From Nitrospirota bacterium (GTDB lineage Bacteria > Nitrospirota > UBA9217), in NCBI GenBank assembly GCA_963754875.1, contig CAVWHO010000011.1:1-64000 (forward strand): a stretch of DNA of 64,000 bases, read 5' to 3'. Positions 1 through 64,000 of this stretch are shown in pieces. The position numbers and the translations under genes were made by a program. How positions within the stretch are numbered: position 1 is the first letter of the stretch; each line of letters begins with the position of its first letter. The notes below the pieces were generated by a model. It did no database searches. It was given only the letters and a program-made list of their open reading frames with translations, and had not been told where the DNA came from.

Positions 1-11
1 CTAGTTGCTTC

Positions 12-49
12 AAAAAAGAGGCCGGCATGCAATGGAACATGCCGGCCTC
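12..49 (-). terminator. Rho-independent terminator of the amtB-glnK operon
   Basis: Perfect 12-bp stem GAGGCCGGCATG(18-29)/CATGCCGGCCTC(38-49) followed on the minus strand by T6 (A6 at 12-17), downstream of the glnK stop. Confidence 0.85.
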
Positions 50-111
50 GGGAGGATAGACAACGATCTCTCAAATCGTCGTTTCTCCGCATATAACCTC
101 TTTACACTGCG

Positions 112-459
<348 letters not shown>

Positions 460-2109
460 CTATCGGTGCGTGTGGCGTAGTGAGAAATCGGGATAGGCGC
501 TGACCGCCACTTCTGCCTGGTCAAGTCCTTCGCGTTCAATCTCCTCAGACACCCGGAGCGGGACTATCTTGTCGAGGACCTTGAAGAACACATACATGAT
601 GACGAACACGAAGATAAAATTCGTCAAGACACCAACCACTTCGGCGACAAACTGAGACCCGCTACCGTAGAAAAGACCCTTGACCGTGCCGGCAACGCCG
701 TTCAGGCCGTCACCGTACGTACCGTCCGCGAACAGGCCGAGCGAGATAAGACCCCAGGCGCCGTTCACGCCGTGGACCGAGATGGCACCCACGGGATCGT
801 CGATCTTGAGCGTCCGCTCTACAAAGAACACGCTGATGCAGAGAATGACGCCCGCCATAGCGCCGATGATAACGGCCGATACCGAGTTCACAAAAGCACA
901 GGGTGCGGTGATGGCCACGAGTCCGGCCAGCAGGCCATTGGCAGCCATGGAGATATCCGGCTTGCCGTACTTGAACCACATATAGAGCAGCGCAAAAAAC
1001 GCGCCCGAAGCAGATGCAAGCATGGTGTTTGTCGCGATCACGCCGATCCTGAGATCGCCGCCCGCGAGCGTCGAGCCGGCGTTGAAGCCGAACCAGCCGA
1101 AAGCCAGGATAAAGCAGCCGACCATGGCCATCGGGATGTGATGACCCGGGATGGCGTTCGGCGTGCCGTCGGCCTTGAATTTGCCGATGCGCGGACCGAG
1201 CACGATCGCTCCTGCCAGTGCCGCCACGCCGCCGGTCATATGTACAACCGAGGAGCCGGCGAAGTCAAGCGTCCCGTGACCCAGGCCGAAGTTCGTGCCG
1301 AGCGCTGAAAGCCACCCGCCGCCCCATACCCAGTTCGCATAGAGCGGATACACTGATTCCGGCGATAAAGAACGAGTAGACCACGAAGGACTTGAATGTC
1401 CAACGCTCCGCCATGGAACCGGTCGGGAATCGTCGCAGTCGTGTCCATGAACACCATCTGGAACAGGAAGAGCGTGAAGATCGCCGCGTCATAGGTAACG
1501 CCGGACAGGAAGAACCCTTTCATGCCGAAGAGCCCGAAGGTCTTGCCGAACAGATGAATGGTAAACTCACTGTCAAGAAGGCCGAGCGTGCTGCCCAAGG
1601 TACCACTTCCGACACCGCCCATCTGGAGCGCGAACCCGCAGATCCAGTAGCCGAGCATGCCGAGCGCGTAGACCATGAAGTTCATGGCCATGGTATGTCC
1701 GGCGTTCTTGGCCTGGGTGAAGCCCGTCTCCACCATGGCGAACCCGGCCTGCATGAACATGACCAGGAAGCCCGTTACAAGCGTCCAGATAATGTTGATG
1801 GCGAATCCGGTTGTGGCCGATCACATCCGCCAGCTTCGCCGCGAGCGGCTCGGTCGTGGCCAGTTTTTTCAGATCGTCGGCCGTGGGTGCTCCCGCTGAA
1901 GCGCCGACTACGTCCGCTGCGCCGCCGGTGTTTGCGCCGGACGGATCAGGCTGGAGCGCCGGGGCCGCAGGTGCGGCTGGCGCCGCTGCGGCAGCGGGCG
2001 CCGGTGGAGCGGCCTGGTCGTCGGCAAATACCAGCCCGCCGACGATCGCAACCATAAGAGACAAAATCATCGCAACAATAAAACGTTTTTTGCTAAAAAT
2101 AAACTTCAT
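460..2109 (-). CDS. amtB: Ammonium transporter (split into 3 ORFs by two apparent indels near 1800 and 1353-1420)
   Basis: FMQAGFAMVE, FQMVF, DFAGSSVVHMTGG, GWFGFNAGS, IDDPVGAISVHG motifs spread over ORFs 1573-2109, 1236-1760 and 460-1353; N-terminal signal peptide and Ala/Pro linker. Confidence 0.93.
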
Positions 2110-2141
2110 GATAAACCTCCTATTTTCTTTTCAATAATTCC

Positions 2142-3260
2142 TTACCATCGATACATCGCGGCGAGCGCGACGGTGTCCTGGGACTTCTTCGTGCCGTTGT
2201 CGAAGGACTGCTTGTTCGACGTGTCATGCCGGTACTCAGGCATCAAAACCAGCCCGCCGCTAAGCTTGATCGTCGGGGTGATCGTCACTTCGGTCAGTTT
2301 CTGGACCGTAAGGGTCCTTACGCCGTCCTTGTCGTCGAAATACTCGCCGCGGATCGCCAGGCTGTAGGTGTCGGTGAAGTCATACTTCGCGATGGCGGAC
2401 ACACCGGACCACTCCGCGGTGCCGCCGGTCGCCGACGAATGCTGCTCCTGGCCGTTGTCGTAGTTCAGGATGAACGAAAGCGGCTTGATCGGAGTGATCG
2501 TCGCAATGAGATCGAGAAGCGACCTGTTGTCGCGGGTATTATTGGTTTTCTCCGGGCCGGTCAAATAATTCACGTAGCCGGAGACCTTGTCATTCGGCGT
2601 CAGGTTTACGGAGAGGCCTACGGACTTGCCCGTATTGTTGTCGTTCATGTTGTCCCAGCCGTTCACCACGAACAGGGCCGCGTTTATCTTGTCGGTGAAC
2701 GTGTAGCCGGCCTTCACGCCGGTATGGGTAAGCGGTTCAGCCCAGGTGAACAGGAACGAGCGGGAGTAGTTGGGATTGTCGATCGCTTCCATCACTTCTG
2801 CGCCCACGAAGGTGCCCATCTTTCCTGCATCGAACCGGAGCCCCTTGCCGATTGGGGCAAGGTAACTTACATATGCCTCCGTAACGTCGATGGAATCCGG
2901 TGTCGAGGCGCCCAGGCCCGCGGCATTGATGATCCGCGCCGTATCGCCTCCGGAAATTTTCACCTTGTAGCCGATGGCACCCGCGGCAGGGTCTTTTGCA
3001 AAAACCAATTCCAATAGATCGAGTCCAAAGCTGTTCGCTTTTGTGTCGAACGCGCGCAGATCATTTACTTGACCGACGCTTGCATTGCCGTTGTACGTGT
3101 AGCCGCTCTGCAGATAGATGCTCATACCGAGCGCCTTCTTGATGTCGTCTGCGCTCACTAGCGGTGCTGCCGGCTTCGCGTCTTCTGCGAAAACCGGTGT
3201 TGCCAATGCTGCCGTGCCCGCGAGCAAGGCGGTGCACATAAAACCGATAACCTTTTTCAT
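2142..3260 (-). CDS. Putative outer-membrane beta-barrel porin (OmpL-like/BBP2 type)
   Basis: Signal peptide, amphipathic beta-strand pattern, GKMGTFVGAE...NPNYSRSFLF motif, C-terminal aromatic residue (MYRW). Confidence 0.8.
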   Translation of the reverse strand: MKKVIGFMCTALLAGTAALATPVFAEDAKPAAPLVSADDIKKALGMSIYLQSGYTYNGNASVGQVNDLRAFDTKANSFGLDLLELVFAKDPAAGAIGYKVKISGGDTARIINAAGLGASTPDSIDVTEAYVSYLAPIGKGLRFDAGKMGTFVGAEVMEAIDNPNYSRSFLFTWAEPLTHTGVKAGYTFTDKINAALFVVNGWDNMNDNNTGKSVGLSVNLTPNDKVSGYVNYLTGPEKTNNTRDNRSLLDLIATITPIKPLSFILNYDNGQEQHSSATGGTAEWSGVSAIAKYDFTDTYSLAIRGEYFDDKDGVRTLTVQKLTEVTITPTIKLSGGLVLMPEYRHDTSNKQSFDNGTKKSQDTVALAAMYRW

Positions 3261-3379
3261 ACTCCCTCCTGTGATATGTCGATTGATACCCGCGACCGCA
3301 GTAGCGGGCTATGGTGTCCTGTGAAAGCCTCCGGAGCTTTCCAAACGTTGGCTCGCTGCAATGTTCTGTATATGTATTT

Positions 3380-3396
3380 AGCAATGCTCATGCCAG
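3380..3396 (-). promoter_or_regulatory. sigma54 (-24/-12) promoter for porin-amtB-glnK
   Basis: Minus strand CTGGCATGAGCATTGCT matches TGGCAC-N5-TTGC, 120 bp upstream of the porin start; nitrogen-assimilation context. Confidence 0.8.
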
Positions 3397-3671
3397 GAGC
3401 ACCTGCGCTATCTCGCATACACAATCTGCTGATTTCATGGCGGTAATTATCGGAATGGGAAGATGACTAAGGAGGGATCAACAGCCTGATGAGGATACGA
3501 TTTTAGGCACGCGCTTAGAATTTAGGCAGAGATAAGCAGAAAAGGCAGGCCTTTGGGATTATACCGGCGTTCCCAACGGTGATTAGACCTTGACAACAGA
3601 AAAACGTGAATATATGATTTTGATACATTTTCGTTCACGAATGACGGAAACATCTCTATAATCAATATGCA

Positions 3672-4689
3672 TTGAGGTGGTTTGTGAAGCTTATTGAATG
3701 GATAGGTATTGTACTGTGTTCGGCGTGTTTCCTGTTCCCCTTTGCAGTACACGCTGAGGACCGGTATTACGACGATGAAGAAGAGATCAATTCCGCCGTC
3801 GCTCTGGAAGGCTGGCTGTCGCAGGCCGATGCCAAGTGGCAGATATCCTTTCCCTACGTCACGAGCGCGGGGCAACCCGGCCAAATCCAATCTCGACTGG
3901 ATTTTAAAAAGATCGACAGTCCTATAATCATCTTTTCGGCCGGAGGCAAGGTTAAGCGGGGATTATTCATTCGATGTGCTCTATGGGACCGGTCCGATCA
4001 GCGGCGGTCATGGCCTGGACACGGACCGGTTCATTCCCGATTCCGGGGGCGGATACGACTTCTCGCAATCCACAAACGACAGCAAAGGCGATGTAAGAGA
4101 ATGGGGGATCAATTTCTACTATAATAATAAGCGTTATGGCGCCACTCATGCCGGACCGTGGGGAATGGTCCTGGGCTACCTGCACTACAAAGACAGCCTG
4201 AGCATGACAAATGGGGTACAGACGCTGCCGCTGAACTTTGAGGGGCTCACCCAGGCGGCCGGACCTTTTCCCGGGCTGAACTCCACTTATGATTTTACCT
4301 GGAACATGCTCAGGATCGGAGCACTCTACCAGCCCAAACTGACCGAGACACTTTCTCTATCCGGCATGTTCTCGATCTATCCCTACGTCAGCTATGAAGG
4401 TGACGGATACTGGAATTTACGTACAACGGGGTCGGGCGCTTTTCGCGCGCAATCGCCGAACTTTATACAAACAGCTTCGACGGCATATGGGTACGATGCC
4501 TCGCTGGGGCTGACTTATCTTGTATCGGAGAATCTGGAACTGACGGCGGGCTACCGGTACTTCTATTTGTATGCGCGAAACGGGACGGACACAACGTACT
4601 TTGCCGGCGGAGCGGAATATCAGGACAGGCTGGACTGGGTCACGGTAACGCGGCACGGCGCGTACGCGGCAGCGGTGCTTAAGTTTTAA
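3672..4689 (+). CDS. Omptin-like outer-membrane beta-barrel protein (one apparent frameshift near 3960)
   Basis: Signal peptide, SRLDF and LDTD motifs resembling omptin SQLDW and DxD, beta-strand pattern, C-terminal Phe; ORFs 3672-4124 and 3976-4689. Confidence 0.6.
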
Positions 4690-4987
4690 GGGCTTGCAGC
4701 AGGTCAAACTGGTTGTATGGTTGTATGGTTTTTTTCGTAATAGAGTTGAAACGAATTAGTTGATCTTAATTCCGTAAAAACCTCCACAGGAGAAATGGAG
4801 GAAAAGAGGGGGAAATGGGCGGGACTTTTTGAATAGTTTGCGTTCCCCTTTTCGCATTTCAATTCACCCTTTCCCCTTGATGGAATTTAGGTTTTATGAT
4901 CATGCAAAATTAAATACGAAGACTCGTTTATATTGATCAAACAATAACAACAACGGGCGCTTGTGGCGCACACAGGGCTTCGCCGCA

Positions 4988-5819
4988 CTACAGCCTCGGC
5001 ATCGGCTCCGACAGCGTGCCGCCGAGACTGAACTGGTAATACCCTTCCGCATCCCTGTTCTTCAGAAGTGATAAAATTCCCGCTTGTTCCTGAGCGAGGC
5101 GTTCCGAAGGCTTAAGTTTCACGGTAAGGTTGATCGTGCCGCGCTCGCGGAGCACCAGGTCTCCCAGACATTGGATCTTGAGCTCCTTGCCGTTCATTTC
5201 CAGCTTCCTGATCGTCAGCCGGTCGCCTTTGAGATCGGCTTCGATCCAGCATTCGTCGAAGTCCATATCCGGGACCGGAAAACCCTTTATCTTCAGCTCG
5301 CGTATGGCCAGGCCTTTGAGCCAGATCCTCCCCTTGCCCGTATCGTTGGTCACCTCGAAATTCCCGCCGAGCTTGCCGGTCAGCTTCAGTCCCAAATTTT
5401 TCAGGAGCTGGTAAGACCCGATGTCCAGGCCGTTTGCGTCGCACAGGAGGTACTGACGGCCGGGACCCTGCTGGATCTTCAAGGACAGATCGCCGCCGTA
5501 CGCTTTGGCTTTCAGATCTGCGGCAAGGTTGCCGCGCAGCAGGCTGAAGAGCGAGATCGTCGTTCTGACCGAGGGGCTTTCGAACAACACCTTGCCGGTT
5601 TGATCGGAAACGACGACATCGGACAGGAGGAACGCTGTTGAAGAACCGCGGTGAAATGCGGGAGATATTCAGTTCCACCGGAGTGCGCTGGCGGACTTCC
5701 GACTCCAGCTTTGCCTTGACCCGGTCAAAGGGAAATAAGAGGAGAAGGAAGATGAGAAAGGCTGCTGCGAAGTATGCAACGAACGAAGCGCGTCTGATGA
5801 GCAGTTTTTTATCGATCAT
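4988..5819 (-). CDS. gspN: Type II secretion protein N (apparent frameshift near 5635)
   Basis: N-terminal TM ending LFPFD, C-terminal LGGTLSEP; last gene of the gsp operon. Confidence 0.8.
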
Positions 5820-5822
5820 GTC

Positions 5823-6323
5823 CTACCCGGCGCTCGAGACGAGGATCGTCGCGTTGAGCAGTTTGGGATTGTCATAGCGGGGCTTGAACTGGAGCTTCCT
5901 GATCCGCAGCGTGTTTTTTTCGAGCAGATAGACGTAGTTCACGATATCGTAGAGCGTTATGTTCTCAAGCTTGATCTCGACGATGCTTTCCTTGAATGCC
6001 GCGGTCTGAACGCCCGCCTGCGGCTTGAGCGACACGATCTTGCTGCTCAGGTTCGCCTGTTTCGAGAGGTTCTCGATGTCCGTGAGCAAGGGGCCGCGCT
6101 TGGCCGCTTCTGCCTGAGCTTGCTGCAATTGTTTTTGAATCTCCGTGTACTCCGTCCGCAGCGCCTTCATCTCCTCAAGATCTTTCTGCTTTCTCGGGAT
6201 CAATTCCCGCTTCCGGGAAAGGTCGGACGTGAGCGGAGACAGCACGAGCGCATAGAGCAGGATCACGATGGCCGCCGCGCCGCCGAAAATAAGGAACTTT
6301 TTATCTCGTTCTTCTAGTTTCAA
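5823..6323 (-). CDS. gspM: Type II secretion protein M
   Basis: ERDKKFL followed by one TM helix, coiled coil and a ferredoxin-like C-terminus; operon position. Confidence 0.8.
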   Translation of the reverse strand: MKLEERDKKFLIFGGAAAIVILLYALVLSPLTSDLSRKRELIPRKQKDLEEMKALRTEYTEIQKQLQQAQAEAAKRGPLLTDIENLSKQANLSSKIVSLKPQAGVQTAAFKESIVEIKLENITLYDIVNYVYLLEKNTLRIRKLQFKPRYDNPKLLNATILVSSAG

Positions 6324-6346
6324 GAAACACCTCGAATGCTATTTGG

Positions 6347-6791
6347 AACCACAGATGAACACAGATGGACACGGTCAAACAACAAGTCTTTGATATTCTA
6401 ATTTTGGCTTTGCAAAGTTTAAAAGCAGTCCCACGCGTAGACCGGATATCCTCAAATAGTTCAATATCTGTGCACGATGGACATCGTCAATTTTTTCTAC
6501 TGATTTTACTTCCACTATCACGCTGTCTCCGACAACGAGATCAGCGTAATATTTACCAACTTCCTTGTCCCGATAAAGCACGTTAAACGCATGTTGAGAA
6601 GTGACATTCTTTTCCTTAAGCTCCAAATCCCACGCAAGCGCATTTTCATAAACTTTTTCCAGCAGCCCGCAGCCTAATGCATTATGGACTTTGAAAACCG
6701 AGTCCATAATTTCCCTGGTCAGATCTTTATAGAGGAACTCCTTCTCAGACTGCATTGTTTTTACCGTGTTAATCTGTGTTCATCTGTGGTT
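6347..6791. mobile_element. 445-bp GxxExxY cassette bounded by 29-bp inverted repeats
   Basis: AACCACAGATGAACACAGATGGACACGGT (6347-6375) versus the reverse complement of 6763-6791, AACCACAGATGAACACAGATTAACACGGT; 27/29 identical; sits between gspL and gspM. Confidence 0.75.
6375..6755 (-). CDS. GxxExxY protein (PD-(D/E)XK nuclease-like)
   Basis: GLLEKVY motif, ADLVV...IVEVK catalytic pattern, AQILNYL...GLLLNF; visibly more AT-rich than flanking gsp genes. Confidence 0.92.
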   Translation of the reverse strand: MQSEKEFLYKDLTREIMDSVFKVHNALGCGLLEKVYENALAWDLELKEKNVTSQHAFNVLYRDKEVGKYYADLVVGDSVIVEVKSVEKIDDVHRAQILNYLRISGLRVGLLLNFAKPKLEYQRLVV

Positions 6792-6799
6792 TCATGAGC

Positions 6800-8132
6800 T
6801 CACATCGCCTGCTTCAACTTGAAATCGAACCGGAACTTCACCTTATTGTCCACGCCCATTCTCGTGTCCAGGACCTGCACCTCGGCAAAGGCGCCGGACT
6901 TTTGTAATTCGGCTTTCATTTTATCGATGGACTCGAACGATGCGGCCTCGCCCTGAAGCTTCAGGTGGTCGCCTTCGAGGAGAAAATCCTGAAAAATCAC
7001 GCGGACTTCCTTGGGGATGCCCTCGGTCACGGCCTTCATCACGTCGAGCACGGACGTTCCCGACCCGAGCGCGCCGAACTTCTTCTTCGATTCATCCAGC
7101 TTAGCGCGGAGCTGCCGCACCGGGTCGGCAACCGACTTTGCTTCAGGGTCCGTTTGACGATAGATCTCCTTGATCTCACGGTCGAGCTTACCGTAACTCG
7201 ATTCGACCAGGTAATATTTCACGCCGAGGTTTGCCACGACAAAGACCACGGCAAACGCTCCGGCGATGATGAGCGTTCGCCGTCTCTTGCGCGCGCCCAC
7301 ATCGGCGAGCCGGTATGCAAACTCGCCCTTCCGGAAGTTTATCTGGTCGCTGAGCGCAAGACCCAGGCTCGACGGGATCCGCCGGCTTTTTCCCCGCGAA
7401 GTCCGGCGTTATCCGCTCGGTTGCGATCCCCAGGTCGGCAAGATCGGCATGCAGCCCGTCGTTCTCGGAAATGAGGTAGGCCTTCTCGATCTGCGTTTTC
7501 TGTTCAGTCTCGAACGCTTTTAGCGTATGCCGGATGCCGCCAGCTGCGCGCGATGTGGAGAAGCTCCTGCATGCAATCACGTTGCTGCCGATCTTGAGGC
7601 AGAGATCGGTGCCGTCAATGATGACGGCTGCGCCCTCCACCGGGATCAGCTTTGCAATACAGGAAAGTCCTACATAGGACGGTATAATGACCTGCGGGTC
7701 AACGCCTGCCGTGGCAAGGAGTTCCAGGTGCTGCCGCAAGGCGGTTTTCGGTAGCATGATGCCGAGCACAGCCGATTCCTTCTTTTTATCGGCCCCTGTT
7801 TCGGCCCGGTCCAGTACGACATGGTCCAGCTCCACGTCTTCCAGAGCAAACGGGATGTTGTCTTCCAGTTCGAACGGCAGGGCCTTTTCCACGCGCTTGC
7901 GGTCATTGAAGGGAAACGTGAGGGTCCGCTGGCTGAACTTGCTGCCGGGAATGGACGAAACAATGCGCGCGCCGGCCCAGTCACGCGCTTTTGCGCTCAG
8001 GATGTCCGCCAGTTCGGTGTCCGTGGCAAAGGGAACGCTGTAGGAGTCTTTGAGCTCCGTCTGGCGCAAGCCCTTCTCCACAACCGACACGGCAAGCTTC
8101 CCTTTCTCGATTTTGAGGCCAACGATTTTCAC
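6800..8132 (-). CDS. gspL: Type II secretion protein L (apparent frameshift near 7370)
   Basis: Actin-like N-terminal domain (ALPFELEDNIPF), TM helix and periplasmic domain over ORFs 7188-8132 and 6800-7300. Confidence 0.85.
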
Positions 8133-9016
8133 AGCGTTCTCCAGTAGTTTACGGTAAAGCCGTTAGTTGACCGGGTGATGACAGCCTCGACCTGCTTCGT
8201 GAAGCCGCCTACGGTAGCATAGGAATTGACCTTGAACACGTTGCTCGTGGTCGTCAGCTGTCCCACTGCCATTGTGTTCGACGGCCCAAGGAAATCGGCT
8301 ATCTCCTGAGTCGTTTTAAACGGTTCCTCGTTCCTGCGCTCCACTATCCTCTGTGCCATCCCTGTTTCCACACCTATGCTCCTGAGCACATCAACAGACG
8401 CCGTGTTGACATTGATCTGCGTCACGTTGGCAAGCGTTACAGCGTCCTGGATCTTTCCGAAATCTTCATCGCTCAGGAACTGGTGAAATTCGGTAAGCAG
8501 GTAAAAACTGCTTCGCTGCTGTTCGGTCATCCAGGCGTCGATACGGTCGAGAATTTCCTGGTTCACCCCGCGATTGGTAAAAAGAATCACCAGCCGGTTG
8601 TACGTAAGGGCGGGGTTGGAAAAGCTGGTTTGATCGCGCGGCTTGATCACACTGCTGATATTGATCTTCCCGCTCTCGTCCTCCCACCGCACCCGGAGCT
8701 CGGTATCATTGCTTCCCGTCATGATCGGCACAACCTGCCAGTCCCGTTGTTCGATGTTGTCCTGCAGTTTGCCCTTCATGAGATTATCGCTCAAGAGCAA
8801 ACCGGCAAACGTCACACCTGAGCGGGCCAGGTAGTAAGCGCGCTGGCTGTCGCGAAAGTTGACGGCCGACCGCAAACTGATCCTCGTACCGTAGGCGAAC
8901 TCGAAAATGAGCGCGATGAGAAGGGCCGTGACCAAAAGCACGATGATCAACGCAACGCCCCGGTCTTTTTTCATCCTGCTTTTCTCAATCGGCAACCCGA
9001 AATCGGAGGTCGGCAT
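8129..9016 (-). CDS. gspK: Minor pseudopilin K (alternative start at 8974)
   Basis: RGVALIIVL cleavage motif, AYYLARSG, DESGKININ-like motif, INVNTAS helix-hairpin-helix. Confidence 0.92.
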   Translation of the reverse strand: MPTSDFGLPIEKSRMKKDRGVALIIVLLVTALLIALIFEFAYGTRISLRSAVNFRDSQRAYYLARSGVTFAGLLLSDNLMKGKLQDNIEQRDWQVVPIMTGSNDTELRVRWEDESGKINISSVIKPRDQTSFSNPALTYNRLVILFTNRGVNQEILDRIDAWMTEQQRSSFYLLTEFHQFLSDEDFGKIQDAVTLANVTQINVNTASVDVLRSIGVETGMAQRIVERRNEEPFKTTQEIADFLGPSNTMAVGQLTTTSNVFKVNSYATVGGFTKQVEAVITRSTNGFTVNYWRTL

Positions 9017-9021
9017 TCTCG

Positions 9022-9729
9022 CTACCGCCCCACGTCCACCTTCGTGATATAGGAGGAACCGTCATCGAGCAGAAGCGAGATCTCCACAACGTTGGGCAGG
9101 ACGGTCTTATTGCTCCAGTCGTCGCTCCACGTTGAACCGTTATAATATCGGAACTGAAGGCTTTTCACCCGGTCGGTCATCGCGTACTCGAGGCCGCCTT
9201 CGAGCGCCGGAACGTCTTTGCTCAACTCGCGCTTTTCCCTTCGCATCATGACGTATCCCGATCCGTCCGGTTTCTGCTTGAAATAGTAGCCCACTTCCCA
9301 CAGGTCCGTCTCTTTCGTGCCCGGCCTGCGCCAGTTCGTCAGGGTAGTCAGGTAGAGTTCATCGAATCGGACATTACTGTCACCCGTGTCAGGCTGAACC
9401 TTCTTGCCGTAAAAAACAGTAAGGGGATACATCCCTGTATTCACATAAGCATTCGCGATGTCGATGGAGATCTTCGAAACCAGGGTGCGGACCAGGTCCG
9501 ATGCGTCCCGCATTTTCTCGGCCTGCTCGACGTTCCGGCTCGCCGTGAAAAAACTCGTATAGATCACGGTCACGATCCCCGCCATGATCGTCGTGGCGAT
9601 GAGCACTTCGATGAGTGTGAATCCCCGGAAACCGTGAGGCGTGAAGCGTGAGGCGTAAGGAGCTTGAACTGCCGTGCACGACGCACTCTCTACTCCCTGA
9701 CCCCTGACCCCTGACCCCTGATCATTCAT
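9022..9729 (-). CDS. gspJ: Minor pseudopilin J
   Basis: GFTLIEVLIA N-methylation motif, C-terminal LPNVVEISL; operon position. Confidence 0.9.
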   Translation of the reverse strand: MNDQGSGVRGQGVESASCTAVQAPYASRFTPHGFRGFTLIEVLIATTIMAGIVTVIYTSFFTASRNVEQAEKMRDASDLVRTLVSKISIDIANAYVNTGMYPLTVFYGKKVQPDTGDSNVRFDELYLTTLTNWRRPGTKETDLWEVGYYFKQKPDGSGYVMMRREKRELSKDVPALEGGLEYAMTDRVKSLQFRYYNGSTWSDDWSNKTVLPNVVEISLLLDDGSSYITKVDVGR

Positions 9730-10165
9730 AGCTCAGCAACTCGACCGTTTCCTGCCGAGTGCCCTCTTTCCACAGCACGGCAACCCGCACTTCCATGATC
9801 TGGATAAGAGGTGTGGGTACGATCATCCTCTTCCAAGTATAATCCTTGAACTCTTCCTCGGGAAACACGCCGTCGTCTTCCGTGGGGGTACGGAGCCTGG
9901 TCTCCGTCGTCGTCTCCACCATCTTCCGTTTTGCCAGCATCGAGGCCGTGGTCATGTGCTGCATCAGCAGCACGTCCTGCATGCTGCTGTTCTTCAGACC
10001 CAGGAGAGTGACCAGCACCATGGCCATGATCGCCACGGCGACCATCACTTCGAGGAGCGTGAAGCCTTGCGAGTTCGCCGTTCGGTGTCCCGAGTTCGGA
10101 TAAGAAAAACTCCGCAACCTACGCACAGTATTCATACTCTTTATTTCTGCGTATCTCAACTCCAT
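9722..10165 (-). CDS. gspI: Minor pseudopilin I (start 10165 or 10135)
   Basis: GFTLLEVMVAVAI motif; operon position. Confidence 0.88.
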   Translation of the reverse strand: MELRYAEIKSMNTVRRLRSFSYPNSGHRTANSQGFTLLEVMVAVAIMAMVLVTLLGLKNSSMQDVLLMQHMTTASMLAKRKMVETTTETRLRTPTEDDGVFPEEEFKDYTWKRMIVPTPLIQIMEVRVAVLWKEGTRQETVELLSYE

Positions 10166-10186
10166 GAACTTTTCGAATTCATGCAG

Positions 10187-10726
10187 TTAGCTTTCGCGCT
10201 CCTCAATGTAGCCATCACGGAGTTCGGTGCTTCCCATGAGCGGGTTTACGAGGAGCGTAAAATCCTTTTCGTCTCCGTCCCGCAGGTGGATGGCTGCGTT
10301 CTCCACCCAGCCGTCGGGCGTGAACTGGATAAAGGGATCGTCCGGATGGCTTGCGGCCTGGACATCACGAAACGTCGTCTGGCCGGACAAACTCCCTTCG
10401 GACCCGATCTCGGATTGCATCCGCACGAATTCCACGGTCTGATCGCTCGTCAGGGTCATGACCTCGGCCCAGTAACGCCCGCCCTGGACGTCGAAACGAA
10501 GCCGGTAGACCTCTTTCCGCGCCTGGGATTCGTCACGCAGGAAACGGATCATGCCGGTGAGGTGTCTGGCGCTGCGCTTCACATTCGCTTCGCCGAGCTC
10601 GCCGAGCCTTGGAATGATCAGGGAGAGCATGACGCCCAACACCACGATCACGATCATCAGTTCGATGAGCGTGAAGCCCTGCGCTGTCTTCCCTTGCCCC
10701 TTGCCCCTTGACCCTTGACCCTTCAT
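10187..10726 (-). CDS. gspH: Minor pseudopilin H
   Basis: GFTLIELMIVI motif, IQFTPDG; directly after gspG. Confidence 0.88.
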   Translation of the reverse strand: MKGQGSRGKGQGKTAQGFTLIELMIVIVVLGVMLSLIIPRLGELGEANVKRSARHLTGMIRFLRDESQARKEVYRLRFDVQGGRYWAEVMTLTSDQTVEFVRMQSEIGSEGSLSGQTTFRDVQAASHPDDPFIQFTPDGWVENAAIHLRDGDEKDFTLLVNPLMGSTELRDGYIEERES

Positions 10727-11161
10727 TTACTGCATCTTCCAGCTCTCGATGTCGGCGTTGTTGCCATCGCCGCCGGGCTCTCCGTCAGCGCCGTAAGAAG
10801 TGATCTCGTACTCCCTGTTCTCGTTTCCCGGCGCAACATAGACATAATCGTGGCCCCAGGGGTCCTTCGGTATCCTGGCTGGTTTGAGATAACCGCCGTC
10901 CCGCCACTTGTCAGGGATGCGTCCTGTCTGGGGCTTGTTGATCAGCGCATCGAGTCCCTGGTCCGTGGTGGGGTAGAAGCCGTTGTCGAGCTTGTATGCG
11001 TCCAAGGCGCCCTCAAGTGACCGGATCTGGGTCTTGGTGATCTCGATTTTTGCCTTCTCTTCCTGCCCCAGAAATTTGGGAAGCACCAGTCCCGCGAGCA
11101 GTCCGAGGATGATGATGACCACCATGATTTCGATCAGGGTGAAGCCTTTCTGATTTTTCAT
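10727..11161 (-). CDS. gspG: Major pseudopilin G
   Basis: GFTLIEIMVV, YKLDNGFYPTTDQGL, DPWG, SYGADG. Confidence 0.96.
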   Translation of the reverse strand: MKNQKGFTLIEIMVVIIILGLLAGLVLPKFLGQEEKAKIEITKTQIRSLEGALDAYKLDNGFYPTTDQGLDALINKPQTGRIPDKWRDGGYLKPARIPKDPWGHDYVYVAPGNENREYEITSYGADGEPGGDGNNADIESWKMQ

Positions 11162-11183
11162 ACGAACCTCCTCATAAAAATTG

Positions 11184-11272
11184 AACCCTCAGATGAACGC
11201 AGATTAACACAGGTATCAAATTCAGGAAATCTTCAAGTCTTTAACAGTGTCCATCTGTGTTTATCTGTGGTC
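11184..11272. repeat. Empty (ORF-less) relative of the GxxExxY inverted-repeat cassette
   Basis: AACCCTCAGATGAACGCAGATTAACACAG ... ACAGTGTCCATCTGTGTTTATCTGTGGT, the same 10-bp subunits as 6347-6791, in the gspF-gspG gap. Confidence 0.75.
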
Positions 11273-11286
11273 AAATGTCCTATGCT

Positions 11287-12507
11287 TTACTGCACTCCGG
11301 AACTCATCTGGAGCATGGGCAGCATGATTGCGATGACGACGAACCCGATGATCAGCCCCATGACGAGGATGATGACCGGCTCCAGGAGCGCCATGAGCCC
11401 GGTTAGGCGCGTTTCAACGGTGCGGTCGAAGGAATCGGAAATCTTGAGCAGCATTTTTTCGAGCTCACCGCTCTTCTCGCCCACGGCGACCATCTGGACG
11501 ACGACGGGCGGGAAGAGGCCGCTCCTCTTGAGCGGATCGGCGATCGGTTCGCCTTCCCGCACGTTCTCCCGGGCCTGCGAAATGGCGTTCGCGAGGACCG
11601 TGTTGCCGACGACGCTCTTCACGATGTCGAGCGCCGCGAGCGTCGGCACTCCGCTTTGGAGCAGGGTCCCGAGCGTGCGCGTGAACCGCGATACGGCGAT
11701 CATCCGGATCAGCGAGCCGAAAACCGGCGCCTTGAGCAGCCGCGCGTCGAAGTTCTCCTTGCCCGACTGGGTGTTGAGATACCGCCTGGCGTAGTAGACC
11801 GCTCCGGCGATGGCAATCAGGATCGCCCACCAGAACGACGACAGGAACCGCACGGTGCCGAGCAGGATCACCGTGATCAGCGGAAGCTGCTGCTTCATGT
11901 CCTCGAACATGCCCACGATGCGGGGCATGACGAAGCTGAAAATAAAGAACAGCATGCTGATGCCGATGACTGTCATGAACGCCGGGTAGGCAAGGGCTGC
12001 AGAAATCCTGCCGCGGAAACGGACCTGTTCGTCCAGAAAATCCGCAAGCCGGTCCAGGGTTATTTCAAGGGTGCCGCTCGCCTCTCCGGCGGAGACCATG
12101 TTCATATACAGCTGCGAAAAGACCTTGGGGTTTTCCTTGAGCGCATCGGCGAGCGAAGCGCCTTCGCGCACCGAATCACGCACCGCGGACAGGGCGGATT
12201 TCAGCGCCGCATTTTCCTCCTGGTCCACCAGCACCGACAAGCTGTCCATCAGCGGAAGGCCGGAGGACAGGAGCGTGGCCAGCTGGCGGGTGGCATTCGC
12301 GAGATCGGTGAGCTTCACGCGCGTGCCGAAGGTGATCGCGGTCGTTCCCCGGCGGGCGGCGCGGGCGGAGGCGCCCTCGCGGATCTCCAGGACGATGACG
12401 CCCTCTTTCTTGAGCTTCGTCTTAATGGCCTTCAGGCTTTCGCCGTCCTGAACGCCGGAAACCTTTTTTCCTGCAGCCGTAACGCCTTTATATTCGAATA
12501 CGGGCAT
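11287..12507 (-). CDS. gspF: Type II secretion inner-membrane protein F
   Basis: TRQLATLLSSGLPL, AGEASGTL, VGEKSGELE, LLEP motifs. Confidence 0.96.
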   Translation of the reverse strand: MPVFEYKGVTAAGKKVSGVQDGESLKAIKTKLKKEGVIVLEIREGASARAARRGTTAITFGTRVKLTDLANATRQLATLLSSGLPLMDSLSVLVDQEENAALKSALSAVRDSVREGASLADALKENPKVFSQLYMNMVSAGEASGTLEITLDRLADFLDEQVRFRGRISAALAYPAFMTVIGISMLFFIFSFVMPRIVGMFEDMKQQLPLITVILLGTVRFLSSFWWAILIAIAGAVYYARRYLNTQSGKENFDARLLKAPVFGSLIRMIAVSRFTRTLGTLLQSGVPTLAALDIVKSVVGNTVLANAISQARENVREGEPIADPLKRSGLFPPVVVQMVAVGEKSGELEKMLLKISDSFDRTVETRLTGLMALLEPVIILVMGLIIGFVVIAIMLPMLQMSSGVQ

Positions 12508-12518
12508 GATTCCTAATC

Positions 12519-12609
12519 CAGTTCACAGTTCAGAGTGCAGAGTTCAAGGTGAAAACCTTGGGGTTCGCTGTTCTTACGACTCTGAACAATGAACTTTGAA
12601 CTGTGAACT
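12519..12609. repeat. Inverted heptamer tandem arrays
   Basis: CAGTTCA CAGTTCA GAGTGCA GAGTTCA (12519-12546) facing TGAACAA TGAACTT TGAACTG TGAACT (12583-12609) in the gspE-gspF gap. Confidence 0.8.
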
Positions 12610-12613
12610 AAGT

Positions 12614-14300
12614 TTACGCCTCTCTCTGCGTCACTCTTACCACTTCATCAACGGAGGTGACTCCTTCGAGCACCTTGGCTGCGCCGTCCTGCCGGAGCGT
12701 ACGCATGCCTCTCTCCGTGGCCAGGGCCTTGATCATGGATGCGTCGGAATTCTTCATGATCATCTGGCGCATCTCATCATCCACGGTCATGAGCTCGTAG
12801 ATGGCGCTCCTGCCGAAGTAACCGGTTTGGAAACAGGCTTCACAGCCTTTTGCCCGGTACACCGTAGCGCCCTCCGCGCCGGCCTTGATCTCAAGCTCTG
12901 CGATCTCGGACGGCGTCATCTGGTAGGGCTCCCGGCACTCTTTGCAGAGTACGCGCACCAGCCGCTGGGCGAGGATCGCTATGACCGATGAGGAGATGAG
13001 GAACGGTTCGATCTTCATATCGATGAGTCTCGTCACTGCTCCGGCCGAATCGTTCGTGTGGAGCGTCGAGAACACAAGGTGTCCCGTGAGCGCCGCCTGG
13101 ATTGCGATCTCGGCGGTCTCCGAGTCCCGGATCTCGCCCACGAGGATCACGTCCGGGTCCTGGCGGAGAACGGAGCGGAGCCCTGCTGCGAAAGTCAGCT
13201 GGATCTTGGCGTTCACCTGGATCTGGCCGATGCCTTTGAGCTGGTATTCGATGGGGTCTTCGATCGTGATGATGTTCTTGTCCGGGGAATTGATCTTCGA
13301 GAGCGAGGCGTAGAGCGTCGTGGTCTTGCCGCTGCCGGTAGGGCCCGTCACCAGGATGATCCCGTGGGGCCGCTCGATCATTGCGTTGAAGCGCGTCAGC
13401 GTGTCGCCCGAAAAACCGATCTGGTCGAGCGGCAAGAGGGCGCTTTCCCGATAGAGGAGACGCAGCACGATGCGTTCGCCGAAGGCCGTAGGAACGATGG
13501 ACACGCGGATGTCCACATCCTTCCCGCCGATCTTGATGCGCATGCCGCCGTCCTGCGGCAACCGCTTTTCGGCGATGTTGAGGCCGGACATGATCTTGAC
13601 GCGCGACGCGATGCTTGCCTGGAATCGTTTCTGGATCGTCAGGATGTTGTAGAGGATGCCGTCTATGCGGAACCGCGCGATCATCTCTTTCTCGAAGGGT
13701 TCGATATGGATGTCGCTTGCGCGTTCGCGGATGGCCTGGGACAGGAGCGAGTTCACGAGGCGGATGATCGGGGCGTCGTCGGTGACTTCCAGCAGATCTG
13801 TGGGCTCGTCGAGTTCGGCCGCGAGGAACGACAGGTCTTCCTCCTCCATCTCCTGCACGGTATCCTCGGCCTTGTTCATGTCCTCGCTGTGGAGCCGGTT
13901 CAAGGTATCGAGGATCTTCTCAGAAGGCGCAAGACAGAGCGATATGTCGTCGCCGAGCAGCGCGGAAAGATCATCCAGAGCGGATAGGTTCAGCGGTTCG
14001 GACGTGGCTGCGAGAACCGCGCCGTTATCGCGCCGAAGCGGCAGGACCAGGGCTTTTTTGGCGTACGTAATGGGCAGTTTGAGCGCGATTTCCCTGTCGA
14101 TGTCGCCGAGTTCGGATTGGTACGGCAGGCCGAGCTGCTGACCGAGCGCCTTCAGCACGTCTTCTTCGGTCACGAAGTTGAGGCGGATCAGACAGCGAGC
14201 CGATCCGGCCCCCCCGTTTTTTCTGGAGGTCGAGCACCTTCTTGAGCCGCTCCGGTGAAAGTCCGGACTCAACGAGTATCTCACCGAGCAAGCGACTCAC
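12614..14300 (-). CDS. gspE: Type II secretion ATPase E (apparent frameshift near 14196)
   Basis: ASDIHIEP, GPTGSGKTT, LRQDPD, GHLVFSTLHTN, CxxC pairs; N-terminal RLLGEILVESG in another frame with GTG start at 14300. Confidence 0.95.
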
Positions 14301-16517
14301 CGCGCTCCCTTCGCGGGGGGCCGCCGGTTGCACGGGAGAAGCATCGCCGGCCTTATTATCCGGTGTCGCTTGGGGAGGAGCAGTCGGCACTTCGTTCGAT
14401 TTCAGTTCTGAAACAGGCTTTCCGACAGCGCCAGCAGGGACGCCGTTCCCGGGAGCGCTCGTCACCGGCATTCGACTTCAGTTCCGGCGTGGGCGTTTCG
14501 GAGGACTTTCCCGGGGCTGCAGCAGGTGTGGTTGTCACCGCATTCGACTTCAATTCTGGAACAGGCTTTCCGACAGCGCCAGCAGGGACGCCGTTCCCGG
14601 GAGCGCTCGTCACCGGCATCGACTTCAGTTCCGACGTGGGCGTCTCTGATGACTTTCCCGGGGCTGAAGCAGGTGCAGTTGTCACCACATTCGACTTCAG
14701 CTCGGCTTCGGGCTTTGCAACTGCTTTGGTCGTCGCGGTTGCCGAAGGTCGTTCTGCAACTCCACTCGTGCCGGTGTGATACTGGGCTCGGAAAATTTTT
14801 TCTCCATACGGTATTCTTTACGGAACTCTTCGAGGGACTCATTCTTCCGTCTCGTCAGTTCGCCTGCCTCGTTCTCATCCTTGATGATATAAGGCGTTAT
14901 GAAAATCATGAGATTGGTTTTTTCAATACTGGTTGTTTTTGATTTAAAGAGCCAGCCGAGAATGGGAATATCTCCCAGGAACGGCACCTTTGACGTCGAT
15001 GAGGTGAGGTTATCGCGGATAAGGCCGCCGATGACCATGGTCTGGCGGTCCTTTACCACGATGGTGGTGCTTGCCGAACGTTTGCTCGTCGTCGGGCCCG
15101 CTGGATTATTTGTGGAAGACGCAATGACGTCGGAAATCTCCTGGTTTACTTCGAGTCGCACAGTATCGTCTGAAGAAATTTGCGGTGTTAGCGTCAACTT
15201 AATGCCAACGTCCTGCCGATTGACCGTATTAAACAGTGCCCCGGTGCCTGTTGTTGCATTCTGTGTCTGACCTGTAATAAAAGGCACGTTCTCACCCACC
15301 ATGATCTCGGCCTTCTGGTTGTCCATGGTCATGATGTTCGGTGTTGAAAGCACGTTCACGTCGCCGTCAGTCTGGAGCGCATGAATGAGCGCGCCGACAT
15401 TCAGGAAGGTCTGATTGTTATAGGTGAAGGTCCCCTTGATCACGCCCACGGCAAGTCCGCTCATATTGCTCAGGGCCGCCGGACCGCTGGCGACTAAGGG
15501 GACGATGTTGCCGAAGTTCGTACCGCCGAAGGCCGTTGCCGGCGATCCCGGACCAATATCCCCAGGCGCGGTCAGGAACTCCAACCCGATGTCGCGCATC
15601 TTTGACAGACTCATCTCGATGATCGCCGCCTCTACGTATACCTGACGGCGCTTGATGTCGAGCTTTTGGATCACGTCCTTCACGACTTCGAAATCAGCCG
15701 GCGCAGCGACGATGATCAGCGAATTCGTGGACTTGTCCGCGCTGATGTTGACCGGTCCTTCCAGGATCGTGGCAGGCCCGGCCGGTTGCATTCCTCCTGC
15801 CGGCGGCACGGGCAGGCGCGACACGAGCGCCTGCAGCTGCTTGGCCATATCTTCCGAGTTCGCGTTCTTCAGGTAATAAACGTTGATCTTCCCTTTGCCT
15901 TCCGGCGCAGCGACATCCATGATGTGGATGAGGTTTTCAAGTTTTCTGAGGTTGGAAACGGCATCGGTGATGATGACGGAATTCGTAACCGGATAGGCGA
16001 TAATGGTGCCGTCTCTGCTGACAAGGGGCGTTATCGTGCGGACGATCTCTTGGGGGTTCACAAAGGTCAACCGGATAAGCTTGGTCACGTAGCCTTCCCC
16101 TTCAGTGCTGCCGTCCTGGAGTACCTTGAGCCCGCTCTGGCGGGCCGACGCTGCGGGGATGATCCTGGTGACCTGGCCGTCTTCGATTGCGGTAAAACCC
16201 TTGATTTCGAGGGCCGAAAGAAAGACCTGGTACGCTTCTTCCGGCGATATTTTGTTCGGCGTCATGATCGTTACCTTGCCGGTCACGCGCTCATCGAGGA
16301 GAAAGTTTCTGCGCGTCAGCTCGCTCATGACCTTCACGAGGGCGCCGATGTCGATGTTCGTAAAGTTCAGCGTAACGTAATCGTCGCCGGCTTTGAATTT
16401 CTTGATGTCAATCTGGCTGGTAGGGAGAGCAGAGGAAGTCGGCGCCGTTACTTGCGCGAATACTACCGGTGCATTCACAAGCCCAATCACAAGCAGCAGG
16501 GCCGCTATTTTTTTCAC
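14297..16517 (-). CDS. gspD: Type II secretion secretin D with repetitive C-terminal tail (apparent indels in the tail)
   Basis: N0/N1/N3 domains, QVYVEAAIIE, VGENVPF, DVGIKLTLTPQI, VPFLGDIPILGWLF; GTG start at 16517 with GGAGG RBS. Confidence 0.92.
14395..14700. repeat. Coding tandem repeat, alternating ~75-bp and 72-bp units (A-B-A-B)
   Basis: Units begin TTCGA(C/T)TTCA; they encode ELKS-x-x-VT...APG repeats in the GspD tail. Confidence 0.85.
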
Positions 16518-16547
16518 TCTTGTCCTCCCGCAGATCGCTTTTTGGGT

Positions 16548-16626
16548 AAATATCGAAATCCAAATCACAAATCGAGCCCTTGTCCGTCCTCTCAGCAATT
16601 GCCCGATTTGTGTTATAGGGATTTAG
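16548..16626. repeat. Degenerate inverted heptamer-type arrays
   Basis: AAATATCGAAATCCAAATCACAAATCG ... CGATTTGTGTTATAGGGATTTAG (core CACAAATCG/CGATTTGTG) in the gspC-gspD gap. Confidence 0.6.
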
Positions 16627-16664
16627 GTCGAAGCTGGACGTTGGTTGTTGAACCGTAGATCAGC

Positions 16665-17495
16665 TCACCGTATATCGTAGGTCAGTGTCTGGTGCTGGCC
16701 GCCCCGGAGCAGATCGATGGAAATGCTTCGTTCGTTCTTGAGCCCCTGATAGAGTTGGAAGAACTTGCCCGGATCGTCAACATCCTGCGAATTGACCTTC
16801 TGGATGACGTCCCCATTCTGGAGCCCGATCTTCTCGTATATGCTGCCCGGGACGATCTCGCTAATCTTGAACCCTACGGTTTTCCCCTGTTCCACGTAGG
16901 GCAAGGCGCGTGCCTGGGTCAGGATCTGGCTCATATTTTCGGTGCTCGCGAGGACTTCCCGCTGGTCAACGGCGAACTTCCCATCCGCTAGTTTCCTGAC
17001 TCCCGGGCCGCCGCCCGTTCCGGGCTTCTGCATCGTGACGATCTTGGTGTCGTCGACGACTTCAACATCAACGAGCACACCGTCGGACCGGCGGATGGAG
17101 ACCTTTTCGTGCATGACCTTCACGATGGCCGATCCGTCGGGCAGTTTCTGGTTGATTCGGTAGAAAGCCTGGCCGGTGCTGTCCTCAAGCACGGCCCCGG
17201 AAAACTGCGCGCCTTCTACCGTTCCGATAAGTTTGTACGACACCGATGCGGCAGCAGCAGGACTGCTCGATGGGCCTTTGCCTTCGCCGAAGAGCCCGCG
17301 ATCCAGAATGGACGAGTAATCGCTCAATTCCCGTCTCGGCTGCAGGGCGGTTCGGTCGCGTTCCATGGGTGTCGTGAATGTCGGAGCCGCTTCAAGGCTC
17401 CGTCCGATCATGGCGTCCAGGGTATCGGCAAGAAAATATGCCGAAACCGTGAGGAGCATTACGAGAACCAGGGTATACAGTTTTTTTTCTTTCAT
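16665..17495 (-). CDS. gspC: Type II secretion protein C (PDZ type)
   Basis: N-terminal TM, KLIGTV HR domain, PDZ motif IGLQNGDVIQKVN. Confidence 0.9.
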   Translation of the reverse strand: MKEKKLYTLVLVMLLTVSAYFLADTLDAMIGRSLEAAPTFTTPMERDRTALQPRRELSDYSSILDRGLFGEGKGPSSSPAAAASVSYKLIGTVEGAQFSGAVLEDSTGQAFYRINQKLPDGSAIVKVMHEKVSIRRSDGVLVDVEVVDDTKIVTMQKPGTGGGPGVRKLADGKFAVDQREVLASTENMSQILTQARALPYVEQGKTVGFKISEIVPGSIYEKIGLQNGDVIQKVNSQDVDDPGKFFQLYQGLKNERSISIDLLRGGQHQTLTYDIR

Positions 17496-17662
17496 GACTT
17501 AAGTAGTATGCTGCTCTTCCCTTATTAAATCCACCGCAAATTATACTCTTTTACCATTGCTCTTGTCAATTATTAACAATTTGATAAGAGGATGATTTCG
17601 GCTCGTTTGTCCGATATCCGGTCGGTCAAGATACATGAGACTGTAACAGCCGGCTGTCGGCT

Positions 17663-18346
17663 TTAATCCTTAAAAAAAAGAGCGTAAAATTTTTCCGCCC
17701 GCTCACGATAGGCTCGGTAGATTTTCCCCGAATCCGCGGCAATTGTCGGGAAATCAATCCCCCGCTCGGCAACGAGCCAGTCATGGACGATGAGCGGTGT
17801 GACTTCGATATGAAACTGGAGCCCGTAGACGCGGTCATTGTAGCGGAACGCCTGGTTCGGGAAAAGTTCGGACGATGCAAGCCGCACGGATCCCTTGGGC
17901 AGATCAAAGGTATCCCCGTGCCACTGGAAGACCGGGGCGTCGTTTTTGCCGGGTAGTGCCAGCATCGACATGCGGGGATCTTGCATGCCGTCAGGCGTAA
18001 GCGCCACTTCATACCACCCGATCTCCTTTTTGTGCCCGGGGTAGACCCGCGCGCCGAGCACGTGGGCCAGCATCTGCGCACCGAGGCAGACACCGAGGAC
18101 ATGCTTGTTCGCCTGGATCGCCGCGTTCATGAGCAATGCTTCGTTGACCAGGTAGGGGTACCGGTGCATCTCGTAGACGGCCATCGGGCCGCCCATGATG
18201 ACGAGATGGGTAACGGCATCCAGCGGGGGCACGGCATCGCCAATGCTCAGGTCAATGACGGAAAAGGATGCTGACTTGGCCCGCAAATGGTCTTCGATGG
18301 TGCCCGGGCCTTCGCTGAAGACATTTTTTATGATGAGAACGTTCAT
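17663..18346 (-). CDS. Class I glutamine amidotransferase
   Basis: MGGPM, GVCLGAQ, QWHGDTF, GLQFHIE. Confidence 0.9.
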   Translation of the reverse strand: MNVLIIKNVFSEGPGTIEDHLRAKSASFSVIDLSIGDAVPPLDAVTHLVIMGGPMAVYEMHRYPYLVNEALLMNAAIQANKHVLGVCLGAQMLAHVLGARVYPGHKKEIGWYEVALTPDGMQDPRMSMLALPGKNDAPVFQWHGDTFDLPKGSVRLASSELFPNQAFRYNDRVYGLQFHIEVTPLIVHDWLVAERGIDFPTIAADSGKIYRAYRERAEKFYALFFKD

Positions 18347-18422
18347 TTGATCCTCTTTTCGCCAGGGTCACAGTGACGATTTTGTTAACTTCTGCGATTT
18401 CCGAAACCTCAGTGGCAAATCT

Positions 18423-18593
18423 TTACTTTTGATTCTTCGCAAAAAAAACGAAGGCCATCGTCGGCCGTTTGGATGAGACCTGTGTGACGAACTGGATGCT
18501 CTCGAAGGCATATCCCTTCGCAGTCCACTCGTTCAGGATCCGTTCGATCTCTTCGTCCGTCACCACGCTCGTTTCAATGATCTTGTAAACCAT
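18423..18593 (-). CDS. Small conserved protein, DUF4177-like (56 aa, below the ORF-track cutoff)
   Basis: Manual translation: MVYKIIETSVVTDEEIERILNEWTAKGYAFESIQFVTQVSSKRPTMAFVFFAKNQK. Confidence 0.7.
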   Translation of the reverse strand: MVYKIIETSVVTDEEIERILNEWTAKGYAFESIQFVTQVSSKRPTMAFVFFAKNQK

Positions 18594-18690
18594 GGCCCAT
18601 TATAAATGAGGAGGATACTTTTTTCAATGGCTAAGAGGGAGGCGCCAGATTCCTGTTGCTATTCCTGATTATCGGCAATATAATCCGCTC

Positions 18691-19878
18691 ATGCCGACAC
18701 GCAAAAAAGGCGCGCAAACCGGCCTTGATCTCATTGACAAGCACTGGCCCCGGGAGCTTAAGGGCGCCCGAATCGGTCTCGCGGTGCATCCCGCATCGAT
18801 CAACAGGAAACTCGAACACGCAGTCCCGGTCTGCGGGAAATCGAAAAAATTCGAGATTACGGCTCTCTTCGGTCCCCAGCACGGTATTTTCGGCCAGACC
18901 CAGGACAACATGGTTGAGTGGGAGGGTTTCCATGACCCGGCCACAGGCCTGCCGGTTTACAGCCTCTATGGCGCGACCCGTAAACCCAGGATCGAGATGC
19001 TTGAGGATATCGACATACTGGTGGTTGATTTGCAGGATGTGGGGAGCCGTTATTATACGTTCATCTGGACATTGGAACTTTGCATGGAGGCTTGCAGGGA
19101 AGCGGGCAAATCCGTCGTCGTGCTCGACCGGCCAAACCCGATCAATGGGCAGTCTGTTGAAGGCCCGGTGCTCAGACCTGATTTCGCGTCCTTTGTGGGA
19201 TTGAGGCCGGTTCCCGTGCGCCACGGCATGACCATCGGCGAAGTCGGCGCATACTTACAGGAGAGCTTTCATCCCGGTCTGGACTATCGCATCATCCCTA
19301 TGCAGGGGTGGAAGAGGAAAATGTGGTTTGATCACACAGGCCTGCCCTGGGTCATGCCGTCGCCCAACATGCCCACGCTCGATACCGCGCTCGTCTACCC
19401 TGGGATGTGCCTACTCGAGGCCACCAACATATCCGAGGGCCGCGGCACGACGAGGCCTTTTGAGATCTTTGGCGCACCCTTCATGCATCCGGAGACGATC
19501 GTACGCGTTCTCAAGGAATTCAAATTGCCCGGTGTTGTTTTCAGGCCCCTTTCGTTCCAGCCCACGTTTCAGAAGCACGCCGGCCTTCTCTGCGGCGGCG
19601 CGCAGATCCATATAATAGACCGGCAGAAGTTCAAGCCTTTTAAGACCGGCGTTGCGATCCTCAAAGCGATCCACAATACCTATCCCCGCGACTTCAGGTG
19701 GAAGGAGCCGCCCTACGAATATGAGGAGGTCAACCTGCCGATCGACATCCTGGCCGGCAGCGACCGGTTGCGGAAGGACATCGAGTCATGGAAGGACCTC
19801 GGCGAAATGGAGACGTGGTGGAAGGAAGAAGCCCGGGCGTTTGAAAAAATAAGAAAGGCCTTCTTCCTGTATTCTTAG
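18691..19878 (+). CDS. namZ: Exo-beta-N-acetylmuramidase NamZ family (DUF1343)
   Basis: LFGPQHG, VYSLYG, DLQDVGSRYYTF, LDRPNP, PSPNMP, SEGRGT. Confidence 0.88.
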   Translation: MPTRKKGAQTGLDLIDKHWPRELKGARIGLAVHPASINRKLEHAVPVCGKSKKFEITALFGPQHGIFGQTQDNMVEWEGFHDPATGLPVYSLYGATRKPRIEMLEDIDILVVDLQDVGSRYYTFIWTLELCMEACREAGKSVVVLDRPNPINGQSVEGPVLRPDFASFVGLRPVPVRHGMTIGEVGAYLQESFHPGLDYRIIPMQGWKRKMWFDHTGLPWVMPSPNMPTLDTALVYPGMCLLEATNISEGRGTTRPFEIFGAPFMHPETIVRVLKEFKLPGVVFRPLSFQPTFQKHAGLLCGGAQIHIIDRQKFKPFKTGVAILKAIHNTYPRDFRWKEPPYEYEEVNLPIDILAGSDRLRKDIESWKDLGEMETWWKEEARAFEKIRKAFFLYS

Positions 19879-19932
19879 TTAAAATAAGTCATCAGCCCGT
19901 TATGCTGATATCCTCTGCGGTAAAATACATAT

Positions 19933-21894
19933 ATGTCTAAATTCCCCCTCACCATCTTTCTTCCGGCAGCGGGCCTCGGCGAACGCCTCAGACCGATCAC
20001 GAACCATCTGCCCAAGCCGCTCCTCCCGATCCTCGGCAAGCCCTTGATCGAGATCATCCTCGAGCGGCTCACGGCAGTCTGCGACGGGAGGATCGGGATC
20101 AACCTGCATTGGAAGCCCGAATTGATCCGGGCATGGGCAACGTCTTCTCCCTGGAAAGACCACATCCACTTCTTTCCCGAAGACCCGATTCTCGGCACCG
20201 GCGGAGCGCTCAAGAACGCCGAGGCGTTCCTGGCAAACGGCCCCTTCATCGTGCATAACGCCGACATCCTTCTGGAGATCGATTTTACGCGATTGATCGA
20301 GACCCATCTGAAGTCCGGGAACATGGCCACGCTCGTAACCCATAGGCATCCGAAGCTCAGCAATGTGGTCGTCGATGACAACGATCTCGTAGTTGACGTG
20401 GAAAATCCAGGGGCCTCCAGGCCCGACCCGGGCAGGATCGCGAAGAAGGTCGCCTATACCGGCATTGCCCTCTACTCGCCGGAGATCCTGAGATTCCTTC
20501 CGCACGGCGTGTCCCACGCGACCGTGGCATGGGTCGATGCTGCAAAAGCGGGGCATCGGGTGCAGGCGCTCGACTTTTCCGGGGCCTACTGGAACGACAT
20601 CGGTACGCCTGCCTCGTACGTCGCCGGGACGTTCGACGCTTTGATGCAGGACGGAGAAACCGTGTATGTTTCTCCGGACAGCCGATGCGGCAAGATTGGA
20701 ATCGACGGCTACGTTGTACTCGAAGCCGACAGCGAGGTCAAGGACAAAGCCCATCTCAGGAACTGTATCGTCTTGCCCGGCGCGCGCGTCGCAGGCAGGC
20801 ACCAAAACAGGATCCTTGGGCCGGACTATGCCGTCGATCTCGAGGAAACAGCAATGCAGCCGTCAGCCCATGCCCGGGAGCGGAAGACAGTATCCCTTGC
20901 AGGCCCTCTCTTCGCCCCCTACTTCGGAATAGCAGGACTGCCGACCGACACTGATGATGACGCAGACGCGGTCCTCATCGGTCTCGGCGGTTCGGACAGG
21001 CGTTACTTCCGCGTGAGCAATGGAAGGAAGACGGCCGTGCTCATGGAATGTAGGCCCGATGACGCGGATTACGAGCGCCACCTCTCGTATACCCGTTTTT
21101 TCGAAGCCCATTCCGTACCGGTGCCGTTCCTCATTGCTTCCGCTGCTCTTGACAAGAGCGCGCTCTTCGAAGACCTGGGCGACACCAGCCTCTACGCCTA
21201 CCTGAAGCTCCCTCATGATAACGACCATATCGAAGACATCTACCGCAGCGTGCTCGATATCCTGATCAAGCTCCATTCCCGCGTCACCGGGCATGTGGAG
21301 GAATGCCCCCTGCTCCACGCTCGAATTTTTGACTATGATTATTTGCGCTGGGAGACAGCTTATTTCCTGGAGCGGTTCGTCGTCGGTTTGCGAAAGGGAT
21401 CGATCAATAATCGAGCGGCAATCGAGGACGAACTTCACCGCCTTGCACAAAAGACGGATGCCTTTCCGAAGGTAGTAATCCACCGCGACTTTCAGTGCCA
21501 GAACATCATGATCACCCGAGGCGGCATCCCTCGCGTCATCGACTTCCAGGGTGCACGTATGGCCCCTGCCGCCTACGACGTCGCTTCCATCCTCTGGGAC
21601 CCCTACTGCCGGCTGGACGACGGCGTACGCACGAGGCTGTTCGATTACTATATGAGTGAAATGAAAAATGCGTCTGGAGAATTCAACGAAAAAATATTCC
21701 TGAACAGTTTGCTGCCATGCCGCCTGCAGCGACACATGCAGGCCCTGGGCGCTTATGGCTTTCTCGCTGGTGTGAAGGGAAAAAAATACTTCCTCAAGCA
21801 TATCCCGGAAGCGCTCAGGCTGCTCAAAGAGGAAACCGCGGCCGCAAAGAACGAGTATCCTGCATTATATGATTTGGTGAGCGGTCTGATGTAA
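19933..21894 (+). CDS. Fused MurU-like nucleotidyltransferase / AmgK-like anomeric sugar kinase
   Basis: N-terminal AAGLGERLRPIT..LPKPL, GTGGAL, WNDIGTP; C-terminal GSDRRYFR, EDLGD, HRDFQCQN, IDFQGA, QRHMQALGAYGFL. Confidence 0.85.
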   Translation: MSKFPLTIFLPAAGLGERLRPITNHLPKPLLPILGKPLIEIILERLTAVCDGRIGINLHWKPELIRAWATSSPWKDHIHFFPEDPILGTGGALKNAEAFLANGPFIVHNADILLEIDFTRLIETHLKSGNMATLVTHRHPKLSNVVVDDNDLVVDVENPGASRPDPGRIAKKVAYTGIALYSPEILRFLPHGVSHATVAWVDAAKAGHRVQALDFSGAYWNDIGTPASYVAGTFDALMQDGETVYVSPDSRCGKIGIDGYVVLEADSEVKDKAHLRNCIVLPGARVAGRHQNRILGPDYAVDLEETAMQPSAHARERKTVSLAGPLFAPYFGIAGLPTDTDDDADAVLIGLGGSDRRYFRVSNGRKTAVLMECRPDDADYERHLSYTRFFEAHSVPVPFLIASAALDKSALFEDLGDTSLYAYLKLPHDNDHIEDIYRSVLDILIKLHSRVTGHVEECPLLHARIFDYDYLRWETAYFLERFVVGLRKGSINNRAAIEDELHRLAQKTDAFPKVVIHRDFQCQNIMITRGGIPRVIDFQGARMAPAAYDVASILWDPYCRLDDGVRTRLFDYYMSEMKNASGEFNEKIFLNSLLPCRLQRHMQALGAYGFLAGVKGKKYFLKHIPEALRLLKEETAAAKNEYPALYDLVSGLM

Positions 21895-21900
21895 CGAAGC

Positions 21901-22137
21901 CTACACAGCACCCTTTGCCTTGAGCGCCTTCTCGATTGCCGCGATCTCCCCGTTAAAAAGCCGGCATTCTTCCTCATACTCGGCGGTCATGTTTTGGGCC
22001 TGTTCGGCGCCGATATGCACGGAGGTCTTCCCGAAGGTAAACGCGTGCATATCTTCAACATCACAGAGATTGTCCTTGAGCCGTTTGAGCTCTGCCTTGA
22101 GTTCATCAATAGTCATATCTTCAATTCTCTTATCCAT
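21901..22137 (-). CDS. Small hypothetical coiled-coil protein
   Basis: Helical 78-aa ORF co-oriented with the upstream nucleotidyltransferase. Confidence 0.6.
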   Translation of the reverse strand: MDKRIEDMTIDELKAELKRLKDNLCDVEDMHAFTFGKTSVHIGAEQAQNMTAEYEEECRLFNGEIAAIEKALKAKGAV

Positions 22138-22188
22138 AAAAAACCTCAAATCTAAATTTTCACCGCGTCTTCTGCGGTAAAACCGAAT

Positions 22189-23607
22189 TTACTTCAAGTT
22201 CTTAAGATAGTCAAGCGCTTCGGTCCGGGTTGTAAGCCTCCCCTCTGCCCTGCGCTCCTTGATCTCTTCCAGTATCTCACGGAACCGCGGCCCCGGCGCG
22301 AGCCCCAGCCTTATCAAATCATCACCAGTCACGAGTGGTGTGGCCTCTGCCTTTAAAAACTTCGTATAGTAATAATCGAGCACAACAGCCATGGACTTTT
22401 CTGTGTCTGTAAATTTTTCCTTCGGCATGATCTCGTAAGTTGCACGGGCATCGGCCTGCGCGAGGACCAGGCCCTCGGGCAGCGCGTCGCCGAGGTCGCG
22501 GCAGTAGCGGTACAACGCGTTCCTGCTCGGTCCGCCGGGGGTGGAGAGGTTGAATAGCCGCATATGCTGTTTGATGACACGGGTGACCACCCTCTCCGTA
22601 TCCCGTGACAGCCTGAAGCGTCTGCACACAAGGGCGGCTTTTCCCGCGCCTAAGTTGTCGTGGCCGTGAAAACGTACTCGACCGTCCGTATTTGTAAACG
22701 TGTCCGGCTTCGCCATATCATGCAGCAGACAGGAAAAACGAAGTGCCGCCTTGCGCGGCAGGAGGTGTTCGATGTTTTCTTCAAGGTGCGCCAGCAGCTC
22801 CGCACCATGCTCCGGCGATATGTTCTGCAGATCGTCGAGAATGCTGTCTACATATCCCGCTGTTTTGATGACATGGGTCAGGACATCGTGGACATGGTAC
22901 ATGCCGGGCGCAAAGCCCCGGAGCGGTTCCAGTTCCGGCAGGATCCGGGAGAGCAACCCTAGCGAATCCAGAAGCTGAAGATATTTCTCCGCGTTCCTCT
23001 CGGCAAGGATAAGAAAAAGCTCGTCTCGAATCCGTTCAGGCGCCGGCTTCGTAATGAGGTTTGAACGACCGCGAATATGTCCTGCAGTTTTCTCTTCAAT
23101 AGTGAACCCAAGGGTCGCAGCAAATCGGACCGCACGCACCAGCCTGAGCGGGTCTTCATCGAGGACCTCTGGCTTCGTTACTCGGATCAGCTTGTTTTTA
23201 ACATCCTCATTGCCGTGGAACAGATCGATCAACCCTTCAAGAGACTTGTTTATGATGAACGCCTGCAGATCGAGGGCCATGGCATTCATGGTGAAGTCCC
23301 TGCGTCCAAGATCGGCATTCAGGTCCGGGCCTTCAAAGTTGGTAAAATCGAACTGAATAATTTCAGTGCCAGCTTGTTTTACGACGCGGGTGATCTTCCG
23401 CGCTTCATCGAGGAAGAAAAAACTGCCGTTGATCATGTCGGCAAACCGACGTGCAACGGCTTCAGAACCCGAGGGCATCAGGACATCGATGTCCTTGATG
23501 CCCTGATTGCCGAGCAGCAGGTCGCGGATTGAGCCGCCGACGAGATAGATTTTTTGGGATGTGAGAGAAAGAAGTTGCGAGAGGTATATCAGCGCCGGAA
23601 ATTGCAT
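22189..23607 (-). CDS. CCA-adding/poly(A) polymerase family nucleotidyltransferase with HD domain
   Basis: LVGGSIRD, DID, RRDFTMNA, EDPLRLVRAVRF, ERIRDEL, LLHD, FHGHD. Confidence 0.9.
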   Translation of the reverse strand: MQFPALIYLSQLLSLTSQKIYLVGGSIRDLLLGNQGIKDIDVLMPSGSEAVARRFADMINGSFFFLDEARKITRVVKQAGTEIIQFDFTNFEGPDLNADLGRRDFTMNAMALDLQAFIINKSLEGLIDLFHGNEDVKNKLIRVTKPEVLDEDPLRLVRAVRFAATLGFTIEEKTAGHIRGRSNLITKPAPERIRDELFLILAERNAEKYLQLLDSLGLLSRILPELEPLRGFAPGMYHVHDVLTHVIKTAGYVDSILDDLQNISPEHGAELLAHLEENIEHLLPRKAALRFSCLLHDMAKPDTFTNTDGRVRFHGHDNLGAGKAALVCRRFRLSRDTERVVTRVIKQHMRLFNLSTPGGPSRNALYRYCRDLGDALPEGLVLAQADARATYEIMPKEKFTDTEKSMAVVLDYYYTKFLKAEATPLVTGDDLIRLGLAPGPRFREILEEIKERRAEGRLTTRTEALDYLKNLK

Positions 23608-23960
23608 GATGCTAGTAATTATACCCGATTTCAACGGCCCGTTCGAGATCCTATAAAAAGATCGGGGCATCCGACGAGCGTACCCGAAAATTGACTGCAC
23701 ATCGTCTTCCCCTCGGCTTCAGAAGAGAGCGTGTGAATACTTCACGTTGAAACGAAACTCTCGACATAAATATTAAGTGCATCCATTCTGCACTTTTTTC
23801 AAGGCGTCGTATATGAGCAATGGTGTTGCTTAAATGGCCTCAACCCCGACGGGGGCAGTGGAAAGATTGGAATAAAACTGGACAGGCTTCTTCTCTTGTG
23901 CCTTCATGAGGTTCTGACCTGATCCAAAAAAGTTCGCGATGCCACGGCACTCTACACCAT

Positions 23961-24845
23961 TTATCGTACTTGATTTCCCCGCTCCCGCACCTCGATACGC
24001 TTCCCCTTCGCATACCCGCTCGCCATGTAATCCGTGGTATGCATGATCGTGAAACGACCTTTCTGGTTCAGAGCGATAAGGCCGGCCTGACCGTTCATGC
24101 GAAGAAGAGCCTTCAGCGCCATGCGCGCTGCTGCAGCAGGCGTTCCGCCCTCCATCAAGAGGGAAATCTCTTTCGCGAGCGTCCTCCGCAGGATGTGTTC
24201 CCCCGATCCCGTGCAGGAAACGGCAGCAGTCCCGTTCTCTGCATAGGTCCCGGCGCCGATGATCGGCGAGTCCCCTATCCGTCCGGGAAGCATTGCGTAG
24301 GTTCCGCCGGTGGATGTTCCCGCTGCGAGGTTCCCGTCTGCATCCAGCGCAACAGCGCCAACGGTCGAAAAGTATCTCCGGTAGAGACGGACGACCTCTT
24401 GCTCCCGCTGGAGGAGCTTCTTCACTCTTTCCCGCGATCCCTTTGACGGCTTGGGAAGCCGAGCGAGACCGTTTGCGATCCTGCCTGCACCGATATTCGT
24501 CATGAGGACATGCGGTGTATCCATCACTCGTCTCGCCGCCTGGATGGGATTGCGGAAACCTTCGAGTCCGGCAACTGCACCGGCTTTCAGTTCTTTTCCT
24601 TCCATGAGCGAAGCATCGAGCCGCTGCACGCCGTCGAGCTGCAGCACTCCGCCAAGGCCCGCGTTGAACATGCCCGAGTTCTCCATGATGGTTACAGCCG
24701 CGGCTACGGCATCAAGACTCGGTCCTCCCTTCAGGAGGATCGCGTAGCCTCCTGCAAGGGAGTCTGCAAGGACGTCGAGAGACTTTTTCCTGGGCGGCCT
24801 GTATCCCGCGCCCCCGTGTACAAGGATTACGGGATTTGCTTTCAT
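23961..24845 (-). CDS. iaaA: Isoaspartyl peptidase/L-asparaginase (Ntn hydrolase)
   Basis: VHGGAG, FNAG, TVGAVA, TSTGG, GRIGDSP, CTGSGE. Confidence 0.9.
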   Translation of the reverse strand: MKANPVILVHGGAGYRPPRKKSLDVLADSLAGGYAILLKGGPSLDAVAAAVTIMENSGMFNAGLGGVLQLDGVQRLDASLMEGKELKAGAVAGLEGFRNPIQAARRVMDTPHVLMTNIGAGRIANGLARLPKPSKGSRERVKKLLQREQEVVRLYRRYFSTVGAVALDADGNLAAGTSTGGTYAMLPGRIGDSPIIGAGTYAENGTAAVSCTGSGEHILRRTLAKEISLLMEGGTPAAAARMALKALLRMNGQAGLIALNQKGRFTIMHTTDYMASGYAKGKRIEVRERGNQVR

Positions 24846-25175
24846 GACGTGAGCCTACAATAACGATGGCGAAAAGGCAAGAAATGTTCTTGGTGGGTAC
24901 TCGTGTGTTTGAGTGGAGCCCCTCCGGCTCCTGCAGGAAGGGGCTCCACCGACGATTGTGACAAAAGGATTACGAAAATATTTATTGTGCAAGGGTTCCC
25001 TGTCAGATTATATTGGGAACGCTGCTTATCCATGTGATGGGTGATTGTGATGTGAAGCACAGTTTGGGATTCCGGCATCCGGTATAATAAGTCGGAGGCG
25101 GGCAGTTTGTTCACTGTTGCCTGATAGAGGTGCTTCATTTTTCTAGGGAGAATTCTGAGGAGGGATTGCGAAACC

Positions 25176-25697
25176 ATGATAACCAGAAGGAATTTCTTAA
25201 TAACTATGGCACTTATTACTCTTTCCGGTTACAGCGGGACTGTTTTCGGGCTTGAGGAAAAGGAAAGAGTACTTGATCTGTATAACATCCATACCGGCGA
25301 ACGACTCAATGTTAAATATTATTCTTCCGGCACCTACGATCGTGACGCCATGAACGAGATCAACTATCTCATGCGGTGTCATTATACCAATGAGGTAAAA
25401 CCCATCGATGCGAAAGTTATCGACCTTCTGTGCAATATCAAGGACAACATCGGCAAAGACAGGGAGGTACACATCATATCCGGATACCGCTCGCACGAGT
25501 ATAATGAACATCTGAGGCGGATTAGCCGGGGAGTGGCATGCAACAGTCTTCATCTTCAGGGCCGTGCAATTGATTTCCGCATCCCTCGTATCGATAACCG
25601 AAAGCTTACTTCCCTTGCGAAATCCTTTTATACGGGAGGTGTAGGAAGGTATCCGGACTTCGTCCATATCGATGACGGACGTGTGCGCTATTGGTGA
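25176..25697 (+). CDS. YcbK/MepK-family peptidase M15 (DUF882) with Tat signal
   Basis: TRRNFL, NIHTGE, SGYRS, SLHLQGRAID, FVHIDDG. Confidence 0.9.
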   Translation: MITRRNFLITMALITLSGYSGTVFGLEEKERVLDLYNIHTGERLNVKYYSSGTYDRDAMNEINYLMRCHYTNEVKPIDAKVIDLLCNIKDNIGKDREVHIISGYRSHEYNEHLRRISRGVACNSLHLQGRAIDFRIPRIDNRKLTSLAKSFYTGGVGRYPDFVHIDDGRVRYW

Positions 25698-25709
25698 TGT
25701 TTTCAATCT

Positions 25710-26588
25710 TTATTGAACGGGTCTTTGGACCGTTACACCCTGCCTGAAATGAGACCCAAACCCTGAAGCTTGCCCAACAATCAGGACTCTAGGACCATCT
25801 TCGAGCTCATGTAACCCATTGCCGTTAACAGGCGTTGGTATGGCCCATTCATATAGTTTCTTCGCGTCTTCCAGGACGGGTTTATCCGGATATTTGTAAT
25901 ATGAGTGCTGCATATCCTCGTCGTACAGTCCTATACAGCCGTGCGATGCAGGATAGCCAGGTAAATCACGGCCGTGAATCCAATAGGATACCCCGTCTCC
26001 ATCTATGTAAAACCGGAGTCCATAGTTTATAGGGTAATATTCGGTCGTGCGCTCCATCTGATATAAGGACGATTTATGTATTTTACTGTATGCGGTGATC
26101 GTGAATTCACCTACGGGCGTCGAATTATTTTTTGTTCCTCCTGCGATAGGTCCTGAGAACATCAATGCCCCGTACTCATAAGCACCAAAGAACTCTTCCG
26201 ACAGGTCAACGAGGATGAATTTAGCGTCCGCCTCGGCCGGGTAATAATGACGAGGCATCGGTGTATAGTTCCGGATATCGTTCAGCTGCTTGGGAATCTT
26301 CAGGTATGCACCTGGATATGCGTGACGTCTGTCGATTCTGTTGAAACGGGCAACATCTTCCCACTGCTCCCCAAACACGTTTTCAAGAGTTTCTCCCTTT
26401 TCTATGCGTCTGCAAACCCAATCTATAGTTGTCTGGCTTTGGTACTTAAGGTTGCAGAGCGAAGAGATTACCTTTGCATTGCCACTATCCGTTGCGCTTA
26501 TTGAAAACAGCAGCGACAGGGCGGCGGCTAATAAAAACGGAAAAACTCGTAATCTCGATTTAAACATTCTGCCCTTCCTCAAATGCAT
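25710..26588 (-). CDS. L,D-transpeptidase (YkuD domain) with LysM-like N-terminal region
   Basis: ILVDLSEE, TPVGEF, WIHG...PASHGCI catalytic motif. Confidence 0.85.
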   Translation of the reverse strand: MHLRKGRMFKSRLRVFPFLLAAALSLLFSISATDSGNAKVISSLCNLKYQSQTTIDWVCRRIEKGETLENVFGEQWEDVARFNRIDRRHAYPGAYLKIPKQLNDIRNYTPMPRHYYPAEADAKFILVDLSEEFFGAYEYGALMFSGPIAGGTKNNSTPVGEFTITAYSKIHKSSLYQMERTTEYYPINYGLRFYIDGDGVSYWIHGRDLPGYPASHGCIGLYDEDMQHSYYKYPDKPVLEDAKKLYEWAIPTPVNGNGLHELEDGPRVLIVGQASGFGSHFRQGVTVQRPVQ

Positions 26589-27080
26589 CCTAAAGTATTT
26601 GAAATTGGGGTTTGTCGTTTATTACGCAATCTCAACCACGACCCTCCTAAAACAATTTTAGCAGTATTTTATACAGATGCCAGGTGCCCAATCTTTTTTT
26701 CACGTCGATTCATCCTGATCAAGCCCACCTGATCGGCCTTTTCGTCATTAGCTCTCTAATCCGCGATCGACTACTCGTCAAAAAAATCATGACGGGAAAG
26801 TACGCAACGATCCCCTATGTTGGCGAGGAGGGAACAAAGGAGGATCAAGAGGCATCGCGTATGAACCCAAACGATGCTGGCGCTATTTTTCTTCTTGCTG
26901 GGGATATTGAGACAAGCGGATATCATGAGAGCAGGCTACTAAGAAAGATGAAAAAGTAATTTCCATTGAACCTGGCCATGCCGAGACTTACTGAAATATG
27001 TACTTGAGCGAGCGGAACAGGGATCTTATAGCAAGGAAGCAGCGCGCTACGGGGACGAACTTATTGCAGACACTGCATTA

Positions 27081-27596
27081 TCAATACAGCAACGCCCCGG
27101 CGATTCCAGCCCCAAGTATTATCAAAGTAGGATCAGCTTTCGTAAATGCAATTATAGTAAAAGCGCCGAATGCAATTGTTCCTGTCGGGATGTCAACAAG
27201 AGAAGTCTTCCCCAGGGTTATAGCAACGGCGGCAAGAAGGCCTATTACGGTAGGCCTTATGCCCTTAAAGCTCGCGTTGACAATCCGTGAGTTTTTAAAC
27301 TGCAAGTAATAATGGCTGACAATCGTTACAATAACGATCGATGGCAAATAAGTGAAGATGACCGCTCCAAGAGCACCCCACAATCCGAAGATTTTATAAC
27401 CGATAAATACGTTCATGATGGTCAGCGGTCCCGGCGTAACCTGACCGACAGCCACGCTGTCGATGAATTCCTTATTGGTGAGCCAGTGATAGTGGTCAAC
27501 GACCTCGAGTTGAAGGAGCGGCAGCATGACGAAGCCGCCGCCGATGGTAAAAAGATTGATATAAAAAAGCGTCCAACAAAATTTCAGGATTTCCAT
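27081..27596 (-). CDS. Short-chain chromate transporter (CHR) subunit
   Basis: FTIGGG, GQVTPGP, hydrophobic. Confidence 0.88.
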   Translation of the reverse strand: MEILKFCWTLFYINLFTIGGGFVMLPLLQLEVVDHYHWLTNKEFIDSVAVGQVTPGPLTIMNVFIGYKIFGLWGALGAVIFTYLPSIVIVTIVSHYYLQFKNSRIVNASFKGIRPTVIGLLAAVAITLGKTSLVDIPTGTIAFGAFTIIAFTKADPTLIILGAGIAGALLY

Positions 27597-28153
27597 TTAG
27601 CACTCCTTTCGTACAGGAGGACGCCTGCAATGGCCGCGGCGATGATCAAGAATATAGGATTGATTTTGAACACCGCAAGGCATACCAATGCCAGTACGGC
27701 AAACGTGATGCTTTTATAATCCTTCAAGATTTTTCTGCCCATGTTGTAGACAACAGACGCAATAAGCCCAACAACAGCCGCTCCGACTCCTTTTAGTATG
27801 GCCTTTAAAAGCGCAATCTCCTTATACTTGATATAAATGTATGCGATAATCAGCACCAGGATGAAGGAAGGAAAAATCTGTCCGAAAACCGTAGCAAGCG
27901 CTCCCCTCAATTTCTTGAGGGTATATCCTATGAAGATGCCCGTATTGACGATGGGCGCGCCCGGTGTAAGCTGGCCAATGACGACGCTCTCGGCGAATTC
28001 ATCATGACTGAGCCACTTCCTTTTCTGCACGAGTTCCCGTTCAAAAAAGGCGAGCATGGAATACATGCCACCTAAAGCAAAGGAGCCGATTTTGAGAAAG
28101 ACGAGAAATATCTTTTTTATTGTTACATCAGCTCTAGAGAAGGCTTCCTGCAT
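27584..28153 (-). CDS. Short-chain chromate transporter (CHR) subunit
   Basis: FLKIGSFALGG, GQLTPGAP; paired with the adjacent CHR gene. Confidence 0.88.
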   Translation of the reverse strand: MQEAFSRADVTIKKIFLVFLKIGSFALGGMYSMLAFFERELVQKRKWLSHDEFAESVVIGQLTPGAPIVNTGIFIGYTLKKLRGALATVFGQIFPSFILVLIIAYIYIKYKEIALLKAILKGVGAAVVGLIASVVYNMGRKILKDYKSITFAVLALVCLAVFKINPIFLIIAAAIAGVLLYERSAKWKS

Positions 28154-28656
28154 AATCACCTCACGTCATAGCTTTCTTTCAACAGGGAACTCGTTTTCGT
28201 CTTTTAAATGGTACCACAAATCTGCCTGTATCAGGCTGGTGAATTGTCCCCTCGCCGCTGCTGTTCCCCGTGGACACCGATACCGCCGTTTTCAAGCTCG
28301 TTCCGGATCACTTCAATGATAGCAATCCACAATCAGGATCCCCCGGGAACTTCACTCATAATATTTGTTTCAGGCTCATTTTCCGTCATGAGAAGGGGCA
28401 AGGATCTGCGTCAAAGGACAACGGCTGCAGGCCGCGGCAATTGCGGTCTTGCCGGCGAACCCGCGCGGGCACGTGTTCTGAACCAGGAGTGAGCAGGCAA
28501 GGAGAAATATGATTATCTGTGTTTTTAGCATGAGGCATGAGTACAAAAACTATATTCTCCACTTGTACCAATGTCAACCCTGAGAAACTGGGGGATCAAT
28601 AACATTGACCAATATCATCCGAATCCGCTTCTTTCATATTCGTGTCCCTTGTTCTT

Positions 28657-29349
28657 TCACGACTGCGGCTGACGATCGAGTCGGCCATCCTTCAAGTGGT
28701 AAACACGGTCAAACCCCTCGATCATCCGTACATCATGCGTCACCACGATGACCGCCGACTGATTCTCCCTGGCGATCTTCTTCAACAATTCCATTACCCT
28801 CTTTCCCCTGCCGGTGTCGAGGGAGGCCGTCGGCTCGTCGGCGAGGATCAGTTTCGCTTTGTTAGACAGCGCGCGCGCGATGGCAACGCGCTGTTGTTCA
28901 CCGCCGGAAAGACGCGCGGGCAGATAATCGGCCCGGTCCGCAATCTCCATGTATTCCAGCAGCTCCGTCACCCGTCGGTCTGCTTCTTCTTTTTTCATGT
29001 CCACCAAGCTCAGGGGGAAAAACACGTTCTGCCGGGCGCTCAGGAAGGGAATGAGGTTGTGAGACTGGAAGATAAAGCCTATTTTTTCACGGCGCAGCCG
29101 GCGGATGTCCGAAGCATGCCCCCCATTCTTGAGGAATATATCATTGCCGTCAAAAACGATCCTGCCGCCCGTCGGATCCAGGATCAGACTGATGCAAAGA
29201 AGGAGGGTGGTCTTACCGGACCCGCTCGGACCCAGAAGCGCCACAAGCTCGCCCTGCGATACAGACAGACTGATGTCTTCGAGCGCTCTGACCTCCAGAT
29301 GTCCGGACCCAAAAATCTTGGACAGTCCTTCGACGTTGAGAATCTCCAC
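28657..29349 (-). CDS. ABC transporter ATP-binding protein (LolD/MacB-like)
   Basis: [35 protein letters not shown]. Confidence 0.95.
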
Positions 29350-30548
29350 TAATCGCCTCCCAGAGCCATGGCGGGTTCGGTCTTCAGCGCATGCATGAGC
29401 CCCAAGGTGCTGGCAAGAATCCCTCCCACGAAAGCCACGATGAACGTGAGAAGATCGTCGCCCGGCACTCTCATGATGGTCCTTGGGAACATTTGGTAGG
29501 TGTTCTGGATCAGGATCAGAGCGAACAAGAAAGCGCTCACGGTCAGAAGGAGCGATTGTTCCATGATCATGCGGACGATCACTGAATTCGGCGCGCCGAT
29601 AAGTTTCATTACCGCAATGCTGCGGATTTTTTCCATGGTAAAGGTATAGACCACCAGGGAGACTATGACTACAGAGATGATCAGAAGCAAGGTTCTGAAG
29701 AGCAGGAGCTGCTTGGACATACTGGCGAGCCGGCCCTTCAACATCAACTCAATCTCATCCTGCGTGGTAAATGCGGAGAGGTACTGCCATTGCTCGATCC
29801 GGTGCCCTATATCGGCACGATCTGTCCCGGGTTTTAATCGGACCAGAATAGCATTGATAATGTGAGTGTCGGGCCGCAAGGTCGTAAGCAATTTTTCGGC
29901 CTGGCCTGGAGATAAGTAGCTCTGCCCGGTAAGGGCCCTGAGTGACCTTTCCTGCTGGTTGCGCACCTCTTCGTTGTCTCTCTGATAAAGCACTTCCTGG
30001 GCGTCAGGCAGGGAGAGATACACCAATGCTTCTCCATCCGAAGAAACGGCCTCCTTCGTCATGCCTACTACCGTATAGGTATGCAGGCCCAAAGAGATCC
30101 TGTCTCCGATATGCGCTCCCAGCTTGACGTGAGCGACCATCTCGTAATGGGCCTGCTGGATGCCTCTGCCGGCAAAAATCTTCTGCGGACCTCCGAGCCC
30201 GTCGAAGACATCATATCCGACTATGCTGAAATGCCGGCTTTTCCCCTCTATCGGCCTTTCTACAGTATAGTAGATAAAAGGACTGGCCTTCTCCACGCCA
30301 GGAATAGCCTTGATACTGTAATGGTAAAATTCCGGAAGGGTGGACTGTTCATTAAAGGGCCCGCCCCGGTATCGTTCCACGACCCACAGATCGGGATTGG
30401 TCGCATTGATCAGGGCCAGGCCTTCGAAGATGTTTCCCCGATAGAGACCGTTCATGGCTAAGACGATAGTAAACAGCAGGCCCACACCCACGATAGTGAC
30501 AATGAACCGCACCCTATGGAGCTTCAGGTCATGTACCGCTAAATCCAT
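29349..30548 (-). CDS. ABC transporter permease (MacB/FtsX family)
   Basis: One TM, large periplasmic domain, EKIRSIAVMKLIGA, three C-terminal TMs. Confidence 0.9.
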   Translation of the reverse strand: MDLAVHDLKLHRVRFIVTIVGVGLLFTIVLAMNGLYRGNIFEGLALINATNPDLWVVERYRGGPFNEQSTLPEFYHYSIKAIPGVEKASPFIYYTVERPIEGKSRHFSIVGYDVFDGLGGPQKIFAGRGIQQAHYEMVAHVKLGAHIGDRISLGLHTYTVVGMTKEAVSSDGEALVYLSLPDAQEVLYQRDNEEVRNQQERSLRALTGQSYLSPGQAEKLLTTLRPDTHIINAILVRLKPGTDRADIGHRIEQWQYLSAFTTQDEIELMLKGRLASMSKQLLLFRTLLLIISVVIVSLVVYTFTMEKIRSIAVMKLIGAPNSVIVRMIMEQSLLLTVSAFLFALILIQNTYQMFPRTIMRVPGDDLLTFIVAFVGGILASTLGLMHALKTEPAMALGGD

Positions 30549-30609
30549 AATCCCTCTCGATGCCCGGCTTCGATGCCGTGATCCGTATGGAATTCATTAT
30601 CCGCCGGCA

Positions 30610-31770
30610 TTACCGGTTCTGCTTCTCCATGCCCGACTTGATCTCAGGCTTGATTTTCCTGCCCGGCTCGATTCCCCCTGGATTGATAATTACCCTGTCT
30701 CCTTCTTTGATCCCCTCCAGAACAGTCGCCCGTTGTCCGTCCTGCAGCCCGGTAACGACCGGATGGAAACTGGTTATGCCGTCGGAAATCACCATCACTC
30801 CTTTGGCTCCGTTCCGCTCCGTTATGGCGGACAAGGGCACAGCAGGAGCAGTCTGAACGCCCGTATCAATATCAACCCCGGTTTCTTCACCGATGACCAG
30901 GGGAGCGGGAAGAGTGTCAAACATCACATCCACCTCCAGTTCACGTGTCACCGTGTCTGCCTCTTTGTTGAGGCGAATGACTTCTCCGGGAAAAACCCGC
31001 CCCGAGCGCAACGTGATTACCGCTTTCTGTCCCTCGCGCAATTGGGCTATCTTGGTCTCGTCGATCCATGAGGCCGCCCAGATCTGGTAATTTACCATTT
31101 GAAAGATGGGCGCGCCGGGAGACACGGTATCACCCGCTTCCGCCTTGCGCACGGTGATGACGCCGTCCATAGGTGCGACAATACGCGCATAACCGGAGAG
31201 CGCTTCAGCTGCATGAGTTTCCGACTCCGCCTGGCTTACTGCTGCTTCCATGGCATTCACGGCTGCCTGCTGAGCGGCGACATCGCTTTCGGCCACGCCA
31301 AGAGCGGTCTTTGTAGTGTCAAACGCAGCTTGCGAGATGTAACCAGGCGTGAAAACTTCCAGGTCCCGTTGATAATTGCTTTGTGCAAGGGCGAGGGTGG
31401 CCTTGGCCCTTACCAGGTCGGCCTTGGCCCGGCCGAGGTCGCGCTCTGCGCGGTTCCTGGCAGCATGGGCTGCGGCCTCCCTCGCACGCAGTTCGGCAGA
31501 ATCCAGTTCTGCCAGCAGTCGGCCTCTTCGCACCTTGTTTCCCTGGTCCGCATAGAGCTTCGTTATGATGCCAGTAATTTTAGTGCTTACTGTCACCGGC
31601 ACCTTCGACTGCACGGTGCCGGGCCCGTGAACACTGCCGTGAATATCCATTTTTTTCACCACGATTGCAACTACGCTCGGATGACGCAGAAACATCCGGT
31701 AGCCGACAAACAACAGGACAAGAGCGGCAACAACGGCGATCACAATCACTTTTTTCCCTGGCAGCTTCAC
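30610..31770 (-). CDS. Efflux periplasmic adaptor (membrane fusion protein)
   Basis: Lipoyl halves (ITGIITKLYADQG, IVAPMDGVI) around a helical hairpin; GTG start overlaps the TolC-family stop. Confidence 0.9.
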   Translation of the reverse strand: MKLPGKKVIVIAVVAALVLLFVGYRMFLRHPSVVAIVVKKMDIHGSVHGPGTVQSKVPVTVSTKITGIITKLYADQGNKVRRGRLLAELDSAELRAREAAAHAARNRAERDLGRAKADLVRAKATLALAQSNYQRDLEVFTPGYISQAAFDTTKTALGVAESDVAAQQAAVNAMEAAVSQAESETHAAEALSGYARIVAPMDGVITVRKAEAGDTVSPGAPIFQMVNYQIWAASWIDETKIAQLREGQKAVITLRSGRVFPGEVIRLNKEADTVTRELEVDVMFDTLPAPLVIGEETGVDIDTGVQTAPAVPLSAITERNGAKGVMVISDGITSFHPVVTGLQDGQRATVLEGIKEGDRVIINPGGIEPGRKIKPEIKSGMEKQNR

Positions 31771-33200
31771 TTTTCCCGACCTCCATTCTCTCTTTCCCCG
31801 ACTGTAAGGCGCTGTTTCGATCCCGCGATTTGTTCGACCCGCGCTCGTGCAATCTCGTAATTCACCGCGTACCTGATGAAATCGAACCGGGATGCTGTCA
31901 GGTCCACCTGTGCCTGCAGCACATCCAAACCGATTGCCTTTCCATAGCGGTAAAGGGTCTCGGAGCTTTTGTACGCCTCTTCCTTGGCGACCAGGGTTTG
32001 CTGCGTAGCTGTCACTCCCTGACGGGCATTTTCCCAGTTCTTCCATGCGGTCGACAAATCCACGTGGAGACCATTGAGGCGGTCCCTTTTTCGTTCGATC
32101 GACTGAAGGTATCGGGAGTCGGCTGCTGCGGTCCGGGCCTTCGTCAACCCGCCCTCAAAAAAGGGGAACTCTAAAAAAATCCCGGCCATCCATTCGCCCC
32201 TGGTGCCTCCCGTGTCCTGGTAGCGCGTCCCCATATTCCCCTGGAGGCTGACTTCCGGGAAATAGCCGCCGTCGGCGGCCCTGGCGAAGGCACGGCTTTG
32301 TTCAACCTCCAGATCGAGCCGCCTGATTTCCGGATTGTTTTTCAGAGTCTCCTGCCACAACGAGTCAATCCCGGGAGCCGGCATGAATTCCTCGGGCAGC
32401 CCTTCACGAATGTCCACTGTCGCCTGCTCTTTCAGACCCATGATCCGGGCCAGGATTTCGCCTGCCAGAGAGACGGCGTTTTCAGCTTCCGTTCTGGCCA
32501 GTTCCGTGTCCGATACCTGCGATTGTGCCCTGAGACAGTCTAGTCTGGTCACCTTACCGGCCTTGAAAAAGGCTTCGGTAAGAACGGCAAAATCCTGCCT
32601 TTGTTTCAAAGCCGCCATAGCCGCCTTGAGGTCCTCTTTAGCCTCTACAAGACGGTAGAAAGCTTCGGCTACGGCGTACGTCACTTCGTCGGCAGTCCTC
32701 AGTTCCTCCTGCCTCTGCGCGTCCGCGCCGATTCTTGCGGCTTGCGTGTCGTATTGTGTTTTCCCTCCGTTGAAGAGGACCTGTTTGCCGGTAACGCTTA
32801 CCAGCCCTTCCTCTTTGAATAATGCCATATCCGGATTGCCCCCTCCAGGCGACAACCGGTCTGGGTTTGCTCTTTCGTAGTGGGAGACCAGGGAAAGCTT
32901 CGGGAAATATTCTGATCGAGCAGCCTGATAATCCGCGAGCAATTCTCGGACTTTTTCCGCGGCGCCGCTCAGGAGCGGGCTGTTTTCCCGTGCGAGTGCA
33001 AGACAATCTTCGAGGCTAAGCGACTGATATGCGCCGTCTCTGGCCGTTTCAGCCTGGGCATTCGCCCATGGTGTGAACAGGAGCAATACGCAGAGAACAA
33101 GGAATTGCAGGCACGTTCCGGGGCTGTCTTCTGTGCATTTCGACCAGGGAAATTCGCGCTGCGACTGTCCAAGGTCAGTCAGTTTTTCGATGGTAGACAT
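31767..33200 (-). CDS. TolC-family outer-membrane efflux protein
   Basis: LSLEDCLALA, YFPKLSL and YFPEVSL repeats, LDVLQAQ. Confidence 0.9.
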   Translation of the reverse strand: MSTIEKLTDLGQSQREFPWSKCTEDSPGTCLQFLVLCVLLLFTPWANAQAETARDGAYQSLSLEDCLALARENSPLLSGAAEKVRELLADYQAARSEYFPKLSLVSHYERANPDRLSPGGGNPDMALFKEEGLVSVTGKQVLFNGGKTQYDTQAARIGADAQRQEELRTADEVTYAVAEAFYRLVEAKEDLKAAMAALKQRQDFAVLTEAFFKAGKVTRLDCLRAQSQVSDTELARTEAENAVSLAGEILARIMGLKEQATVDIREGLPEEFMPAPGIDSLWQETLKNNPEIRRLDLEVEQSRAFARAADGGYFPEVSLQGNMGTRYQDTGGTRGEWMAGIFLEFPFFEGGLTKARTAAADSRYLQSIERKRDRLNGLHVDLSTAWKNWENARQGVTATQQTLVAKEEAYKSSETLYRYGKAIGLDVLQAQVDLTASRFDFIRYAVNYEIARARVEQIAGSKQRLTVGERENGGREK

Positions 33201-33661
33201 CCCACCTGCCTCCCGCTTTTCATCGTCTGTTCTATCAGATCGAGGAACTTCTGCTGCTGGTTCGAGTCGAGAGACTCCTTTATCTCCAATATGTGGCCGA
33301 CAATCATCCGCTGCATCTCTTCCTGTTTTTCGCTTATCTCCTTGATCGTGGCATCAATCGCCTTTTTATCGGGTTTTTGATAACGCATGAGCGCCACTAA
33401 CTCCTTTCTTTTTGCGTCTATCTCCTGCCTGCGTTTATCTATCTCCGCACGAAAAAGCATTGCTTCTTTTTTCATTACCACCATTTGTTCGGGCTTCAGC
33501 GACAACTCTTCAAATAAAAACCTGTCTTTCTCCATGACCCCGCCGAAGGGAGACACCCATAGACGGGACTGCGCGTAATACCGGTATCCGGCGGTCGCGA
33601 ATATCGTCAGGTTCAGGATTAAGGAAACGGCCAGGGTGAACTTGAGGAGGTTATTTTTCAT
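33179..33661 (-). CDS. Periplasmic Spy/CpxP/ZraP-like (heavy-metal sensor-like) protein
   Basis: N-terminal TM (SLILN), LSLKPEQ and LDSNQQ LTxxQ-like motifs. Confidence 0.75.
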   Translation of the reverse strand: MKNNLLKFTLAVSLILNLTIFATAGYRYYAQSRLWVSPFGGVMEKDRFLFEELSLKPEQMVVMKKEAMLFRAEIDKRRQEIDAKRKELVALMRYQKPDKKAIDATIKEISEKQEEMQRMIVGHILEIKESLDSNQQQKFLDLIEQTMKSGRQVGCLPSKN

Positions 33662-34103
33662 TGCTGGCCTCCGTCATGGCTAGATACGCGCTGCCCAGGG
33701 ATCCGGGAGGAACCGGATCGAACAGATCGAGGGAAAGCGATGATGCAAGGTTCGCTGTATTCACGGTTGAATGGCCGTTCGTCATGACCTTCCCTGCAAG
33801 AATGCCCACGGTGATGACAAAGAGCAAGACAGCCACCTCCGCGGATCTGATGAAAAACGGAACAAACCATGGCGATTTCTTCCTCTCCAGCGATGCGGTC
33901 CGCGCCATGACCCTTGCGGCGAATCCGTAGGGGGCATGATGGCGCTCCGCTTTTGCAAACGCAGCTCGCAGTGAGCGCAGCTCCTCAAGCGTTTGCGAGC
34001 AGATGTCGCAGCCTTGCAAATGGCTTTCAAACGCGGCCTTTTCACGAAACCCCGGTTCTTTATCAAGGTATGCCGAGATAAATTTTGACTTTGGACAACT
34101 CAT
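33651..34103 (-). CDS. Zinc-binding anti-sigma factor (zf-HC2)
   Basis: MSC...ISAYLD...HLQGCDIC (HxxxCxxC) and one TM. Confidence 0.85.
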   Translation of the reverse strand: MSCPKSKFISAYLDKEPGFREKAAFESHLQGCDICSQTLEELRSLRAAFAKAERHHAPYGFAARVMARTASLERKKSPWFVPFFIRSAEVAVLLFVITVGILAGKVMTNGHSTVNTANLASSLSLDLFDPVPPGSLGSAYLAMTEASNEK

Positions 34104-34117
34104 TTTTATCACCTATC

Positions 34118-35525
34118 TGTCAAATGTCAGGACATCGGTTACCCGTTTCTAATGGTCCGAAATGTCAAGACATCGGTTACCCAAGGCTGGTAACGGAGTC
34201 CTCAGGTAGTAAGTCTTCAGGCAATCGGTACTCGAAAGTATCGACAGTGTCGTTCCCGAGGTAGAGCTGCACTGAATGGATTTTCGTCACAATTTGTGCC
34301 CTTACGTAAGAGTATACGAGGTCTTTTGATACCTCGAAGCGTTCACCGAAGATGTCGAGTTTCCGATCACTTCGAATGAACCGAATGACAGAAATACATC
34401 CATCCGGAATGAAGCTGAGGTCAGGCATCTTGGTATTCGATCCTACTGTTACCGGCGTAAAATTGTAGGCGGCCTGCCTCATCTCAAAAGGGGTTTTTCC
34501 CTTAAGGAAGCTGTAACGGTGATACTTGTTGTGAAACCGCTGGAAATTCTTGCTCTGCCGCTTCAGAACGGTATAGCTTGAAAACCATTGTCTGTGGTAG
34601 AACTTTTTGTCGTAGGTGTTGTTAAAATGCTCAACGACGCCGTTGCGCCACGGTTCGGCAATCGGGATAAAGACCGGATGGACACCATAGGCCAAGCAAA
34701 GCCGTATGACCATTCCGAAAGATCGGGGGTAACGATTGCTGCCGCGGAAGTTCAGCGCATTGTCCATCTGGAGATAATCAGGAATCCCCATGGTCTTCCA
34801 GCAGCGTAAAAGCCCATGGCAGACGTGGGAATCCTCCTTTGTTCTTTGAGCCTCTATGTATACTTCACGGTCGAACAGATCGATAACGTTCATCGAATAG
34901 AATCTGCCGTCTCCTTTAATGTAACGCGGTCCTACCAGATCCATCTGGTGAATGTTGTTGCTGCACAGAGCTTCGATGAAGTAAGGGTATTCGACCCCTT
35001 TCGGTACATAGGCTGTTTTTTTTTACGAGCCCTTCGCGCTTCAGCACTCGGTTAATTGTACTATCCGAAGGGAACGGTAAATCCTGCTTCTTGAGTTCCC
35101 ACTTGATGGCCGAGACACCGATCTGGGAATAGGGAGCAGCTACCAACTGTTGTCTGGTCGAAAGGATGCGCTCTTTTTCTTCCTGGTCGATCTCTGAGGG
35201 CCTTGTTTTGGGAGCCCGGGATTGTTCTTTGTACCAGTCTGGTGCTCCGGTCTGATAGCGGTTCAGCCATTTGAAGAACCACTTTTTGGATCGGTTCAAG
35301 CTGGTATAGACATCCTTGGGTGATTCACCTCCTTGGATGTGTCTATTAATTGCGGTTTGTCTTAGTTCTTCTTCCATCAGTGCTCTCCTTTGACGATCTC
35401 GGATAAGGAGAGCATGATAGCATTAAATGCAGACTAGGACACCGATGTCCTGATGTAAAAAAAATGACGTTTCGGGTAACCGATGTCTTGACACATCTGG
35501 GTAACCGATGTCCTGAAACTTGTCA
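34118..35525 (-). mobile_element. IS481-like insertion sequence, 1408 bp, 6-bp target duplication
   Basis: TG...CA ends, repeated GACATCGGTTACCC boxes (34131, 34169; inverted at 35474, 35499), direct repeat CCTATC at 34112-34117 and 35526-35531. Confidence 0.88.
34177..35377 (-). CDS. DDE transposase (HTH plus integrase core) in two ORFs joined at an A9 run
   Basis: HTH ORF 34916-35377; rve core QMD...QMDN...NGVVEHFN in 34177-34944; removing one A at 35016-35024 fuses them. Confidence 0.85.
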
Positions 35526-35545
35526 CCTATCTATTAAACGATCTA

Positions 35546-36124
35546 CTATGGATTTTGTTCCCTGAATTTTTTCATTAATTTTCGCAGCTCCTCCCGCGCT
35601 CGCGCTATGCGAGATTTGACCGTTCCTATTGAAATATCGAGAGTATCCGCGATTCCCTCGTAGGACATCTCCTCAATTTCCTTGAGGATGATGATTGCCC
35701 GCAATTTCGGCGACAATTTCCCAAGACTTTCCTGCAATGCCTGGTCTATCTGCTTTGACTGGTATAGTTGCTCCGGAGATGGCGCATCCGAAGCCCGGTC
35801 ATGGACAAGCCTTTCCCCTTCCTCTGAACCGCCGAAAAGGGATTCAAAGATCGGCTTTTTCTTATAATCAATGCAGGTGTTGGTTGCGATGCGGTAGAGC
35901 CAGGTATAGAGCGATGCTTCGGGCTGGAATTTGGTCAGGGCCTGGTAGGCTTTCAAGAACACATTCTGCGCGGCGTCCTCTGCATCTTCGGCGTTCCCAA
36001 GCATATGACGGCAGAGGTTGTATATCTTGTCCTGGTATTTGAGGACGATATGTCCGAATGCAGATGTATTTCCTTTTTTAAAGCTATCTATAAGATTGAG
36101 ATCATCAGCGTTTTGCACGGTCAA
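35546..36124 (-). CDS. ECF RNA polymerase sigma factor (RpoE/SigW-like)
   Basis: DAEDAAQNVFLKAY, TWLYRIATN, IGTVKSRIARAR. Confidence 0.93.
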   Translation of the reverse strand: MTVQNADDLNLIDSFKKGNTSAFGHIVLKYQDKIYNLCRHMLGNAEDAEDAAQNVFLKAYQALTKFQPEASLYTWLYRIATNTCIDYKKKPIFESLFGGSEEGERLVHDRASDAPSPEQLYQSKQIDQALQESLGKLSPKLRAIIILKEIEEMSYEGIADTLDISIGTVKSRIARAREELRKLMKKFREQNP

Positions 36125-36485
36125 TATGATACATGACTATCATAAAATATTCCATAAGAGACTGTTTTAACATACTGGGGCGGGTATTTCGGGATGAAGA
36201 TTTTAACGAATTCGGAATGAGTCTTTATGAGTTTCAGGAAGCGGCAACCACAACACCTTCAGGATCAGGTAATGCACCTTGACTGGTCAGCTATTATGTA
36301 CAAGCTTCAGGAAAGCTATTGTCTGCACGTTTCAACCGGATTAATTCTTCACTTCTGTTTGGTCGGAGCCCCATGCGGAGCACACATACAAACACGGGTC
36401 GCGATGGGTTGCAACTCGAGCGAATTCGGTTGTAATATTCACATACTACATTGCCCCAGAAGGACATCCCTTAGCCGAATCCGTT

Positions 36486-37985
36486 TTACTCTATTTTGAA
36501 AAGCACTGCCCCATCGTCGCGGTATACTTCCCGAAAGGGCGCGGCGCGGAGTTCAGGATAGCGATCCACGCGATTCGCCCGAAGAATGAGCCAGTGAGCT
36601 TGAAGCATGTCCGCCAACGCACGGCCGTCCAGGCGGGTCAGATGGCGCCTGAAGTTTTCAAGCTGGACCGCCTTGTTTCGGTCGTAGCGGATCGTGTAGG
36701 TGGGATCGAGGCCCCAGATGTACCGCTGCCGCGGCGCGGCATAAAACAAGTCCGGGAAATCGTCCCAGAATAGATTGATCACAGTTTCGTCCGACGCCAG
36801 ATGCGGCTCCATCCAGAGCGACGCCCCCTGAAAAAAAAGCGGCGGGGCGGCTTTGGTCTGATAATACACGTAGAATTTCATGGAGTAGACGTGAAAGGCC
36901 AGGAGCATGCCGATTGCTACAGCAGCAATAAACCAGCGCAGACGTTTGATGATCGCGGGCAAACGCGGAACAACGTCCTGCGCTGAGAGCGTGTCCCGCG
37001 TCACGAAAGCTATCGCAATGGCCAGGAGCAGCACCGAATACTCGACGAAACGCGCCGATGCCATGGTCATTCCAAACCAACAGAGCGCCGACAGGACAAC
37101 GCCGAGCGTTTCCGGAGACAAACGCTTTCTGCGAAGCAGCACGAACAGCACGAGCAGCGGGATCAGGATCACAATCAGGGGATAGATGTTGAAAAAAACA
37201 CTCAAAGAGTAGGGATAGATTTCGTTGCCGAGTTCAAAGCCGGACTTGGCGACCCCTTGCAGCCCTATTCGGAAAATCTGCACATAGGTGAGGAACGTCT
37301 CGAGAGTCATCGGTGAATAGGGGTGCAAAGTGAGGCCCAAGATCGAGCCGATCCCCGTAGCAGCAACGGACCGATAATCCAGCCCGCCCCTTCCAAGCCA
37401 CTGCCCCACAGCGAATGATGCGGCGGTGATAAACAAGACAAAGGGGACCGTGTAGCTCCAAGCAAACACAAACCCCAACACGAACAAGGCCCTCCATCGT
37501 CGATGCAGCAGGAAGTGAATGCCGAACATGAGCAGCAGCATGCTCAGCACATGAGACCGGATCATGCCTAGCCGTGCGATGAACAACCCACCCATGCCGA
37601 GAGGCAATGCGCTAAAGAATAGGGGCCAACGGACCTTGTTCGCGTGAAGCACCCAGAAGAGCGCTCCAATGACCGCCACCGAGAGGAGCGTGGCAAAAAT
37701 CCGTGCGCCGAGGATCGGCTCGCTGCCGAGCTGGGCGAACGGCATCATCGCAAGGTGATACAGAAACTCCTTGTCGCAGTAGTGGTCTTTCCAGGTGCTG
37801 AGCTGCGTCCAGGGAAAGCTTTGAGAAATCAACCTCCCCGGCATCAGCTGGGCGAGACGCGCATGATAATAACCGTCTCGCTCGAACAGGCCGTTTTGAA
37901 ACAGGGCTGTCGCTGCATATAAACAAAATACGTAAACGAAAAACAGCACCCTTACTAGAGGTTCTGCTACCGAGACTTTCTTCAT
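36486..37985 (-). CDS. Polytopic membrane protein, possible GT-C-type glycosyltransferase
   Basis: 499 aa, many TMs, DGYYH motif in the first loop, soluble C-terminal domain. Confidence 0.55.
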   Translation of the reverse strand: MKKVSVAEPLVRVLFFVYVFCLYAATALFQNGLFERDGYYHARLAQLMPGRLISQSFPWTQLSTWKDHYCDKEFLYHLAMMPFAQLGSEPILGARIFATLLSVAVIGALFWVLHANKVRWPLFFSALPLGMGGLFIARLGMIRSHVLSMLLLMFGIHFLLHRRWRALFVLGFVFAWSYTVPFVLFITAASFAVGQWLGRGGLDYRSVAATGIGSILGLTLHPYSPMTLETFLTYVQIFRIGLQGVAKSGFELGNEIYPYSLSVFFNIYPLIVILIPLLVLFVLLRRKRLSPETLGVVLSALCWFGMTMASARFVEYSVLLLAIAIAFVTRDTLSAQDVVPRLPAIIKRLRWFIAAVAIGMLLAFHVYSMKFYVYYQTKAAPPLFFQGASLWMEPHLASDETVINLFWDDFPDLFYAAPRQRYIWGLDPTYTIRYDRNKAVQLENFRRHLTRLDGRALADMLQAHWLILRANRVDRYPELRAAPFREVYRDDGAVLFKIE

Positions 37986-38750
37986 ACGCCATTCAATGTA
38001 GTACGACGTGGTTTTAGAGATTACGGCCGTTGTAAAAGTAGCCCGCTAAAGGTAGACGATTTTCTCGCTGGAAAGTATTATAGAAACCTCATATAACCGA
38101 GTTACGATAATAACCACTCTTATGCCATATAACGTATCCTCATTCACCTGGCCTCACAGAGAAACCCTGACTTTGTAAGGATGCGTAGCGGCAGATATCC
38201 CCTCCGTATATTGAGATAAGGGGAATGGCCATGGCCTGTGCGTATTTGGCAGTCACGGAGATGTTATCTCCTGGGATTGAATCAGCTTAGCTATAAAACT
38301 TGCCACGCCATTCATTAATATTTATGTCAAATATATATCGAATGCAATTTTATGTCAACGTCAAATGGGTATTTTACGGGTATAACGTTAACGAATATTA
38401 ATATTCCAATCGGAATCTTTCATTGGAAGGACCACGGACAACAGCCGATATCACTCCACTCATACAGCATTGGAGGAATACATCGGATGTGCTGGAAGGC
38501 ATGATCAATTCATATCTCGTGTCCGCTTACTTATAAACGGGGGCTTTAAATGGAGCAGCAAGTTTGACGATCCGAACCTCTTTGCATACTATCGTGGTAC
38601 CTTATGCAGGCTCTGGATTTCCGAATCAAGTGAAACGAGGTATAATAATATCACTGTCACCTGCTGAGATCAGATGAGGTGACCCTTCTTGCTCCCGCGT
38701 ACGGAGGATCAGAGAAGGAAAAGATGTGGCGAAAAGGAGGTCAGGAAATC

Positions 38751-39314
38751 ATGAATGCTCACGCTAGGCTAAGAACTCTTGTCGCGCTGCTCTTGAGCAT
38801 GGTGATATTTTTCATCGCTGTTCCTGTTGCGACCGCGTTGACAAGAGCTGAAATTGATGTCGGAGTCACAGCGACTCTGTCCCGATTCAAGAAGGATATC
38901 AAGGGAGGCTCCGAATATCTGAAGGCAGCGAAGGGTGTGCTGGTCATGCCACACATCACCAAAGCCGGCTTCATTGTCGCCGGGCAGTATGGCCAGGGTT
39001 CTCTTCAAGTCGGCGGCAAGCCCGTCCGGTACTACAGCCTCGTATCGGGCTCACTGGGATATCAGATCGGCGCCGAGCAGTATGACATGGTCATTGTGTT
39101 TATGACCGACGATGCCCTAAATAAATTCCGCAAAAGTGAGGGCTGGGAGGCGGGGGTGGACGCCGAAGTAACGTTTGTTAAAGTTGGGGCCGACGCTTCC
39201 GTCGAGACCCTCAGGAGCCAGAATCCTATCGCCGGGTTTGTCTTCGATCAGAAGGGTTTGATGGCAGGAGTCTCTTTCAAAGGCGCCAAGTTTACACCGA
39301 TTCATCCGGAGTAA
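38751..39314 (+). CDS. SYLF/Ysc84-like lipid-binding domain protein
   Basis: Signal peptide, AKGVLVMP..KAGFIVAGQYGQG, GYQIGA, GLMAGVSFKG. Confidence 0.85.
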   Translation: MNAHARLRTLVALLLSMVIFFIAVPVATALTRAEIDVGVTATLSRFKKDIKGGSEYLKAAKGVLVMPHITKAGFIVAGQYGQGSLQVGGKPVRYYSLVSGSLGYQIGAEQYDMVIVFMTDDALNKFRKSEGWEAGVDAEVTFVKVGADASVETLRSQNPIAGFVFDQKGLMAGVSFKGAKFTPIHPE

Positions 39315-39456
39315 GACGCTTTTAAGGAAAGTATCTCCGCCATGTGCTGCGCCCGTTCCCTCGGTACAGGGAAATCATAGGACGCAGCACTTCAGAACGT
39401 GCGCCAAAGAGACGTTCATGACGTGTTGAGAATGTGGGAGAGATCAAGGAGGTTGT

Positions 39457-39951
39457 ATGACGAAAAAATCATTATTGATTGCTTTCGGAGGAGGAGCCAT
39501 GTATCTGATGTTCGGTCTCTTTACTCCGGCAGCAAGTTATGCCGAGGTGAACGTCAATATCAACATCCCCCTGCCCGGGCTGGTCATTCCGGCACCGCCG
39601 GCCCTGGTCGTGATCCCCGGCACTTATGTGTACTATCCGCCTGACGTCCAGGTGGACATTTTTTTCTATCACGGATACTGGTATCGCCCACATAGGGGAG
39701 GGTGGTATATCTCTACGGGTTATAACGGTCCCTGGCGCGCTGTCGGGCCCGGCCGGGTGCCTCGCGCCCTGATCAGAGTGCCGCCCACCTACCGCCGCAT
39801 TCCTCCTGGACATGAGCGTATGCCTCACGACATGGTCCAGAGAAACTGGCGGACTTGGGAGAAGGAACGCCATTGGGACAAGCCCAGAGGCGAGAATGGC
39901 GGGCCGGGACGCGGAAGAGGTCACGGCAGGGGAAGACACGATAACGATTAG
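39457..39951 (+). CDS. Secreted Pro/Trp/Arg-rich hypothetical protein
   Basis: GGAGG RBS, signal peptide, VNVNINIP, YNGPW, C-terminal GRGH repeats. Confidence 0.75.
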   Translation: MTKKSLLIAFGGGAMYLMFGLFTPAASYAEVNVNINIPLPGLVIPAPPALVVIPGTYVYYPPDVQVDIFFYHGYWYRPHRGGWYISTGYNGPWRAVGPGRVPRALIRVPPTYRRIPPGHERMPHDMVQRNWRTWEKERHWDKPRGENGGPGRGRGHGRGRHDND

Positions 39952-39970
39952 CCTTATGATCAGTTGTTTC

Positions 39971-40001
39971 AGGGCCGCCGGCACAAGGCGGCCCTTCTTT
40001 T
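39971..40001 (+). terminator. Rho-independent terminator
   Basis: AGGGCCGCC/GGCGGCCCT stem followed by TCTTTT, 20 bp after the stop. Confidence 0.8.
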
Positions 40002-40350
40002 ATGTCTTATGCCAACACCGCCAGTAAAGTTGAACGCATCAGCGGGGAGAAGATGAGCCTGGACGAACTGCAGTGGTTGCGGGCCGCGCTCCAGTGCATG
40101 GTTACCCCTATACCAGCGCCGTCTTCGAGCTTTTCTTCGGATTTCAGAATCGTTCCGTCTGCAATCGGCCACGTCGTGCTTTCTATGGACCGATAGATAA
40201 CTCTTCCACCGCAATAAAGTAATAAGACTCCTGCAAGTATGATTGGATTACATAAAAGTCTTTATTTTTAAGGGCCAAAGTTTTGGATTCGGCATCTGAT
40301 CAGTTTGATCCATGCAATCTCCTCGCGAACGTATCCGTATCCTTTGCAAT

Positions 40351-40647
40351 TTACTTTTTATCAGGCGTGCATAACTCGTTGCACCGCTGCTTCGCATAGT
40401 CCCAAGCGGAAAACGTGACCTTCTCCGCGCCCTCGCCCACAATAAAAGGGTCCTCGCCAGACGACACATAGCTATCGTAGAGTTGTTTCGGGGTCATGCC
40501 AGGACGACAAGCAGCACGCAGACATTCGTCCACAATTCGTTGAGCAGCCTCGATTGCAGCCTCCTTCGTGGGAAATGATCCCAGCTCGGTGCGCTCGTCT
40601 TCATCCATAAAGTGGTAATTGTCGTCAACTAAGACCCGGAAGGTCAT
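40351..40647 (-). CDS. Hypothetical protein
   Basis: 98 aa with protein-like composition (VLVDDNYHFMDE...GEDPFI...FSAWDYA). Confidence 0.65.
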   Translation of the reverse strand: MTFRVLVDDNYHFMDEDERTELGSFPTKEAAIEAAQRIVDECLRAACRPGMTPKQLYDSYVSSGEDPFIVGEGAEKVTFSAWDYAKQRCNELCTPDKK

Positions 40648-40707
40648 TTAAGGCGCCTCACAGCAATGACGAATAACCGAACAACGATATGAGCACTATC
40701 AAATCAT

Positions 40708-40941
40708 TTAGCGAAGTCGTTGCATCGCTAAATGGTATTTTTCAAGCCGCTGATGATATTTTTCGGTAGGCTCTACTATTCGAGATGGATCAGAATTGTC
40801 CTCCAGATTAGCCAGCTTTACGCGCCGACCAATAGTTTTTTTGCCGGCCCGATCCTGGATGACCTCGTCTTGTGTGGCATCATCAACATCCGCATCGAAC
40901 CCCTTCCAATAGCAGTGCTTGACTTCCTCGTCTTCGATCAA
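40708..40941 (-). pseudogene. C-terminal remnant of a small HD-domain (RelA/SpoT hydrolase-like) protein
   Basis: RVKLANLEDNSDPSRI...RLEKY resembles the VKLADxxDN motif; no N-terminal HD motif. Confidence 0.55.
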
Positions 40942-40973
40942 GGATGGAGCTTTCTATCGGCGTCACGGAGGTC

Positions 40974-41687
40974 TCAGCGGTCAAGGCTGAACTTGCGAAT
41001 ATGGCGTTTTTTTGCGCGGGCTGATGGCCCATCCTTGCCGTAACTGACCTCCAGCTCCGATTCCGACTTGAAGCGAAGGATGCTGCTGTCCATCTCAAGG
41101 TAACCGTCGGCGCAGCACCCTCCCCACTCGAACGGCTCGCCCTGGCAAATATCACTCACCAGTGCATCCGGTGGAGGTGACGGCGCACGGCCAAGTTTTT
41201 TGATCACATCGCGTTTCGTGTCAAGAACGTATAAACCGTCGGAAGAATCTATTCCTCCTATAAAAACAAGATATCTACCAGAGGGACTCGTTGCCGCGGA
41301 CAAAGCAATGTAGCCCGACCGGTCAAATGCCGATGGCTTGAATGAACTCCCGTCCTCGGCAAAATACTGAATTGAGCCCAGCGGCAGCCAGGCCCCTTTT
41401 TGGAAAATGCCGCCAATGATGTAGCAATGTGTCTTTGCGTTGTAGCCGAAACAGAACCACCGTCCATCGAACTCCGTACTCGAGAGTATTTCTCCATGAG
41501 GTTCTGAGTGCAAAACAAACTTGGTCCGGCCAATGCTCTGATCAAGACGCGGAATAGCGGGTATATTGATAAATGTGGATTGAAGGCTCGTTCGCGCGCC
41601 TTTGGCGCACTCGGCGGCGTAGCAAGTCGACGCAATCGCCGTGAAGAAAAATATGAAGGCAAGATACATTCTTAAGATCGTTGACAT
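40974..41687 (-). CDS. Secreted hypothetical protein
   Basis: 237 aa, signal peptide, SPSGRYLVF beta-propeller-like blade. Confidence 0.65.
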   Translation of the reverse strand: MSTILRMYLAFIFFFTAIASTCYAAECAKGARTSLQSTFINIPAIPRLDQSIGRTKFVLHSEPHGEILSSTEFDGRWFCFGYNAKTHCYIIGGIFQKGAWLPLGSIQYFAEDGSSFKPSAFDRSGYIALSAATSPSGRYLVFIGGIDSSDGLYVLDTKRDVIKKLGRAPSPPPDALVSDICQGEPFEWGGCCADGYLEMDSSILRFKSESELEVSYGKDGPSARAKKRHIRKFSLDR

Positions 41688-42029
41688 CCTGGGCGGTCTC
41701 CGTAAGCCGCTAACAAGGCCCGCTTATGGCTCTCTCGATTTTATTAATTTTGCAGGGTCAGCCCAATACGTCTAATATTCGTCGCTCGGTTATTGAAAAG
41801 AAACGATTGTTTTTCGACGAACGTAGCACGACGAATATTATTGAGTCAACGTAAATTTGCAATTTGAGGAGGGTATTTTAAGACATATGCGAACAAATAT
41901 ATCTTGAAATTTTATTGATCTGACAGGATGGAAACTTCAACAGCTTCAGACCTTATGATTAAAGTGGCAAGTCCGTCTTAAGGTATATTTGTGTCAGGCA
42001 GACAAAATAGTACCGAAAGGAGACTTGCC

Positions 42030-43100
42030 ATGAATAACCTTAGCAAACTGGATTTCACCGGTCAACACATTTATGTGGGGATGGATGTTCACCGAAAGAG
42101 CTGGAGCATCAGTATTATGACCGAACACAGCGCACATAAGACGTTCTCCCAGCCACCGGACCCTGTGCTCCTGAGCAACTATATGCAGCGAAACTTCCCC
42201 GGGGCAACCTATCATGCTGCTTACGAGGCCGGCTATTCCGGTTTCTGGATCCATGACCAACTCCGCGAGAAAGGCATCGAATGCATGGTAGTAAATCCTG
42301 CCGATGTCCCGACAAAAGACAAAGAACGCGCTGGCAAAACTGATAAAGTGGATTGCCGTAAGCTTGCCCGCTGCCTCAGGAACGGCGAGCTCGAAGGAAT
42401 CTATGTTCCTGCTCGAGTGAAGGTCGAAGACCGCGGTTTGCTCCGGACCCGACGCAACATGGTCAAAAAGCAGGTCCGTTGCAAAAACCAGATCAAGTCT
42501 CTGCTTGCCTTTTATGGTATCCATCTACCAAACGACATTGTTCACAGCAACTGGTCATATAAATTCATCCAATGGATTCAGAGCATTCAAATGGAACGGG
42601 CCAGCGGGAACTACGTTTTTAAAGTCTACCTCTATGAACTGGAACAACTTCGCAGAATCATCACTGCTTTGAACCGACAGATCCGCATCCTCGCCCGAAC
42701 AGATGAGTATAAGACCAATGTGCAGTTGTTAAGGACTGTTCCCGGCATCAGTACGCTTACTGCCATGACGCTTCTTACAGAATTATACAATATCGACCGG
42801 TTCCAGTCGCTCGATAAGCTCGCAAGCTATATTGGTCTTGTTCCTGACACAGACTCCAGCGGAGAGAAAGATACGACGAAGGGCATGACGAATCGAAAGA
42901 ACCGGTTTCTGCGATTCTTGATCATTGAAGATGCGTGGATCGCTGTACGGCAGGATCCGGCGCTTTTGATGGCTTTTGAGCGGCTTACGAAAAAGATGCC
43001 GAAAACCAGGGCCATTATCCATATAGCCAGGAAACTCTTGAACCGTATCAGATACGTTCTTAAGAACCAGAAGGAGTATGTGTCGGCAGTTGTTCAGTAA
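42030..43100 (+). CDS. IS110-family DEDD recombinase/transposase
   Basis: YVGMDVH, AYEAG, KTDKVD, TVPGIS, YIGLVP..DSSG (catalytic Ser region), IARKL; AAGGAG RBS. Confidence 0.95.
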   Translation: MNNLSKLDFTGQHIYVGMDVHRKSWSISIMTEHSAHKTFSQPPDPVLLSNYMQRNFPGATYHAAYEAGYSGFWIHDQLREKGIECMVVNPADVPTKDKERAGKTDKVDCRKLARCLRNGELEGIYVPARVKVEDRGLLRTRRNMVKKQVRCKNQIKSLLAFYGIHLPNDIVHSNWSYKFIQWIQSIQMERASGNYVFKVYLYELEQLRRIITALNRQIRILARTDEYKTNVQLLRTVPGISTLTAMTLLTELYNIDRFQSLDKLASYIGLVPDTDSSGEKDTTKGMTNRKNRFLRFLIIEDAWIAVRQDPALLMAFERLTKKMPKTRAIIHIARKLLNRIRYVLKNQKEYVSAVVQ

Positions 43101-43346
43101 CTTACGGGATTGTGCTGGGACGAATGATCTTTATAGACCTAGTTCATCGTGGGTAACGCTTTCTTTCTTCCTGCAGCCGGATGCATTGTGTCTGCTTACT
43201 TCAGACTGCGTACCCACACTTTAAAACATGACCGAGGAAATGCAGCTGCCTTTATGCTGTAGGCATGTCTGCTGATAAAAGGTTGGTTTTAAAGACTTGT
43301 TCGTCCTGAGAACAAAACCGAAGAAGGGATTACTACGCCAAAAGTA
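43101..43346 (+). ncRNA. Candidate bridge RNA (seekRNA); ends approximate
   Basis: Two stem/internal-loop/stem domains (43149-43217 and 43219-43294) whose loops match the insertion-site flanks and the element end. Confidence 0.7.
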
Positions 43347-43467
43347 GACTTGACCTTTAACATAAAAGGAAGTTTATCAGAGCTAAACGGATCTATTATG
43401 CACATCCATTCAGTTTAGAGAATGCGCGAGATAGAGGATGAAAGAATTCCTCAACAATAAGACATAC

Positions 43468-44389
43468 TTATTTGGACAGCTTTGCAGTAAAGGCGGGAAC
43501 GAACTGCATCACATCGGCCACTACCATCACATCCGCTACTTCGCCGATAGGCGCGTCCTTGTCCTTGTTGATGGCAACTACAAACTCGGAATTCTTCATC
43601 CCGGCCAAATGCTGAATGGCCCCGGAAATGCCGCACGCCACGTAGATCTTCGGCGCCACGGTCTGGCCGGTGGTCCCGACCTGGTGGCTGTGCTCGAGCC
43701 ATCCCGCATCGACCACCGGACGGCTCGCCCCGAGTTGCCCGCCCAGGGCCTTGGCCAGCGCGGCGATGATTGCCACATTTTCTTTTTTCCCGACTCCTCT
43801 GCCGGCGCTGACGATCACCTCTGCGCGCGACAGGTCTACTTCTTTTTTCTGCGGCGGCTCATAGCCGACGAATTCCATAGCCGAAACAGCGTCAGCGAGG
43901 TCGATCTTTTCCACCTGCGGGTTCCCCTGCGGCTTCTCCGCTGAAGTTGAAGGCCCCGGCTTGAATGGTGAGGACCGTCTTCCCCGTCTGCGAGATGACG
44001 GTCCGCCGCAGTTTGGCATTGCAGAGGCCGACTTCGAATTTTCCTTCGTTGATTCCGACGATTTCGGAAACCTGTCCGACCTTGAGCGCCGCGGCCACCC
44101 GCGGGGCCAGGTCCCAGCCATAGGAGGAATGGAGAAAAACGATACAGTCGGGGTTTTCCCGCTTGACTGCTTCAAGCACGATCTTGTTTGTGCAGATCCG
44201 GATTGTACTCTCCGTATTTTTTGGCATCGGCAAAATAGAGTTTGCAGTTGACCCTGGGGAGCTTCCGCTTCGCTCCCGATCAGGACCATTGCCTTGTCAG
44301 CCCCCAGCTTGTCGGCAAAAGCCACGAGTTCATAGCTGGAAGTCAAGGAGGTTTCCTTCCCGGTATTCGCAAATCAGCAGTGCTTTCAT
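43468..44389 (-). CDS. etfA: Electron transfer flavoprotein alpha subunit (several apparent indels)
   Basis: VIVSAGRG, GASRPVVDAGW, QVGTTG, GISGAIQH, AINKD. Confidence 0.93.
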
Positions 44390-44428
44390 TCGATCCTCCT
44401 AACCCGGTCAAACTCAAAAACAGGATTT

Positions 44429-44544
44429 TAACCACAGGCGCCTTTGGCGCACACGGTTAGATTCGAGTCATGGGGTTTTTTGTTGCGACAGGTTTCCCTA
44501 CTACTGTGTTCATCTGTGCGTCCCGTACTCGGGACCCGTGGTTA
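44429..44544. repeat. Degenerate GxxExxY-type inverted-repeat element with nested mini-hairpins
   Basis: TAACCACAG[GCGCCTTTGGCGC]ACACGGT ... ACTGTGTTCATCTGTGC[GTCCCGTACTCGGGAC]CCGTGGTTA in the etfB-etfA gap. Confidence 0.65.
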
Positions 44545-44592
44545 CATCCAGGTTGTCTTTTTGTGTCTTTTCTACCTCATTGTGAAAATTTT

Positions 44593-45372
44593 TTACTTCA
44601 CTACCGTGGTTTTCTCTTTTAAAATGACGAGGAGCCGCTCAGCCATATCGTTCACGTCGCTTTCAAGGAGAATGCCGCTCCCTTTCCTCGCAGGCGCATA
44701 GGCACTGGCCGTGGCAGTCATTTCCTTCTCTTGAAGAAAATCGGTAATTGGGAAAACAAGGAGCTCCTTCTTCTTCGCCTTCATGATATTGGGAAGGGTC
44801 GGATAGCGGGGCGTATTGAGCCCGAGCTGGCAGGTAACCAGCGCCGGCAGGCTGAACTTCACCGCTGCTTTCACGCCCCCCTCCAGTTCCCGCTTTGCGG
44901 TGACGATGCCGTCTGTCGATAGGCAAAACCGACGACTGTAGTGACGCACGTGATGCCCAAGAGTTCTGCTACGATGGCGCCGACCTGAGCGGAACCGCGG
45001 TCCTGGGACTGCATGCCGGTGAAGATGAGGTCGAAGTTTTTGTCGCGGCCAAATCCGGCTATGGTGGAAGCGATCTGCCACGGATCTTTTTGATAGGAGG
45101 CATTGTCCTGGATGTGGACACCCGCGGTCGCACCCCATGGCCAGGGCCTTCTTGATCGGCTCGACGAGCCGGTCAGGCCCGATGGAGAGTACGGTAATGT
45201 CCGGCTCGTTGCCGAGCTTTTCCTTGACTTGCACCGCCTGCTCAACAGCATATTCATCGTACTCGTTCATCCTGAAAGCCAGGTCAGTCTCGTCATACCA
45301 GACGTTGTCCTTGTTGACCTTAAACCGGGATGCCATGTCAGGCACCTGCTTGATGCAAACCAGTATCTTCAT
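44593..45372 (-). CDS. etfB: Electron transfer flavoprotein beta subunit (two apparent indels)
   Basis: MKILVCIKQVPD, ALAMG, GMQSQD, RELEGG, NTPRYP. Confidence 0.93.
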   Translation of the reverse strand: MKILVCIKQVPDMASRFKVNKDNVWYDETDLAFRMNEYDEYAVEQAVQVKEKLGNEPDITVLSIGPDRLVEPIKKALAMGCDRGCPHPGQCLLSKRSVADRFHHSRIWPRQKLRPHLHRHAVPGPRFRSGRRHRSRTLGHHVRHYSRRFCLSTDGIVTAKRELEGGVKAAVKFSLPALVTCQLGLNTPRYPTLPNIMKAKKKELLVFPITDFLQEKEMTATASAYAPARKGSGILLESDVNDMAERLLVILKEKTTVVK

Positions 45373-45373
45373 C

Positions 45374-47359
45374 CTATCCTCCGATTCGTGCGGCGACAAT
45401 CTCAGCCAGATCAAGCGCCTTCAACTTTCCTTCAGCGTCTCCGGTTTTTATTCCATCCTCGATCATGGTGAGACAGAAGGGACAGTTGGAAACAAGCAGC
45501 GGGGCTCCCGTTGCCTGGGCCATTTTTACCCGTGCCACGTTGATTCTCGTCCCGAGCTTCTCCTCGGCCAGAATCCTGCCCCCGCCAGCGCCGCAGCAGA
45601 AGCTTTCGTAGCCTGACTGCTCCATCTCCGTGATCTGCCCGCCTGCCGCCTTGAGAACAGCGCGCGGTTCAACAAAGATGTCCTTGTAGCGCCCCAGGTA
45701 GCAGGAGTCATGGTAGGTGAATTCGAACGACTCCGGTTTGAGCTTCAGCCTGTTGCCGCTGATCAGGCCGTTCACGAAGGTGCTGTAGTGCTCAACATCA
45801 ATCTCCAGCCCGAGGTCCTTGTAATCTCTGCCCAGGGTATTGAAGCAGTGGGGGCAGGTCGTGACGATCTTCTTAACCCCGTACTTCTTGATCACTTCGA
45901 TGTTCTGGGCTGCCACGGTCTGGTAGAGATACTCGTTCCCCATCTTTCGCACTGGTTCGCCGCAGCATTTCTCTTCCTTGCCGAGAATGCCGACCCGGAT
46001 GTTTGCTCCGTTGCAGATCTTGACGAAGCTCCGGGCAATCTCCCGGTTTCTCTTGTCAAAGGAAGCATAACACCCCGCGAAGTAGAGTACGTCCACGTCG
46101 TTGTCCTGCTCCATGATTTTCACGTCGAGCCCTGCGGCCCAGTCGCCGCGGCTGGCGAAGGCGAGTCCGAAGGGGTTGCCGTTCACCTCGATATTGTTGA
46201 CAGCGGTCCGCACCTCGTCGCCGGGGAAGGACCCCTGCATCAGAGAGAGGTTGCGCCGCATTTCGAGGATCTTGTTCACCTGCTCGACACTTGCCGGACA
46301 GATCTCCTGGCATGCTCGGCAGGTGGTGCAGGCCCAGAGGCTGTCCGCGCCGATTGTCTCAACCAGGTCTGCCCCGGGATTGGTGAAAGCCACGTCGCCG
46401 ATCTGCTTTACTATTTTCATGGGAGACAGGGGCTTCCCGGTTACATGGGCCGGGCACCGGTCCTGGCAGCGCTTGCAGGAGGTGCAGGCGTCGGCATCGA
46501 AGATATCTTTCCAGGAGAGATCGGAGACCTTGGCTGCGCCGAACTGACCAGTGCCCTCGTCTTCGAGGTTGATCGTGGCGATCGATCCTTTGGGCGCCAG
46601 ATCAGTGAACAGGTAATTGGCAGAGGTGGTGAAGATGTGCCGCAGTTTTGTGGAGGGGATGATCGCGATAAAACTCATTGCCAGCAGAAGGTGGACCCAC
46701 CAGAGCAGCTTATGAACAAGAGACAGGGCTTCGGAAGTCATGCCAAGGAAAAGCTTCCCGATGACCATGCCGAAAGGAGAAAAGAGCGCCAGGTCTGGAT
46801 TAGTTCTGAGCTCGGTAGCGGCCATCCGCACTCCTTCAATAACGAAACCGGTCACGAGGATGGTAAACAGCAGGCCGTGTATTACATAATCATCTCTTAT
46901 GGTTTCCAAACCTTCAGGCTTGATGAAGAAGCGGCGAACAAGCAACCCGCCGAGCATAAGGATTCCGACAAAGCCGGCTGCATCGAGAGCGAGCGAGAAT
47001 ATTTTGTAAAAAGATCCTTTGAGGAAGGCCAGCCCGAGAACGGGCTGGGTGAAATCCACCTGGGCCATGACGAGGAGCGTGCCGATAAAGAGTATGCCGA
47101 AGCTCCAAAAGAAAAAGGCGTGAAAGAACCCGGGGCCAGGCACGCGGAGCACCCGCACCTGGGCGATCATGTTCTTCAGGAACAGCAAAATTCTCTCAGG
47201 CAGGCGATCGAACCTGTTCAGCGCCTTTCCCTGGCGGTATACGGCGAAACGGCGGTAAAAGCCGTAGAGAAACGCAGCAACAGCAAGAGCAAAGATGAAG
47301 TACATGGGCACTACGACGCCGTGCCCTACATTCCAGTATATTTCCCGGGTAGCTTCCAT
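45374..47359 (-). CDS. fadF: Membrane Fe-S oxidoreductase, FadF/ETF:menaquinone oxidoreductase-like
   Basis: TM domain with His residues, two CxxCxxCxxxCP motifs, CCG domains (KCCGEP, CCGAGGG, CPFC); directly upstream of etfBA. Confidence 0.8.
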   Translation of the reverse strand: MEATREIYWNVGHGVVVPMYFIFALAVAAFLYGFYRRFAVYRQGKALNRFDRLPERILLFLKNMIAQVRVLRVPGPGFFHAFFFWSFGILFIGTLLVMAQVDFTQPVLGLAFLKGSFYKIFSLALDAAGFVGILMLGGLLVRRFFIKPEGLETIRDDYVIHGLLFTILVTGFVIEGVRMAATELRTNPDLALFSPFGMVIGKLFLGMTSEALSLVHKLLWWVHLLLAMSFIAIIPSTKLRHIFTTSANYLFTDLAPKGSIATINLEDEGTGQFGAAKVSDLSWKDIFDADACTSCKRCQDRCPAHVTGKPLSPMKIVKQIGDVAFTNPGADLVETIGADSLWACTTCRACQEICPASVEQVNKILEMRRNLSLMQGSFPGDEVRTAVNNIEVNGNPFGLAFASRGDWAAGLDVKIMEQDNDVDVLYFAGCYASFDKRNREIARSFVKICNGANIRVGILGKEEKCCGEPVRKMGNEYLYQTVAAQNIEVIKKYGVKKIVTTCPHCFNTLGRDYKDLGLEIDVEHYSTFVNGLISGNRLKLKPESFEFTYHDSCYLGRYKDIFVEPRAVLKAAGGQITEMEQSGYESFCCGAGGGRILAEEKLGTRINVARVKMAQATGAPLLVSNCPFCLTMIEDGIKTGDAEGKLKALDLAEIVAARIGG

Positions 47360-47428
47360 AGGAGTGCTCCTTAAAGCCGGTTACGAGTAAGCTGATCTCT
47401 TGACAAGTTTCGTGAGTAAGTATATCTA

Positions 47429-47482
47429 TTGACGAATTTATTTCCCAGGAGTACTATAATTACGCTTAACGTTAATGTCAAC
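47429..47482. promoter_or_regulatory. Overlapping divergent sigma70 promoters with a palindromic operator
   Basis: Minus: TTGACA(47481-47476)-17-TATAGT; plus: TTGACG(47429)-17-TACTAT; operator TTGACATTAACGTTAA (47466-47481, minus). Confidence 0.7.
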
Positions 47483-47549
47483 TATAAAGCCCTCATCGTT
47501 TGACTTTAGCCGTTGCCGATAATCCATCAATCTCCTTTAAAGGTAAAAC

Positions 47550-47945
47550 ATGAAACTCAGTTCAGTTGAATACATGCAGATCAGCGAACTTGCCAAGGCA
47601 CTGCATATCACCACCAGGACCATCCGGCTCTATGAGCAGATGGGGCTGGTTGAACCCCCGAAGAGGACCGAGGGAGGCATACGCGTCTATGATAAAGCCG
47701 ATATCACACGGTTCAAGTTCGTTCTCAAGTTGAAGACCTTGGGACTCTCCCTGCAGGAGATGAAGGAATTGGCCGACCTCTACTCAAGGGAACAGCTCCC
47801 CGAAAAGATAATGCCGCGCCTGATCGAGCTGCTCGATTCCCACCTTGACAATATCAGGAAGAGGGTCGCCCAGCTGCGGTCCCTCGAAACCGACATCGCC
47901 AAATACAAGCAGAAAATCTTCGATTATTACCACCTTCCTCGCTAG
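47550..47945 (+). CDS. MerR-family transcriptional regulator
   Basis: ISELAK...TTRTIRLYEQMGL...RVY, LGLSLQEM; no metal-binding Cys. Confidence 0.92.
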   Translation: MKLSSVEYMQISELAKALHITTRTIRLYEQMGLVEPPKRTEGGIRVYDKADITRFKFVLKLKTLGLSLQEMKELADLYSREQLPEKIMPRLIELLDSHLDNIRKRVAQLRSLETDIAKYKQKIFDYYHLPR

Positions 47946-48031
47946 GGTGCCAGCGTCGCCCAAAATGTGAACCGGCCAATCCAAGATATTTTTTGCACAG
48001 AAAAAGTCTCCCCTACGTTTTGCATATCCGT

Positions 48032-48421
48032 TCACGCCATAGCGCGCAAACGTTCCGGCACCGCAACCGGTTTTTTCTTGACGCTGTCGACGCAGACCAT
48101 CGTGGTTACAGCATTGGCAAATATTCTGTCATCATTATCATGAATGTGGTAAGTAAGATCGAAACTCGTAGCGCCGATGCGGCTCACCCACGCTGAGACC
48201 ACTACCGTGTCACTCAGGAGGATAGGGTATTTGTAGTCACACTCTGCCCTGCCCACGACAATAAATATCCCCTGGTCAGTCAGCTCCTGAAAAGCCTCCA
48301 TGAATAGCTTTATCCGGGCGGTTTCCAGGTAGGTAAAATAGACTGCGCTATTCACGTGGCCGTAGAGATCGAGGTCGGAGAACCGGAGATCAATGGAGGT
48401 GGAGTATCGCTTTGTCATCAA
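48032..48421 (-). CDS. Acyl-CoA thioesterase (YbgC/FadM hotdog family)
   Basis: RFSDLDLYGHVNSAVYFTYLETAR. Confidence 0.9.
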   Translation of the reverse strand: MMTKRYSTSIDLRFSDLDLYGHVNSAVYFTYLETARIKLFMEAFQELTDQGIFIVVGRAECDYKYPILLSDTVVVSAWVSRIGATSFDLTYHIHDNDDRIFANAVTTMVCVDSVKKKPVAVPERLRAMA

Positions 48422-48490
48422 CAGCTCCTTTCTATCTGGGTCGAGATCACGAACAACACTTGCGCAGGGGTGGTCAATACTGGCAGTCTT

Positions 48491-50494
48491 TCAACTGATC
48501 CCTGTACCAACAGCAAACCCTCGGTGGACCGCATCGAAGACCGTGCCCGGCGTGTCGGCATCTCCTGCAATTCGAAAAGGGATACCTTTCTTCACTATCA
48601 ATTCCTGGATCGGGTTAAAGGCCCTTGTTCCAACAGCAAGGACAACCGTATCCGTAGGAATTTCTTCGACTCCTGCCGTGCTTTCTACGCGCACGTGAGC
48701 GGCAGTGATCTCGAGGACGCGGACACTCGTTTTCGTCCGTACGCCGAAACGCTCCACGTCCTGGAGCATGCCCCACCGTGTGGTCTTGCCGAAATTTTTT
48801 CCCAATTCATCGATCACCTCGATCACGGTCACTTCTTTGGTCCCCCGTACTGCCAACCCATAGAGACTGTCCGTGGACTCGGCTTCATGGACCAGGAGAA
48901 ATTTAAGCGCCTCGCCGGAAAGGGTCCCTTTCGCCGCCAGAAAGAGTGCTGTTTCAATTCCCACTGCTCCGCCGCCGATGACCACGACCTGTCGGCCAGT
49001 ATGAACTCTCCCGGACAACACGTCCCAGGCCTGTACGACGTGACGAAGCTCTACGCCCGGGATAGAAGGAACGATGGGTGCTCCGCCTGTGGCCAGCACA
49101 ACAATGTCAGGCTTCACTTGGTTCAGGAGCGCGGCATCGACCTCCTGGTTGAGGACAACCGAGACCCCATGGACTGCAAGCTGCCTTGAGAGGTCATGCA
49201 CAAGCCCGAGGAATTCCTCACGCCCGGGAGCAGCCCCGGCCAGATGAAGCTGGCCGCCGAGCCTGCCACTCCTTTCGTAGATCGTCACCTGGTGGCCGCA
49301 ACGGGCTGCGCCTGCTGCCGCACTCATACCGGCCGCTCCGCCACCGATCACCATGACCTTCTGCGGTTTATCGGTCTTTTCGATCACCGTTTCGAGCTCG
49401 TGGCCAGCCCGAGGATTGCAGAGGCACTCAACATGCTTCATCTTGAAGAGATTGTCAAAGCAGCCCTGACCGCAGGCCACGCAATGAACAATATCCTGTT
49501 CTCTTCCTGTCCGGGCCTTTTCCGGTAACTGAGGATCGGCAATGAGGGCCCTGCCCATGGCAACTACGTCGCAAACGCCGTCCTCCAGCATTTCCCTGGC
49601 CACAACAGGATCATTGATACGGTGACTGGCGATGATCGGGACGTTTACACGTTCTTTGATTCCCCGGGCCAGATAGGCAAAAACTCCGCGCGGGACCTCA
49701 GCCGCGATCTGGGGGACCTTGGCCTCATGCCATCCCACATTGACGCAGAGGGCATCTGCGCCGACCTCTGTGAGACGGACTGCGTACTCCTGCAGCTCAA
49801 TACGACTCGTCCCCCCCTGCATGAACTCGTTGCCGTTCAGCCTGACGACGAGCGGGAAGTTCGCGCCCACGGAGTCCCTGACCGCCTTTAGCACCTCAAG
49901 ACCGAACCGCACCCGGTTCTCGAAGGAGCCGCCGTATCCATCCGTGCGTTTGTTAGTGAGCGGAGAGAGGAATTCGCTGATCAGATAGCCGGTACCTGAG
50001 AGAATTTCTACGGCATCGAACCCTGCTTGCTTGACCCGTTGCGCCGCCTGTGCGAAACTCGTAACGATCCCGTGGATTTCATCAACTGTCAGTTCGCGGG
50101 GAGTTTCCCGGGTGAGCCGCGATGCTACGGCCGAAGGTGCTACGGGCTGCCTGCTGCCGAGAAACAGGGAATAATTATACCGTCCTGCGTGGTTTAATTG
50201 TACAGATGACCGGGCGCCGTTGTCCCTGATAGCTGTTGCCAGGCGGGCAAGACCGGGGATGAACACGTCTTGATGGGCGCCGATATTCCCCGGGTTGCCG
50301 GAAAGTTCATCCACCGTGGCGTAGCCCACGGTGATCATCCCGGCTCCACCGCGTCCCCGCTCGGCGTAGAACGCAACCAGCTGGTCGGTCACGGCGAACT
50401 TCCTCGCCATGTTCAAGTGCATGGCCGGCATGAAAATGCGGTTTTTCACCTGAAGGCCGTTGATCGTGATTGGTTGAAAGAGCGGGTCATTCAT
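48491..50494 (-). CDS. fadH: 2,4-dienoyl-CoA reductase (OYE barrel with FAD and Fe-S)
   Basis: QLNHAGRY, GYLISEFLSP, GWHEAKVP, CVACGQGCFD, GGGAAG. Confidence 0.85.
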   Translation of the reverse strand: MNDPLFQPITINGLQVKNRIFMPAMHLNMARKFAVTDQLVAFYAERGRGGAGMITVGYATVDELSGNPGNIGAHQDVFIPGLARLATAIRDNGARSSVQLNHAGRYNYSLFLGSRQPVAPSAVASRLTRETPRELTVDEIHGIVTSFAQAAQRVKQAGFDAVEILSGTGYLISEFLSPLTNKRTDGYGGSFENRVRFGLEVLKAVRDSVGANFPLVVRLNGNEFMQGGTSRIELQEYAVRLTEVGADALCVNVGWHEAKVPQIAAEVPRGVFAYLARGIKERVNVPIIASHRINDPVVAREMLEDGVCDVVAMGRALIADPQLPEKARTGREQDIVHCVACGQGCFDNLFKMKHVECLCNPRAGHELETVIEKTDKPQKVMVIGGGAAGMSAAAGAARCGHQVTIYERSGRLGGQLHLAGAAPGREEFLGLVHDLSRQLAVHGVSVVLNQEVDAALLNQVKPDIVVLATGGAPIVPSIPGVELRHVVQAWDVLSGRVHTGRQVVVIGGGAVGIETALFLAAKGTLSGEALKFLLVHEAESTDSLYGLAVRGTKEVTVIEVIDELGKNFGKTTRWGMLQDVERFGVRTKTSVRVLEITAAHVRVESTAGVEEIPTDTVVLAVGTRAFNPIQELIVKKGIPFRIAGDADTPGTVFDAVHRGFAVGTGIS

Positions 50495-50524
50495 GATTTG
50501 TCTCCGCGATGTGCGGTTTCTGCT

Positions 50525-51466
50525 TTACGCAGTCACGGCCGTGTACAGTTCATGCACCGAATCCGACAATCCGATCTGCTCGAGGGAACGCTCCAGCTTG
50601 TCCGGCTCCGCGAGAAAATCGCGCATGAAAACGATCTCGGAAACTTTCAAATAGACGACAAAGGGATCGACAAGGGACTCGCCGAAAAGATGGCCGATGA
50701 CTTCTTGGAGAGATTCGACGCTGTTAAACCGCTTCACCTGCCCTGCCCTCTCCATGAGTTTCCGGACGTAAAAGTGGATGGTTTCGTCAAGGCCCTTCAC
50801 GTATTCGCGGTGGCCGGGGAGTATGTTGCAGCTCCGAAGTTTTCCCAGCTCCAAGAGGCTCGCGCAGTAGGCATCGTAATTTCTGAACCTTCCGGCAAAG
50901 GTGTCCAGGTCCACATCGAGAAGAGGCGCCTGAAAGATGTCGCGGAGAAGGACATCGCCGCTCACCGCATCGTTTCCGCAGAGGTAGACGAGATCGCTCT
51001 GGGAATGCCCTGGACAGCTGAGCCAGCTGATTCCGAGTTTTTGGGGGATATCGGAATCTTCCACAACAGTGCTTCGCCCGGGAATCTCGGGAAAGACCTT
51101 TTTTTCATCGAGGACATTTTTTAACTGTTCAGTAAATTCGTCATCGAAGCCATAACCCTTCAGGAATTTTTGAATATGGGTAAGACGATGCTTATGATGC
51201 CGCATTTTTACGGCATCCCTGCGGGGGATGAGAATTTCAGCCCTTGAATGCTGCGCAAGGTAAGCGGCCAGACCGCAGTGGTCCACATGACAGTGCGTAA
51301 TAAAAAGATACTTTAGCCGCCCGATATCAACCTGCTCTTCCAGGAAGGCAAGGGCATGCGGCGTGGCAGGCCCGGTATCGAACAGCACAAGGTCTCCGTC
51401 GATCTCCGTGGAGTAGAAGTGGACCTCACCTACCATGTAAGGAGTATGTACCGTGTGTTGTATCAT
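50525..51466 (-). CDS. MBL-fold metallo-hydrolase
   Basis: THCHVDHCG, PGHS, SGD, LPGH. Confidence 0.88.
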   Translation of the reverse strand: MIQHTVHTPYMVGEVHFYSTEIDGDLVLFDTGPATPHALAFLEEQVDIGRLKYLFITHCHVDHCGLAAYLAQHSRAEILIPRRDAVKMRHHKHRLTHIQKFLKGYGFDDEFTEQLKNVLDEKKVFPEIPGRSTVVEDSDIPQKLGISWLSCPGHSQSDLVYLCGNDAVSGDVLLRDIFQAPLLDVDLDTFAGRFRNYDAYCASLLELGKLRSCNILPGHREYVKGLDETIHFYVRKLMERAGQVKRFNSVESLQEVIGHLFGESLVDPFVVYLKVSEIVFMRDFLAEPDKLERSLEQIGLSDSVHELYTAVTA

Positions 51467-51487
51467 ACGATTTCATCCGCGCGCGAA

Positions 51488-53289
51488 CTAGAAAATATAC
51501 TTTTCCGCCTCGATTGCGGCATTTGCCAATTGGCGCTTGAACTTAAGCAATCCCGTGGCGTCGTATTTCGTGAACCGCCTGATCCCGCCAAGAAGCATGG
51601 TCAGGGTGTCGCCTTCTTCGATGAAGTATGCTGCCTTGCGCGCTGCTGTGGCTGTCTGCTCCACGGCATTGAAGGTGAATACCTTCACCGCTGCGGTGAC
51701 GGATGCCTTTTTGGCTTCGCTTAAGGACGGCAGGATCTTTTCAGCGCGCAAAAGGGCGCTCTCGATCGCAAAGATATTGATGGCAATGTCGGCTGCAGCA
51801 AGAAGGATCTCCTGCTCGTCCTTGATCGACATCATGAATTTCTGGACGCTGCTCCCCGCAATCACCAGGAAGACCTTCTTCAGGTTGGCAAGGAGCTCCT
51901 TTTCCGCGGCAAAGGGGTCTGTGTCGTCCAGCTCGTCGACGGAGGGGGTCATGAGCGACTCGAAGGCCTTGGTCGCCTCGCGCTGCAGCGGGATCTCCCC
52001 TTTCATGGCCCTGGTCAGGATGGTCCCGGGAATCAGGAGGCGATTGATCTCGTTCGTGCCTTCGAAAATGCGGTTGATCCGCTCGTCCCGGTAGAACCCT
52101 TCCGCAGGGTATTCCTGGATAAAGCCGTAGCCCCCGTGGATCTGCACTACCTGGTCCACAACTTCGGCCAGGACCTCACTGCAGAACACCTTGGCGATTG
52201 CGCACTCGATGGCATACTCCTCGATCCCCTTCTGGTAGACCTCGTAGTAGTTGGGAATGTTCTTGTCAATGGTCGCAAGTTTGTTGTCGATCAGGCCTGC
52301 AAGACGGTAGACGAGCGACTCCGCGGCAAAGGTAGCTGCCGTCAGGTCGGCGATCTTCTCCTTGATGGCTCCGAAGCTGGCAATGGGAACGCCGAACTGC
52401 TTTCGTATGTTGGCATATTTGATTCCTTCGTCAGGGCGTACTTTGCCGCCCCGGTCACTCCGGCGCCGAGCTTGAAGCGGCCGACGTTCAGCACATTGAA
52501 GGCGATCTTATGCCCCTTGCCGATCTGGCCGAGCACGTTTTCCACGGGCACCTTGGCGTTCTCGAGAATGATCTGCGTTGTCGAAGAGCCTCTGATCCCG
52601 AGCTTTTTTTCCTCTGCGCCCACGGACAGTCCCTCGGTCGTTCCTTTCCACGAGGAACGCGGTAAAGTGCTCTTTATCGATCTTGGCAAAGATCGTGTAG
52701 AGATTGGCAATGCTTCCGTTGGTGATGAACTGCTTGGTTCCGTTCAGGAGGTAGAATTTCCCGTCAGCGGAGAGCGTGGCCGTGGCCTTCGCTCCAAGGG
52801 CATCGCTCCCCGAGTCCGGCTCGGTCAGGCAGTAGGCCGCGATCCACTCACCGCTGATGATCTTTCCGCAGGTATTTCTCCTTCTGCTCCTGCGTGCCGT
52901 AGTAGACGAGCGGCAGCGTGCCGATGCCGGAATGGGCCGAGTAGGTGACGGAAAAAGAACCGGCTGCCGAGATTTTCTCCGCCAGCCAGCATGCTGGTCG
53001 CCTTATCGAGTTCGAGACCTCCGTACTCCTCGGGGGCATCGATCATGAGAAGCCCCAGCTCGCCGCACTTCTTCATCAACTGAACAACGAGGTCGAAATC
53101 GTGGTTTTCGATTTCCGCCCTGTGAGGGACGACCTCGTTCAGCACGAACTGTGCAGTAGTCTCGCCGATCTGCTTTTGCTCATCCGTAAAATCCTCGGGC
53201 GTAAAAACATCGTCCTTCGTTGCCTCGGTAATCAGGTACTCGGCCCCTTTGAACAGTTTCGCTTTCTTCACTTCCATATTCGTAGCCAT
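51488..53289 (-). CDS. fadE: Long-type acyl-CoA dehydrogenase (several apparent indels)
   Basis: PEEYGG, AHSGIGTLPL, EEKKLGIRGSST, LNVGR, QIHGGYGF, RINRIFEGTNEINR across fragments. Confidence 0.9.
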
Positions 53290-53359
53290 GCTTTCACCTC
53301 ACTCTGATGAGATTGATTTCCCTAACGCCGTGGGCATTATGCCGTTGGCTACATTATTC

Positions 53360-54535
53360 CTACATCTTCTCAAAAATCCCGGCAGCCCCCATGCCGCCGC
53401 CGATGCACATGGAAACCATGCCGTAACGCACATTGTTCCGCTGCATCGCGTGAAGAAGCGTTGCCGTTAATTTTGAACCCGTGCAGCCCAGCGGGTGCCC
53501 AAGGGCGATTGCTCCGCCGCTGATATTGACCTTTGCCGGATCGAGACCGAGGGCCCGTACGCAGGCGAGCGCCTGGGCGGCAAAGGCCTCGTTCAGTTCT
53601 ATGAGGCCGATGTCTTCCTGCTTCAGCCCTGCCAGCCGAAGTGCCGCCGGGACCGCCTCCACGGGGCCGATCCCCATGATCTCGGGCGGCACCCCTTTCA
53701 CGGCAAAGGAAACGAATCTCGCCAAAGGGGTTTTGCCACATTTCTTCAGGAACTCCTCGGAGACGACGAGCGTGGCTGCTGCCCCGTCGGTCGTCTGCGA
53801 CGAGTTGCCGGCCGTCACGGTCCCCGTTGTCTTAAAAGCAGGTTTCAATTTTTCCAGAGCGGCCGTGGTCGTATCGCCCCGCACGCCGTCGTCGATGGAG
53901 ACGATCTCTGTGGTTCTTTTCATCTTGCCGTTTACGAGAGAGCACTTCTCGATCTCCACAGGGATTATTTCTTTCTGGAAATTGCCCTGCTTGATGGCAG
54001 TCGCTGCCTTTGCATGGCTGGCAACTGCAAAGGCGTCCTGGTCTTCCCGGGTAACGTTATATTTCTCCGCCACCTTCTCAGCGGTGATCCCCATGGAGGC
54101 GAACGATTCCGGCCAGCAGGCCACGAGAGAGGGATTTGCGCTGTACTTGCTACCTCCCATCGGGATCATGGTCATGCTCTCCGCGCCGCCGGCAATGATA
54201 CAGTCGGCAAACCCCGCCATGATCCGCTCCGCGGCCGAGGCAATCGTCTGCAGACCGGACGAGCAAAAACGGTTAACGGTCTGGGCCGGTACGTGATAGG
54301 GTATCCCGGCTTTCATTGCCGCGATCCGCGCCATGTTCATCCCCTGCTCTCCTTCCGGGAAGGCACTCCCCATGATGACATCCTCAACCAGCATCGGGTC
54401 GATGCCCGTTCTCTCCAGCAGGCCCTGCAAGGCAGCCGCGGCCAGATCGTCGGGCCTCATGTCCTTGAATTTTCCTTTTTTCGCCTTGCAACCGGGAGTG
54501 CGGTAGGCAGCTAAAACATATGCATTTCTCATCAT
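53360..54535 (-). CDS. fadA: Acetyl-CoA C-acyltransferase (thiolase)
   Basis: NRFCSSG, NEAFA, GHPLG, CIGGG. Confidence 0.93.
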   Translation of the reverse strand: MMRNAYVLAAYRTPGCKAKKGKFKDMRPDDLAAAALQGLLERTGIDPMLVEDVIMGSAFPEGEQGMNMARIAAMKAGIPYHVPAQTVNRFCSSGLQTIASAAERIMAGFADCIIAGGAESMTMIPMGGSKYSANPSLVACWPESFASMGITAEKVAEKYNVTREDQDAFAVASHAKAATAIKQGNFQKEIIPVEIEKCSLVNGKMKRTTEIVSIDDGVRGDTTTAALEKLKPAFKTTGTVTAGNSSQTTDGAAATLVVSEEFLKKCGKTPLARFVSFAVKGVPPEIMGIGPVEAVPAALRLAGLKQEDIGLIELNEAFAAQALACVRALGLDPAKVNISGGAIALGHPLGCTGSKLTATLLHAMQRNNVRYGMVSMCIGGGMGAAGIFEKM

Positions 54536-54580
54536 ATCCTCCATTTTTAAAATGCGCTTTGACACAAAGGAGCGTAGCTC

Positions 54581-56969
54581 TTAATTCCGCAACGGTTTGC
54601 CCTTCTTCAGCATGTGCTGGATGCGCTCCAGCGTCTTTTTCTGGCCACAGAGCTTGAGAAATGCCTCCTGCTCCAACTCCAACAGGTACTCCTCTGTGAT
54701 GAGGGTGCCGGCAGGAACATCGCCGCCCGTGATAACGTCGGCGATCGTGCTCCCCAGATACTCCTCATACTCGGTGACAAATTCACCGATGCGCATGTTC
54801 CAGAGCTGGGATTTTATGGTGGCCGCTACGCTCCGTCCCGGAGCCTTCAGGTCAATAAGCGGTTTCGACGGACGGTAGTTGGCTGCGAGAGCGATTGTTT
54901 TCTGCTTGGCGTCAAAAATCCGCCTGTCCATGTTCATCGTTATCGCATCGCCATGGCGCAGGAAGCCCATTTCCCTGAGTTCCGCAGCGGAGGTACTTAC
55001 TTTGGCCATGGCAATGTTCGAGAAGTTCTTGAAAATGAACGGGCTGGCGTCGATGTCGTTTGCCTGGGCCAGCTTTATGGCTCTGATCGCCATTTCTTTG
55101 GTCCCCCCACCTGCGGGGAGGAGCCCCACGCCTATCTCCACGAGCCCCATGTAGGTCTCGGCGTGTGGATTTACAGCGTCTGCATGGAGGCAGATCTCGC
55201 ACCCGCCCCCCATGACTAAATTATGGGGTGCGGCGACCACCGGTATCTTCGAATATTTGATCGCCATCATCGACTTCTGAAAGTTCTTGACCACCAGGGC
55301 GAGTTCGTCATATGACCCCTCGCTGATGGCCATAGCAATAAGCATCAGGTTGGCGCCGGCGGAAAAAACGCTTCCTTCGTTGGCGATGATGAGGCCAACT
55401 CCGTCCAATTCCGCCCGCTTGATCCCCTTGTGCACCATGGAAAGAATTTCGTTGCCGATGGCATTCATCTTCGTGTGGAATTCAAGGCAAAAGACGCCAT
55501 CGCCAATGTCGAGTACGGAAGCGCCACTGTTTTTCTCTACCACCCCGCCGTTTCTCTTCAAAAGAGAGAGGTTTATATTGCCGGCAGACCTGGACACTTC
55601 ATGGTATTCGTTGTCATGAATGCCGTAGTAATAGTTTCCCCCGTTATCGAATCTGTAGAACCGCTCAATTGTTTTGAGGGATGCCGGTACTACCACTCCG
55701 TCCTTCTCCGCTCGCTTGACGAATTCTTTAACACTGATGGCGTCAAGCATCTCGAAAGGGCCGAGTTCCCAGTTGAAACCCCATTTCATGGCATTGTCGA
55801 TATTGACGATGTCTTCGGAAATCTCAGGAATGCGATTCACGGTATAGATGAGAGTATCGCGCAGGTTCTTCCAGGCGAACTCGGCTCCCTTGTCAGTGCC
55901 GGATATGACCGTCTGCAACCTTTTCGCTGGATCGTCGATCGCCTTGGCCGTTTCCACAGAGGCGAACTTTGGACGCTGGGACGGTGCGTACTCTCCTTTC
56001 GTATAATCGTAGTAGAAGTACGCTGAGCCGTTTTCACCTTTCTCCTTCTTGAAAAACCCTTGCTTGCTTTTGTTCCCCAGCAGCCCCTTTTTCACCATCT
56101 CGCTGATAAAGCCGGGGAAGCGGAAAGTTTCCCGCTGTTCATCATTCACCAGAAGCTCATAAGAATTGTTCGCCACGTGCTGGAGCGTATCAAGGCCCAC
56201 GAGATCAGCGGTGCGGAAGGCCGCGCTTTTGGGACGGGCCGTGGCGGGCCCGACGACTGCATCCACCTCCTCCACGGTCAGCTTCATTTCGACCATATTC
56301 TGTATGCAGTTACAGATGGAATAAACGCCGATCCGGTTAGCGATGAAGTTTGGGGTGTTCTTGGCAGAGACGATCCCCTTGCCCAGGCGCCGCTCAATGA
56401 ACTCGGCCATGAACCGGACGGTCTCAGGATCGGTGGAGCGGCAAGGTACGATCTCAAGGAGACGCATGTAACGCGGCGGATTGAAAAAGTGAGTGACCAG
56501 GAAATTCCTTTGCACGTGCTCGGGAAGGCTTTCGGCCATCTCGTTGACGGAGAGTCCGCTTGTGTTGGTCGAGAGAATGGCCCCTTCCCTGAGGTTCGGG
56601 GCGATCTTCTCTTTGAAAAGCCTCTTCTTGATCTGCCATGTTTTCGACGACGACCTCGATGACCCAGTCGCATTCCCGGAGCTTCTTCGCGTCGTCTTCA
56701 AAATTTCCAATCTCGATATAGGAGGCATAGGCAGGGAGAAAGAAGGCCGCAGGCTTCATCTTCCTGAGCCCTTCCAGCCCTGCTGCAGCGATCCGGTTCC
56801 GAACCGCCGGATTATCCAGCGTGAGGCCCGCCTTTGTCTCGGCTTCGTTCAGCTCCTTCGGTACGATATCGAGCAGAAGGACCCGGATTCCTGCATTCGC
56901 GAGGTGGGCGGCAATGGTCGCTCCCATCACCCCTGCCCCCAGAACAGCCGTTTTGTTGATTTGCTTCAT
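54581..56969 (-). CDS. fadN: 3-hydroxyacyl-CoA dehydrogenase / enoyl-CoA hydratase, FadN type (frameshift near 56635)
   Basis: GAGVMG, TNTSGL, HFFNPPRY, FIANRIG; C-terminal crotonase FSAGANL, GGGCE, GLVE. Confidence 0.88.
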
Positions 56970-57001
56970 CGTATCCCTCCGTTAATAGGTTGCGTGCAGC
57001 G

Positions 57002-58814
57002 TCAACTCCTGTTATCAACGTACATTCCCTCGATCGTGTCTTTGTATTTTTCATAGATGACCTTGCGTTTAAGCTTCAGGGTGGGCGTCATCTCCCCGCC
57101 TTCGATGGAAAAATCCCGGGGAAGCAATACAAATTTTTTGACAGTTTCATACGATGCAAGCCTGCTGTTGATTTCAGCGATCCGCTGTTCGAACAGTTCC
57201 CGGATCGGCCCGCTCGTAACGAAACCGTCCTTATTGCCGCAGTCGATATCCTTTTCCCGCGCATACTCCATGACCTGTTCCCTGTTCGGGACCAGAAGAG
57301 CGGTGAGGTACGGTTTCCGGTCGCCGTAAACAATAGCTTGGGTGATGTATTTGTCGAGTTGCAGTTCGCCTTCGACCCGCCGGGGAGCAATGTTCTTCCC
57401 CCCGGCGGTAATAATCAGTTCCTTCTTCCGGTCCGTGATGCAAACGAACCCATTTTCGATATGGCCGATATCTCCGGTCCTGAACCAGCCACTCTGCAAG
57501 GCTTCACTGGTAGCCACCGGATCCTTGTAATAGCCGACCATAACCTGGGGGCCCTTGATCAAGAGCTCACCATCTGCATCCGCCTTGATCTCCGTATTCT
57601 CAAGCGCTGTTCCCACAGAACCGAAACGCACCTGTTTCAAACTGTTGAAACAGACGGCCGGGCTGGTCTCGGTAAGACCGTACCCTTCCAGAATAGGAAT
57701 CCCGATGATCCAGAAAAATTCGTTGATCGTTTTGTCCAGGGGAGCGCCCCCACAGCAGAAAAGCCTCATGTTTCCACCGAAACGGTCCCGAAGCTTGCCG
57801 AAGACCAAACGCTCGGCGATGTTGTACTTGAAAGACAGGAACGCAGAACTTGTCTTGTTGATATATCGTGATTCCACGTACTGCTTCCCGACCTCTATTG
57901 CCCAGTGAAAGATTTTTTGTTTCATTGCAGGCATTTTCCGGACATTTTCAAAGATGCGGGAATAGATCTTTTCGAACAACCGCGGCACGCTAACCATTAC
58001 CGTCGGTTTCAACTCTACCATATTCTCCGCCACCTTTTCAATGCTGTCGGCAAACGCCAGCAGGGAACCGTTCATGATTGCCAGGTAGTAGCCAATTGTC
58101 CTTTCCAGCACGTGGCTCAAAGGCAGGAAGCTGAGGTGAATGTCCTTTTCGCTTAGTACCTCCGCCTTTTTACTCGTATAAAAAGCATCGAAAAGAATGT
58201 TGCGATGGGTCAGCATTGCCCCTTTCGGCACACCTGTTGTTCCTGACGTGTACATGATCGTAAGAAGGTCGTCTGGGACTATTCGGTCGATGAGCGACTT
58301 CAAGCTGTTTTTTCTCGCTGTCAGTAATGGGAAAATCGATTTCCAATAGCTGATTCAACGTGCAGACTGGTAATGCGGGCTCACCCAGGAAACGCTCGAA
58401 GGAAACGACCAGTTCAACTGCAGGAATAGACTCTCGAATTTTAAGAAGCTTCGCATACTGGTGCTTGCTGGAAATAAACACGATTCGTGCTTCTGAATGG
58501 TTTATGACACGCTCGACTTGTTCCGGGGTATTGCTCGGGTAGATCGGTACGGCTATTCCGCCCGCACAAAGGATACCCATATCAGCGATAACCCACCCTG
58601 CACGATTTTCGGAAAGTATGGCAACCTTGTCTCCGGACTTAACATTCACTCTTGAAAGACCGCGAGCAGCCATCAGGGCGCGATCATAGAATTCTCCATA
58701 GCTTAACGTCACAAAGGTTCCCTTTTTTCTGAACTTCAGGGCATGTCTCTCTCGAAATTTGACAGCATTCTTCCGCAACATATCGGGAATTGATAAAAAA
58801 GGAAGATCCAGCAT
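57002..58814 (-). CDS. fadD: Long-chain fatty acid-CoA ligase (frameshift near 58298)
   Basis: YTSGTTGVPKG, FLPLSH, EGYGLTE, TGDIG, DRKKELIITAGGKN. Confidence 0.9.
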
Positions 58815-58851
58815 ACGTATCTCCTTATTAGAGAGAGAAAGTACTAATGGG

Positions 58852-58880
58852 ATCATACATAACCTTTACGCTCACGTCAA
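58852..58880 (-). promoter_or_regulatory. sigma70 promoter with overlapping palindromic operator for the fad operon
   Basis: Minus strand TTGACG-17-TATGAT; operator TTGACGTGAGCGTAAA (58865-58880). Confidence 0.7.
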
Positions 58881-59164
58881 GTTGTTTTTGTAATTTTACA
58901 TATTGTTGTAATGAAAGTCCTGTTACGATCCGCTGAAAGGATCATGGGAATGATGCCTAAATATAACTAATTGATTTTTTTATGAGTGCCAGGATTTTAG
59001 CAAAAAAATTTCGGTTATCAGCGCGCTCTGATAAAGATGGGGTGGAGTTTCTGAAAATCAAGAATTAGTGGGCAAGATAGAAAATATTACTTACACAGAA
59101 GGAAACATATAAACGGTACGTTTTTGTGGAACTTTAAACATGCAGAGCACTCACCTATTGTGCC

Positions 59165-59875
59165 CTACTCTCTCCCTTCCGTCGACGTTTCTTGCGCGCT
59201 TTGACCTGTGATCTCCTTGATCTTCGCCAGCCGTTTCCGCCGATCCTCCCGGGAAACGTACCAGTCCTGAATGAGTGTCTCGATCAATCCGATCAGCAAC
59301 TCGGCCTCTCCGGGCTCAGTGTCGAGAATTTCGGCTCCTTCACTGTCCATCCGGCCGCCGATCATGCCGTTCTTCCTGACGGACTCGATTGCCTCCCATG
59401 TGAGCGGGTCCGCCGTGCCTTTGATCTGGCGAAACTCGTCTCCGAGCATCCCCGGCTGAACTCGCCAGAAGTCCCGCAGCATTTCCGAGAGACAGCGACG
59501 CGAAAGAGCGGCGGCCACCTTCGGGCTGAACTCAACAGCGATGCAGGCTTCCTCGTAGTCCTGGAGGACCTGCTGAGGAATGTCGACGGAGAAGAAATGG
59601 GCGCGCGACGGTGGGACGAGAGACCAGGTCTTGATATGCTTTCCCGTGTAAGAACGGTTTCCGGAGACTTCCAGACCATGCAGGGAGGCACTGAGAGAAA
59701 ATTTGCGGCATTCGGGATTCGGGCAGACGACAAACTTTGCCACGAGCCGGCGTGGGCCGTCAGCGTTGTCGATCGTAAGGTCTGCAAATGTAATCTGCCG
59801 CCCCTCGTCGGTGACGGTCTGATCCCTATTGCAAAACGGGCAGTGCCAGAGATATTCGCTCACGTTTGCCTCCAT
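59165..59875 (-). CDS. DUF4145-like domain protein
   Basis: N-terminal CPFC and CPNPEC, QDYEEAC...SPKVAAALSRRCL, IETLIQDWY. Confidence 0.7.
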   Translation of the reverse strand: MEANVSEYLWHCPFCNRDQTVTDEGRQITFADLTIDNADGPRRLVAKFVVCPNPECRKFSLSASLHGLEVSGNRSYTGKHIKTWSLVPPSRAHFFSVDIPQQVLQDYEEACIAVEFSPKVAAALSRRCLSEMLRDFWRVQPGMLGDEFRQIKGTADPLTWEAIESVRKNGMIGGRMDSEGAEILDTEPGEAELLIGLIETLIQDWYVSREDRRKRLAKIKEITGQSAQETSTEGRE

Positions 59876-59891
59876 GAACGGCTGCTCGATT

Positions 59892-60971
59892 TCAGATGAT
59901 CAGTTCTTGCAGTTGCCGCTCTTCCCATTCTTTTGTGATAACGACTTCGCCCACCTTCGTGGGCAGGACGAACTTCACTTTGCCGCCTTCCGCCTTTTTG
60001 TCAATCTGCATGGTGCTCATCAGCTCGGTCGCCGCGGGCTTACGGCTGAGGGCGGCAAGATTTGTCGGCAACCCATAAGCTGCGATGAGTTTCTCGATGC
60101 GGTCAGGCACCGATGCGTCGCACAAACCCGTCTTCTGTGCCAGGCGCGCAGCGTAGACCATACCGATCGCGACGGCGTAGCCGTGGCGTATCGTGTAGTT
60201 TTCAGCTGTCTCGATGGCATGGCCAATCGTGTGTCCGAAGTTCAAGATCGCGCGGAGACCGCTTTCACGTTCGTCCCTGCTCACGACGTCTGCTTTGATC
60301 TCGCAGGAGCGGCGGATGACATAGAGAAGCGCATCCGGGTCGAGCGAAAGGATCTTCTCGCGGTTATTGGCGAGATACTCGAAGAACGAGCTGTCCCAGA
60401 TCACGCCGTACTTGATGACTTCTGCCATGCCCGAAAGCAGTTCTTCTTTCGGCAGGGACTTGAGCACGCTTAGGTCCATCAGGACTTTCTTCGGCTGATA
60501 GAAAGCACCGATCATGTTCTTGCCCAGGGGATGATTTACGCCGGTCTTGCCGCCGACGCTGCTGTCCACCATCGAGAGGAGCGTGGTAGGCACTTGAATG
60601 AATGGTACGCCGCGCATGAACGTGGCTGCAGCAAAACCGGTAAGGTCGCCGATCACACCACCGCCGAACGCGACGAGCGCAGACTTCCGGTCGAAGCTGT
60701 TAATGAGAAGCGCCGTATAGATAGCGTTTGCCCAATCGAGGTTTTTATACTGTTCGCCGTCGGGGATATCTATCGACATGACAATAAAGCCCGCTTCTTT
60801 GAGGCTGTCCACTATCCTTTGGCCATAGAGCTTCTTGACCGTTGGATTCGTGACCAGTGCAATCTTTTTGCCGAGTCCGAGGTCCCGAAGCCGGTCGCCG
60901 GACTCGCCCAGGCCCGAACCGATCTCGATATCGTAGCTCCGGTCGCCGAGACGTACCTTAACAATATGCAT
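59892..60971 (-). CDS. aroB: 3-dehydroquinate synthase
   Basis: GGGVIGDLTGF, PTTLL, GGKTGVN, LNFGHTIGHA, DKK. Confidence 0.96.
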   Translation of the reverse strand: MHIVKVRLGDRSYDIEIGSGLGESGDRLRDLGLGKKIALVTNPTVKKLYGQRIVDSLKEAGFIVMSIDIPDGEQYKNLDWANAIYTALLINSFDRKSALVAFGGGVIGDLTGFAAATFMRGVPFIQVPTTLLSMVDSSVGGKTGVNHPLGKNMIGAFYQPKKVLMDLSVLKSLPKEELLSGMAEVIKYGVIWDSSFFEYLANNREKILSLDPDALLYVIRRSCEIKADVVSRDERESGLRAILNFGHTIGHAIETAENYTIRHGYAVAIGMVYAARLAQKTGLCDASVPDRIEKLIAAYGLPTNLAALSRKPAATELMSTMQIDKKAEGGKVKFVLPTKVGEVVITKEWEERQLQELII

Positions 60972-61473
60972 ACTTGATTCTTTCTTTGATCATTTGAATG
61001 ACGTCCTCAACCGGTTTTTCAGAGGTGTCGATGGCCACGTCCGCCTGGGCGTAGAACTGAGCGCGGCTTTCGAGCAGCTCGCGTATTTTCATCAGAGGAT
61101 CAGCAGTCTGGAGCAGCGGCCGGTGGGTCTCGTGCTTGATGCGTTCGTAGATCACTTCGGGCCGTGCGGTAAGGCAGACAACGAGGCCGGCCTTTTTGAA
61201 CGCTTCGCGGTTTCTGTCCTGGATCACGGCGCCACCGCCGGTGGAAACTACTTGACCTTCACGCGCTGTTACTTCCCGGATGATCTTTGCCTCAATCTCG
61301 CGGAAATAGGGTTCGCCGAACTTGGCGAAGATGGACGTGATATCCAAATGTTGATCGGCCTCGATGAGGCTGTCCGTGTCGACGAACAGGTAGCCCAAGT
61401 CCTTTGCCAGCTGTGTGCCGACCCGGGTCTTGCCCACACCCATGAAGCCGGTGAGAATGATATTCTTAAACAT
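60958..61473 (-). CDS. aroK: Shikimate kinase
   Basis: GFMGVGKT, GEPYFREIE, STGGG, RPLL. Confidence 0.95.
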   Translation of the reverse strand: MFKNIILTGFMGVGKTRVGTQLAKDLGYLFVDTDSLIEADQHLDITSIFAKFGEPYFREIEAKIIREVTAREGQVVSTGGGAVIQDRNREAFKKAGLVVCLTARPEVIYERIKHETHRPLLQTADPLMKIRELLESRAQFYAQADVAIDTSEKPVEDVIQMIKERIKYAYC

Positions 61474-61507
61474 GGTTATTGATTTTTGTTTGGCTTTTGC
61501 TAGCCTC

Positions 61508-62698
61508 TTACTTCTTTTCGACCGTTTCTTCCTCGCCTATCCGCGCCTTCAGATGCTTGTCATACTGGGAGAAATTCCGTTTCATTTCGTCGATGCTGTC
61601 GCCGCCGAACTTTTCGACCAAAGCCGTCGCCATTTCAAAAGCCACTGCGGCCTCTGCGACGACTCCGGCTGCCGGCACTGCGCAGACGTCGGACCTCTCC
61701 ACGCTCGCCTTGAAAGGCCTCTTGCTCGCGAGGTCGACGGAGCGGAGCGGCTTCATGAGCGTCGGGATAGGCTTCATGGCAGCACGCAACACGATGGGTT
61801 CGCCGTTGCTGATCCCGCCTTCGATGCCGCCCGCCATGTTGGTCTTGCGATAGAACCCTTCTTTCCTGCTCCAGAAGATCTCGTCGTGCACCTGCGAGCC
61901 CGGCCTGTTTGCAACACCGAAGCCGGCGCCGACCTCGACGCCTTTGATGGCCTGGACGCTCATGAGCGCATTGGCGAGTCTGGCGTCGAGTTTGCGGTCC
62001 CAGTGAGCGTGGCTGCCGAGACCCACAGGAACTCCGTTGATGATGATCTCAAAAACGCCGCCCAGCGTGTCGCCGGCAACCTTGGCCTCATCAATCTTCC
62101 GCATCATTCGCTTTTCCGCATCGGGGTCCGCACAGCGCAGTTCCGATGCCTCGGCGCGTTTCTTGAGTTCGCGAACAGAGATCTTGGGAACTTTAGCATA
62201 CACGCCTCCAATGGAGAGCACGTGGCTTATGACTTCGATGCCGAACTCTTCGAGCAGCCGTTTTGCCACTGAGCCCACGGCCACGCGCATGGCCGTTTCC
62301 CGGGCGCTCGATCGTTCGAGGATGTTGCGAATATCGGTCATGTTGTACTTGAGGGCCCCTGCGAGGTCGGCATGGCCCGGACGGGGTCGCGTCAGAGGAT
62401 CAGCAGAATTCAGGAACATCGGGTCTACCGACATTTTGTCACGCCAATTTTCCCAGTCCTTGTTCCGGATCATGAGCCCCACGGGACTGCCGAGCGTCCT
62501 GCCCCAGCGCACACCGGTATAGATCTTCACCTGGTCTTTTTCGATCTTCATCCGGTTGCCGCGGCCGTACCCCACCTGCCTTCTGGCCAGATCGCGGTCA
62601 ATGTCCGTTATCCGGATCAAAAGACCGGCAGGCATGCCTTCGATGATGCCCATGAGAAGTTCACCATGGGATTCACCGGCAGTCAAAAGTCGCAACAT
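61508..62698 (-). CDS. aroC: Chorismate synthase
   Basis: [38 protein letters not shown]. Confidence 0.96.
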
Positions 62699-63024
62699 CG
62701 TTCCCCTCCCATAGAAGCAATTAATCACGCCCTGTTTCTCTACATGATGAATCAAGGTTTTTGTGAGAAAAAACACCTGTAAAATCGGGCTCATCATAAC
62801 AAATTTGTCATGGAAGTGCAATGAAAAGTATGGTATAAATAGGGGTATTTTAAGGGTAGGAAATGATTTTTGCCTTGGAAAAGGCATCGGAAGTTCGGAT
62901 GCTGAGATACAGCAAATCACATTTTTTCAATAAGTTACAGAAAAGTAGCACTATCCTTTTGGAGTCTAGGAACTTGAAATCGAGCATACCATCATCTACA
63001 TCCAAGGAGAAGCAATAACGCACC

Positions 63025-63757
63025 ATGATCGCCCTCCTCTGCTCTGTTCAAGCTGAAGCAGAACATCTCCTGGCTTCTGCCACCGTGTCAGCAGGACCTC
63101 GACGATCGGGTCCAAGTCGATTATTGAGGGAACACTCGCCGATCAGTCGGGTCCTGCTCTGCATCGGAGGCATGGGCAAGGTCAATGCAGCTCATGCGGC
63201 GACGATTCTTTCGGGGTTTAACCCGGCAGCTATCGTCATCTTTGGAATAGGCGGAGCCTATCCTTCATCAAGCGCAAAAATCGGGGATGTCGTGATCGCA
63301 AAAGAAGAGATTGCCGGTGACGAAGGGGTGTTAACGCTTGATGGTTTTAAAGACACGGAATACATCGGCATCCCCCTGCTCAGAACCTCGACGTCGGTGA
63401 TTTATACTACCTACCCGGCACCGGAATCTTTGGTCAAACACGCTCTCCAAGCGGTCTTGACCCATCGGCAAGATCGACAGAAACACTGTGCATCTGGGGA
63501 CCTTCGTGACTCTGTCGACCTGCACCGGGACCACGGCGCGGGCACGGGACCTGGAAGAGCGTTATCACGGTCTTTGTGAAAACATGGAGGGAGCTGCCGT
63601 GGCGCAGGTGGCGGAACTCCACAACATTCCCTGGATCGAAGTGCGCGGGATTTCCAATATCGTGGAAGACCGCGATCTCCAAAAATGGGACATTCCCTCA
63701 GCAGCGCATGCGGCACAGCAAGCCGTTTTACACATTTTGGGAGGCTGGAGGCAATGA
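63025..63757 (+). CDS. mqnB: Futalosine hydrolase (apparent indels near 63090-63140 and 63480)
   Basis: GGMGKVNAA, GIGGAY, TLSTCTGT, ENMEGAAVA, VRGISN; overlaps the mqnD start. Confidence 0.85.
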
Positions 63758-64000
63758 CACAAACACTCACCATCGGCTATTCCCCGTGCCCGAATGATAC
63801 GTTTATCTTCTATGCACTTATTCACGGAAAAGTAAAAATCCCGGGTATTACATTTCGCGAGCAGTTGGAAGATGTCGAGACCCTGAACCGAATGGCGCTC
63901 GACAGCAAGCTCGATTTCACAAAAATCTCCTACCACGCATTAGGCCATCTCAGAAATCAGTATGCCCTGCTTCGCTCCGGCGGTGCACTGGGACGCGGCT
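63754..64000 (+). CDS. mqnD: 1,4-dihydroxy-6-naphthoate synthase (5' part; runs off the window)
   Basis: Manual translation: MTQTLTIGYSPCPNDTFIFYALIHG...EDVETLN...KISYHA...SGGALGRG. Confidence 0.92.
   Translation, partial: MTQTLTIGYSPCPNDTFIFYALIHGKVKIPGITFREQLEDVETLNRMALDSKLDFTKISYHALGHLRNQYALLRSGGALGRG

Follow-up and report, generated by a model that had tools for sequence, protein, structure and literature searches.

A predicted GxxExxY nuclease gene bounded by inverted repeat arms, an old resident of the gspL–gspM junction in a Nitrospirota family, and its possible resemblance to RAYT/REPIN systems

The stretch of DNA analyzed here (the window; 64,000 nt, from a Nitrospirota bacterium) carries a 126-amino-acid (aa) GxxExxY gene between inverted arms identical at 27 of 29 positions, located at the gspL–gspM junction (Table 1). 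The gene fills almost all the space between the arms, which are built of the 10-bp units ACAGATGAAC/ACAGATGGAC/ACAGATTAAC and constitute the longest inverted pair reported by a repeat finder within positions 5000 to 8000, the match stretching to 36 nt at 89% identity. The upstream arm lies 8 bp from the gspL stop codon (positions 6800 to 6802), the start of gspM is at position 6323, and the cassette has a G+C fraction of 0.41, compared with 0.55 for gspM and 0.57 for the end of gspL. No transposase motif was found in the cassette, whose sole profile matches were PF13366 and TIGR04256, and no target duplication flanks it. These features had been described in an earlier note made from the sequence of the window alone, and the anatomy given there was confirmed throughout. 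The 8-codon ORF to which the same note drew attention is present; it is out of frame, lacks conservation, being missing from the arms of several relatives, and is probably incidental.

Table 1. Features of the cassette and its surroundings in the window
Feature	Position	Strand	Description
GxxExxY gene	6375..6755	-	126 aa; PD-(D/E)XK fold; RecB/Cas4-type motifs E33, D72, E82-x-K84, Q96xxxY100
Upstream arm	6763..6791	-	Three 10-bp units, core C-R-C-R-G-A-T; begins 8 bp past the gspL stop
Downstream arm	6347..6375	+	Matches the upstream arm in inverted orientation (27/29); overlaps the GxxExxY stop codon
8-codon ORF MKPQMNTD*	6769..6795	-	Runs through the upstream arm, in a different frame from the GxxExxY gene
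gspL, 3' part	6800..7300	-	Host gene upstream of the cassette; likely source of transcription
gspM	5823..6323	-	Host gene downstream of the cassette; Pfam call
Gene-less arm pair of the window's arm type	11185..11272	.	Between gspF and gspG, same operon

The encoded protein matched PF13366 with an E value of 1e-39 (136 bits against a curated cutoff of 22) and TIGR04256 with an E value of 2e-41 (141 bits against 35), and its close homologues are labelled Nitrospirota. GxxExxY/PDDEXK_3 is a very common family, entered as function unknown in the tabulation of PMC3424549. In an alignment of 76 sequences, G30, E33, and Y36 of the GxxExxY motif are invariant, as are D72, K84, and Q96, and E82 and Y100 are kept in 75 sequences; the alignment shows no conserved Fe-S cysteines. 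A structure model built from this alignment reached a pLDDT of 94 (the single-sequence model, at 40, was unusable) and places the invariant GxxExxY in two N-terminal helices. Foldseek returned four matches at an E value of ≤0.001, all of them chains of the Cas4 protein SSO0001 (best E value, 1e-4), followed by lambda exonuclease, and the homing endonuclease I-Bth0305I was among its weak matches. In a wider structure search, SSO0001 (Z score of 8.1, root mean square deviation of 2.0, 90 aligned residues) tied with two other PD-(D/E)XK (restriction-endonuclease-like) folds, and Hjc matched with a Z score of 6.7. The PD-(D/E)XK fold class is thus clear in the model, and the nearest family within it is not singled out because SSO0001 and the two other folds tie at a Z score of about 8. 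Searches of PDB sequences gave no match, and the ESM Atlas gave none outside PF13366. The model combines the fold with motifs I (E), II (D), III (ExK), and QxxxY of RecB/Cas4-type nucleases, a set also described for Cas4, RecB, and lambda exonuclease (SSO0001, 4ic1) in the sections of PMC8610317 dealing with these enzymes, and the protein is likely an active nuclease. It differs from Cas4 in consisting of the 126-aa core only, without conserved Fe-S cysteines or CRISPR context, and in having the two N-terminal GxxExxY helices. At four other loci (G082:C129, G070:C5, G075:C16, and G058:C90), GxxExxY matches lie inside open frames of 300 to 570 aa, which are possibly fusions or in-frame insertions.

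Inverted arms are a trait of GxxExxY genes at large. With two sets pooled, they were found around 170 of 220 genes and in 4 of 622 control windows. The first set comprised 150 intact genes with enough flank, relatives included and hence not independent (five intact genes without flank were not scored); of the 150, 119 had an inverted pair with a score of at least 28, compared with 4 of 459 windows shifted by 0.9 to 1.25 kb. In the second set, retrieved from metagenomes, arms were present at 51 of 70 genes and in none of 163 controls. Approximately one fifth of the intact genes had no scoring inverted pair, and some lay among direct or outward-facing arms. The loci come from archaea and from many bacterial phyla, which are intermixed on the protein tree. 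The arms of the family consist of tandem 9- to 10-bp direct units with the core C-R-C-R-R-A (CRCRRAN) and have no internal palindrome. Mapped onto the protein tree, a quick tree in which many forks are open and 39 rows have no arm type, the unit type changes 42 times compared with 72.8 times after shuffling, and none of 200 shuffles gave so low a number; this clustering may stem from shared ancestry alone. A single genome can hold several GxxExxY subfamilies, each with different arms. The other subfamilies likewise sit each at its own junction, where the window's genome (G000) has remnants, other repeats, or nothing. At C13:90850-91290, G000 has a second, frameshifted GxxExxY copy with its own CACGGAGA-type arms, and intact orthologues occupy the same junction in G020 and G024.

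Where similar genes occur at different sites, DNA similarity breaks off no more than a few bases from the arm tips (L118/L137/L127, L110/L131, L143/L144, and L142/L149), which indicates that the arm-gene-arm segment is the unit that moved. Such gene-bearing copies are 76 to 88% identical (78 to 88% for the closest); no near-identical gene-bearing copies were found at unrelated sites, and no recent jump was caught. The search for target duplications of 3 to 8 bp at five offsets in 148 gene-bearing elements gave none above shuffled levels, and a small excess of 2-bp duplications (15 compared with 5.6) is accounted for by the inverted symmetry. The idea put forward in the earlier note, a transposase-free selfish element whose protein would act on its own repeats, is partly supported: it fits the arm association, the co-variation of arm and protein, the arm-tip boundaries, the gene-less pairs described below, and the absence of a transposase motif and of a target duplication. 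Few GxxExxY genes were found on plasmids (8 among 72,556 records, including several megabase replicons) or in phages (2 among 50,697, both partial matches). Two contigs assigned to different phyla, one to WOR-3 and one to Planctomycetota (L087 and L088), are 89% identical across the gene and roughly 0.5 kb of flank on either side, reflecting either transfer between phyla or misbinning.

Among 98 loci with called neighbors (102 examined, with crude ORF calls including at least one known miscall), the upstream neighbor was co-oriented with the GxxExxY gene in 89, compared with 70% for ordinary ORFs of this genome, and the downstream neighbor in 70, no more than the usual 68%. The upstream excess fits a promoterless gene surviving where read-through transcribes it. 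It would also suit the suggestion in the earlier note that the cassette behaves as an intervening sequence, the arms pairing in the mRNA and looping out the ORF or being processed to remove it, as would the long sense-strand stem into which the cassette folds (z = -5.1). Any inverted repeat is expected to fold likewise, however, and the orientation of the downstream neighbor is ordinary. Arm mismatches in 169 elements could be paired as G-U on the sense strand in 170 cases and on the antisense strand in 158 (P = 0.54), with no sign of a stem selected on the transcribed strand, and the variable arm positions coincide with the purine-degenerate positions of the repeated motif, as in protein-binding sites. 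The RNA-level claim was thus not upheld, and an intervening sequence is highly improbable.

The history of the site was followed at 53 gspL–gspM junctions from 64 genomes of the family, two further junctions being dropped because gspL was missing from the contig. The gene is intact at 10 junctions and broken at 5; 4 hold the same arms only, 3 hold arms of a different type, and the remaining 31 were classed as having none; by eye, at least 4 of these contain arm remnants and several contain unrelated repeats. All 13 homologues with at least 67% identity in the 64 genomes sit at gspL–gspM, the next matches (44 to 47%) lie elsewhere, and no gsp genes flank the relatives of 61 to 69% identity that occur in other lineages. 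The median dN is 0.16 for the GxxExxY gene, 0.23 for gspL, and 0.19 for gspM; the median dN/dS of 0.08 is unreliable since dS is saturated in most pairs, and the only unsaturated pair, G000 and G003, has a dN of 0.041 and a pS of 0.22. A fresh insertion is ruled out by the occurrence of the cassette at the same junction across the family, alongside broken, arms-only, and empty alleles. The earlier note, which called the cassette cleanly inserted, was right about its anatomy and not about the recent event that this implied, and the vertical conservation that it named as contrary evidence is found in part, since the gene is present family-wide at the junction, is intact at only 10 of 53, and has been lost repeatedly. 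The cassette has thus long resided at this one site, subject to loss again and again.

The comparison with empty sites proposed in the same note recovered both empty and arms-only junctions, but the empty ones are mutually unrelated and have no sequence in common that could serve as a target. Thirteen pairs of filled and empty alleles were aligned; in the one interpretable pair (G014/G013), about 6 to 7 bp stand where the cassette would be, between the outer arm tips. The junction is also a hotspot, gene-less alleles holding palindromic REP-like repeats, short tandem repeats, or other arm types (L031-L053 and L308-L338).

Free-standing homing endonuclease genes are site-faithful and patchily distributed, with decayed and empty alleles, and the window cassette resembles them in all these respects. 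A homing cycle would have the nuclease cut gene-less (empty or arms-only) gspL–gspM alleles and the intact cassette copied in by gene conversion after transfer between relatives, to decay, be lost, and reinvade. Besides the site fidelity of the 13 homologues, this account draws on the scatter of intact copies over the host tree (9 changes, compared with 9.4 after shuffling) among broken, arms-only, and empty alleles. It further draws on the gene appearing younger than its neighbors between G000 and G003, where third-position identity is 0.84 for the GxxExxY gene and 0.68 to 0.69 for gspL and gspM (P = 6e-4), and on the rejection of the host topology by the GxxExxY alignment (AU test, P = 0.008). 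However, the controls fail, since gspM rejects the gspL topology as well (P = 2.6e-5) and gspE third positions are equally conserved (0.84); there is no clear co-conversion gradient into gspM, and one ancient insertion followed by many losses accounts for the scatter equally well. The evidence for lateral replacement at gspL–gspM is mixed. Unlike homing endonuclease genes, moreover, the cassette has cognate inverted arms, no conserved empty target, and gene-less derivatives, and a homing cycle would not account for the dispersed arm pairs. Homing is unlikely. One contig of G003 (C51; L062) carries a second gsp fragment 96% identical to that of G014; this fragment and its GxxExxY copy are probably bin contamination, and the repeat counts of G003 may be inflated.

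Arms also occur away from the gene. A genome scan of the kind that the earlier note had called for found the exact arm motif of the window 18 times in G000 and the reversed control not at all; a looser pattern gave 64 matches, compared with 21 to 24 in shuffles, and about eight gene-less inverted pairs, including the one between gspF and gspG. This last pair recurs at gspF–gspG in 4 of 14 relatives, and one further relative has a different arm type there. Between G000 and G003 it differs at about 4 positions in 125 bp (11165-11290), spacer included, and is better conserved than the third codon positions of gspG and gspF (0.72 to 0.76).

Exact arm motifs outside the cassette are about tenfold more numerous in the 10 genomes with an intact gene (median, 23.5) than in 38 others (median, 2; P = 1.6e-4), a comparison that leaves out 11 genomes without a readable junction. 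The five broken-gene genomes have a median of 20, the 23 genomes with other GxxExxY genes a median of 4, and all 13 genomes without any GxxExxY match contain 0 or 1. Some genomes without the gene at gspL–gspM hold 18 to 22 motifs, and one with an intact gene has 1. A control repeat gave 6 in intact-gene genomes and 2 in the others (P = 0.13). After correction for kinship, 3.5 to 3.9 of 7 independent pairs point in the same direction and about 0 in the opposite one, which is not significant (P = 0.125 to 0.25). The contrast persists without the genomes rich in the IS1380-type ends described below (8 compared with 30 genomes; P = 0.001), exact ends having been counted and variant ends not.

That arm number tracks the gene would also be expected of a domesticated host gene that resolves or trims arm hairpins and cruciforms in the manner of Hjc, or serves in defense or repair, and persists only as long as the genome is rich in arm pairs. 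The same is suggested by purifying selection on a gene that stays at one site, by its rarity on plasmids and in phages, and by the fold match to Hjc. Against this stand the loss or breakage of the gene at 43 of 53 junctions, the coexistence in one genome of several unrelated subfamilies with different arms, and the mixing of phyla and archaea on the tree. Domestication is very unlikely.

Young gene-less copies in relatives have a different origin. An approximately 165-bp repeat family with window-type arms occupies 13 sites in G003, its full-length copies being mostly 93 to 99% identical; its true ends lie 18 to 21 bp beyond the arms, with 5-bp direct repeats on either side. Among 36 paired copies across genomes, these duplications are exact in 21, have one mismatch in 10, and are worse in 5. 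IS1380-family (IS1380/ISEcp1) elements produce target duplications of 4 to 5 bp, as noted in the account of the family in PMC12116815. The same ends bound a 1,624-bp insertion sequence (IS) in G019 that encodes a 518-aa PF13701 transposase (divergent, 58 bits) and is present in four copies, two with exact 5-bp duplications (L577-L580); they mobilize several MITE families across Nitrospirota, with a target preference for W-T-N-A-W. The young gene-less arm copies, which share their ends with an autonomous element and have the 5-bp duplication, are thus IS1380-family MITEs of 143 to 334 bp carrying arm pairs, and they are uninformative about the nuclease; the IS1380 partner with the same ends rules out the 5-bp duplications as a nuclease footprint. 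IS1380 MITEs enclose at least five arm unit types, flush against both IS ends (L436-L545). PF13701 was not found in the incomplete assemblies of G000, G003, G006, G013, and G014, and G000 contains an IS1380 transposase fragment.

These elements raise the alternative that the arms serve as binding sites, either in autoregulation or for a host protein, that DDE transposases such as IS1380 do all the moving, and that the nuclease is cargo. The gene-less copies with IS1380 ends and duplications, the autonomous IS in G019, and the transposase fragment in G000 all speak for it. An IS1380 origin of the window cassette itself is not supported, however: the cassette and 14 orthologues score 3 to 8 of 13 against the IS ends, as does background, and none of the 19 arms scored in G000 reaches 10. 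The cassette has neither such terminal repeats nor a target duplication, both of which age could have erased, and it has no DDE transposase; in the 148 gene-bearing elements there is no duplication of 3 bp or more, and the similarity of gene-bearing copies stops at the arms and not at outer IS ends. The same IS ends also exist without arms inside and are therefore a separate module. A passenger role is quite unlikely. In G003, 28 of 58 arms examined sit behind IS ends, which indicates that arms can spread without the GxxExxY protein. No young arm-only insertion without IS ends was seen among the copies examined, and the G000 counterparts of the G003 MITE sites are too diverged for an empty-site comparison.

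The reading that we prefer, and to which we give about an even chance of being correct, is that the cassette is a RAYT/REPIN-like system run by a RecB/Cas4-type nuclease, resident at a fixed site and maintaining or rarely copying arm-bounded DNA. In such a system, the GxxExxY gene would be expressed by read-through from the upstream gene, and the predicted nuclease would bind duplex DNA at the 10-bp units that make up its own arms, cutting at or beside them. Host repair would then keep, and now and then copy, the arm-bounded DNA, as RAYT does for REPINs, and the dispersed gene-less pairs would depend on the protein. A hydrolytic nuclease alone cannot join strands, and copying would therefore have to use host recombination or repair, in keeping with the lack of target duplications and with how very rarely the elements move.

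REPIN-RAYT systems, as outlined in bioRxiv 10.1101/2021.07.10.451892, likewise combine a small enzyme gene with cognate inverted repeats at one intergenic site per lineage, have gene-less inverted pairs of about 100 bp with variable spacers dispersed intergenically, and are rare on plasmids. The window's subfamily has this arrangement of a single-copy gene at one extragenic site with dispersed gene-less pairs. A host-congruent gene tree, another hallmark of those systems, is rejected here by the AU test, but the gspL/gspM control disagrees too. The enzyme described for REPINs in that preprint is of the HUH/tyrosine type, whereas the window's is PD-(D/E)XK, without HUH and catalytic tyrosine; REPIN arms hold a short palindrome, whereas those of the window are tandem 9- to 10-bp direct units. 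The GxxExxY system further differs from its description of REPIN-RAYT in having several subfamilies per genome, tens rather than hundreds of copies, and representatives in archaea, where that preprint reports REPINs as not detected. The cassette fails the defining tests of RAYTs, DDE elements, and RNA intervening sequences.

The nearest printed description found comes from Geobacter metallireducens and concerns paired, gene-less tandem repeats, the class 2 "predicted global regulator binding sites" of PMC2700814, which are opposite-strand pairs of three tandem repeats with a variable spacer. Read in reverse complement, their consensus there, TCTCCGTS[Y], gives the CACGGAGA unit that makes up the arms of the broken C13 copy in G000. 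The unit differs from that of the window arms, and the passage describing the sites proposes them as possible IHF/HU sites and draws no link to a nuclease gene. The link between arms and GxxExxY genes explains this class of intergenic repeats, left unexplained in Geobacter in 2009. No description of the link was found in the full-text literature, most subscription journals being outside reach. For the selfish-DNA design of a nuclease gene together with gene-less copies of its arms, no earlier description was found either.

The arms supply a candidate substrate for the GxxExxY/PDDEXK_3 family, and if the protein maintains or copies them, prokaryotic repeats can be propagated without any transposase chemistry. 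More broadly, and tentatively, being somewhat less probable than not, GxxExxY proteins may drive a class of selfish DNA that has no transposase and is widespread among bacteria and archaea, a second and independently evolved RAYT/REPIN-like system. In it, a minimal Cas4/RecB-like nuclease would read helically phased, subfamily-specific 9- to 10-bp units and cut, host repair would copy without target duplication, and IS1380 MITEs would parasitize it by capturing arm pairs; the family would then represent a natural library of tiny sequence-selective nucleases. The gspL–gspM locus is useful in this regard because a single subfamily keeps to a single site throughout 64 genomes and its alleles, whether intact, broken, arms-only, or empty, can be compared, with the caution that target duplications at gene-less copies stem from IS1380 and not from the nuclease.

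Three further observations concern the window itself. One extra base at positions 7370 to 7372 frameshifts gspL relative to that of G003, yielding ORFs at 8132..7188 and 7300..6800, and is either a real lesion or an assembly error. A proline/alanine-rich tandem repeat at positions 14350 to 14700 (units like PELKSN...TPAAAPGKSSETPT), just past the main gspD frame, may be the frameshifted C-terminal tail of gspD. At positions 460 to 1760, beside a P-II gene, a gene judged from its translation to be ammonium-transporter-like appears to be split into overlapping ORFs, which suggests that there are more frameshifts in this assembly.

Follow-up and report, generated by a model that had tools for sequence, protein, structure and literature searches.

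An IS1111-type element in Nitrospirota whose right end encodes a predicted bridge RNA directed to the core of a repeated, candidate recombination site

The window analysed in the present study, that is, the whole stretch of 64,000 nucleotides of Nitrospirota DNA, contains at 41950-43368, with an AG core, what its sequence identifies as an IS1111-type member of the IS110 family with an intact recombinase gene. Very probably, a predicted bridge RNA with two loops is encoded in the right end of this intact element and would direct the recombinase into repeated sites at their CTTC-AG-GAAG core; these sites likely serve as crossover points in an integron-like array of gene cassettes. We infer that the element is intact and programmable. 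The RNA mechanism itself is already known and published, as the subterminal repeats, the 7+3 end rule and the guide order are standard for IS1111. The anatomy of the element given in a preliminary description of this DNA stood, although that description had overlooked the subterminal inverted repeats, the predicted circle-junction promoter, the left donor guide, which is short, and what kind of sequence the target is.

Boundaries of the element and its recombinase

Excision of 41950-43368 leaves CAGCTTC-AG-GAAGTTT. The same genome (G000) carries a second full copy on contig C16, with three differences from the window copy, and a left-end stub of 163 bp on C22, and all three are flanked by CTTC-AG-GAAG. 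Identity to the window copy begins at CTTCAG in both C16 and C22 and stops at AG-GAAG in C16. The flanks common to the three copies, together with the single AG of the uninterrupted repeats, which serve as evidence of the empty site, indicate insertion at a 2-nt core without target duplication. The boundaries and the AG/CT core of the preliminary description were thus confirmed by the second full copy and the C22 stub, and the alignment of flanks of other copies that it had proposed returned the same boundaries and flanks. A search for an empty orthologous site used the neighbouring gene, presumably electron-transfer-flavoprotein-like; no repeat was found in 14 loci, and the DNA of relatives with this gene has nothing in common with that of the window over the roughly 90 bases closest to the junction. 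The two genes adjoining the element (window 44346-45414, minus strand), which we take to resemble electron-transfer flavoprotein subunits, appear frameshifted or split in the list of open reading frames.

The subterminal inverted repeats ATGATTAAAG and CTTTAACAT pair with a 1-nt gap and are extendable to about 18 bp, forming an imperfect repeat. The left end measures 80 nt and the right non-coding end 268 nt. From 182 homologous loci, 95 non-redundant records were parsed, with 22 records that reach the gene end failing the pattern (truncated, interrupted or distant); right ends were about 250-290 nt long in 72 of the 95. In 17 others (L001-L011, L021, L112 and L115-L117 among the locus labels used here), the right end reaches 440-470 nt, an extra length of about 200 nt, and a GC-rich segment resembling a hairpin is inserted between the donor loop and the inverted repeat. 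Neither the element nor the long right end of L001 had a match in Rfam. A modelled circle joins the ends into a predicted TTGACC-17-TATGAT promoter. The junction pattern TTGnnn-17-TATGnT occurred in 21 of 56 unique junctions, and TTGCTT, which the pattern excludes, was seen by eye in many others. A promoter scan of the linear element gave one match versus 2.2 expected, in line with a promoter that would come into being only upon circularisation. Contigs of four runs contained no circle joint, nor any piece that spans the element.

The recombinase scored 207.7 bits on NF033542 (IS110 family RNA-guided transposase; cut-off 140) and combines the DEDD RuvC-like domain with the Transposase_20 domain and its catalytic serine, as is diagnostic of IS110. 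The catalytic residues D19, E66, D105 and D108 are present, as is S277, which aligns with the serine of YESG in IS621, and GLVPDTDSSG fits the IS1111 motif GL-P----SG. The Pfam domains, NF033542, the catalytic residues and the IS1111 layout all agree with the original IS110/IS1111 assignment. ISEc45 (E 3e-26) and ISSso6 (E 5e-26) scored better than IS4321 and IS5075, and the plasmid and phage collections held no close relative of the transposase, the best being about 31-35% identical. A second, distant IS110-family element (24% identity) is present in three copies in the genome (G000:C20:376671-377651, C5:130756-131736 and C15:184767-185747).

Table 1. Positions in the window of the features of the element, its predicted RNA and its target
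Feature	Positions	Strand	Basis
Left part (arm and CTTC-AG) of the ~90-bp target repeat receiving the element	41871..41949	+	
AG core, left junction (CT on the bottom strand, as in IS621)	41948..41949	+	Same in C16 and C22
Left terminal extension AGACCTT, 7 nt, left-donor side; AC pairs with the target-loop handshake	41948..41954	+	
-10 hexamer TATGAT of the predicted circle-junction promoter, overlapping the left inverted repeat	41954-41959		
Left subterminal inverted repeat ATGATTAAAG(TGGCAAGT)	41955..41974	+	
IS110-family DEDD recombinase, 356 aa	42030..43100	+	PF01548 and PF02371; NF033542; IS621/ISCro4 alignment
Target-binding loop of the predicted bridge/seek RNA	43149..43217	+	Fold; homolog pairing
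5' target guide TTTCTTC-CT, complementary to AG-GAAGAAA (right flank, top strand)	43164..43172	+	
3' target guide TTACTTC-AG (identical to the left flank) and handshake AC	43196..43206	+	
Predicted donor-binding loop domain	43219..43294	+	Centroid fold; homolog pairing
Left donor guide, short and degenerate: CCGAGGAA and AT linker	43232..43241	+	
Right donor guide ATAAAAG and handshake GT	43275..43283	+	
Right subterminal inverted repeat (ACTTGAC)CTTTAACAT	43347..43363	+	
-35 hexamer TTGACC inside the right inverted repeat	43350-43355		
Right extension AAA (3 nt) and AG core, right junction	43364..43368	+	
Right flank GAAGTTT, rest of the repeat core	43369..43375	+	
Second, uninterrupted target repeat, same orientation	36180..36265	+	

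The target repeat and a candidate gene-capture system

The near-palindrome CTTC-AG-GAAG, proposed earlier as the target, held as the core; the full programmed target, TTACTTC-AG-GAAGAAA, is longer, and the palindrome is the core of a repeat family of about 90 bp. Elements of this guide class have flanking motifs in common as far as 80 bases upstream. A first repeat profile, built from the reconstructed empty sites of 13 relatives that were picked by eye, with the copies of this genome excluded, found 28 sites at E<0.05 in G000 versus one at E 7.9 in the reversed genome, and a second-round profile gave 36 matches at E<0.01 and none in the reversed control. The reconstructed empty site of the window matched a profile of 30 uninterrupted repeats with E 3.5e-9. 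At the junction, the 30-copy profile matched 15 of the 18 elements of this guide class (L002, L103 and L109 missed); 13 of the 15 had seeded the first profile, yet both copies of this genome match as non-seeds. Elsewhere, it matched one of the other 46 elements, weakly, and none of 45 control flanks. Of the 64 family genomes, 60 contained the repeat; outside the family, it gave borderline matches only, in 2 of 94 genomes.

The repeat is located between genes: 25 of the 36 copies have opposite-strand open reading frames to either side, and one copy lies inside an open reading frame. Neighbouring repeats within 10 kb were co-oriented in 13 of 13 cases, and in 56 of 61 in a larger set. The median spacing is 3.4 kb, with modules of 1-4 genes that have their own promoters and a mixed cargo of toxin-antitoxin pairs, sensors, small enzymes and unknowns. 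No consensus fold was found for the repeat (0 pairs), and Rfam matched only tmRNA, tRNA, two c-di-GMP riboswitches and a piece of a group II intron over the repeat loci, leaving the repeat unmatched. The c-di-GMP-I riboswitches (L233:1191-1270 and L234:1505-1581) head modules 140-260 bases from repeats. Two other identities were considered and rejected: attC, because the repeat has no consensus structure, and an IS91 end, as the repeat was near only 5 of 30 Y2-transposase loci. IS91-type elements with a Y2 transposase and an integrase are present at G000:C20:177000-179400, followed by an open reading frame and an attC-like palindrome, and at C21:200600-202000, ending about 15 bases from a repeat core.

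One insertion of the element (L003) is found immediately 3' of a gene for a tyrosine recombinase. Homologs of this recombinase are short (279 aa, PF00589), contain SAM-like and catalytic domains only and fall far below the IntI, XerC/D and XerA cut-offs; on the integron-integrase model TIGR02249, they scored 50.5 and 44.8 bits against a cut-off of 265, outside the range of IntI. The plasmid and phage collections held no close relative (25-29% identity), and the ESM Atlas returned generic integrase names only. The gene was found in 11 of the 64 family genomes, with many copies broken, and not in the other 53. The median number of repeats was 45 in the 11 genomes with the recombinase versus 7 in the 53 without, at most 59 per genome among the matches listed, the related genomes not being independent. 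Downstream of the recombinase gene, a half-site is conserved up to CTTCCT and is followed by unrelated arms: across nine sites, identity was 0.62-0.85 before CTTCCT versus 0.31-0.42 after it. These nine, picked by the motif on the conserved side, comprise 4 from the 11 recombinase loci tried, 2 in G000 and 3 occupied by the element. G000 retains only a 3' remnant of the recombinase gene (the last 42 codons), beside a half-site near tRNA-Thr.

Breakpoints of homology were scored over 857 kb of repeat-rich loci with the element masked. Homology ended within 12 bases of a free core in 11 of 546 cases versus 1.6 expected (0-4 in shifted windows). The proximity of gene ends to cores inflates this enrichment, and a shared IS91-type end probably accounts for two of the 11. 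A 1.8-kb duplicate of 98.5% identity ends at CTTCCTG, and a 4.8-kb block of 94% identity starts there. A toxin-antitoxin module that lies between repeats here was also considered as a cassette, which is unsupported: 14 of its 15 homologs have no adjoining repeat. For another gene, a repeat lies directly upstream in 5 of 16. A search for shared sides among the G000 repeats returned the ends of the element only. This cassette system was not described in a title-and-abstract search of the non-subscription literature.

On the sequence comparisons, we put at about even odds that an integron-like array of gene cassettes crosses over at the core of the target repeat, and we are less sure that the repeats would be the sites of the ~280-aa Xer-like recombinase. 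We likewise put at an equal chance, for and against, the scenario that this Nitrospirota-type family runs integron-like gene capture, with a short Xer-like recombinase, unstructured sites of about 90 bp and a CTTCCTG crossover, and is parasitised at the core by a naturally programmed RNA-guided IS1111-type element, whose loose right-end reading leaves precise left-end stubs there.

A possible but doubtful alternative keeps the element as described and regards its target as dispersed and passive, either a REP- or MITE-like repeat or a common regulatory leader, whose link to the recombinase is incidental. The repeats in 49 genomes where the recombinase was not found are consistent with it, as are the negative result for the toxin-antitoxin module, a promoter-like TTGACA that by eye often follows the repeat, and other guide classes of the clade that by eye target REP-like palindromes ending in GAATGAC. 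Such passivity fits poorly with a repeat that, unlike REPs, has no hairpin, with the constant half-site past the recombinase gene that turns into variable arms at the core, and with near-identical duplicates that break there. To a similarly low degree, the repeats may be junctions of small islands accreted serially by a conventional integrase (attL/attR tandem accretion, CIME-like) and not reshuffled cassettes. The far end of the repeat carries GGGTA-N-GGGTA, which we take to resemble arm-type sites, some arrays lie near tRNA or tmRNA genes, and the spacing, size and own promoters of the modules would suit such accretion; against it, the core does not correspond to the end of a tRNA, the recombinase is a short protein of only two domains, and the arrays are scattered over many contigs.

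The predicted bridge RNA, its guides and the proposed mechanism

The right end, taken as 271 nt, folds at z = -4.0, with none of 200 shuffles as good. The outer stem of the target loop (43149-43159/43208-43217) has a bulged A43156, and the inner stem is GCAG/CTGC; the stem of the donor domain, CTTTAAAAC/GTTTTAAAG, occupies 43219-43227/43286-43294. These stems and the motifs CTTCCTG (43167-43173), CTTCAGAC (43199-43206) and ATAAAAG (43275-43281) were all found where the preliminary description had placed them. The top-strand complement (43164-43172) precedes 43196-43204, giving an IS1111-like guide order. On 30 chosen homologs, 94% of the cells of the two-domain structure were paired, a level that none of 500 shuffles reached, and 10 pairs were changed on both sides; the consensus was taken from the window copy, which makes the slide control lenient. 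In the donor domain, helices 3 and 4 were 89.6% and 99.2% paired, respectively, across the homologs.

The decoding of the guides is confirmed chiefly by covariation across homologs and not by single matches. The left flank matched the 3' guide at a mean of 4.19 of 6 positions versus 1.93 under the null (77 rows, 36 guides; L125, with a mis-parsed end, was removed by hand), and the right flank matched the 5' guide, in the better of two registers, at 5.41 of 7 versus 3.16 (86 rows, 28 guides), each beyond all 10,000 permutations. The two registers of the 5' guide were used nearly equally (44 and 42). In disjoint nearest-relative pairs, in which each protein was used once with a partner of different guide to limit kinship, the cognate flank was favoured in 21 of 24 on the left (0 against, 3 ties) and in 22 of 25 on the right (1 against, 2 ties). 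The right donor guide equalled the element end in 54 of 90 rows, the remainder differing by 1-2 bases. The target-loop handshake was identical to the opening two bases of the left end in all of 84 rows (83 AC, 1 GT), bearing out the AC handshake proposed earlier; it follows the left end in L170 (AT) and mismatches it in L145. The first base of the donor-loop handshake followed the right flank at 0.70 versus 0.36 under the null (34 classes). Some elements (L040, L031 and L028) sit in poorly matching insertion sites. Across the sequences compared, changes in the flanking DNA are thus mirrored in the two target guides, in the right donor guide and in the handshake of each loop, and partly in the left donor guide. 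The loop-flank covariation that the preliminary description had suggested seeking was found at the target guides, the right donor guide and the handshakes, and the permutations and nearest-relative pairs agree with its reading of these guides.

No clear left donor guide had been recognised earlier; a degenerate 8-nt guide is present at 43232-43239, in the slot corresponding to that of IS621, in which an 8-nt left donor guide (A123-C130) is followed by the linker A131-U132 (PMC11208158, in part). CCGAGGAA and ATAAGGTC share three Watson-Crick matches and one G-T. Positions 3-7 of the guide match the left end in 66, 83, 83, 57 and 34 of 84 rows, respectively, and positions 1, 2 and 8 have almost no matches. 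Where the left end has changed, the guide has changed with it in the ACTTT group (14 rows), in L022 and in L170, but not in L154/L155 or L145. From the row matches and these three following and two non-following lineages, we conclude that a left donor guide exists in the sequence and is short. Its weak pairing is probably backed by protein reading of the inverted repeats. An unlikely alternative is that only the target loop works, as a short seekRNA with direct transfer, the donor loop being vestigial and the ends read by the protein through the inverted repeats. The weak left donor guide and the existence of stubs without a right end would agree with it, and target-loop-only RNA dominates and performs one-ended transfer in CazIS110-1 (10.1101/2025.10.25.684509, in part) and suffices for ISEc11 (PMC11187229, in part); against it, conservation and covariation with the DNA extend to the stems and handshake of the donor loop and to the right donor guide. 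As for chance or shared ancestry as the source of the loop-flank matches, single 6-nt matches do arise in 5-8% of shuffles, but the permutation tests contradict this and the pair test refutes it, leaving a negligible probability. In the shuffled controls, the 6-7-nt matches of the preliminary description were weak singly (frequencies of 0.075, 0.047 and 0.017; 0.0026 for CTTCAGAC) and held jointly, the three together occurring in none of 5000 shuffles.

Related elements differ in their targets. The largest sister group (L058, L083-L096, L110, L119, L123 and L133-L141) targets palindromes ending in GAATGAC, which we take to be REP-like, and has a GG core at the right junction and AG at the left. 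Another group (L014, L016, L017, L025 and L127), with the guide TAACCT-AG-CATAAAA, inserts about 40 bases upstream of ACT[TA]CAGGAAG in an apparently related repeat, in which only L017 scores on the repeat profile, weakly (E 0.23); re-targeting within the same kind of site is possible on these sequences. In the right end of L170, the 5' half of the target loop is tandemly duplicated (GGTTTGTGACTGCAGCCCGA twice), and that of L114 is interrupted by a REP-like palindrome carrying the element's own target sequence.

A set of 24 left-end fragments with an internal break was chosen, with contig ends and duplicates left out. In 8 of these stubs, the break falls at AG or GG and the next 7 bases agree with the right guide of the nearest relative at 5 or more positions, versus 0.72 expected. 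The eight include C22 of G000 and L161, L163 and L164, which have one hot spot in common at three different sites. The recombinase may sometimes use an internal AG instead of the right end, and stubs in which the left end is joined at an internal AG to the correct right flank are probably due to such loose reading of the right end. One-ended transfer by target-loop-only RNA in CazIS110-1 (10.1101/2025.10.25.684509, in part) and alternative circles of ISPpu9 (PMC12288879, in part) have been reported; stubs like these were not described in the non-subscription literature searched by title and abstract. Additional, decayed left-end relics of the element are present at G000:C16:529481 (minus strand), C20:396606, C13:175410-175530 and C21:51099-51204, and those on C16 and C20 sit at the repeat core.

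Considering these results, we propose the following scenario, based on IS621 and ISEc11 (see also PMC13626964, in part). The element would form a circle, and the promoter made by its joined ends would transcribe the gene and the RNA. The target loop would open both target strands, which would be cut at the AG/CT core through S277, and the handshake pairs would favour insertion. Landing in the repeats would place the element between genes, with dozens of landing sites per genome, and there it would block or hitch-hike on cassette exchange. The homologs amount to a natural library of guides paired with targets, from which the rules of IS1111-type recombinases could be derived: the guide variants number 36 on the left and 28 on the right, most of the proteins that carry them are 50-100% identical, and the set includes a register slip of 1 nt as well as a left donor guide of minimal size. 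Furthermore, reading the guides exposed an unannotated repeat system in most genomes of the family. If the repeats are recombination sites, guide decoding may offer a route to unknown site-specific recombination systems, and the strategy of IS1111-attC elements would have arisen again on a different cassette platform.

Comparison with known systems

The element shares all the IS1111 traits listed for the seekRNA elements ISEc11, ISKpn4, ISPst6 and ISPa11 (Siddiquee et al., 2024; PMC11187229, in part), namely a downstream non-coding region, subterminal repeats of 11-13 bp with 7-nt left and 3-nt right extensions, a top-strand complement before a bottom-strand match, the GL-P----SG motif and a predicted junction promoter. 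It differs from them in its protein of 356 aa, compared with the 330-350 quoted there (PMC11187229, in part), in its imperfect inverted repeat and in its target class; from the IS1111 elements IS4321 and IS5075, its protein differs in being only 22-23% identical. With IS621 (Durrant, PMC11208160; Hiraizumi, PMC11208158; both in part), it has in common two internal loops, a CT core, a bulged A in the outer stem, an 8-nt left donor guide with linker, handshake dinucleotides and the catalytic D-E-D-D and serine. Unlike in IS621, the RNA is encoded at the right end, with the element read in the opposite orientation, the left donor guide pairs at only about 3-5 positions, and the protein similarity is remote (E 1e-4). 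The N-terminal motifs G[ML]DVHK and [YF]EAG are shared with the ISCARN28/ISEc45/ISSso6 lineage, ISCARN28 being one of six elements with a predicted bridge RNA (PMC11208160, in part). Identity to this lineage is only about 27-30%.

As an RNA-guided IS1111 element inserting at a fixed base of a cassette recombination site, here a candidate one, the element resembles the IS1111-attC group. That group (ISKpn4 and ISPst6) was reportedly described by Tetu and Holmes in 2008 and by Post and Hall in 2009. The site in the present study, unlike attC with IntI, is unstructured and about 90 bp long, with a CTTCCTG core and an Xer-like recombinase. With integrons (IntI, attI, attC and CALIN) and tandem island arrays, the system has in common that co-oriented repeats separate short modules of genes, that the site next to the recombinase is distinct and that arrays persist without the enzyme. 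It is unlike integrons in having no hairpin, in a recombinase that reaches about 50 bits on the integron-integrase model with its cut-off of 265, and in a recombinase gene that points towards the site.
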